Origin: Candidatus Methylomirabilales bacterium
GTDB lineage: Bacteria; Methylomirabilota; Methylomirabilia; Methylomirabilales; CSP1-5
Assembly (NCBI GenBank): GCA_046758505.1
Contig: JBHIAH010000020.1
Location: forward strand, 1 to 37,085
Direction of reading: 5' to 3'
Length of the DNA stretch: 37,085 nt
This document shows, piece by piece, positions 1 to 37,085 of this stretch. The notes below the pieces were generated by a model. It saw only the letters and a program-made list of their open reading frames with translations. It was not told the DNA's origin and did no database searches. The position numbers were made by a program, and so were the translations under genes. Position 1 is the first letter of the stretch. Every line of letters begins with the position of its first letter.

Positions 1-52
1 CCTCGGGGATTGTGTCCCCTTTTGAGGTGTCCGTCAAATCGGGGGTAGCTCA
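1..52 (-). mobile_element. Probable terminal inverted repeat (left end) of an IS3-family element running off the window edge
   Basis: Reverse complement of 27-52 is TGAGCTACCCCCGATTTGACGGACAC: 5'-TG start, C-run and GGACAC core resembling IS3-family ends. No transposase lies inside the window. Confidence 0.45.
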
Positions 53-100
53 GACCCCTTTAACTTTCGAGCATTCTGCTCGACGATAAGAATGGTGGTT

Positions 101-130
101 CCTTCCTGATTAATTTCCCTCAGGGAAAGG
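101..130. terminator. Hairpin downstream of slyD, possible terminator
   Basis: TTTCCCT-C-AGGGAAA inverted repeat (114-128) about 20 nt past the slyD stop. Confidence 0.35.
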
Positions 131-147
131 CTTCATCGCCTGGGGCA

Positions 148-594
148 TCACTCAATGGGTGCCTGTTGGATGTCCAGTACCTTGACCTCGTAGTGGAGGG
201 TCCTGCCAGCCAGGGGATGGTTGAAGTCCAGCACAACCGTTTGGTCCTTGATCTCTGCCACCCGGGCGTGAAATACGCTGCCGCTGGCATCCCGGCCCCG
301 GACATGTGCATCGACGCGCAATGCATTCTGCGCGTCTTGCGGCACCTGCTCCTTCTTCACTTCAATAAAGGCCTGCTGGTTGATCATGCCATAGCCTTCT
401 TCTGGGCTGACCGTGACTTGCTTACTCTCACCAATCGCCATTCCCTCTAAGGCCTTTTCCAGTCCCGGGATAATTTGCTGGAATCCATGAAAATAGGTCA
501 ACGGCGAAGCACCGACATTGCTATCCATCACAGCGTTGTCTTCCAGCTTGAGGATATACTCGATGGACACTTTCATACCTGGGGAAACCTTCAT
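148..594 (-). CDS. slyD: FKBP-type peptidyl-prolyl cis-trans isomerase, SlyD family (no His/Cys-rich tail)
   Basis: Motifs PLTYFHG..QIIPGLEKALEG, VSPEEGYG and VVLDFNHPLAGRTL; GGAG RBS upstream. Confidence 0.9.
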   Translation of the reverse strand: MKVSPGMKVSIEYILKLEDNAVMDSNVGASPLTYFHGFQQIIPGLEKALEGMAIGESKQVTVSPEEGYGMINQQAFIEVKKEQVPQDAQNALRVDAHVRGRDASGSVFHARVAEIKDQTVVLDFNHPLAGRTLHYEVKVLDIQQAPIE

Positions 595-694
595 CTCGTG
601 TTCTCCTGCATTGCCTTGCAGGCTTCGGCTTCCACGGCCATTTCCAGAAAACCAAAAACCCTGGAGCGACCTTCCCCCTTGCCGAAGACACGCT

Positions 695-724
695 AAAAAA
701 GGACCCGCAAAGGCTTGCGAAGTC
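695..724 (-). terminator. Intrinsic-terminator-like hairpin plus U-run inside the slyD 5' leader
   Basis: Minus strand GAC(T)TCGCAA-GCCT-TTGCGGGTC followed by CTTTTTT. Confidence 0.5.
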
Positions 725-776
725 TCTGGGGGCTGTGAAAGTAATCAAAAGGGCGGTCCGTCGCCCGTGCCCTGTA

Positions 777-805
777 ACCATACAGGCAACCCGCTCTGGC
801 GTCAA
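777..805 (-). promoter_or_regulatory. Sigma70-type promoter for the slyD leader
   Basis: Minus strand TTGACG (805-800), 17 nt spacer, TATGGT (782-777). Confidence 0.55.
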
Positions 806-832
806 GGTTACGTGAGGTTGACTCCGGGGGGC

Positions 833-858
833 AGAAAAGGTGTGAGGGACCTTTTTCT
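833..858. repeat. REP-like palindrome
   Basis: AGAAAAGGT-GTGAGGG-ACCTTTTTCT imperfect palindrome of the AAAGGTGTCAGGAACCTTT type often seen near RAYT genes (recalled similarity). Confidence 0.4.
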
Positions 859-1156
859 TATTTATATAGCTTCGGCCCGTGCACGTACGGTAATCCCGCA
901 ACTCGGTATCTAAAATGAGCTCCGTGTTGCGGCAAGGGAGTCAGTCAGGATTCCCGCATTGGGCCATATCCTCCGGGAAGAAGGGCGACAAGGTTTGATT
1001 CGGGCACTCGGTCCGTTGGACCTTGGCACGCTAGGCATGCGGACCACGAAGGGTAAGGGATCTAGGCTGGAAGTAAAAGCATAAAGTCGCTGATCGTTTG
1101 GGTGGCATCGGTGGTTCTCTTGCGTAGCTTTTTCTGTTCAGCAGTCAATCATGCAT

Positions 1157-1480
1157 TTAGCCTCCTTCCTCTCCCCTTTCCACCGGCAGGCATCCCGGCG
1201 TTCCCCACGACGGCCACTCGGCCAACCAGCTTTGGAACGCACCGCTAAAGGACTCCAGCGGATGGTACCGCGGGCTGTAATCAATGCTCTGGCTGCCGAG
1301 GTTGGCGATCACCGCCCTCGGATCCAAGATCATAATCTCATCGCTTGCCAGGAGGACGACCGGGTAGAGGTGGCCCTCCATGTTCGCGATCTCCAGTCTG
1401 CCCTCAAGCTGGAACTGCAGGCCGGACGGGTAGAATATGCGATACTGATGCCTTGCTTCGCCGACCTTCGAGTCATTCAT
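1157..1480 (-). CDS. Hypothetical protein (about 107 aa)
   Basis: GGAGG RBS before ATG 1480 and globular-looking composition; no family recognised. Confidence 0.55.
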   Translation of the reverse strand: MNDSKVGEARHQYRIFYPSGLQFQLEGRLEIANMEGHLYPVVLLASDEIMILDPRAVIANLGSQSIDYSPRYHPLESFSGAFQSWLAEWPSWGTPGCLPVERGEEGG

Positions 1481-1583
1481 GCGGATGCCCTCCATCGCAA
1501 GGATTCATCGTGCAAATTTGCAAGATGTGGGCCATTCCGGCAATCTCGGGCAGGTGGAGCAGGGGAACTGTCCCGCGCCTAGG

Positions 1584-1755
1584 GGGATTCCGGGGACACA
1601 ATACTGATTTCTGCTTGACTCCCACGTGGCCAGTCTCATACCTTTGGCGCATGGCTCGGATTTCCAAAGTTGTAGTGCCTGGTTCGAGCAAAAGCGCCCC
1701 CTGAAAATATGTATTATGTCCCCTGAATTTCCTCCATGTCCCCTGAATTTCCTCC
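1584..1755 (+). mobile_element. Internally deleted RAYT (REP-associated Y1 transposase) element with flanking inverted repeats
   Basis: Inverted repeats GGGGACACAATAC (1592-1604) and GTATTATGTCCCC (1711-1723). Mini-ORF 1651-1704 MARISKVVVPG.. resembles RAYT N-termini. Perfect 20-bp tandem duplication at 1716-1755. Confidence 0.55.
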
Positions 1756-1794
1756 TTAAGTGGAACAGGATCACTTCTGCGTGACCACTGAGCG

Positions 1795-2292
1795 ATGCCG
1801 GAGATCGATCAAGCACTCATTGATGAAACGTGGCGGCGGATCCGAGGGTACGATGCTGCGACGGCCGTTGCCGAGGCGCAACGCTTCGCGCGGGAGCAAC
1901 CCGCGGTCCTGGGTTTTACGCGCGAGTTTCTCCGCGAGTTCGACGAGGGGACGCGGGGAACAGCCCTGGGGTTTGCCTACCTCCTTTTTCAAGCGACAGA
2001 GACGGCCCGTGGGGCACCGCTTCCCTCCCTCCCCCCCGAACAGATCGAGGAACGGTCGGCCATCAATACCGAGTGGCTAGATGACCTGGAACGGGTCGAA
2101 TCTGCCCCCCTGCAGTGCTGGCAGGATCGCCTCCCGACATCGCCGGTTGCGCTCCATATCGTCCGGGCGTACGCGCCGCGCCGCGAGCACGAGGAGGGGA
2201 GCGAGCGACGGAGACGCGCCCATCTCTTGGTCTTCCTCATCACGCTGCTCGACGCCTGGGCGGGGACGCAGGGGAACTCACCGTCGCTCTAG
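1795..2292 (+). CDS. Hypothetical alpha-helical protein
   Basis: 165 aa ORF with host-like codon usage, convergent with the symporter gene and overlapping its stop. Confidence 0.7.
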   Translation: MPEIDQALIDETWRRIRGYDAATAVAEAQRFAREQPAVLGFTREFLREFDEGTRGTALGFAYLLFQATETARGAPLPSLPPEQIEERSAINTEWLDDLERVESAPLQCWQDRLPTSPVALHIVRAYAPRREHEEGSERRRRAHLLVFLITLLDAWAGTQGNSPSL

Positions 2293-3659
2293 CGCTGCGG
2301 CGATCCGGGCCCGGAGGCCCGCGTCTCGCGAAAGACGAGCAGGCTCAGTCCCAGCAGGCCGATGAGGTTGGGGATGGCCATGGCCCCGTTGAGGGTATCG
2401 GCGATGTCCCAGACGAACTTGACCCCCGCCACATCCCCGGAGAAGACCGCCCCCAGGACGATAACCCCGCACCAAACCCAGCGGTAGGGGAGCGAGACCC
2501 AGACGCCGAAGAGGTAGTCGGTGCACTTCAGGCCGTAGTATGACCAGGCGAGGAGGGTGGAATACCCGAAGGTGATCGAGCCGAAGGCCACGATCCATCC
2601 TCCCACGGGGCCCAGGACCTGGCCAAAGGCGTTCGCGGTCAGGGCGGTGCTGGTCAGCCCGCTGGTCCACGCGCCGGTGAGCACGATCGCCAACGTCGTG
2701 ATCGTGTTGATCAGCAGCGTATCAATGAAGACCCCGAGCATGGCGATGTGCCCTTGCCGGATGGGGTCCCGCGTCTGCGCTGCCGCGTGGGCGATGGAGG
2801 CGGTCCCGAGCCCCGCCTCGTTCGAGAAGATGCCGCGGGCGACGCCGTACCGTAAGGCCTGGGCCACCGCCGCCCCGGCGAATCCTCCGACCGCGGCCTG
2901 GCCGGTAAAGGCCGTCCGAAAGATGAGGGCAAAAGCTTCAGGCACCGCGCTGATCCTGAGCAGGATGATGATGACCCCCCCGACGAAGTAGATCACGCAC
3001 ATCACCGGGACCAAGATCTCGGCCACCTCCGCGATCCGCTTGATCCCCCCGATGATGACCAGATAGGTGAGCACGGCGAGCCCAAGGCCGCTCAACCATA
3101 GAGGGATGCCCAGCTCGGTGCGGAACACCAGGGCCACCGAGTTGGCCTGCACCATGTTCCCGATGCCGAAGGCGGCCACGGCTCCGAAGAGGGCAAAGAG
3201 CCATCCGAGCCACGGCGCACCGAGGCCGTTCTTCAGGAAGTACATGGTCCCTCCGGCCATGGTCCCATCGGGTTCCCGCTCCCGGTACTTGACGCCCAAC
3301 ATGGCCTCGGCGTATTTGGTGGCCATCCCCACCAGTCCCGTGAGCCACATCCAGACGGCGGCCCCCGGACCGCCCAGGGCGATGGCGGTGGCGACGCCGG
3401 CGATGTTGCCGTTCCCCACCGTCGCCGAGATCGCCGTCATGAGCGCCTGAAAGGGAGTAATGTCCCCGGCCCCGAGCTCTGCCTTGTCCTTGCGGAAGGC
3501 TCCGCGCATGGTGAGCCGCCACGCGTGGCCAAAGCGTCGGGCCTGGACGACCCTGGTCCCGATGGTAAGCCAGATTCCGGTCCCGATGAGGAGGATCATC
3601 ATCGGGGGTCCCCACACGAAGGCGTTGATGACCCCGATCAGATCGAAGATTGCTTGCAT
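2289..3659 (-). CDS. Sodium:alanine/glycine symporter (AGCS/AlsT family)
   Basis: GxGNIAGVATAI..GGPGAAVWMW, TKYAE, RGIFSNEAGLG and FIDT motifs; many TM segments. Confidence 0.95.
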   Translation of the reverse strand: MQAIFDLIGVINAFVWGPPMMILLIGTGIWLTIGTRVVQARRFGHAWRLTMRGAFRKDKAELGAGDITPFQALMTAISATVGNGNIAGVATAIALGGPGAAVWMWLTGLVGMATKYAEAMLGVKYREREPDGTMAGGTMYFLKNGLGAPWLGWLFALFGAVAAFGIGNMVQANSVALVFRTELGIPLWLSGLGLAVLTYLVIIGGIKRIAEVAEILVPVMCVIYFVGGVIIILLRISAVPEAFALIFRTAFTGQAAVGGFAGAAVAQALRYGVARGIFSNEAGLGTASIAHAAAQTRDPIRQGHIAMLGVFIDTLLINTITTLAIVLTGAWTSGLTSTALTANAFGQVLGPVGGWIVAFGSITFGYSTLLAWSYYGLKCTDYLFGVWVSLPYRWVWCGVIVLGAVFSGDVAGVKFVWDIADTLNGAMAIPNLIGLLGLSLLVFRETRASGPGSPQR

Positions 3660-3749
3660 GGCCGTTTATCTCCGTCGTGAAGTTGCGGCCGCCACGAACC
3701 CTCTGCCGTCCCCTATCCCCGACGTGCGCCACCGGGGAGCGGGAACTGC

Positions 3750-4084
3750 TCAACGCGAATCCACCCGATACCCTGCCTCCTGCCAGGCCTGGAAGCCCCC
3801 CACGAGCACGGCAACCGCAGGGAAGCCCCTTGCCTGCGCTGCGGCCGCCGCCCGGGCGGCCGACTTCTCCTCAGGTCAGGTTCAGTAAAAGACGAGTGAC
3901 GTGCCGGCGGGAAGTCCGCCTAGCCATACCTCGAACTCGGTGAGGGGGAGGCAGATTGCCCCGGGGATGTGGCCGCGGGCGTAGACCGATTCCCGCCGGA
4001 CATCGACGAGGAGCAGCGTATCCCCTCGGTCGAGGTGCGCCTTCACGGTTTCGGGGCCAGGCGCGCGATCTGATGTTCTTCCAT
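3750..4084 (-). CDS. Single-domain rhodanese-like protein, candidate selenoprotein with two in-frame UGA (UxU); 1-nt frameshift near 4053-4056
   Basis: Manual translation: MEEHQIARLAP/ETVKAHLDRGDTLLLVDVRRESVYARGHIPGAICLP...SLVFY-U-T-U-PEEKSAARAAAAAQARGFPAVAVLVGGFQAWQEAGYRVDSR. Shows rhodanese DVR, GHIPGA and LxGGxxAW motifs; TGA at 3884-3882 and 3878-3876. Confidence 0.8.
3842..3862 (-). promoter_or_regulatory. Candidate bacterial SECIS hairpin
   Basis: 8-bp stem CGGCCGCC/GGCGGCCG with loop CGGGC; the loop starts 21 nt after the second UGA and 27 nt after the first. Confidence 0.55.
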
Positions 4085-4090
4085 GCCCCG

Positions 4091-4119
4091 AGGCTAGCTT
4101 TAGGGTTTCTGCTTGTCAA
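4091..4119 (-). promoter_or_regulatory. Sigma70 promoter giving a leaderless rhodanese mRNA
   Basis: TTGACA (4119-4114), 17 nt spacer, TAGCCT (4096-4091), then 6 nt to ATG 4084; no SD sequence. Confidence 0.7.
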
Positions 4120-4151
4120 TGGTTCGTCACGATTCTCGCGTGGTGAGATTC

Positions 4152-4940
4152 CTACCACCGCCACGCCACCCCGACTCCTGTAAAGTAATCGGGGTTCTTC
4201 GCATTGAACACGCCCACCCCGGCGCGCGCGTCCAACTGCAAATCGTCATTGATGAGATAGGTCAAGCCACCATCAAAGAAGCTCGCATTTGGGCCCCCCT
4301 CGCTCTCGGGTACACGACCAAAGTATTCGACGAATGCGCCCCACGTCTCGGTCAGCGCGAAGCCCAGGACCAGGCTTCCCGAGAACTGGTGGAAGCGCTC
4401 GTCAGCCTCACTGGCGAAGCTGTACGTGAGATTCGACCCCAGCGAGAATCGCTCCGAGAGATCCCAGGCCGACGCGAGCGTCACCTCGGGCTGGGGGTCG
4501 TCCTCGCTGAAGTCGTCATCCCCGGTTGGGAGCGTGGTCGCGACGATGACGGCCACGGCGGGCCGAGTCAGCTCGAACCGCTCCGAGCTCTCCACGAGCT
4601 TGACCTTGACGCCGAGCGACGTATCCTCGAACCCGTGCGCGTCCGCATCGTGACTGTCGAGCCAGACATGGGAGTTGCCGGCGAGCCGAAGCTCAATCCG
4701 TGGCCCGAGGCCCACGCGGAGTAGCAACTCACCCAGGGCATGTTTTTTCTCATCCTCGCGCTTCGAAAAGGTGTACCCGGCTTCGAGCTGCCATCGTCCG
4801 GGTGGGACGGTCTCGGTGCTTTCGGTGAAGTCGGGCCGGTCGGTGACGAGCGGCTCCGCTTTGGCCTCGGGCACGATGCCCCATCCTGGCGGGCCCAGCA
4901 GGATCAGTGCGGTGCAGGTCCATGCATACCCGCGCGTCAC
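4152..4940 (-). CDS. Putative outer-membrane beta-barrel (Phenol_MetA_deg / 'transporter' family)
   Basis: Signal peptide, LVTDRPDFTES..TVP.G..QLEAG N-terminal motif, alternating beta-strands, C-terminal aromatic (AWRW). Confidence 0.75.
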   Translation of the reverse strand: MTRGYAWTCTALILLGPPGWGIVPEAKAEPLVTDRPDFTESTETVPPGRWQLEAGYTFSKREDEKKHALGELLLRVGLGPRIELRLAGNSHVWLDSHDADAHGFEDTSLGVKVKLVESSERFELTRPAVAVIVATTLPTGDDDFSEDDPQPEVTLASAWDLSERFSLGSNLTYSFASEADERFHQFSGSLVLGFALTETWGAFVEYFGRVPESEGGPNASFFDGGLTYLINDDLQLDARAGVGVFNAKNPDYFTGVGVAWRW

Positions 4941-5006
4941 GTTCAGCGTTCCTCCGAGCTCGGCAATGCGCCATCCGCTGCAAGCGAATGGGGGGCGCGG
5001 TTTCGA

Positions 5007-6785
5007 TTATCGCCTTGCGTATCCGTCGTGCTGCAGGCGCCAGAGGCGGGCGTAGAGACCCCCCTTGGTCAGGAGCGCCTGGTGAATCCCCTCCTCCACC
5101 AGCTCGCCGTGGTGGAGGACGAGGATCCGGTCCGCCGCCGCCGCGCTGTTCAGCCGGTGGGCGATGATGAGGAGGGTCTTGCCTCGGGTCAGATCGCGGA
5201 GCCGGCGGGAGAATGCCGCCTCGGTGGCCGGATCGATGCTCGAGGTCGCCTCGTCGAGGATCAAGATGTCGGGGGCGTAGGCGAGGGCTCGGGCGAGCCC
5301 GATGAGCTGCCGCTCCCCCATCGAGAGGGACGCCCCGCGCTCGGAGAGGCGGGTGGCGAGGCCGGCCGGGAGACGCTCGATCACCGGTGAGGCGCCGGCG
5401 AGGTCGAGGGCGCGCTGGGCCGCCTCTGGGCTCACCCGCTCGCCCACGTGAAGATTCGCGGCGATGCTCGCCGAAAAGAGAAAAGGGTCCTGGGGAATGA
5501 GGCCGATCCGTCGGCGGAGTGCGGTGAGGTCCAGCTCCCGGATATCCCGTCCATCCGCCAGGATGGCGCCCCGGTCGATCTCGTAGAGGCGCGTGAGGAG
5601 GTTCACCACCGTGCTCTTGCCTGCGCCGGTGGCGCCGACCAGGGCCACCCGCTCGCCCGGCTGAATCGTGAAGGAGAGCCCCTTGAGGACGGGCTCTCCG
5701 GAACGATAGGCAAACCAGACCTCCCTGAACTCGATCGCTCCCTGGAGCGAACGTGGGTGATGCCCGTTCCCGTCGTGCTCCGGCGACTCGTCCAACAGGT
5801 CGAAGATCCGCTCGGACGAGGCCATGGCCGACTGCATGACGTAATACTTTTCGCTGAGATCCTTGATGGGGGTGAAGAACCGTTGGAGGTACTCCAGGAA
5901 GGCCACCAGGACGCCCAAAGTGAGGGCCTCCTGCACCACCTGTCCCCCGCCGACCCAGATGATGAGTCCCAACCCGATGGCGGCGATCACCTCCACCGCC
6001 GGATAGAAGAGGGCGTAAAAGAGAAGCGCCAGCAGTGTCGCCTCCCGGTGCTCGGCGTTCACGCCGGCAAAGCGGGTGGCCATGGCCTCTTCTCGCCCGA
6101 AGGCCTGGATCACCCCCATCCCGTTCAGGCTCTCCTGGAGGAAGGCGTTCAGCCGGCTGAGCTTCTGCCGGATCAGGCGGTACGCCCCCCGCGCCTTCTT
6201 TTGAAAGAGAATGACCACGCCGATCAGCAGGGGGAGAATCGTAAAGGCGATGAGGGATAGTTTCAGGTCGAGATAGAGCATTGCCGCCACGATGGCACAG
6301 GCGGTGAGGAGGTCCCCGAGGGCGCTGACCAACCCGCTGGTGAACAGCTCTTTCAGGTTCTCGACGTCCGAGGTCACGCGGGTGAAGATCCGGCCGCCGG
6401 GGTGTGCGTCGAAATAACGGAGGGAGAGGCGGTTGAGATGGCGGAAGAGTGCGAGCCGCACGTCGGTCATGATCCGCTGCCCAGTCCAGTGCGTGCACCA
6501 GAGGAGGCCGTATCGTACCGCACCCTCGGCGGCCAGCACGCCCAGGTAGAGGAGGGCAAGCCCCCAGAGCCCTTGCAGGCGGGCCGGGACGATGTAGCTG
6601 TCGATGGCGACCTTGAGAAGGTACGGGCGGATGACCTCGAGCCCCGAGGCCAGGACGAGGAGGGTTGCCGAGCCGGCCAGGGCCGTCCGATAGGGGATGA
6701 GGTACACGAGGAGGCGTTTCATCAGCCGGGCGTCGTACGCCCGTCCAACGATCGTCTCCTCTTCGTGTCGCACCATGCTCGCCAT
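5007..6785 (-). CDS. ABC exporter fused permease/ATPase, MdlB-like
   Basis: N-terminal TMD, Walker A GATGAGKST, signature LSMGERQ, Walker B ILILDEATS. Start at 6785 or 6776. Confidence 0.92.
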   Translation of the reverse strand: MASMVRHEEETIVGRAYDARLMKRLLVYLIPYRTALAGSATLLVLASGLEVIRPYLLKVAIDSYIVPARLQGLWGLALLYLGVLAAEGAVRYGLLWCTHWTGQRIMTDVRLALFRHLNRLSLRYFDAHPGGRIFTRVTSDVENLKELFTSGLVSALGDLLTACAIVAAMLYLDLKLSLIAFTILPLLIGVVILFQKKARGAYRLIRQKLSRLNAFLQESLNGMGVIQAFGREEAMATRFAGVNAEHREATLLALLFYALFYPAVEVIAAIGLGLIIWVGGGQVVQEALTLGVLVAFLEYLQRFFTPIKDLSEKYYVMQSAMASSERIFDLLDESPEHDGNGHHPRSLQGAIEFREVWFAYRSGEPVLKGLSFTIQPGERVALVGATGAGKSTVVNLLTRLYEIDRGAILADGRDIRELDLTALRRRIGLIPQDPFLFSASIAANLHVGERVSPEAAQRALDLAGASPVIERLPAGLATRLSERGASLSMGERQLIGLARALAYAPDILILDEATSSIDPATEAAFSRRLRDLTRGKTLLIIAHRLNSAAAADRILVLHHGELVEEGIHQALLTKGGLYARLWRLQHDGYARR

Positions 6786-6811
6786 CCCGTTTCGTGACCT
6801 CGCTAACGCAT

Positions 6812-6956
6812 TTCAGAATTGAGCATTAAGCAGTGAGCCTTGAACTCTCAATCCTCGATTCTGAATTCTGAGCTATGAACCCTGAACCCTGAACTTTGCT
6901 CTCAACTCTGACCTCTGAGCCCTCAGCCCTCAACTCTCAACTCTGGACTCTGGACT
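6812..6956. repeat. Degenerate heptamer tandem array (about 20 units)
   Basis: ctgaacc/ctgaact/ctcaact/ctgagcc/ctggact-type 7-mers, overlapping the 3' end of the upstream ABC gene. Confidence 0.85.
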
Positions 6957-8668
6957 AGATGGTACTCGTCCCAGAGGCGGGCGTAGACCCCTGCACGGTT
7001 CAGGAGCGTTCGGTGGTTTCCCTGCTCCACCAGACGCCCACGGTCCAGGACCAGAATCACGTCGGCCGCCTCGATGCTCGGCAGGCGGTGCGTGCTCACC
7101 AGAATCGTCCGCCCCCGGAAATGGGCGCGGAGGCGTTCCAGGATGATCCCCTCGGTCTCCGCGTCCACACTGGAGAGCGCATCGTCGAGGATCAGGATCC
7201 GGGGATTCGGGGCCGCGGCCCGGGCAATGGTCACCCGCTGCCGCTGCCCGCCGGAGAGGGTCACCCCCCGTTCCCCGACGACGGTTTCGATGCCGTCCGG
7301 TAACGCGGCGACCTCCTCTTCCACGGCGGCGAGGAACAGCGCGTGCTGAATGGAGGCCTCTTTCGGATCTTCGAGGCCAAAGGCGATGTTGCTGCGCAGC
7401 GTGTCCGAGAAGAGAAAGCCCTCCTGCGGGACATAGCCGATCTGCCGCCGCAGGACAGGGATGGAAAGCCGGGTGATATCGATCCCGTCCAGCACAAGCT
7501 GTCCCTCCGGGACCTCGCGCAGGCGGGGGAGCAGGCCGAGGAAGGTACTCTTTCCACCGCCGCTTGGCCCCACGAGGGCCACGAAGGCTCCGGCCGGGAT
7601 CGAAAGGGAGAGGTGGGAGAGCGCCGGGGGGCCGCTCCTGTTTCCATAGCGAAAGGTGAGGTCTTTCGCCTCGATCTCGCCTCGGACCGTCGTCGGATGG
7701 ATTGGCTGGGGGTATTCGCGGATCGCCGGCTCCTCCGCGAGTGTCTCGCCGATCCGGTCGAGCGCCACCTTGCCCCGCTGCCAGAGGCTCACGATCCAGG
7801 CCAGCGCAATGGTCGGCCACATCAGCATCCCGAGGTACGCGTTGAAGGCCACCAGCTCCCCGAGCGTCATCTGCCCCGAAGCGACCTGCTGGCCGCCGAT
7901 CGCGAGGACCAGGACTACGCCGATCCCGCCGGCAAGAGTAGTCAGCGGGTAGTAGATGCCTTCGAGGCGCACCACGCGCATCTCCTCGGCCAGGTACGCT
8001 TCGCCCTGGTCGTGGAACGCCGCGTTCAGGGCGTCCCCCAAGGTGTAGGTCTTGATGAGGCGCATCCCGGTCACCGCCTCTTGCACCTGGCCACACAGCT
8101 CCTGGTAGCGGGCCTGGGCCCGGTGGAGTGCGGCCTGCATCCGGTGGCGGAGTTTTGTGAGGGTCCAGAGGAGGACGGGCAAGGGGGCCAGGGCATACAG
8201 GGTGAGCCACGGGTTGAGGTGGGCCATGAGCGCCACGGCAGAGACCCCCACGATAGCCGTGGTGGAGAGGTGCAGCGGTCCCGCCCCCAACAGCATCCGG
8301 AGGACACTCATATCCTGGGTCGCCCGGGCCATGAGGTCCCCGGAGGGGACCCGGTCGTAGAAGCTTCCGTCCAGGCGGAGCCACTGGCGATAGAGGCGAT
8401 TGCGGAGGTCGTACTCGAGCTGACGCGATATCCCCACGATCGTCCGCCGGGCGAGGAAGCGGAAGATACCCTGGAGCAGCGTGAAGCAGAGCAGGGCGGT
8501 GGCGAAGAAGAGGAGGGTCGTGCCCGCGGGCCGCTCCCGCAGCCGATCGATGGCCTCTTTGAGGATCCATGGGATGGTCAGGCCAAAGCCGCTCGAGCAG
8601 AGGACGGCACCCAGACCGAGCAGGAGGAGCATGCGGTAGGGACGATACAATGCGAGGATTTGTCTCAT
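6923..8668 (-). CDS. ABC exporter fused permease/ATPase, MdlA-like
   Basis: TMD, GPSGGGKST, LSGGQRQR and degenerate Walker B LDDALS; likely heterodimer partner of the adjacent gene. Confidence 0.92.
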   Translation of the reverse strand: MRQILALYRPYRMLLLLGLGAVLCSSGFGLTIPWILKEAIDRLRERPAGTTLLFFATALLCFTLLQGIFRFLARRTIVGISRQLEYDLRNRLYRQWLRLDGSFYDRVPSGDLMARATQDMSVLRMLLGAGPLHLSTTAIVGVSAVALMAHLNPWLTLYALAPLPVLLWTLTKLRHRMQAALHRAQARYQELCGQVQEAVTGMRLIKTYTLGDALNAAFHDQGEAYLAEEMRVVRLEGIYYPLTTLAGGIGVVLVLAIGGQQVASGQMTLGELVAFNAYLGMLMWPTIALAWIVSLWQRGKVALDRIGETLAEEPAIREYPQPIHPTTVRGEIEAKDLTFRYGNRSGPPALSHLSLSIPAGAFVALVGPSGGGKSTFLGLLPRLREVPEGQLVLDGIDITRLSIPVLRRQIGYVPQEGFLFSDTLRSNIAFGLEDPKEASIQHALFLAAVEEEVAALPDGIETVVGERGVTLSGGQRQRVTIARAAAPNPRILILDDALSSVDAETEGIILERLRAHFRGRTILVSTHRLPSIEAADVILVLDRGRLVEQGNHRTLLNRAGVYARLWDEYHLVQSPELRVEG

Positions 8669-8808
8669 GTTTCGCTCTTGTAACAGAGGCGGGATCGGTA
8701 GTCAATGATGGGGCGCGCGCGTGCTTCCCTCGCCGATGGAATGGCACTTGAGTGTGCCGATGTCAGAGGGCACTAGTTTTGGCTTTAGGCAGTACGCAAG
8801 TGAAGGGG

Positions 8809-9114
8809 TCAACGGGGCAACGGGGGCGTCCTGTGTCCGAACAAAAGGTCTCTGAAGCTTTCGTAAACATCCCGGCGGGGACCCCCATAATGAATCTCGA
8901 TGCTAGACTCCTCGTGGTTGATCCGGTAAATGATGCGATACCTGCCGGTGCGGAGGGACCGGAAGTTTCTCAACTCAAACTGAAGTTCCCTGCCTATCAG
9001 GGGGTCTTTCGTGATGTCCCTCATCCCTGCTCGGACGACGGCCTTGATCGTCGGATGGAGCTTTTTGATGATGCGTGAGGCCTCGGGGGTGTAGCGGACC
9101 CGGTAGGTCTTCAT
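8809..9114 (-). CDS. Type II toxin, RelE/ParE family
   Basis: YRVRYTPEA...DPLIG..L...RSLRTGRYRIIY..GPRRDVY pattern; ATGA overlap with the antitoxin. Confidence 0.85.
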   Translation of the reverse strand: MKTYRVRYTPEASRIIKKLHPTIKAVVRAGMRDITKDPLIGRELQFELRNFRSLRTGRYRIIYRINHEESSIEIHYGGPRRDVYESFRDLLFGHRTPPLPR

Positions 9115-9383
9115 CCTTTCCCGAAAACCTCTTCGTGGCTGATCCAGCGGCCGGCCCGGGCCTCCCGGAGGGAGCGGCGGAGGGACGCCATCGCGTTTTC
9201 ATCGCTTAAGATGTCGATGGTCTCCAAGAGTCCCTCGAACTTTTCCACGCTGAGGAGGACAGCCGCCGGGACACCGTTCTTGGTGATGGCGACGATGTCA
9301 TCCTTTGCCTGGAGGTCCCTGATCAGGTCGAGAAGCCGATTCTTGGCTTCCGTGATGGGGATGAAGCGGTCCACCTCTTTCAT
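9111..9383 (-). CDS. Type II antitoxin, Phd/YefM family
   Basis: IPITEAKNRL..L......IVAITKNGVPAAVLLS.E.FEGLLET; GGAGGT RBS. Confidence 0.88.
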   Translation of the reverse strand: MKEVDRFIPITEAKNRLLDLIRDLQAKDDIVAITKNGVPAAVLLSVEKFEGLLETIDILSDENAMASLRRSLREARAGRWISHEEVFGKG

Positions 9384-9403
9384 GATCACCTCCGTGGGGA
9401 GCG

Positions 9404-9447
9404 GCCATTTTTATGGCTAGTATACTGGTTTGTTCCGCCCCCGTCAA
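9404..9447 (-). promoter_or_regulatory. TA operon promoter and candidate operator
   Basis: TTGACG (9447-9442), 17 nt spacer, TATACT (9424-9419); palindrome GCCAT-N4-ATGGC at 9404-9417. Confidence 0.7.
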
Positions 9448-9538
9448 TATGAAATCCCCTTGGGAGCCCTCTCTGAAGAAAGTGCGATTTGGGCTTGACA
9501 AAGGGGGTACCTGTTGCGTCAAATTGGGGCAGCTCTAG

Positions 9539-9670
9539 GCGACCCTTGGGGTTGTCGCAGCGGTGTTCGACAGATCAGGGGAAGAATTAGCTTCCCATAG
9601 GCGGTAGGAACATGGACCTGGGGTAATCAGAGCCCCCGGCCCACCTGCGACACGATCGACGGCGCACCAA
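9539..9670 (+). ncRNA. Unidentified structured RNA candidate
   Basis: No credible ORF. TTGACA at 9495-9500; several helices (TGTCGCAG/CTGCGACA, GGGAAG/CTTCCC, GCGAC/GTCGC); strong terminator directly after. Confidence 0.45.
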
Positions 9671-9677
9671 ACACTCA

Positions 9678-9724
9678 GACGCCTTCTCGGGCGTAGCATG
9701 GCCCGGGAAGGCGTTCTGTTTTTT
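9678..9724 (+). terminator. Rho-independent terminator
   Basis: GACGCCTTCTCGGGC-N8-GCCCGGGAAGGCGTT followed by CTGTTTTTT. Confidence 0.8.
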
Positions 9725-9835
9725 CGGGAGGGTCACCCGCTAGCGCGGACTTGCTTGTAGCATGAAAGGAGCGTGGATTATCTCCTGTATAAATCACCCG
9801 TTTGATGCAACGGGATATTACAAAGGAGGTAGACA

Positions 9836-10387
9836 ATGAAAGTGAGTAAGGGGATGCGGAGAGATTGGCTACCCCCTTCCCTGGGGATCACATTGATGCT
9901 TATTCTTGTTGGATGTGGAGCGGGGAAAACCTTGGTGATGAAACCACCAGAAACCAAGCTGCGTGTCACTTCAGTAAGTTTTTCCGAGGGAAACTCGACA
10001 ATCGCTGTTCCAGCGGAAGCCAAGAAAGCGTTCGAAGAGAAGCTCGCTGAGTTACTTTATGAAGAACAAAAAGAAGCAGACGAATATGAAAAAGAAAAAA
10101 ATGGAGAAGGGGCATTCAAAATGGGAGATGACCTTAAGATCAAGTATCGTTTCGTTCAGTACGACAAAGGGGACCGATTTACTCGCTGGTTCTGGGGTGG
10201 TATTGGCAATGCGGGGGAAGGGTCACTAACTATTGAAGTTAAGTACTTCGATGTTACTGACAAGGAGCTTGCCACAATCCAGTCAGAGGGAAAGATCAGC
10301 AGTGGCTTTTTTGGCGGCGCTATTAATTTTGCCGTCGGGAAGGCCGCAGAGGAAATCGCAGAATATACCGTACAGAACTTTAAGTAA
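9836..10387 (+). CDS. Lipoprotein, DUF4410-like
   Basis: AGGAGG RBS, lipobox LVGC, GDRFTRWFWGGIG.AG motif; visibly more A+T-rich than the flanks. Confidence 0.75.
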   Translation: MKVSKGMRRDWLPPSLGITLMLILVGCGAGKTLVMKPPETKLRVTSVSFSEGNSTIAVPAEAKKAFEEKLAELLYEEQKEADEYEKEKNGEGAFKMGDDLKIKYRFVQYDKGDRFTRWFWGGIGNAGEGSLTIEVKYFDVTDKELATIQSEGKISSGFFGGAINFAVGKAAEEIAEYTVQNFK

Positions 10388-10533
10388 TACGAGAGGACAG
10401 GCGAGGACGCGGGGAAGAGAGGGCAACCACAGAGTCTGGTGCACTACCTTCACGCTTTGACGGCCCCTCATTCACCGCAGGCAGTGCTGACAAAGGATAA
10501 GCCCCGTGGTGTGACCGGTCAGAGGGATGCAAA

Positions 10534-10772
10534 GGGATGGGGTCAAAGGGATGGGGTCAAGTCTGCTCTTGACTCATCCTTGCAGGAGCTTCAGTATCCT
10601 GAGGGACCGTGCAGCGTTGTCGTCTCCTCCCTATCCAAGGGTGGTCTTGGACGGGGACCTCAAGCAACCACAGTGGCAGCCTTCTCAGGCCGTCATGCTT
10701 CCATTGTCGGCCGGGCGCTTCACACGGGAGCAACCAGAGGCTAGAGAAGTTAGGCAAGTCTGACACTCACCC
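10534..10772 (+). repeat. REP-like repeats flanking a possible decayed RAYT C-terminus
   Basis: Tandem GGGATGGGGTCAA x2, then GGGGTCAAGTCTGCTCTTGACTC. Distal AAGTCTGACACTCACCC. HTH-like peptide TVAAFSGRHASIVGRAL between them. Confidence 0.35.
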
Positions 10773-10863
10773 TCTCTTTGACTTCCGTTGCTTTTTCCAG
10801 CAGTATGCTTCCGGAGTTATGTGAGGCGAAAGCGGAAAAGGGGAAAGGACGGGAGGGCGAGCG

Positions 10864-11190
10864 ATGGGAGAAGGGAAAGGAAAGCACCCGCGACTACTTC
10901 AGGACTTTCAGCAACGGTTTCCCCGGGTGTGGGAAGCGCACGTGAAGCTGCGGGAGGCCTGTGACCAGGAGGGACCCTTAAGTTCCCGGGAACGGGAGCT
11001 CATCAAGGTGGGGATCTCGGCAGCGCTGCGGCGGGAAGGGGGGCTCATCGCGCACATTGATCGGGCCCGGCAAGAGGGGGTCAGTCCGGAAGAAATTTAC
11101 CAGGCCATCCTTGTGGCTATATCCTTGACCGGCTTTCCCACTACGTTAGCCGCCTTTGGCATTGCGCGAGACCGACTCGCAAGCTCCTGA
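10864..11190 (+). CDS. Carboxymuconolactone decarboxylase (AhpD-like) family protein
   Basis: GPLSSRERELIKVGISAA....G...H...A...G.S.EEI.QAIL......GFP; GGAGG RBS. Confidence 0.85.
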   Translation: MGEGKGKHPRLLQDFQQRFPRVWEAHVKLREACDQEGPLSSRERELIKVGISAALRREGGLIAHIDRARQEGVSPEEIYQAILVAISLTGFPTTLAAFGIARDRLASS

Positions 11191-11200
11191 GAGCGGGCCC

Positions 11201-11278
11201 TCAGCTCTCAGCAATCGGCTGTCAGCTATCAGCTTCGGGACCCCCGGGCGGACTGCCGACGGCTGACTGCTGATAGCT
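11201..11278. repeat. Inverted pair of heptamer arrays between convergent genes
   Basis: tcagctc-tcagcaa-tcggctg-tcagcta-tcagct versus gactgcc-gacggct-gactgct-gatagct; can form a long hairpin. Confidence 0.75.
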
Positions 11279-11279
11279 C

Positions 11280-11477
11280 CTACGGGGCGTCGTACGCGTC
11301 GATTCCTGCGAGGATCCAGCCTGTTTCGGCTGCTTCGCGGCTCTGGAGCAGTTGCTGCCCTGCGGCGCAAAGATCCTGGGGATCTGCCTGCTCGCCACCG
11401 GCACCGTGGCAGGCGGAGCAATCAGAGAAATGATCGGCAACGCGCCGAGAGGTCACTTCGAGCACATCGGATGTCAC
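11280..11477 (-). CDS. Small (65 aa) Cys/His protein, putative metal-binding
   Basis: GGAGGA RBS 6 nt before GTG 11477; H-x3-C-x2-C-H...C-x2-G-x2-L motif; stop abuts the repeat hairpin. Confidence 0.6.
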   Translation of the reverse strand: MTSDVLEVTSRRVADHFSDCSACHGAGGEQADPQDLCAAGQQLLQSREAAETGWILAGIDAYDAP

Positions 11478-11638
11478 CGGTACTCCTCCCAAGAACTGGG
11501 GCTTAAAGTGCAAGGTTTGTTCCAAAGACGGAAAATTGGTTCTGCGGGTTCCTCCAGGTGGACGCACCGAAAGGGCAGGGATGCGGCGAAAAATTTCCTT
11601 GTCGAGCGAGAGGACATGGAATAGTCTAAGATTCTGAG

Positions 11639-12403
11639 ATGGGGCTCAGATCGAGCGAAGCCGTCGTTATTGGAGGCCATAATCTCGGGGAAGCGGACCG
11701 GATCGTCGTCTTTTACGCCCGAAGCTACGGCAAGGTCCGGGCCGTGGCGGCGGGCGCGCGGCGGATTCGGAGCCGATTCGGTGGAAGCCTCGAGCTTTTC
11801 ACCCATGGCCGGCTTGTCTATTTTGAGCGGCCCAACACCGATCTGCACCGCCTGAACGAATTTGCCATCCGACAACCGTTCCACGGGCTTCGAAGCTCCT
11901 TGGGCCTCCTGACGGCCGCCTCGGAGGTGGCCGAACTCGCCGGAATCACCGGGATGGAGGGAGAGGGGAGCGATGAGCTCTTTGCCCTGATCGTCGGGAC
12001 CCTCGGGGGGCTCAATGCCGGGATGGAGCCGGCGCTGCTCCTTCGGACCTTCGAGATCCGACTCCTCAAGACCGTCGGCTATCTCCCCGAGCTGGAGAAG
12101 TGTGTCCGGTGTCGGGGAACACTGCGCGAGGGTGTGCAGAGTTTCGGGCTGAATGAGGGGGGTCTTCTCTGTCCCGCCTGTCGGGTGGAGGCTATAGAGA
12201 CCCTGGCGGTCTCGCGGCCGGCGTTGGGGTTCCTCAGAATGGCGCTCAGGCGGGACATGGACCTGAGCCGTGTTGCCCTGGATCCCGAGGTCCCGAAAGA
12301 GCTCCGGTCACTCCTGCAGACCTTTTTGGAATTCAAGCTGGGGCGCAGGATCCGCTCGGCCCGTTTCCTTGCCGGCATTCCGGGCTTTTCCCTTGACACC
12401 TGA
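11639..12403 (+). CDS. recO: DNA repair protein RecO
   Basis: GEADRIV..GKV.AVA.GARR..SRFGGSLELF, FEIRLL...GY.P and a C4 zinc motif; upstream of glyQS. Confidence 0.93.
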   Translation: MGLRSSEAVVIGGHNLGEADRIVVFYARSYGKVRAVAAGARRIRSRFGGSLELFTHGRLVYFERPNTDLHRLNEFAIRQPFHGLRSSLGLLTAASEVAELAGITGMEGEGSDELFALIVGTLGGLNAGMEPALLLRTFEIRLLKTVGYLPELEKCVRCRGTLREGVQSFGLNEGGLLCPACRVEAIETLAVSRPALGFLRMALRRDMDLSRVALDPEVPKELRSLLQTFLEFKLGRRIRSARFLAGIPGFSLDT

Positions 12404-12422
12404 TCGTCCCATTGAGTAAGCT
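12393..12422 (+). promoter_or_regulatory. Sigma70 promoter for glyQS
   Basis: TTGACA (12393-12398), 18 nt spacer, TAAGCT (12417-12422). Confidence 0.5.
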
Positions 12423-12559
12423 CAATCCCAAATTTCATGGGGACTTGGGCCTATCCCGGTCTCCTACCTGCCCCCCCGGGGGACGGGAGTTCCCCGGAGA
12501 ATTGCTGCCCGACGCAGGGGTACCCACCTTTGCCGGGCATCCTGCTCGGAGGGAGGAGG

Positions 12560-13440
<881 letters not shown>

Positions 13441-13441
<1 letters not shown>

Positions 13442-13512
13442 TTCATGGTTCACGGTTCAGGGTTCACGGCGGGACGTAGAGTCCGGAAAAGCTCGAGCCG
13501 GAAACTATGAAT
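13441..13512. repeat. Heptamer repeats between glyQ and glyS
   Basis: gttcatg-gttcacg-gttcagg-gttcacg with a degenerate inverted copy before glyS. Confidence 0.7.
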
Positions 13513-13522
13513 GGAGACCTTG

Positions 13523-15604
13523 ATGGCAAGAGAGAAAGAGCTATTGTTCGAGATCGGGACCGAGGAGATTCCGTCGGTCTACATGGCCGATGCCCTCCGG
13601 GATTTTCACGGGGTGGCTGATCGGGTCCTGCGTGAGGCCCGCCTGAGCTTCGGCCGGGTCCGGACCCTGGGGACCCCCCGGCGTCTGACCCTGCACGTCG
13701 AGGCGCTCGCCGACCGGCAAGCGGATGAGGTGCGGGAGGTGGTCGGCCCGCCGAAGTCAGCCGCCTATGATGCCGGGGGGAAGCCGACCCCGGCCGCCCT
13801 CGGCTTTGCCCGGGCCCAGGGCCTCTCCGTCGAGCAATTGCGAATTCGGCCCACGGAGCGCGGGGACTATGTCATTGCCAGAAAAAAGGTCAAAGGGTCC
13901 AAGACCACCGACGTCCTCCCGTCGCTCCTGCCCAAGATCATGTCGTCACTCACATTTCCCAAGAGCATGCGGTGGGGTGATTCGACCATTCGCTTCGTCC
14001 GTCCGATCCGTTGGCTCCTCGCCTTGTTTGGGGGGAGGGTGGTGGAGATCGAGATCGACGGGATTCGGAGTGGCGCGAAAACGTACGGGCATCGCTTTCT
14101 CGCTCCCAAGCCGATCCGGCTCCGAACGTTCCAGGAGTATCTCGCGCGGCTGGAGGAGAGATTCGTCATTGTGGATCAGGATCGGCGGCGAGACCTTGTG
14201 ACACAGCTCGTGACGGAGGCGGCTCGGCAGGTGGGAGGCGAGCCGCTTCTCGATGCGGACTTGGTGGAACAGGTTATTCATCTGGTGGAGTATCCCACGC
14301 TCGTTCGTGGTGGTTTTCCCGAGCAGTACTTGAGCTTGCCTCGCGAGGTGATTATCACCCCGATGCGAAAGCATCAACGCTACTTTCCGGTGGTGAACAG
14401 GCAGGGAAAACTGCTGCCCCACTTCGTCGCCGTCTCGAACATGAAGGCCTCGGATATGGATGTCGTCTGCCTGGGGAACGAGCGCGTCTTGCGGGCGCGA
14501 TTAGCGGATGCCGACTTCTATTTTAAGGAGGACCAGAAGAAACTTCCCCTCGAAAAATTGCTCCCCCGCCTGGGCGAGATCCTCTTCCAGGAGCGGCTCG
14601 GGAGCCTCCTGGACAAGACGCGTCGAATCACGGAGCTCGCCGGTTTCATCGCCAAGGCGGTCGACGCGGCGCTCGAGCAGGACGCACGTCGGGCCGCCAC
14701 CCTGTGCAAGGCCGACCTGGCCAGTGGGATGATCCGGGAATTTACGGAACTGCAGGGAGTGATGGGGCGTTACTATGCAGAAATGAGCGGGGAGAAGGCA
14801 GAGGTCGCGTCCGCCATTGAGGAACACTACCGGCCGCGGTACGCGGGGGATACCGTTCCGAAGTCACAGGTCGGCGCCCTGGTCGGGGTGGCGGATCGGA
14901 TCGACAGCATCGGCGGCTGTTTCGGCATCGGGCTGATCCCCACCGGCTCCGAGGACCCATACGCGTTACGCAGGGCGGCCCTGGGCCTGCTGCTGACCCT
15001 GACGGAGCGGGAGCTCTCCGTCTCCCTCAGCGCCCTGGCCCAGAAGGCCCTGGAGCTCCTCGGGGACCGCGTCAGCCGTCCTCACGCGGAAGCCTTGCGG
15101 GACATCCTGGGGTTCCTTCGGGTCCGCTGCGAGGGGATCATGGTCGATCGGGGGATCCCGGCTGACGTGGCGGCTGCGGTGCTCCAGGCAGGCTTTGAGG
15201 ACATCCCGGGGGCCTTTCGACGCGCACAGGCCCTGGCCCGGGCAAAGCAGGATCCGGATTTTTCGTCCCTGACGGTCGCCTTCAAGCGGGTTGTCAATAT
15301 TCTTCCCCGTGATTTTACGGGGGGGGTGGCGGAAGGCTGGTTGCAGGAAGAGGCGGAGCGGGCCCTCTACGAGGCGGTGAAGGCCTTGCAAGGAGAGGTG
15401 GCTGGCCTGACGGACCGTGGGGAGTACGACGAAGCCCTGAAGCGGATCGCCACGCTGCGGCCCGCAGTGGACCGCTTTTTTAATGATGTCCTGGTGATGG
15501 TCGAGGAGCCTGCAGTCCGGGACAATCGCCTGGGACTCCTGGCCGAGACGGCCGGCCTGTTCAGCCGGATTGCCGACTTTCGGCAGGTTGCTGTGGTCAG
15601 CTAA
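13523..15604 (+). CDS. glyS: Glycine-tRNA ligase beta subunit
   Basis: LLFEIGTEEIP, TPRRL, FVRPIRW, HQRYFP, GNERVLRARL.DA, EFTELQG, PTGSEDPYALRR. Confidence 0.98.
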   Translation: MAREKELLFEIGTEEIPSVYMADALRDFHGVADRVLREARLSFGRVRTLGTPRRLTLHVEALADRQADEVREVVGPPKSAAYDAGGKPTPAALGFARAQGLSVEQLRIRPTERGDYVIARKKVKGSKTTDVLPSLLPKIMSSLTFPKSMRWGDSTIRFVRPIRWLLALFGGRVVEIEIDGIRSGAKTYGHRFLAPKPIRLRTFQEYLARLEERFVIVDQDRRRDLVTQLVTEAARQVGGEPLLDADLVEQVIHLVEYPTLVRGGFPEQYLSLPREVIITPMRKHQRYFPVVNRQGKLLPHFVAVSNMKASDMDVVCLGNERVLRARLADADFYFKEDQKKLPLEKLLPRLGEILFQERLGSLLDKTRRITELAGFIAKAVDAALEQDARRAATLCKADLASGMIREFTELQGVMGRYYAEMSGEKAEVASAIEEHYRPRYAGDTVPKSQVGALVGVADRIDSIGGCFGIGLIPTGSEDPYALRRAALGLLLTLTERELSVSLSALAQKALELLGDRVSRPHAEALRDILGFLRVRCEGIMVDRGIPADVAAAVLQAGFEDIPGAFRRAQALARAKQDPDFSSLTVAFKRVVNILPRDFTGGVAEGWLQEEAERALYEAVKALQGEVAGLTDRGEYDEALKRIATLRPAVDRFFNDVLVMVEEPAVRDNRLGLLAETAGLFSRIADFRQVAVVS

Positions 15605-15822
15605 CGCCGAGGGCGCGGATATGCAATGCCCCCTTCGGATGATCGGAGTCCTGGTCTCGCGTTCACCCAGACGCTGTCTTGCTCGAGGAAGCGCCTCACC
15701 CTGCACGGGTGGGCGGGTCGCCGTTTCGCCGGACGGGGGGAAACGAGGGGAATGGGCACGGGGAATGCATAGCATAGAATAGCTGAACGGTGCGCCGACT
15801 GAGGCGTGGGGGCGAAGGAATC

Positions 15823-18480
15823 ATGGCGGCGAAGAAATACGTATACTTCTTTGGCAGGGGCCGGGCCGAGGGGTCGGCCAAAATGAAGAACCTCCTGGGG
15901 GGGAAGGGGTCGAACCTGGCCGAAATGACGAACCTGAAGATCCCCGTCCCCCCGGGCTTTACCATCACCACGGAGGCTTGTGTTGCATCGATGAAGCGGC
16001 AGGGGAAGTTTCCGCCCGGGATGTGGGCCCAGGTGGAAACGAACCTGAAGAAGCTCGAGCGGGTCATGGGACTCACGTTCGGCGACCGGAGGGCCCCGCT
16101 GCTCGTCTCCGTCCGCTCCGGGGCCCGCGTCTCCATGCCGGGCATGATGGATACCGTCCTCAACCTGGGGCTCAACGATCAGGCGGTGGAAGGGCTTGCG
16201 GGACGTGCGCGAAATGCCCGCTTTGCCTATGACAGCTACCGCCGCTTCATCCAGATGTTCAGCAATGTCGTGCTGGGGATCCCGATCAAGGAGTTTGAGG
16301 AAATCTTAGAGCAGCGGAAGCAGGAGCGGGGGGTCACGCAGGATACGGCTCTGACGACGGCGGATCTCCAAGAGGTCGTGCGGCGTTACAAGGCCCTGGT
16401 CCGAAGCCGGATCGGGCGGGAATTCCCCCAGGAGCCCCGGCAGCAGCTCCGCCTGGCCGTGGGGGCGGTCTTCGGCTCGTGGAAGAACCCGCGGGCCATC
16501 AAGTACCGGGAGATCCACGGGCTGCCGCATACCTGGGGCACAGCGGTCAACGTCCAGGCCATGGTCTTTGGCAACATGGGGGAGCGCTCCGGGACGGGGG
16601 TGGCCTTTACCCGCGATCCCGCCACCGGGGAAAGGCGCTTCTTTGGCGAGTTCTTGATGAACGCCCAGGGAGAGGACGTGGTGGCGGGGATCCGGACCCC
16701 CGAACCCGTGGCGAAGCTGAAACAGATCGCCCCCAAGGCGTACCGCGATCTGGATCGGATCTGCCGCAGGCTCGAGAAGCATTACCGGGACATGCAGGAT
16801 ATCGAGTTCACCATCCAAGAGGGGACGCTCTTTCTCCTCCAGACCCGGACGGGGAAGCGGACGCCGGGCGCCGCCGTCAAGATGGCGGTGGACATGCGGC
16901 GGGAAGGCCTGATTGACCAGAGGCGGGCGGTGCTCCGGGTGGACCCGCACCAGGTCGAAATCCTCCTTCATCCGATGCTCGATGCCAAGGCCAAGGTCGA
17001 GCGCGTGGCCCGCGGGCTCCCCGCCTCGCCGGGGGCTGCCGTCGGGCGGGTGGTGTTCACGGCGGAGGAGGCTGAGGCGTGGGCGGGTCGCGGAGAAAAG
17101 GTGATTCTGGTTCGGGCCGAGACGTCTGCCGAAGACGTCGGCGGGATGCATGCCGCCCAGGGGATCCTGACCGCCAGAGGGGGAATGACCTCACACGCCG
17201 CGGTGGTGGCCCGGGGGATGGGGAAGCCCTGCGTGGCGGGTTGTGGCGACATCAGTATTTCTGAGGCCGAAAAAAGCCTTACGGTCAAGGGCCGAACGGT
17301 GAGAGAAGGGGATTGGATCACCATCGACGGGACCACGGGCGATCTCATGCTGGGCCAACTTCCCCTGATCCAACCCGAGCTTTCGGGGGACTTTGCCCTT
17401 CTGGTTCGATGGGCGGATACGTATCGGAAGATCGGGGTCCGGACCAATGCCGATACCCCCACCGATGCCGCCGCCACAATGCGCTTCGAGGCCGAGGGGA
17501 TCGGGCTGTGCCGGACCGAGCACATGTTTTTCGTGGAGGACCGCATCATTGCCATGCGGGAGATGATCGTGGCCGAAGATCCGGAGGGGCGGCGGAAGGC
17601 CCTGGCCAGGCTCCTCCCGATGCAGCGGAGTGACTTCAAGGCCATCTTTGAGAAAATGAAGGGATTGCCGGTTATCATTCGCGTCTTTGATCCGCCGCTC
17701 CATGAATTTCTGCCCAGGACTCACCATGAACTCAAAGGGTTGGCCGAGGACCTGGGCATGCCCCTCGAGCGCCTCATGCGCAAGCTGGAACTTCTCCAGG
17801 AATCCAACCCGATGCTCGGCCACCGCGGGTGCCGGCTGGCGATCACCTATCCCGAGATCACGGAGATGCAAGCCCGGGCCATTTTCGAGGCCTCCTGCCA
17901 GATGGTGCGGGAGAGGAAGAAGGTTCACCCCGAGGTGATGGTTCCCCTGGTCGGTACCGTTGAGGAATTCCGCCACCAGCGGGCTATTGTTGACCGGGTG
18001 GCTGCCGAGGTCATGCGCGAGTTCGGCGTGAAGGTCACGTATCAGGTCGGGACGATGATCGAGATCCCGCGAGCCTGTCTGGTGGCGGATAAGATCGCCG
18101 CGGAGGCCGAGTTTTTTTCCTTTGGCACCAATGACCTGACGCAGACAACCTTCGGCTTTTCGCGGGACGACGCGGGCAAGTTCCTCCCACAGTATCTCGA
18201 GGAGGGGATTCTGGCGGAAGACCCCTTCGTTAGCATCGACGAGGAAGGGGTTGGACAGTTGATGGTCACCGCGGTGAAACGGGGGCGCTCCGCCCGGAAG
18301 AACCTAGAGGTCGGGATCTGCGGCGAGCACGCGGGCGATCCGAAGTCGGTCGAGTTCTGCCATCGCGCCGGCCTCGATTACGTGAGCTGCTCCCCGTATC
18401 GCGTCCCGGTGGCCAAGCTGGCGGCGGCGCACGCGGCCCTGAGAGAGAAAGTCCACATCACCGTTTTGGGAGAGAAATAA
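15823..18480 (+). CDS. ppdK: Pyruvate, phosphate dikinase
   Basis: LLGGKGSNLAEM, VSVRSGA..SMPGMMDT, GGMTSHAAVVARG, GIGLCRTEHMF, FSFGTNDLTQ. Confidence 0.98.
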   Translation: MAAKKYVYFFGRGRAEGSAKMKNLLGGKGSNLAEMTNLKIPVPPGFTITTEACVASMKRQGKFPPGMWAQVETNLKKLERVMGLTFGDRRAPLLVSVRSGARVSMPGMMDTVLNLGLNDQAVEGLAGRARNARFAYDSYRRFIQMFSNVVLGIPIKEFEEILEQRKQERGVTQDTALTTADLQEVVRRYKALVRSRIGREFPQEPRQQLRLAVGAVFGSWKNPRAIKYREIHGLPHTWGTAVNVQAMVFGNMGERSGTGVAFTRDPATGERRFFGEFLMNAQGEDVVAGIRTPEPVAKLKQIAPKAYRDLDRICRRLEKHYRDMQDIEFTIQEGTLFLLQTRTGKRTPGAAVKMAVDMRREGLIDQRRAVLRVDPHQVEILLHPMLDAKAKVERVARGLPASPGAAVGRVVFTAEEAEAWAGRGEKVILVRAETSAEDVGGMHAAQGILTARGGMTSHAAVVARGMGKPCVAGCGDISISEAEKSLTVKGRTVREGDWITIDGTTGDLMLGQLPLIQPELSGDFALLVRWADTYRKIGVRTNADTPTDAAATMRFEAEGIGLCRTEHMFFVEDRIIAMREMIVAEDPEGRRKALARLLPMQRSDFKAIFEKMKGLPVIIRVFDPPLHEFLPRTHHELKGLAEDLGMPLERLMRKLELLQESNPMLGHRGCRLAITYPEITEMQARAIFEASCQMVRERKKVHPEVMVPLVGTVEEFRHQRAIVDRVAAEVMREFGVKVTYQVGTMIEIPRACLVADKIAAEAEFFSFGTNDLTQTTFGFSRDDAGKFLPQYLEEGILAEDPFVSIDEEGVGQLMVTAVKRGRSARKNLEVGICGEHAGDPKSVEFCHRAGLDYVSCSPYRVPVAKLAAAHAALREKVHITVLGEK

Positions 18481-18498
18481 GGAGGAAGGAGGTCAAAC

Positions 18499-18795
18499 AT
18501 GGTCAAACGGTTATTCATGGTCATCATTGCGGTTAGCCTTCTTGTCGGGTCTGCGACGGTGGCGACGGCCACGCAGCACGATTTCGCGACCCGGGGGAGC
18601 CACGGCCATCCCTTTCGGATCATCGGGTTCGTCCTCTTCCCGGTGGGGCTGATTATGGATTACGCGTTCTTCCGGCCCGTGAGCTATCTCGCCTGTAAGG
18701 CGCCGGATCTCACCGGCTGCACCCCGCATGACCAGCGCGCCCTGGGGATGGGGGGCGGGCTGGACGAGGAGTTCCCGTCCGAGGAGACCGAATAG
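18499..18795 (+). CDS. Small exported/membrane hypothetical protein
   Basis: GGAGG RBS, signal peptide, HPFRI...L.PVG..MDY...RP motif, two Cys. Confidence 0.75.
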   Translation: MVKRLFMVIIAVSLLVGSATVATATQHDFATRGSHGHPFRIIGFVLFPVGLIMDYAFFRPVSYLACKAPDLTGCTPHDQRALGMGGGLDEEFPSEETE

Positions 18796-19034
18796 CGGGA
18801 CGGACGTCCGCCGCGTGGCCCGCCTGGATCCGGGTTTAGAAGGGCCGGTGGAGGAACCCAAGGCAGTTCGGTGACAGACGCATAGATGACCCTTGATGCA
18901 GGTGAGCGAGGCCGCTCTGCGTTCCTTCTCGAGCCATGCTTTGTTCCCTGTCATCGGTTCCGGCCGCGACGGTCTCGCGACTTCCATTCCCGTCCTTTCC
19001 TCTACCCGGTAATCGGCACCGCCTGCCATAGCCT

Positions 19035-19064
19035 TTGACAGCCAGTCCCCCTTTCTCGTACAAT
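19035..19064 (+). promoter_or_regulatory. Sigma70 promoter
   Basis: TTGACA, 18 nt spacer, TACAAT upstream of the J-domain gene. Confidence 0.55.
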
Positions 19065-19123
19065 TACGTGACGGGTGCGCCTCCTCCGGAGGAGGAGCGC
19101 GCCGTTCCTTTCGAGGGAGTTTC

Positions 19124-19546
19124 ATGGCAGCTCGCCTCACACAGATCTTGCTGATTGTCGGTGCCCTCTTGTATATCCTGAGTCCCGTGGACCTCGTCCC
19201 TGATCTCGTGCCGGGCCTGGGGTGGCTCGACGATCTCATCGTCCTGGGCCTTCTCCTCTGGTTTCTCTCCGGGATTTGGCGGCCCCCCCGGGGGGCCTTT
19301 CCGGGGGGGGGAGCGGAGCACGGGGGAGAGCAAGCGCAAGAGTCGCCTGATCCTCACACCCTTCTCGGGGTTGACAGGGGGGCCAGCCCGGAAGAGATCC
19401 GGACGGCCTATCGGCGGATGGTGGCCCAGTATCATCCCGATAAGGTCTCCCATCTGGGGAAGGAGTTCCAGGAGATGGCCCATCAGAAGCTCATTGCCAT
19501 CCAGCAGGCCTATGAGGAGCTGATGGGGCGGGCAAATGTGAGATAG
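19124..19546 (+). CDS. DUF1232 (YkvA-like) membrane domain fused to a DnaJ J-domain
   Basis: LLYILSPVDLVPD.VPGLGWLDD plus LLGV...AS.EEIR.AYR......HPDK..IQQAYE. Confidence 0.88.
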   Translation: MAARLTQILLIVGALLYILSPVDLVPDLVPGLGWLDDLIVLGLLLWFLSGIWRPPRGAFPGGGAEHGGEQAQESPDPHTLLGVDRGASPEEIRTAYRRMVAQYHPDKVSHLGKEFQEMAHQKLIAIQQAYEELMGRANVR

Positions 19547-19672
19547 GCGTGAGGCGTCAGGCGTAAGACGTGGAGGATGAGAAGTGAGACGTGAGGCGCA
19601 AGGCGTAAGGCGTAAGGCGTGAAGCGTGAGACGTGAGGGGTGGGCGTAGACCGTGAACTGTGAACCGTGAGC
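19545..19672. repeat. Heptamer tandem array (about 18 units)
   Basis: aggcgtg/aggcgta/agacgtg units followed by accgtga/actgtga units, starting at the J-domain gene stop. Confidence 0.88.
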
Positions 19673-19684
19673 GACTGCAAAAGC

Positions 19685-19713
19685 TTGACAGGTCGAGAGG
19701 GTGGGGGTAACAT
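19685..19713 (+). promoter_or_regulatory. Sigma70 promoter for thrC
   Basis: TTGACA, 17 nt spacer, TAACAT. Confidence 0.6.
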
Positions 19714-19752
19714 CCCCGCCCAAGTCGTCAGTCATCCGCGTGTGGACGGTCC

Positions 19753-21606
19753 ATGAGAAACCAGGCCAGAAAATCGGGTTCCCGCTTTTACGAACTGTAC
19801 TGCATCACCTGCGGCAGGCGGGTTCGCGAGGAAGAATCTACCACCCGCTGTCCGGCCTGTCGAAGTCCCCTGGATGTTCGGTACGATTACGATTACATCC
19901 GCTCCCGGCTCAACCGGTACTCCCTCCGGAACTCGCCGATCAAGGCGATGAAGTATCTCGATTTCTATCCCATTGAGAATCTGAGCTTCGTGGACTCCTT
20001 GGATGAAGGGGGAACTCCCCTGTACCGCTGCCGAAAGCTCGGAGAGGCCAGGGGCTATGCTCGCCTTCACATCAAAAACGAGGGGGCCAATCCGACCGGG
20101 GTGTTCAAGGACCGCGGGACCCTGGTGGAGCTTTCGAAGGCCAAGGAGCGCGGCGCCAAGGCGATCTGTGTGGCCTCCACGGGGAACATGGCCGCCTCGG
20201 TCGCCGCGTATGCTTCTATCGCCATGATGCCCTGCTACGTGCTAGTCCCCGAGGGCACCGCCATTGGGAAGATGGCCCAGGCGTTGAGCTATGGGGCGAG
20301 GCTGCTGCAGGTCCGGGGGACGTACAGTGACGCCTTCCGCCTCACCGAAGAGATGGGCGCCCGATATCACTTTTACCTGGCCGGGGACTACGCCTTCCGC
20401 GCCGAGGGGCAAAAGACGCAGGCCTTCGAAATCATCGAGCAGCTCGACTGGCAGGTCCCCGCGGCGGTGATCGTCCCGATGGGCTTTGGGACCAACATCG
20501 CCGCCATCTGGAAGGGGTTCAAGGAGTTTTACGGCATGGGGCTCATCGACCGCCTTCCCCGCCTCATCGGGGTCCAGCCGGAAGGCTGCTGTCCCATCGT
20601 GGCCGCCTTCAATCAGGGGCAAGAGAAGATCACCCCCGTGGAGCGGCCCAACACCATCTGCTCCGCGGTGGCGGCGGGGAACCCCCTGGATGGGGTGAAG
20701 GCCTTGCGCGCCATCCGGGAGTCAGGGGGATGTGCGCTGACGGCCAGCGACGGCGAGATCCTGGAGGCCCAGCAGCGTCTGGCCCGACTCGAATCGATCT
20801 TTGTCGAGCCTGCGGGGGCCATCCCCATCGCTGCCCTGCAGCCCCTCCTGACGAGCGCTCGGGTCCGTGCCGACGAGGTGGTGGTCTGTCTCGTCACCGG
20901 CAACGGCCTCAAGGATCCCCGCTCGGCCCTCCGCGTCCTCCCGTCGCCCGCGGCCATCGAGCCGTCCATCCAGGAGGTGGACAAGTTCCTCAAGCTCAAG
21001 CTGTACGAGATTCGGGCCGCCGGGGCGAAGAACGGCGACCGAAATCTTTTCACCGAGGTCCCCTCGAAGGGGGCGGTCGCCGAGCTGGTGAACAAGGAGT
21101 TCGGTGTCCGCCTCACCCCGGAGTATGCCCAGCGGGTCCTCGGCCTGGTAGAGGACTTCTTCAATAAGGGGAAGGCGGTCACCAAGGCGGACCTCCAATA
21201 CATTCTGGAGACGACCCTCAAGCGCGCCTCGGGAGAAGGGGTGCTGAAGGTGGAGGATTTTCAGGTTACGACCACCCTGCACGGTCATGCCGAGGCCAAA
21301 GTCTGGGTCCGGTTCGATGGGGAACGGCTGGAGTCGAGCGCGAAGGGGGTCGGGCCGGTCGATGCCGTGATCAACGCACTCAAAGAGGCAGCCAGCAGTC
21401 GGGGGCGGCTCTTTTTCGAGCTGATCGATTACCGGGTGGAGATCAACTCCCCCGGGACCAATGCCTCGGTCGAGACCACGCTGGTCCTGAAGGATGCCCA
21501 GGAGAACCGGATCGTCGCCACCAGGACCTCTCCCGACATCATCGTGGCCTCGGTCCAGGCGTTCGTGGATGGGTATAATCTCCTCTGGGCCCGCCAGCAA
21601 ACCTAA
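19753..21606 (+). CDS. thrC: Threonine synthase with C-terminal LeuA/CimA-type regulatory domain
   Basis: N-terminal CxxC..CxxC; KNEG.NPTG.FKDRG (PLP lysine), ASTGN, EGQKT, VTGNGLKD; C-terminal GVGPVDA..LIDYRV..DIIVAS. Confidence 0.9.
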   Translation: MRNQARKSGSRFYELYCITCGRRVREEESTTRCPACRSPLDVRYDYDYIRSRLNRYSLRNSPIKAMKYLDFYPIENLSFVDSLDEGGTPLYRCRKLGEARGYARLHIKNEGANPTGVFKDRGTLVELSKAKERGAKAICVASTGNMAASVAAYASIAMMPCYVLVPEGTAIGKMAQALSYGARLLQVRGTYSDAFRLTEEMGARYHFYLAGDYAFRAEGQKTQAFEIIEQLDWQVPAAVIVPMGFGTNIAAIWKGFKEFYGMGLIDRLPRLIGVQPEGCCPIVAAFNQGQEKITPVERPNTICSAVAAGNPLDGVKALRAIRESGGCALTASDGEILEAQQRLARLESIFVEPAGAIPIAALQPLLTSARVRADEVVVCLVTGNGLKDPRSALRVLPSPAAIEPSIQEVDKFLKLKLYEIRAAGAKNGDRNLFTEVPSKGAVAELVNKEFGVRLTPEYAQRVLGLVEDFFNKGKAVTKADLQYILETTLKRASGEGVLKVEDFQVTTTLHGHAEAKVWVRFDGERLESSAKGVGPVDAVINALKEAASSRGRLFFELIDYRVEINSPGTNASVETTLVLKDAQENRIVATRTSPDIIVASVQAFVDGYNLLWARQQT

Positions 21607-21678
21607 ACGAGATAATCGAGCAGTTGGACAATGGACCAACGGGGCAGGACCGACCGCTGAGGCGATTCGACGGCCGCG

Positions 21679-24600
21679 TCAAGCCGTCCCTCCTTCAGAG
21701 GGTGCAAAGCCGCGGCGAAGGGTGTTTTCCGTAATGGTCCTGGGCTCCATGAACTGGAGCAGGTAATCTGGCCCCCCGGCCTTCGAGCCGACCCCTGACA
21801 TCTTGAGCCCGCCGAAGGGCTGACGACCCACAATCGCCCCTGTGATCTTTCGATTGATGTAGAGGTTCCCGACCCGAAAGGCCGCCTTGGCCCGCTCGAC
21901 GTGGGCGGGGCTTCGGGAGTACAGTCCGCCAGTCAAGGCGTACTCGGTCGCGTTGGCGATGGCGAGGGCCGCTTCAAAATCCGTGGCCCGGATGACCGCC
22001 AGCACGGGGCCGAAGATCTCTTCCTGCGCGATGGCAGCCTCGGGAGGGACGTCGGCAAAGACCGTCGGCCCCACGTAGGAGCCGCTCGTGAGGCGGGAGA
22101 CGTCTGTCTCCACGATGACTCGTGCCTCGGCCCGGCCCTGTTCGATGTACCGGAGGACTTTCCGGTACGCCTCCTCATCGATCAACGGGCCGATGACGGT
22201 ACCGGGGTCGTCCGCGGGACCGACTGTGAGGCTTGCCGCCGCTTCGGCGAGGCGCTCGAGGAAGGCCTCGTAGGCTGATCCCACCACGATGGCCCGCGAG
22301 CAGGCGGAGCACTTCTGGCCGGCATAGCCGAAGGCCGAGGACACGACCCCTCGGATCGTTTCGTCGAGATCGGCGTCCTCGTCGACAATGATGGCGTTCT
22401 TTCCTCCCATTTCGGCGACGACCCCTTTCAAACCCCGTTGCCCCTCTCTGACCTTGGCGGCCAATTCGTAGATTCGGAGGCCCACCTCCCTCGACCCTGT
22501 AAACGCGACCAGGTCGACGGAGGGGCTCGTAACCAAGTATTCCCCCACCTCTTCACCGAGACCCGGGAGATAATTCGCCACTCCCGCAGGGAACCCGGCT
22601 TCTCGGAGGATCTCCATGAGATGCCACGCCATGAGGGGGGACTGTTCCGCCGGTTTCATGATGGCCGCATTGCCGGTGACGAGGGCGGCAGAGGTCATGC
22701 CGGTGAGGATCGCCAGCGGGAAGTTCCAGGGGGCAATGATCACGGCCACTCCCCGGGGTTGGTACAGGTATTCGTTCACCTCTCCGGGGACATCCCCCAA
22801 CCGCCTCGCCTCCCCGAGTCGCACCATCTCGCGCCCGTAGTATTCCAGGTAGTCGATCGCCTCGGCCACGTCTGCGTCCGCCTCCCGCCACGGCTTCCCC
22901 ACTTCGAACACTTCCCACGCCGCCAGCTCGACCCGTTTCCTCCGCATGAGTGTCGCGGCGCGAAAGAGATGCTCGGCTCGCTCTCGGGGGGACGTGGATG
23001 CCCACCCGGGAAACGCTCGCCGTGCGGCGTCGAGGGCCTGCTCGGCAGCACTGAGATCGGCAAGGCTCGCCCGGCCGACGGTTTCCTCGGAGCACGAAGG
23101 GTTGATCGAGGGCAATTCGCGGGTCGTCTGGACCTCATCGCCTCCAATGACCAAGGGGTAGGAGCCGCCAAATCGGCTGCGGACGAGAACCAGGGCCGCC
23201 TGCATTCTTTTGCGGGGCTCCTCCTCGGAAAAGTCGAGCGCTGGCTCGTGGCGAAACGGCGGGGGCTGCGCGGGAGACCCGACCCGGGGGGTCCGGGCTC
23301 GGTCCCTGTCGGCGGAGACCGGCCCGGGCGGCTTCAGGAGTTCCTCCGGGGGTCGGTGCTCGGAAAAGCTGAGCCTGAGGAAGGATTCGTTGGAGGTGTT
23401 CTCCAGGAGCCGCCGGATGAGATACCCCATCCCTGGGATCAGCTCTCCGAAGGGGGTGTAGACCCGAACCCGCTGGCCGAGCTGCACCAGAGCGTCCTTG
23501 ACCGGATCCCCCATGCCGTAGAGCATTTGAAACTCCAGGGCCTTCTCGGGGACACCGAGATGCCGCGCACAGGCCAACGCGTGGGCGATGGAGCGGATGT
23601 TGTGGCTCCCGATCGCGGGGCGGAGCAGGTCGTAATGCTGAAGCATCACGAGGGTGAGTCTCTCGAAGTTCATATCGGTTTCCCATTTTTCGGTAAAGAC
23701 CGGGACCGACCATCCCTGCTGGCGGGCGATGACCCCCTCGTAGTCCCAGTACGCCCCTTTCACCAGCCGGAGTCGGATGCGGGCGCGGCGCCGGCTGGCC
23801 CACGAGAGAAGGTCGTGCAGGTCCCGTTCCGCATCCTTCAGATACGCCTGCAGGACGATGCCGACGTCCTCGAGGTTTCGAAGCTCCTCCTCTTCCAACA
23901 GTTCTTTGAAGATGTGGAGGGTGAGGTTCTTGAACTCGTGTTGTTCCATGTCGACGGTGATGAACGCTCCCAACTCTCGCGCCCTGCGAAGGATGGATCG
24001 CAGGCAGGATTTGACGACCCTGGTGCTCCCCTCCTGATCGAGGGGATTGAACTGGGAATAGAGCGAGCTGAGCTTGAGCGAGACATTGACACGAGGCAAG
24101 GGGCTCCGGTGATCCCGATCCAGCAGGTCGATGGAGCTCCATGACGCGCCGTGCGGGGCTAAGGTGTCCAGAAGACGGAGGATCCGTCGGGAGTACGCCT
24201 CTGCCTCCTTCTCGCTCACTGTGGCCTCACCGAGGATATCGAGGGTGAAGGCCATGCGCCGCTGCCGGAGTCTCTCGACGGCCTCGACGGCCTCCTCGAT
24301 GGTCGCCCCCGCGATGAAGCGCCGGGCCAGGCGCAGGGCGGTCCGCCGAACCGCAAAGGCCAGTGCCCGGATCCCCAGGGGCTGGCGCGAGGCGACTCGG
24401 AGAATCCTGCGGACCGCGGCCGGCAGAGCCGTCTCAATGGGGGTAAGATACTCCAGCAGATGGTGGACCACCTGCTCGCTGGTTGTAAGAGTGGGCAGGA
24501 CGTCGACGAATCGGAACAGTCCCACCTTCAAGGGCTCATCACGCATGCACCACTCCAGGATGCGCGCGTTCCATCCGTCTTGGGAAAGGATCGACGGGGA

Positions 24601-24687
24601 TGCGATCTGCATATGGGCGAAGATCTGGCGGCCGACTTCCTGTGTGTCCTGCTCAACCTGATTCAAGACGTGCTGGGAGATTTCCAT
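21679..24687 (-). CDS. putA: Bifunctional proline dehydrogenase / P5C dehydrogenase
   Basis: LFRFVD, DILGE, DME, RLVKGAYWDYE, YLIRRLLEN, then ALDH motifs PWNFP, FTGS, EMGGKN, GQKCSACS, EEIFGP. Confidence 0.96.
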   Translation of the reverse strand: MEISQHVLNQVEQDTQEVGRQIFAHMQIASPSILSQDGWNARILEWCMRDEPLKVGLFRFVDVLPTLTTSEQVVHHLLEYLTPIETALPAAVRRILRVASRQPLGIRALAFAVRRTALRLARRFIAGATIEEAVEAVERLRQRRMAFTLDILGEATVSEKEAEAYSRRILRLLDTLAPHGASWSSIDLLDRDHRSPLPRVNVSLKLSSLYSQFNPLDQEGSTRVVKSCLRSILRRARELGAFITVDMEQHEFKNLTLHIFKELLEEEELRNLEDVGIVLQAYLKDAERDLHDLLSWASRRRARIRLRLVKGAYWDYEGVIARQQGWSVPVFTEKWETDMNFERLTLVMLQHYDLLRPAIGSHNIRSIAHALACARHLGVPEKALEFQMLYGMGDPVKDALVQLGQRVRVYTPFGELIPGMGYLIRRLLENTSNESFLRLSFSEHRPPEELLKPPGPVSADRDRARTPRVGSPAQPPPFRHEPALDFSEEEPRKRMQAALVLVRSRFGGSYPLVIGGDEVQTTRELPSINPSCSEETVGRASLADLSAAEQALDAARRAFPGWASTSPRERAEHLFRAATLMRRKRVELAAWEVFEVGKPWREADADVAEAIDYLEYYGREMVRLGEARRLGDVPGEVNEYLYQPRGVAVIIAPWNFPLAILTGMTSAALVTGNAAIMKPAEQSPLMAWHLMEILREAGFPAGVANYLPGLGEEVGEYLVTSPSVDLVAFTGSREVGLRIYELAAKVREGQRGLKGVVAEMGGKNAIIVDEDADLDETIRGVVSSAFGYAGQKCSACSRAIVVGSAYEAFLERLAEAAASLTVGPADDPGTVIGPLIDEEAYRKVLRYIEQGRAEARVIVETDVSRLTSGSYVGPTVFADVPPEAAIAQEEIFGPVLAVIRATDFEAALAIANATEYALTGGLYSRSPAHVERAKAAFRVGNLYINRKITGAIVGRQPFGGLKMSGVGSKAGGPDYLLQFMEPRTITENTLRRGFAPSEGGTA

Positions 24688-24898
24688 GGGGTGCTCCCCG
24701 AAGCGTGCTGCCCCTCGCTCAATTATAGGCGGAGACCCACCCAGTTCCAAGGGGAGCGCGTGACGCTCCCGAGGCGCGCGCGGGTCCGGTCTCCTTTTCC
24801 CCGCGATCGTCTCTATGTTAGATTACCAGAGGACGGGCACGGATGAGTCTTTTCCGGGTTTGCCCACCCGGGATCATCGGGATGGGAAGGAGCACGGC

Positions 24899-25810
24899 GT
24901 GAAGGTTGCGGTGATGGGGGCCGGGGCCGTGGGGGGGTACTTCGGGGCGCTCCTCCACCGCGGAGGATTGGAGGTGACCTTGATCGCCCGCGGTCGGCAT
25001 CTCGAGGCGATTCAGGCACGCGGGCTTCACATCAAAAGCATTCAGGGGGACTTTACCGCCCCGGTCAAGGCGGTCGGTGATCCGAGGGCGATCGGCCCGG
25101 TGGAGCTGATCCTCTTCTGTGTGAAATCGTTTGATACGGAATCGGCCGCTCGGCAGTGTCTTCCGATCGTCCAGGAAGGCACCACCATCCTGTCGCTCCA
25201 GAACGGGGTGGATAATGAAGAGAAGATCGGCGGGGTCGTCGGGAAAGAGAAGGTTCTCGGTGGAGTCGCCTACATTGTGGCTGCGGTCCCCGCGCCAGGC
25301 GTGATCATGCATTCCGGTGAGGGTCGGATCGTGTTTGGCGAGGTGTACGGGGGAATCAGCGAACGGGTCAGACGCCTAGATCAGACCTTCCGCGACGCGG
25401 GACTCCCCGCAGAGGTCTCCGCCAACATTCAGGCGGTGTTGTGGGAGAAGCTCTGCTGGAATGCCCCCTTCAATGCGATCAACGTGTTGGTCGGGGGCGA
25501 GGTCCGGGCCTTGGTCGAACGTCCGGAGGTCAACGCGCTGGCACGAGAGGTGATGGAGGAGGTCCGCAGGGTGGCGGCCGCCGAGGGGATTCGCCTGCCG
25601 GAAGGGATGGTGGACAAACTGCTCCGCTGGACTGCGACAGCCGCCGCCGGAATGAAGACCTCCACGCGACAGGACCTTGAGGCCGGCAAGCCGCTCGAGG
25701 TCGACGCCTTGAATGGGGTGGTGGTCCGCAAGGGACGGGCGGCGGCCGTCCCCACCCCGTTGAACTTTGCGCTCTACGCCCTCCTCAAGGCCGTCGACCC
25801 AGGCCCCTGA
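24899..25810 (+). CDS. panE: Ketopantoate reductase
   Basis: GTG start after AGGAG; GAGAVGG, VKS, QNG, WEKL..N and S..QDL..G...E.D..NG motifs. Confidence 0.9.
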   Translation: MKVAVMGAGAVGGYFGALLHRGGLEVTLIARGRHLEAIQARGLHIKSIQGDFTAPVKAVGDPRAIGPVELILFCVKSFDTESAARQCLPIVQEGTTILSLQNGVDNEEKIGGVVGKEKVLGGVAYIVAAVPAPGVIMHSGEGRIVFGEVYGGISERVRRLDQTFRDAGLPAEVSANIQAVLWEKLCWNAPFNAINVLVGGEVRALVERPEVNALAREVMEEVRRVAAAEGIRLPEGMVDKLLRWTATAAAGMKTSTRQDLEAGKPLEVDALNGVVVRKGRAAAVPTPLNFALYALLKAVDPGP

Positions 25811-25844
25811 CTCCTTCCAATGTGTGTGCACCATGTGTCCCGCC

Positions 25845-26678
25845 TCAGCCACCGATTTGGATGGCGGGCGTTCGTCGCTGCGCGAGGTGGGCGATCACGT
25901 AGAGTTCCAGGCCGAAGGGCAAATAGCCGAGATACCCGAGCAGCGGCATCTCGAAGAGATGCCAAAAATTGACGAACGGGACTTGATAGATCCACTTCGG
26001 GTATGAAAAGTAGTTCCACATCTCCCAGAAGAACCCGCAGGTGAGTGCACCGGTCCACAGGGCGATGACCGTGCGCCAGTCGGCGTGTTGCAGGCGGGTC
26101 AGGATCGATCGCTTGCCGAGCCACACGTTGATGGGTTCGACGATCAGAAAGAGTGATCCCCACACAAACGGGTAGAAGTAGCGTGGCCAGGCGAGCAGCA
26201 GGCCGAGCATGGCGCAGCCGGTCGCGAAGAGCCCACCACAGAGGCGAGGGGTGGCCGACACCCGGGGCCCGCGGGCAAAGCGCTCGATCCAGTCAAAGGT
26301 CCCAATCAACTCGGCGGTGCTGAAGACCGCCGGGATCACGGTGGAGAAACTCAGCGAGGCGATCACGAAGTACTCCAGGTCGGTGAACAATTCCCGGCCG
26401 AGATACTGCCAGTTCCCAGTCCGCCAGTTGATGATCTCGAACAGCCACCAGACTGGCATCGAGATGACGAAGAGGGTGGCGAAGTCTCGAGGCGAGCGGG
26501 TGAGGAGGGAGCTGCCGGTGCGGCGCAGGACGAGCGCATCAACGGCCAGCGTATACCCCAACCACAAGGGAAAAAACAGGACGTGTGTCCGCGGCCCCGG
26601 CCAAAGCCAATTGAGCGGCCAGCAGACCGCGATCAGGAGCCACCCGATGCGACCATGCCACGCCCTCGTCTTTGACAC
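25845..26678 (-). CDS. Conserved multi-pass membrane protein, Trp-rich
   Basis: GAGGAG RBS before GTG 26678; WW.FE..N....NW.Y, WEMWNY....KW.Y, FEMPLLGY.G..PF.LE motifs. Confidence 0.8.
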   Translation of the reverse strand: MSKTRAWHGRIGWLLIAVCWPLNWLWPGPRTHVLFFPLWLGYTLAVDALVLRRTGSSLLTRSPRDFATLFVISMPVWWLFEIINWRTGNWQYLGRELFTDLEYFVIASLSFSTVIPAVFSTAELIGTFDWIERFARGPRVSATPRLCGGLFATGCAMLGLLLAWPRYFYPFVWGSLFLIVEPINVWLGKRSILTRLQHADWRTVIALWTGALTCGFFWEMWNYFSYPKWIYQVPFVNFWHLFEMPLLGYLGYLPFGLELYVIAHLAQRRTPAIQIGG

Positions 26679-26842
26679 GGGCGGTTCCTCCTCCGGTCGG
26701 GCCCCGGGTGCTCCCTCCACCCCGATCCGCCTGAGCGGCGTAGCGCGCTGAGGGGATGGGTCCCGGATGGTGGTGGTGAAGAGAAGAACGCCCGGGGTGT
26801 GGCCCCCCCGGGCGCCTCGATCCGATCTGATTGCCGAGACGG

Positions 26843-27244
26843 CTATGCGCCTCCGCCCTGGACCCTGACCCACACCTCCCGGTTCCGTGGCCCGTCAAAC
26901 TCGCAGAAAAAGATTCCCTGCCACGTTCCCAGGCAGATTTTCCCCCCTTCGATCAGGACCGCCACGGTATTCCCAACCACCGTGGCCTTCATGTGCGCGT
27001 CGGCGTTCCCATCGTTATGCTCGTATGGGCCCTCACGCGGGAAGAGGCGGCGGAGGTGGGTCGCGATGTCGCGGGCAACTGCCGGGTCATCGGCCTCCTG
27101 GACGAGCACAGCAGCAGTCGTGTGGGGCACATAGATCTGACAGATACCCTCACGCACCCCCGACGCATCCACCGCATGCCGGATCTCTGAGGTGATCTCG
27201 TAGAGTTCCTCTCGCTTTTCGGTTTTGACGTTGAGTTTCGTCAT
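26843..27244 (-). CDS. yjbQ: YjbQ/UPF0047 family protein
   Basis: PHTTA, H..GNADAH.KA, LGTWQGIFFCEFDGPR.R motifs. Confidence 0.93.
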   Translation of the reverse strand: MTKLNVKTEKREELYEITSEIRHAVDASGVREGICQIYVPHTTAAVLVQEADDPAVARDIATHLRRLFPREGPYEHNDGNADAHMKATVVGNTVAVLIEGGKICLGTWQGIFFCEFDGPRNREVWVRVQGGGA

Positions 27245-27397
27245 GGGTTGATCAGCTCCACCGTGGGGGTTGGAATGTGTCCGAGAGGTGATAATCGATC
27301 ATCCATGATGCCGATCGGATAAGAAACCTCAACGGGGGGAATGAATACCATACGTCCTTCGGGAAGTCAAGGGGATCCGTAAACCGACGCCCCACAA

Positions 27398-27505
27398 CCG
27401 GTTCATAGTTCATGGTTCACAGTTTACTCGTGGTTGGAGATCGGTGATCGGAGAAAACGACGAACCATCATTCAGTTTCTTGTCATCGGTCATCGGTCGC
27501 CGGCA
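27398..27505. repeat. Heptamer repeat patches at the 3' end of the HhH-GPD gene
   Basis: ccggttc-atagttc-atggttc-acagttt; atcggtg-atcggag; tgtcatc-ggtcatc-ggtcgcc. Confidence 0.7.
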
Positions 27506-28160
27506 GGGGGATGCCGTGCCGCTCCAGGTCCGATCGGAGAGGACAGGTGTCGCATTGCGGTGTGGACCGGCAGTACGTTTTTCCAATGGCCACGAGGAGC
27601 GCATGGAATTCGTTGTACAGCCGTGCGTCGCGAGGGAGATGATTCATGAACAGGTCCTGGACCTCCTGGTAGGGGGCGCGGGGGGAAATCAGGCGATGGC
27701 GGGCACAGATCCGTGTGGTGTACGCATCGACCACAAAGACTGGCATGTTTCCCGCATACAGGAGAATGGAGTCTGCGGTTTCTGGGCCGATCCCGGAGAC
27801 CTGGAGCAGGGCCTCCCGGATCCGCATTGGTTCCTCCCGGAACAGGCGCCGGAGGCTTCCCCCGTGCCGCATCTCGAGAAAGGTGAGAAAGTTTTGAAGT
27901 CGCCGGGCTTTGACGGCAAACGTGCCGGCGGGACGGATGAGCTGTGCCAGGCGACGTCGCGACAGGGCTGACATTGCTTGAGGAGAGAGTGCGCTCGCCC
28001 GGCGGAGGCGTCGAATCGCCTTCTCGACGTTACCCCAGTTGGTGTTCTGGGCGAGGATCGCCCCGACGATGACCTCGAATCGGGTCCGCCCAGGCCACCA
28101 GCCCTGGGGGCCCAGTCGCGCATGGAGTCGGTGATAGAGGCTCAGGAGTCGCCGCCGCAT
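27483..28160 (-). CDS. Endonuclease III-related HhH-GPD DNA glycosylase
   Basis: WWP...FEVIVGAIL.QNT.W.NV, LL.V.GIGPETADSILLYA, FVVDAYT, partial Fe-S motif C..(P.)C..CPL. Confidence 0.9.
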   Translation of the reverse strand: MRRRLLSLYHRLHARLGPQGWWPGRTRFEVIVGAILAQNTNWGNVEKAIRRLRRASALSPQAMSALSRRRLAQLIRPAGTFAVKARRLQNFLTFLEMRHGGSLRRLFREEPMRIREALLQVSGIGPETADSILLYAGNMPVFVVDAYTTRICARHRLISPRAPYQEVQDLFMNHLPRDARLYNEFHALLVAIGKTYCRSTPQCDTCPLRSDLERHGIPLPATDDR

Positions 28161-28335
28161 CGGAACCTCTGGGCCTCCCGGGGAAAAGAGGGTCCCGCTC
28201 GGTATCCCCCTCGTCGCGCGAGAGGGGAGGTAGCATCCGGGTCCCGTTTGTTGTATTATATTCGAGTTCCATAGGCAAGGTCGGTTCCGGTGGAGCGGTT
28301 TTGGCGCGGGGGATCCGTCCCGAGGGTCGGGTTAC

Positions 28336-28758
28336 GTGGCGAGAATTCTGGCCATTGATCTTGGCGAGGTTCGCATGGGCCTGGCTATCAGTGACGAACT
28401 CATGATCACGGCCCAACCCCTCCCGACGTGGCGCCGGAAGGGGCGGCGGGCAGATCTCGCTCATCTCGGGAGCCTGGTCGAGGCGTGGAGCGTCCATCAG
28501 GTCGTCGTGGGGTATCCGCGGCACCTGGGGGGTGATGTTGGAGAGAAGGCCGCTGAGGCTGAGAAGTTCGCCGAACAACTGGAGAACGCCCTGGCCGTTC
28601 CGGTAATCCTGTGGGACGAGCGGCTGACGACGGTGGCGGCGGACCGTGCCCTGATCGAGGCGGGGATGCGGCGAAAGCAACGCCAGCAGACGAGGGACAG
28701 TGTGGCAGCCCTGTTGATCCTGCAAGGGTACCTGGATCGTCGGCGGAAAGGTGACTAG
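28336..28758 (+). CDS. ruvX: YqgF/RuvX family nuclease
   Basis: ILAIDLG..R.GLAISD, VVGYP, WDERLTT, D..AA.LILQ.YL. Confidence 0.93.
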   Translation: MARILAIDLGEVRMGLAISDELMITAQPLPTWRRKGRRADLAHLGSLVEAWSVHQVVVGYPRHLGGDVGEKAAEAEKFAEQLENALAVPVILWDERLTTVAADRALIEAGMRRKQRQQTRDSVAALLILQGYLDRRRKGD

Positions 28759-29797
28759 GGTGAAGATCCGGGATCGCCGATTTGCGCTGTGGTTTGCGGG
28801 GCTGGGTGTGGCCTTGCTCGCCGTCTTTAGCGTGCGGGCGTACGTGGCGCTCTATCCCGCCGTGCGTCCCGGGTATCTTAACGTGGGGCCGACGGTCGTT
28901 GACATCAAGCCGCACACCCAATCTGCCGCGATCGCCGAGCAGCTCAAGCGGCACGGGGTCATCCGGGACCGCCTCCTCTTCCTCCTCTTCACCATGCTCC
29001 GCGGCTCCGCCGATCGATTGAAGGCGGGGGAGTATCAGTTTCTTCCTTCCATGGGGCTCCTGGACGTCATCCGGGCTCTCGAGGACGGGAAGGTCCTGAT
29101 CCACAAGGTGACCATTCCTGAGGGCGCCACCGTCTGGCAGATTGCGACGCTGCTCGATGACGAAGGACTCGTGGACAGCGAGGCGTTTCTGAGGCTGGCC
29201 ACGGATCCTTCGGTGGCCAGCCATTATGTGCCCGGGGCAGATACGCTGGAAGGATTTCTCTTTCCGGACACCTACCATTTCATCAAAGGCATCGGGGTGG
29301 AGGATATCATTGAAGCGATGGTCCAGCGATTCTTCCGGGCTTTTACGCGCGGGGATGAGCTCCGAACCCGCCGGCTTGGGATGAACCTGTATCAGATCGT
29401 GACCCTCGCCTCCATCATCGAGAAGGAGGCGGTGTTGAATCGAGAGATGCCGATTATCGCGGGGGTCTTCTACAACCGCCTGCGGCGAGGCATGCGACTG
29501 CAGGCCGACCCGACCGTCCTGTACGGGAGGCGTCATCGGGGCCGGATTACCCGAAAAGACCTTCGCGCGAATCACCCCTATAACACGTATGTTCAGAACG
29601 GTCTCCCCCCGGGGCCGATCGCCAGCCCGGGAGCGGCGGCCTTGAAGGCGGCCCTGGACCCGGCGGACGTCAAGTATCTCTACTTCGTGGCAAAAAACGA
29701 CGGGACCCATAAATTCTCCCGGACCCTGAGGGAACACTTACGGGCGGTGCGCAAATATCAGGTGCGGAGCAAGATGCGGAAGCGGAGGAGCATCTAA
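28751..29797 (+). CDS. mltG: Endolytic transglycosylase MltG
   Basis: N-terminal TM; KAGEY, TIPEG, LEGFLFPDTY, LASIIEKE, LQADPT, PYNTY...GLPPGPI. Confidence 0.96.
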   Translation: MTRVKIRDRRFALWFAGLGVALLAVFSVRAYVALYPAVRPGYLNVGPTVVDIKPHTQSAAIAEQLKRHGVIRDRLLFLLFTMLRGSADRLKAGEYQFLPSMGLLDVIRALEDGKVLIHKVTIPEGATVWQIATLLDDEGLVDSEAFLRLATDPSVASHYVPGADTLEGFLFPDTYHFIKGIGVEDIIEAMVQRFFRAFTRGDELRTRRLGMNLYQIVTLASIIEKEAVLNREMPIIAGVFYNRLRRGMRLQADPTVLYGRRHRGRITRKDLRANHPYNTYVQNGLPPGPIASPGAAALKAALDPADVKYLYFVAKNDGTHKFSRTLREHLRAVRKYQVRSKMRKRRSI

Positions 29798-29807
29798 GGA
29801 GGAAGCG

Positions 29808-30559
29808 ATGCGTATGGTTCGGGTCTTCCTGCGGACGGTTCCAATCGTCCTGCTCCTGGTCGGCTGTGCGACGACCCCGCCGGCGAAACAGACGGAGCTG
29901 GCGGCAACCCGTTATGACTTGGGCGTGGCATACTTTGACGCCGGGCACTTTCGGCGGGCCGTCCCCGAGTTCGCCAAGGCGGTAGAGCTGAGCCCTTCCG
30001 ATCCCGTCTACCATACCGCCCTGGGCATGGCGTTGATGTTTACCAAGAACCTCGACCAGGCCATCAAGGAGTTCGAAGCGGCGATCCAGGCTGACGCGAG
30101 ATTTTCGGAGGCCAAAAACAACCTCGCGAGTGCCTATATGCTGAAAGGCGATCTGGAGAAAGCACGGGCGCTCCTCGTGCAGGTGCTGGATGATCCCTTT
30201 TATCCCACCCCTCAGTTTGCCTATTTTAATCTGGCAAGAATCTACGAGCGACAGGGGAAGGTCAATCGGGCGATTGCGGAGTACCGGCGCGCTTTGGACA
30301 TCACGCGAGACTACGTGGAGGCTCACAACAACTTGGGATTCCTGTATCTACAGCAGAGCAAGACAGACCTGGCCATTAAGGAATTTTCCGAGGCGACCCA
30401 CTTGAGTCCCAAGGTGGCCATCTACCAGCGAAATCTGGGTGCGGCGTACTATCAGGCGGGGAACCGCGGGAAGGCCCGCAAGGCCTTTGAGAAGGTGGTC
30501 GAGCTGGAACCCGATAGCCCGTCGGCGGAGTATGCGCGAAAGATGTTGGAGCAGCTCAA

Positions 30560-30563
<4 letters not shown>
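29808..30563 (+). CDS. TPR lipoprotein, PilF/PilW/Tgl-like
   Basis: Lipobox LVGC; tandem TPRs including ..DPFYPTP..AY.NL; adjacent to rlmN. Confidence 0.8.
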
Positions 30564-31736
<1,173 letters not shown>

Positions 31737-31960
31737 TTTAAAATCAAGTATTTACAAATGGAGACCCGCTGGTCCCCCTTCAGGTAGCCGCGAAGGATCC
31801 GATCCGGCCCGCCACCCACACCCACGTCACTCAAAGAAAAGAAAGGTACGATGCGGGCGAGGTCTACACCCTGGGCGGCCTTGCCCGCGTCTATGCCGAT
31901 GCGGACGTCAATATCGAAGACGCCCTTGCGCTCGCCCGGCACAACCTGCCCCCCTTTTTC

Positions 31961-31995
31961 TTGACGTTCCTGAAATTGTGGCTATAATGTAGCCA
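31961..31995 (+). promoter_or_regulatory. TA promoter with overlapping palindromic operator (leaderless toxin mRNA)
   Basis: TTGACG, 16 nt spacer, TATAAT (31983-31988); TGGCTA-N5-TAGCCA at 31979-31995; ATG at 31998. Confidence 0.75.
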
Positions 31996-31997
31996 GA

Positions 31998-32285
31998 ATG
32001 CGTTACGAGATCATCCTGGCACTTGAGGCCGTTGAGGACCTGCGCCATCTGAAGGCGCATGCCCGAGCCGAGGTGAGGGATGCGATCGAGCGCCACCTGC
32101 GACACCAGCCGACGAAGACGAGCAAGGCGCGGATCAAACGCCTACGAGGGCTGGCGCGTCCACAGTTCCGGCTGAGAGTGGGTGACACCAGAGTGTTCTA
32201 CGATGTTGAAGGCCGAGAGGTCCACGTACTGGCCATCGTGCCGAAGGCCGATGTGGAAGAGTGGCTAGAAAGGGTAGGGGAGTGA
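31998..32285 (+). CDS. Type II toxin, RelE/ParE family
   Basis: YEIILA.EA.EDL..L...IKRLRG....FRLRVGD.RVFYDV...V.VLAIV.K. Confidence 0.87.
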   Translation: MRYEIILALEAVEDLRHLKAHARAEVRDAIERHLRHQPTKTSKARIKRLRGLARPQFRLRVGDTRVFYDVEGREVHVLAIVPKADVEEWLERVGE

Positions 32286-32286
32286 G

Positions 32287-32553
32287 ATGAAGAAGGTTCC
32301 TGTGAACGAAGTGAAGGACGATCTGTCGCGCTACCTGCACGAGGCGGAGAAGGAGGGAATCGTCATCACCCGTCATGGGAAGCCGGCGGGGGTGCTGATC
32401 GGCTTCGCCTCAGAGGATGAATGGTTTGAGTACCGCTTGGAGAACGACCCCCGATTTCTGTCGCGGATCGCTCGTGCCCGCGACAGCATCGCGTCGGGGA
32501 AGAGACTCGCGCTGGAGGACCTCAAGGCGTCACGCCCACGAAGAAAAAAGTAA
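32287..32553 (+). CDS. Type II antitoxin, Phd/YefM family
   Basis: V..NEVKDDLSRYL..AE...IVITRHGKPAGVLIG. Confidence 0.87.
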   Translation: MKKVPVNEVKDDLSRYLHEAEKEGIVITRHGKPAGVLIGFASEDEWFEYRLENDPRFLSRIARARDSIASGKRLALEDLKASRPRRKK

Positions 32554-32633
32554 AAGTCCCCGTTTCGCTACCCGGGGAGTTCCGCGCTCGCCACGCTCGT
32601 CGCCCTCCCGTTCAAATTCGACGAAATGGTCGA

Positions 32634-32810
32634 TCAGGTCGAATGTTCCACTGCGAGCATGTGGACGAACACAACGGAGCGGCTAAGAGAGCACCAATAT
32701 CGGACAGGATGCACTCCCTCAACGATGCGAGTCCAGCCGAGAATATCGGTGAACGGAGCAAGTTCCAGCTCTTCAAAACCATTGGGGGCAATGACCAGGA
32801 CCTTCTTCAT
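32634..32810 (-). pseudogene. Truncated DJ-1/PfpI family gene (N-terminal ~35 aa recognisable)
   Basis: MKKVLVIAPNGFEELELAPFTDILGW; ATGA-coupled to the ATPase stop; similarity lost afterwards. Not in the ORF track. Confidence 0.65.
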
Positions 32811-33286
32811 GTCTTCCTACCCGGAGAACCTTGCCGTGTTTTCAGCAATCGGAGACCGTTGGCGATGACTACCAGGGCGCTCAATTCGTTCATCAGCAGG
32901 CCCTGGACCAACCCGAGCCACCCTGCCAGCGCCGCTGGGATGAGGAATGCCACGATGGCAAGGGATGCTATGATGTTTTGCCTGATGTTGGCGATCGCCC
33001 GTCGGCTGAGGTCCAGTGCATAGGTGAGTCGGGACAGGTCATCGGTCATGAGCACAATGTCCCCGGTCTCCAGGGCAACATCGGTCCCACAGGCTCCCAT
33101 CGCTATCCCTACATCAGATACGGCTAAAGCTGGTGCGTCGTTCACGCCGTCTCCGACCATGGCCACATCTCCGTACCGGCGGGTGAGGTCGCGGACTTTT
33201 TCCACCTTGTCTTCGGGCAGCAGGTCGGCCAGGTATTCATCAATCTCCAGGCGCCGGGAAACCGCCTTGGCGGTCCCCGCGGCGTC
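32807..33286 (-). pseudogene. C-terminal fragment of a P1B heavy-metal ATPase (CadA/ZntA-like)
   Basis: LLPEDK, VAMVGDGVNDAPALA..DVGIAMG..GTDVA.E, I.QNI, NGLRLL; lacks DKTGT, CPC and the N-terminal domains. Confidence 0.85.
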
Positions 33287-33665
33287 GCAACCGCCATCAC
33301 CCTTTCCCGTAGATCCCCCGAACAGAGCGATCACCCCGATCACATCGGCCCGGAAGTCCAACGAGCGGGAGGTCGGGATTTGGGCGTCCGCGGCGCTCAG
33401 GGTGTCGGCGGTGAGTCCTGGGGCACGTGGCCCGGGGCCGTCTGGGGATGGAGCATCAAGGGGCGGACGGAGATGCCAAACACCAGGAGGCCTTGCCGCA
33501 GACGATGACGCGCCATGAGCGTCAAGGGCGGGTCCCGGGAACTCCGCGGCGGCCCGACAGGGCTTGCCAGGCCCGGTCCTCATCGCGTACGGTGGAGCGG
33601 GCCCGGCGGATCGGGTAGGCGGTGACCTCAACAGAGTTCGGACGGGGGGTAGGGAAGCCGGGATC

Positions 33666-34112
33666 ATGCTTCGTAATTTCCGATATGGCGGCGCGGTGGT
33701 ACTGGTGCTCACGGCAGGTGTCCTCTGTGCGGGGGCAGAGGGACCTGGAACGGAGGATCGCGCCGGACCGCCCCAGGTTCCCGCCTACGCGGCATGGCGT
33801 CTCGAGGAGGAGGCAACGACGTACCGGCCGGGGACGGACTTACAGTTCTATGCCCTGGAGCTCAAGACCTACGCGAATCCCGCTGACCCGTCCGAGAGGG
33901 TGGTGGAGCTGAGGCGTCACGACGCCCTCTACATCCTCTATCATTACACCTTCAAGCGGCACGGACCGCGCTGGGAGATTTATATGGATGCAGGATTCGC
34001 CGATGCACCGTGCGGCTTCTTCGATCCCAACGGCAACGCCGCAGGACTCTTCGTCCGCATCGACCTCGCCTGCCTTCGGGACGCGGAGCGGATCGACCGC
34101 CGGTCTGATTGA
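33666..34112 (+). CDS. Exported hypothetical protein
   Basis: Signal-peptide-like start MLRNFRYGGAVVLVLTAGVLCAGA; aromatic-rich domain with a C-terminal Cys pair. Confidence 0.65.
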   Translation: MLRNFRYGGAVVLVLTAGVLCAGAEGPGTEDRAGPPQVPAYAAWRLEEEATTYRPGTDLQFYALELKTYANPADPSERVVELRRHDALYILYHYTFKRHGPRWEIYMDAGFADAPCGFFDPNGNAAGLFVRIDLACLRDAERIDRRSD

Positions 34113-34132
34113 CTTGATGAGCGCGGTGCGAT

Positions 34133-34693
34133 TTATCCCGACGAGAAACGGACTCTCCAGCGGGCAACGAGCCAGGTCAGGACCGCCACTATGAGACCGA
34201 TGCCGACCACGGAAATCAGCCAGATTGGGGACGATCCCTCCGCTTGTAACTCGAAGCCCGCGCGCCCGGTCCCCTGCGGGCCGTCGATCTCCAGGTTCAC
34301 CCGCCAGCCGCCTTCCTCGGGGAGATCGAGCGAGGCGTGATAGAGCAGCTTGTTAGGGCCTCCCCCCCGGCTGGCCGTGGTACGGATGGAACGACCTTGG
34401 CCCTCGGTGCGCTCGACGGTCATCCGGACCTCCGCATCGAGGACCGGCTTCCGCGATTGGGGCTCCATGACGGCCACGCTGACATGGAGCAAACCAGTCC
34501 GAGGCGGGTCTGGCTGGGTCCAAACCGAGACGAGGTACGGTCCCGTCCTGACGGCGGTCAGTTGGGGTGTTCCTCCGTTCGCCCATGCAATGGGGTGGGA
34601 ACGCCACGTGACCAGGGTGACGAGAATGGTGAGTGCAGTAAACAGATGGAAACCCCATCCGCCACGAGCGCATCTTTGCATCGGTCCGAGCAT
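34133..34693 (-). CDS. YtkA/FixH-like periplasmic Ig-fold protein with C-terminal membrane anchor
   Basis: Signal peptide; GPY.VSVWT.PDPPR.G..H..V.V, Y.A...LP..G.W.V...I.GP.G; C-terminal TM. Start uncertain (34693 or 34681). Confidence 0.65.
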   Translation of the reverse strand: MLGPMQRCARGGWGFHLFTALTILVTLVTWRSHPIAWANGGTPQLTAVRTGPYLVSVWTQPDPPRTGLLHVSVAVMEPQSRKPVLDAEVRMTVERTEGQGRSIRTTASRGGGPNKLLYHASLDLPEEGGWRVNLEIDGPQGTGRAGFELQAEGSSPIWLISVVGIGLIVAVLTWLVARWRVRFSSG

Positions 34694-34736
34694 GACGTTT
34701 CCCTGCGTACCGGTCACAATGAAGTCTAGGGCTAGC

Positions 34737-35633
34737 CTACCCTTCCGCTTGAGGTGTTTCACCATGAGGGCTTCCATGCCTGAGTGCAATGGCTTCGCGC
34801 TGAAGTGTGATCTGCTCCTCGCGGTCGAGCATTCGGGTGACGAGCACTAACACTGTGATGACGAACATCATCCCCCCCGGGATCCACATGATCAAGCCGC
34901 CGGTCATCTGATCCTCAAGCGGGGTTAGCCCCCAGAGGCGGGGGACGGTCGTGTAGTAGGGGTAGAGTACCCGCTCCGTGAGTGAGATCAACGCCGCCAG
35001 CAAGGTATTCTGGAGAACGGCGAGCAGGACGTACACGATTCTCAGGCCATAGGCCACGTGGCCATGCACCCGCGGAGCCGGGTTGACAATTGGCCACCAC
35101 AAGAGGATGCCCGTCACGAAGAAGGACAGGTGCTGTGCGTCGTGGGTGAACTCATTCCGCAGGGAGGCCTCGAACATGGGGGGGTAGTGCCACGCCCAGA
35201 GCGTCGTGACAAAGAGGGACAAGGATATGGGCATCCATGTCGCCGCGCAGACTACCTGGCGAAAGGAGGCGCCTCGGGTCAAGAGGTGCCCGATTCCTAC
35301 TCGGAGGCTTCTTGGCAGCCCCCAGAGCATCGCCGGAAACGGATCGGACAGGAGCAGAAGGAGGGGAACGACCATGACGAGCAGCTCGTGCTGGACCATG
35401 TGCATGGTGAACAGGAATGAACCGAATGTATCGATAGGAGACAGGAGCGCCAGGCAGATGGTTGCGAGTCCGGCCGTGTACAAGACCAGCCGCCACCTGA
35501 CCGCGATCCGCGCCTTCTGTCTTCGGAGCCGCCCCCATCCCACCCCGTAGACGAGGGCGAGCGGGGCTACGACCAGCATGACGTCCGCCCGCCAGTTCCA
35601 CGATGCCAAGAGCGCCTGCGTCGTCTGACTCAT
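34737..35633 (-). CDS. ctaG: Cytochrome c oxidase assembly factor, Caa3_CtaG family
   Basis: ALLSPID, F..HMVQH.LL....P.LL, W.WH.P, H..QH..F, DQ..GG.IMWIPG. Confidence 0.9.
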   Translation of the reverse strand: MSQTTQALLASWNWRADVMLVVAPLALVYGVGWGRLRRQKARIAVRWRLVLYTAGLATICLALLSPIDTFGSFLFTMHMVQHELLVMVVPLLLLLSDPFPAMLWGLPRSLRVGIGHLLTRGASFRQVVCAATWMPISLSLFVTTLWAWHYPPMFEASLRNEFTHDAQHLSFFVTGILLWWPIVNPAPRVHGHVAYGLRIVYVLLAVLQNTLLAALISLTERVLYPYYTTVPRLWGLTPLEDQMTGGLIMWIPGGMMFVITVLVLVTRMLDREEQITLQREAIALRHGSPHGETPQAEG

Positions 35634-35732
35634 GGTGCGGCTCTCGCAATTTGTTCCTTCGCACGGCGGTCCTCGGCCGGTCGCCGGCGGAGTCTGAAGG
35701 GACGACGGAACTTGTCCCGGTATCTCCCCGAG

Positions 35733-36113
35733 CTACCGTGGCGGGGCCAGGCTGGCGGCTAGCAGGGCTACGATCCACCCGGGCAGGATCGCCACCAGGC
35801 CGAGGACCCACGACCCGAGCGGCCGCCAGGGGTGACCGGTATTGCGCTGTCGCCTGAGCAGCGCATCGGTCGCGATGGCGCCGAGCAGCGGCAGCGCCGA
35901 CGAGAAGATGAACAGCGGCTTGCTGGCGAACTCCCCTCCGGGAGGTGCGATGCTCCCGAGGAAGGCGATCAGCCACGCCGGGAAGAGTGCGGCCATTCCG
36001 AGCACCCAATACCGCTCCGGGCCCCACTGGGGTCGCTGCCTCCTCATGACGGCGACCAGAGCCGCCGTGCCCGCTAGGCCGACCACGCTCGCCACTAGAG
36101 ACCACGCGACCAT
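35733..36113 (-). CDS. Small integral membrane protein (about 4 TM)
   Basis: Four hydrophobic segments; co-oriented between the SCO and ctaG genes. Confidence 0.7.
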   Translation of the reverse strand: MVAWSLVASVVGLAGTAALVAVMRRQRPQWGPERYWVLGMAALFPAWLIAFLGSIAPPGGEFASKPLFIFSSALPLLGAIATDALLRRQRNTGHPWRPLGSWVLGLVAILPGWIVALLAASLAPPR

Positions 36114-36140
36114 CGCGAATTGTGCCTCCTCGAATCCAGA

Positions 36141-36731
36141 TCAACCCCTGAGAAGGATACGGATGTCTTCGGCGAGGTCGGCAGGCTCAAAGCCACTCCC
36201 GTACGCGACGCGGATCTTGCCCGCCCGGTCGATGAGGTGTACCGGGGCCTGGTGCATGACATTGCCCTCTTTGTCTGTCCACACCTTGCCGACCCAGTAG
36301 TATTTCCAGATCGGTTGGAGGATCGGACGCTCGCCGGTCAAGAAGTGCCAGCGGTCGAGCATCTGGTATTTCTCCGAGTACGCGCGGACCCGCTTCACAG
36401 TGTCCCGGGTCGGGTCCGTGGTCACCGCGAGAAAGACCGCGCGTGGTGCGACCTCACCCAGCATCTCGCGGGCCTTCCGGAGCTTGGCCGTAACCAGCGG
36501 GCAGACATCGCGGCAGGCGGTGTATAGGAATGTCAGGATCACCACCCGCCCCCGGAAGTCGGACAGGCGCACGGGCTTGCCGAGCTGATCCCGGAGGGTG
36601 AAGTCACGCGTCTCGCGCGGGGGATCAAGGGCCGTGCCGCGAAAGCTCGGCTCCTGCGCACACCCATACAAAAAGCTAGCCAGGATGCCGAGTGCCACTC
36701 CGTATCGAAAAATTGTCATGCGGGCTCCCAT
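36141..36731 (-). CDS. SCO1/SenC family copper chaperone lipoprotein
   Basis: Lipobox LYGC; F.YT.CRDVCP (CxxxC), DP.RDT, W.FLTG and conserved His (VMHQ..VHLID). Confidence 0.93.
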   Translation of the reverse strand: MGARMTIFRYGVALGILASFLYGCAQEPSFRGTALDPPRETRDFTLRDQLGKPVRLSDFRGRVVILTFLYTACRDVCPLVTAKLRKAREMLGEVAPRAVFLAVTTDPTRDTVKRVRAYSEKYQMLDRWHFLTGERPILQPIWKYYWVGKVWTDKEGNVMHQAPVHLIDRAGKIRVAYGSGFEPADLAEDIRILLRG

Positions 36732-36834
36732 CTCGGACGCATCTCGGCAATAACGAAAAAGAAACCCCCGCTCTTCAAAGAAGCTGGACGTAAGAATAGA
36801 CTGCCCAAAAGGGACCAGCAGTCACCGGAGTCTG

Positions 36835-37085
36835 TTAGTGCGTCCCAACGCGGACGTCCTGGACCTTGATCGCGTATTGCGCCGGCTGGTGTTCACTCCG
36901 GTCCTCCACGTACAGGTCGATGAGGAGGAAACGGGTTTTCCCCGACTCGACGGCGAGATCGACCGCAATCGTAGAGCCTATCGGGACCACATTGACGGAC
37001 CCCCCTCGCTGGAGCTTGCCAGAGATCAGCCCGAATCTCACCCTGACCGCGTCGTAGGAAACCGTCTCGACAAGTCCCCCAGCGA
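36835..37085 (-). CDS. C-terminal part of a hypothetical beta-rich protein, truncated by the window edge
   Basis: Frame stays open to the window end (..AGGLVETVSYDAVRVRFG...VQDVRVGTH*); same strand as the SCO cluster. Confidence 0.6.
   Translation of the reverse strand, partial: AGGLVETVSYDAVRVRFGLISGKLQRGGSVNVVPIGSTIAVDLAVESGKTRFLLIDLYVEDRSEHQPAQYAIKVQDVRVGTH

Follow-up and report, generated by a model that had tools for sequence, protein, structure and literature searches.

The window analysed here, i.e., the whole stretch of 37,085 nucleotides from a Candidatus Methylomirabilales genome, carries on its minus strand a rhodanese reading frame that sits between a beta-barrel gene (4152-4940, PF13557) and a Na+/alanine-type symporter gene (2289-3659, PF01235) and is interrupted by two in-frame TGA codons (Table 1). 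Read through these codons, the frame runs ...VDVRRESVYARGHIPGA...LVFY-TGA-T-TGA-PEEKSAAR...LVGGFQAWQEAGY..., and the observation of an earlier note, that both interrupting stops are TGA and are followed by about 40 rhodanese-like codons, was confirmed, with 41 codons up to the stop. When TGA was read as Sec or Cys, the frame scored 67 bits against PF00581 (cut-off 22.2) and covered positions 2-102 of the 102 in the profile. The "complete rhodanese fold" that the note had placed at 3750-4084 was not confirmed: the span is 335 nt long and not a multiple of three, and its ATG at 4084 lies in another frame than the rhodanese domain. The motif TAY-TGA-NNN-TGA-CC occurs a single time in the whole 2.99-Mb genome, in which no other member of the C/U-x-C/U-P rhodanese clan was found. 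We interpret this locus as a double-selenocysteine (UxU) member of the C/U-x-C/U-P-x-E-x-[ST]-[SA]-A rhodanese clan, encoded as a stand-alone gene. In genes of this type, both in-frame TGA codons almost certainly specify selenocysteine, aided by a single RNA hairpin; the copy found here is most likely a young pseudogene (probability of roughly 60%).

Table 1 Features of the UxU rhodanese locus, in window coordinates.
Feature	Position	Strand	Remarks
-35-like hexamer TTGACA, probable leaderless promoter	4114..4119	(-)	5 of 8 intact close relatives, and likewise the broken G003 copy, have TTGAC at -35/-36 from the ATG
-10-like hexamer TAGCCT, putative	4091..4096	(-)	17 nt past the -35 box and 6 nt before the ATG; 3 of 6 positions match the consensus
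Conserved ATG with the codons after it (MEEHQIARLA...), reduced to a mini-ORF of 13 codons	4043..4084	(-)	stop TGA at 4045-4043; N-terminus like that of relatives, MEETGIARLTPEEAKARLDRGD
Site of one-base deletion, C4 run	4053..4056	(-)	gap unique to this genome in the DNA alignment with relatives
Rhodanese-domain frame	3750..4046	(-)	from the first in-frame start, GTG 4046-4044; 98 codons including the two UGA
Predicted first Sec codon (UGA1)	3882..3884	(-)	end of the central strand in the model secondary structure, i.e., the canonical rhodanese Cys position
Predicted second Sec codon (UGA2)	3876..3878	(-)	main Sec position of the family (CxU form)
Bacterial SECIS-type hairpin	3842..3862	(-)	8-bp stem, 3862-3855 with 3849-3842; loop CGGGC, 3854-3850
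True stop TGA	3750..3752	(-)	stop codons of relatives (TAA, TAG or TGA) lie at most a few codons away

The genome, which is 96.8% complete, contains the machinery needed for selenocysteine insertion: the check for selA, selB, selC and selD proposed in the earlier note returned selA (607 bits), selB (333 bits) and selD (407 bits), all above their cut-offs, along with a tRNA-Sec. Its selD carries an in-frame TGA of its own, and in-frame TGA codons interrupt 8 of its 18 AhpC/TSA (peroxiredoxin-like) matches, so that Sec is widely used in this organism. These eight peroxiredoxin/thioredoxin-like genes are located on contigs C1, C7, C14, C79, C88, and C114 and include UxxC, TxU-type, and other arrangements; for the one on C14, the hairpin scan found no consensus hairpin after the UGA. 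Among related genomes, selA was detected in 53 of 61, including 25/25 of the high-quality ones. The nearest named database proteins belong to Candidatus Methylomirabilales/NC10.

Both TGA codons are conserved well beyond this copy. Within the genus, 7 of the 13 other genomes encode an intact U-T-U-P orthologue (G001, G002, G008, G009, G011, G012, and the unpublished genome G007) and three a damaged one (G003, G004, G005), while the search returned no orthologue in G006, G010 or G013, the last two of which are only 68% and 79% complete. Both TGAs are also present in 3 orthologues from another family. Six genomes of the genus additionally encode a second paralogue (LVCAY...U-G-U-P; L050-L055, L312, L315), often found beside RNA 3'-phosphate cyclase and FlK thioesterase genes; in G003 and G009 it takes the CxU form, i.e., a C/U switch inside one genus. 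A UxU pattern scan of GTDB genomes, a set that overlaps the related genomes (G-labelled) as both were drawn from GTDB, yielded at least 119 loci, and all 119 of the matches listed were rhodanese frames. Of these 119, 80 span Desulfobacterota/deltaproteobacteria, Chloroflexota, Nitrospirota, Nitrospinota, Planctomycetota, Poribacteria, Methylomirabilota, and Acidobacteriota. Genomes were tested for selA for 50 of the 119 listed loci, and 47 of the 50 scored over the cut-off; the remaining three comprised one with selB over the cut-off, one with a partial selB, and one with neither. Locus L084 lies on a 2.3-kb contig of a genome named Nitrospiraceae and is very close to the orthologues of this genus; neither selA nor selB was found in that genome, so the contig may be mis-binned.

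The codons used at the two sites were restricted as well. A metagenome scan with any TRN codon permitted at each of the two sites recovered at least 120 loci, all of them rhodaneses among the matches listed. The 120 listed loci comprised 80 CxU, 33 CxC, 7 UxU and 0 other combinations, with no TAA, TAG, TGG or TAY at either site. Position 2 was thus TGA in 87 and Cys in 33 of these loci, and position 1 was TGA in 7, each of which also had Sec2, and Cys in 113. The UxC combination did not occur among the 120 listed, with ~1.9 expected by independence, a difference that is suggestive only; a UxC rhodanese with a different loop, U-A-C-P, was seen elsewhere (L022, G014:C11:11206-11496). UxU and CxU forms were mixed inside three identity clusters, at up to 88% identity, and no UxU form fell in the identity cluster holding CxC forms; some whole clades were fixed for UxU. 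A shorter pattern applied to 251 genomes of the phylum was discarded: it matched in 34, the 30 loci checked were 16 rhodaneses and 14 chance matches, and its apparent "UUU" matches turned out to be other reading frames.

We also estimated selection on the part of the gene that lies behind the two TGAs. Over the 38 codons past UGA2, pairwise dN/dS had a median of 0.23 for the 8 pairs that include this genome and 0.22 for the other pairs of the nine sequences, which indicates purifying selection downstream of the second UGA. These results bear on the reading in which the two TGAs are nonsense mutations in a decayed Cys gene, or in which TGA stands for Trp or Gly genome-wide. It is true that this copy does bear another lesion (see below), but TGA occurs at both sites across phyla in genomes with selA, the residue aligned to it is Cys and not Trp, and translation with table 11 yields full-length housekeeping genes that end in TGA. 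Since the UGAs are conserved, the codon spectrum is restricted and the downstream dN/dS is low, nonsense decay of the two codons can be excluded; together with the SECIS covariation described next, this refutes decay and recoding alike, and we consider either hardly credible. The proposal of the earlier note that both Cys positions are Sec was hence supported by every one of its suggested tests that was run, including the alignment of TGA with Cys at both positions and the purifying selection in the downstream half.

A conserved SECIS-type hairpin was found downstream of the UGAs (-16.9 kcal/mol). Its loop starts 27 nt past UGA1 and 21 nt past UGA2, and for both UGAs the hairpin agrees with the published bacterial SECIS consensus, for which the available text of PMC13188914 gives a spacing of 16-37 nt. 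Both distances also fall inside the range of this genome, in which the best hairpins lie 13-33 nt past 8 of the 9 other UGA sites. For comparison across the family, we retained 115 of the 119 listed genome UxU loci, 78 of 80 CxU, 33 of 33 CxC and 7 of 7 metagenome UxU loci, short and duplicate rows being dropped. Stem pair 29-35 was formed in 115/115 UxU and 78/78 CxU genes compared to 14/33 CxC genes, and stem pair 26-38, at which T-A, C-G, and G-C all occur, in 113/115, 78/78, and 15/33, respectively. The loop G was present in 115/115 UxU, 78/78 CxU, and 12/33 CxC genes, while the residue encoded there varies (R, G, S, W); two other stem pairs are uninformative because they are fixed by Ala codons. 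Relative to synonymous recodings, the mean stem probability was 0.88 vs 0.23 in UxU, 0.91 vs 0.14 in CxU, and 0.33 vs 0.17 in CxC genes. This is strong comparative evidence that third codon positions preserve the hairpin in UxU and CxU genes and not in CxC genes. Taken by itself, the hairpin of this copy showed no extra stability over dinucleotide shuffles (z of -0.5 to +0.3), and a scan of the window at Rfam gathering thresholds returned only a tRNA at 31661 and no SECIS model match.

The hairpin register is identical in CxU and UxU genes, so nothing points to an adaptation of the SECIS to UGA1, and a single SECIS would have to serve both UGAs if both are decoded. In intact relatives, SelB acting on this one in-frame hairpin would deliver Sec-tRNA to UGA1 and, two codons later, to UGA2. 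The hairpin and its spacing are seen directly in the comparison, from which we infer the double decoding itself. The shared register, together with the fact that position 1 flips between C and U within close clades (e.g., at 88% identity), could also be taken to mean that only UGA2 encodes Sec, with UGA1 either read inefficiently (low-level Sec, or misreading as Cys or Trp) or mostly terminating translation as a selenium-dependent throttle. We regard this as very unlikely, as position 1 is TGA or TGY in 120/120 listed loci and never TAA, TAG or TGG, whole clades are fixed for UxU, and 27 nt lies inside both the SECIS consensus available from PMC13188914 and this genome's own range.

Decoding of both UGAs thus remains the preferred reading for the family, but the gene found here was taken as complete in the earlier note, which had missed a frameshift near its 5' end. 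The out-of-frame start MEEHQIARLA resembles the start of relatives, e.g., MEETGIARLT, and the distance from the ATG to UGA1 is 200 nt here compared to 198 or 201 nt in 11 intact relatives. A recent one-base deletion at codon 10-11 uncouples the conserved ATG from the rhodanese domain, and this copy has no single open frame from that ATG to the stop. In the wider family, a stop within 55 codons upstream is present in only 3 of the 119 listed UxU loci. Other copies in the genus are damaged too: the G003 orthologue has a 20-nt deletion and those of G004 and G005 lack their 5' part, for a total of 4/11 damaged genus copies. Damage to the gene has thus occurred on at least three occasions within the genus. 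Over the whole gene, pairwise dN/dS had a median of 0.26 for pairs that include this copy and 0.22 for others, i.e., no clear relaxation, which suggests that the lesion is recent. Because the deletion separates the conserved ATG from the domain, we most likely see a young pseudogene here; its full-length product is probably no longer made, and the copy is a doubtful source of protein. The promoter-like signals and the SECIS are intact in this copy, which fits a very recent lesion and would equally fit a gene that still works.

The promoter-like signals consist of TTGACA and TAGCCT hexamers upstream of the ATG. The arrangement TTGACA-17-TAGCCT-6-ATG recurs in 5 of the 8 intact close relatives, and the -10 pattern TA-x-x-x-T is kept in relatives that share TTGAC (TACGCT, TAAGTT, TAAGGT), suggesting a leaderless transcript that starts at 4084. 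Genome-wide, such leaderless-like geometry was weakly enriched (19 vs 6, 9, 9, and 16 at control spacings), and a consensus scanner called neither a promoter nor a terminator between 3600 and 4300. The porin and symporter genes that flank the frame here are beside it in none of the relatives examined, the upstream ABC exporter alone recurs, in a few relatives, and other neighbours vary; the local gene context hence gives no indication of function. Elsewhere in the window, a Phd/YefM antitoxin and ParE-like toxin pair (8809-9389, minus strand) lies upstream of two ABC exporter genes, and a PLP-dependent (PALP) enzyme is fused to a C-terminal LeuA allosteric dimerisation domain (19753-21606, plus strand), an uncommon-looking pairing.

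The gene may still work here if translation starts at the leaderless ATG, stops at TGA 4045-4043 and re-initiates at the overlapping GTG 4046 (GTGA coupling), which would yield a 98-residue UxU protein short of 13 N-terminal residues. The GTGA overlap between mini-ORF and GTG is present in the sequence, the promoter-like boxes, SECIS, and all active-site residues are intact, dN/dS is not raised, and the gene is the only clan member found in the genome. Judged from a model of an intact relative, the product would be missing a strand of two residues and the first turn of helix 1, and the solved PspE structure (2jtq), which matches the family profile only from position 23, folds without that region. 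Conversely, GTG 4046 is an ordinary Val codon kept in relatives, so that any upstream -1 shift would create the GTGA overlap; no Shine-Dalgarno sequence precedes it, the lost R-I/L-x-x-x-E stretch belongs to the family consensus, and three other genomes of the genus have lost the 5' part of the gene. Re-initiation is thus conceivable but doubtful. Neither transcriptional slippage nor a programmed -1 frameshift is likely at this site, since inspection of the sequence showed only the C4 run and no X XXY YYZ heptamer.

Alternatively, the frameshift could be a feature of the assembly or of the dominant strain, with the organism's gene usually intact. The affected site is a short homopolymer, rare variants are lost from contigs, and the available data stem from four runs of one study, consulted as contigs and possibly the source of this DNA. 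However, contigs from all four separately assembled runs, at depths of 16-36, span the site without a gap or listed indel. They exclude a one-off assembly slip and, coming from one study, as contigs only and possibly from the source itself, leave room for rare intact variants; we consider an artefact of this kind improbable. A young pseudogene accordingly remains the preferred reading of this copy. Overall, the double-Sec signal is real and well supported, it is of a kind already known, and the copy at this locus is frameshifted.

An AlphaFold2 model built from a 68-sequence alignment (pLDDT 92.6) matched solved rhodaneses with Foldseek TM scores of 0.76-0.89. In this model, Sec1 follows the central strand, where rhodaneses carry the catalytic Cys. 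Compared to canonical enzymes, the active-site loop has two extra residues and holds a second Cys/Sec, a Pro, and an acidic residue, and because of this greater length HMMER aligns the canonical Cys to either position. According to the accessible part of PMC10135228, a Cx4R/T loop directly after the strand is the thiosulfate sulfurtransferase pattern, and Cx5R that of Cdc25/arsenate reductases. Counted from Sec1, Cx4R/T is out of register by two residues; counted from Sec2, U-P-x-E-x-T/S is in register, with T in 75 of the 119 listed loci. No Cx5R loop of the Cdc25/arsenate-reductase type was present, position +6 being A, S, G, K, Y or E and position +8 S or A. Sec usually takes the place of a reactive Cys, and position 2 is Sec in most members, so Sec2 is probably the nucleophile and position 1 its redox partner. 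The pair may cycle via a diselenide or a seleno-persulfide, with a selenenylsulfide formed between positions 1 and 2 in CxU proteins and a diselenide in UxU proteins.

Fusions to other domains fit a role as a carrier or reductant of sulfane sulfur or selenium. Of the 119 listed UxU domains, 24 (L069, L073, L083, and 21 more) are joined to a C-terminal multiheme cytochrome c, which has 8 CxxCH if complete and distantly matches hydrazine dehydrogenase (84 bits against a cut-off of 900); the CxU domains have DedA proteins as fusion partners. We put at about even odds that the protein carries or reduces sulfane sulfur or selenium species rather than performing GlpE-type thiosulfate:cyanide transfer. 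Gene callers would split the UxU-cytochrome fusions at their UGAs. Two of the CxU rhodanese-DedA fusions (L018 on G005:C7 and L020 on G004:C6) share their contig with selA in both genomes, at a distance of ~10 kb. In one UxU locus (L105), the rhodanese frame runs on for 164 codons, an extension that may be a YHS-type domain. Combined into a single picture, UxU rhodaneses would be widespread bacterial redox proteins that are routinely truncated; a single SECIS would have SelB decode both UGAs, one codon apart, and the resulting Se-Se centre would supply sulfane sulfur or selenium to partners, for instance the octaheme cytochromes to which 24 of the 119 listed members are fused, with the gene at this locus surviving its frameshift by GTGA re-initiation; as a whole, this picture is speculative and unlikely to hold in every part.

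The family is only partly visible in current databases. Among 14 relatives in databases, the recorded protein stops at the first UGA in 11 cases and at the second in 2 (CxU), the remaining one being aberrant; the relatives that end at a UGA are entered as proteins of 63-80 aa; a search among 30-60 aa proteins found no relatives. The earlier claim that ORF callers miss the gene entirely was therefore too strong, even though the database proteins do stop at a UGA, most often the first one. The family data further show that the UxU form is common in Sec-using anaerobic lineages, although it has been in print once (2007) and is absent from the family's entry in a 2026 catalogue, as far as the available text of both goes. 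With one hairpin and two codons, at 21 and 27 nt, it offers a natural test of the SECIS-to-UGA distance in bacteria. The locus described here probably harbours a decaying gene of a known selenoprotein type; an intact orthologue is better suited for study. The literature search, with subscription papers and supplements outside its coverage, found no experimental study of the UxU rhodanese family, and none of the literature searched reported a test of double decoding from one hairpin or of UxU chemistry.

Two Sec residues separated by one residue, which the earlier note considered unusual, are not without precedent. A UxU form of a rhodanese-related sulfurtransferase selenoprotein was reported from the Olavius algarvensis symbiont metagenome (Zhang and Gladyshev 2007, PMC1976440, Fig. 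3A), and the protein encoded in the window shares with it, in the portion of that paper available, the same U-x-U in the active-site loop, a likeness at the level of the motif. A UxU member from the genome of an Olavius Delta 3 symbiont (L143) shares 38% identity with the window protein across 95 residues, in an alignment that matches the loops; unlike the window's clade, whose members are ~110 aa and lack such a segment, it has an N-terminal hydrophobic extension, and the window copy is, in addition, frameshifted. A 2026 review lists the family as form 3, NF041203, of CxU type with one Sec, and the string UxU does not appear in its accessible text (PMC13188914). NF041203 (rhodanese_LYCAU equivalog) is the best NCBIfam match of the window protein, at 68 bits and thus below the cut-off of 115; it is matched by 68/68 UxU sequences, passed by the longer UxU members L143, L124, and L069 (149, 146, and 139 bits), and matched at 80 bits by another short cytoplasmic-type member. 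The CxU genes of the NF041203 type share the SECIS register of the UxU genes. The single-domain sulfurtransferases GlpE and PspE and the rhodanese domains of Alr3790 and BH2092 share the fold, with TM scores of 0.80 to 1gmx and 0.89 to 3ilm and 3nhv, but the window protein scored 29 bits on the GlpE model (cut-off 102) and has a loop two residues longer. Finally, the rhodanese/DsbD fusion TsoB (NF045694, UxxxxU), as described in the available text of PMC13188914, also has a rhodanese domain with two Sec, but it differs in the spacing of these residues and in being a large fusion, the window protein reaching 29 bits against its cut-off of 805.
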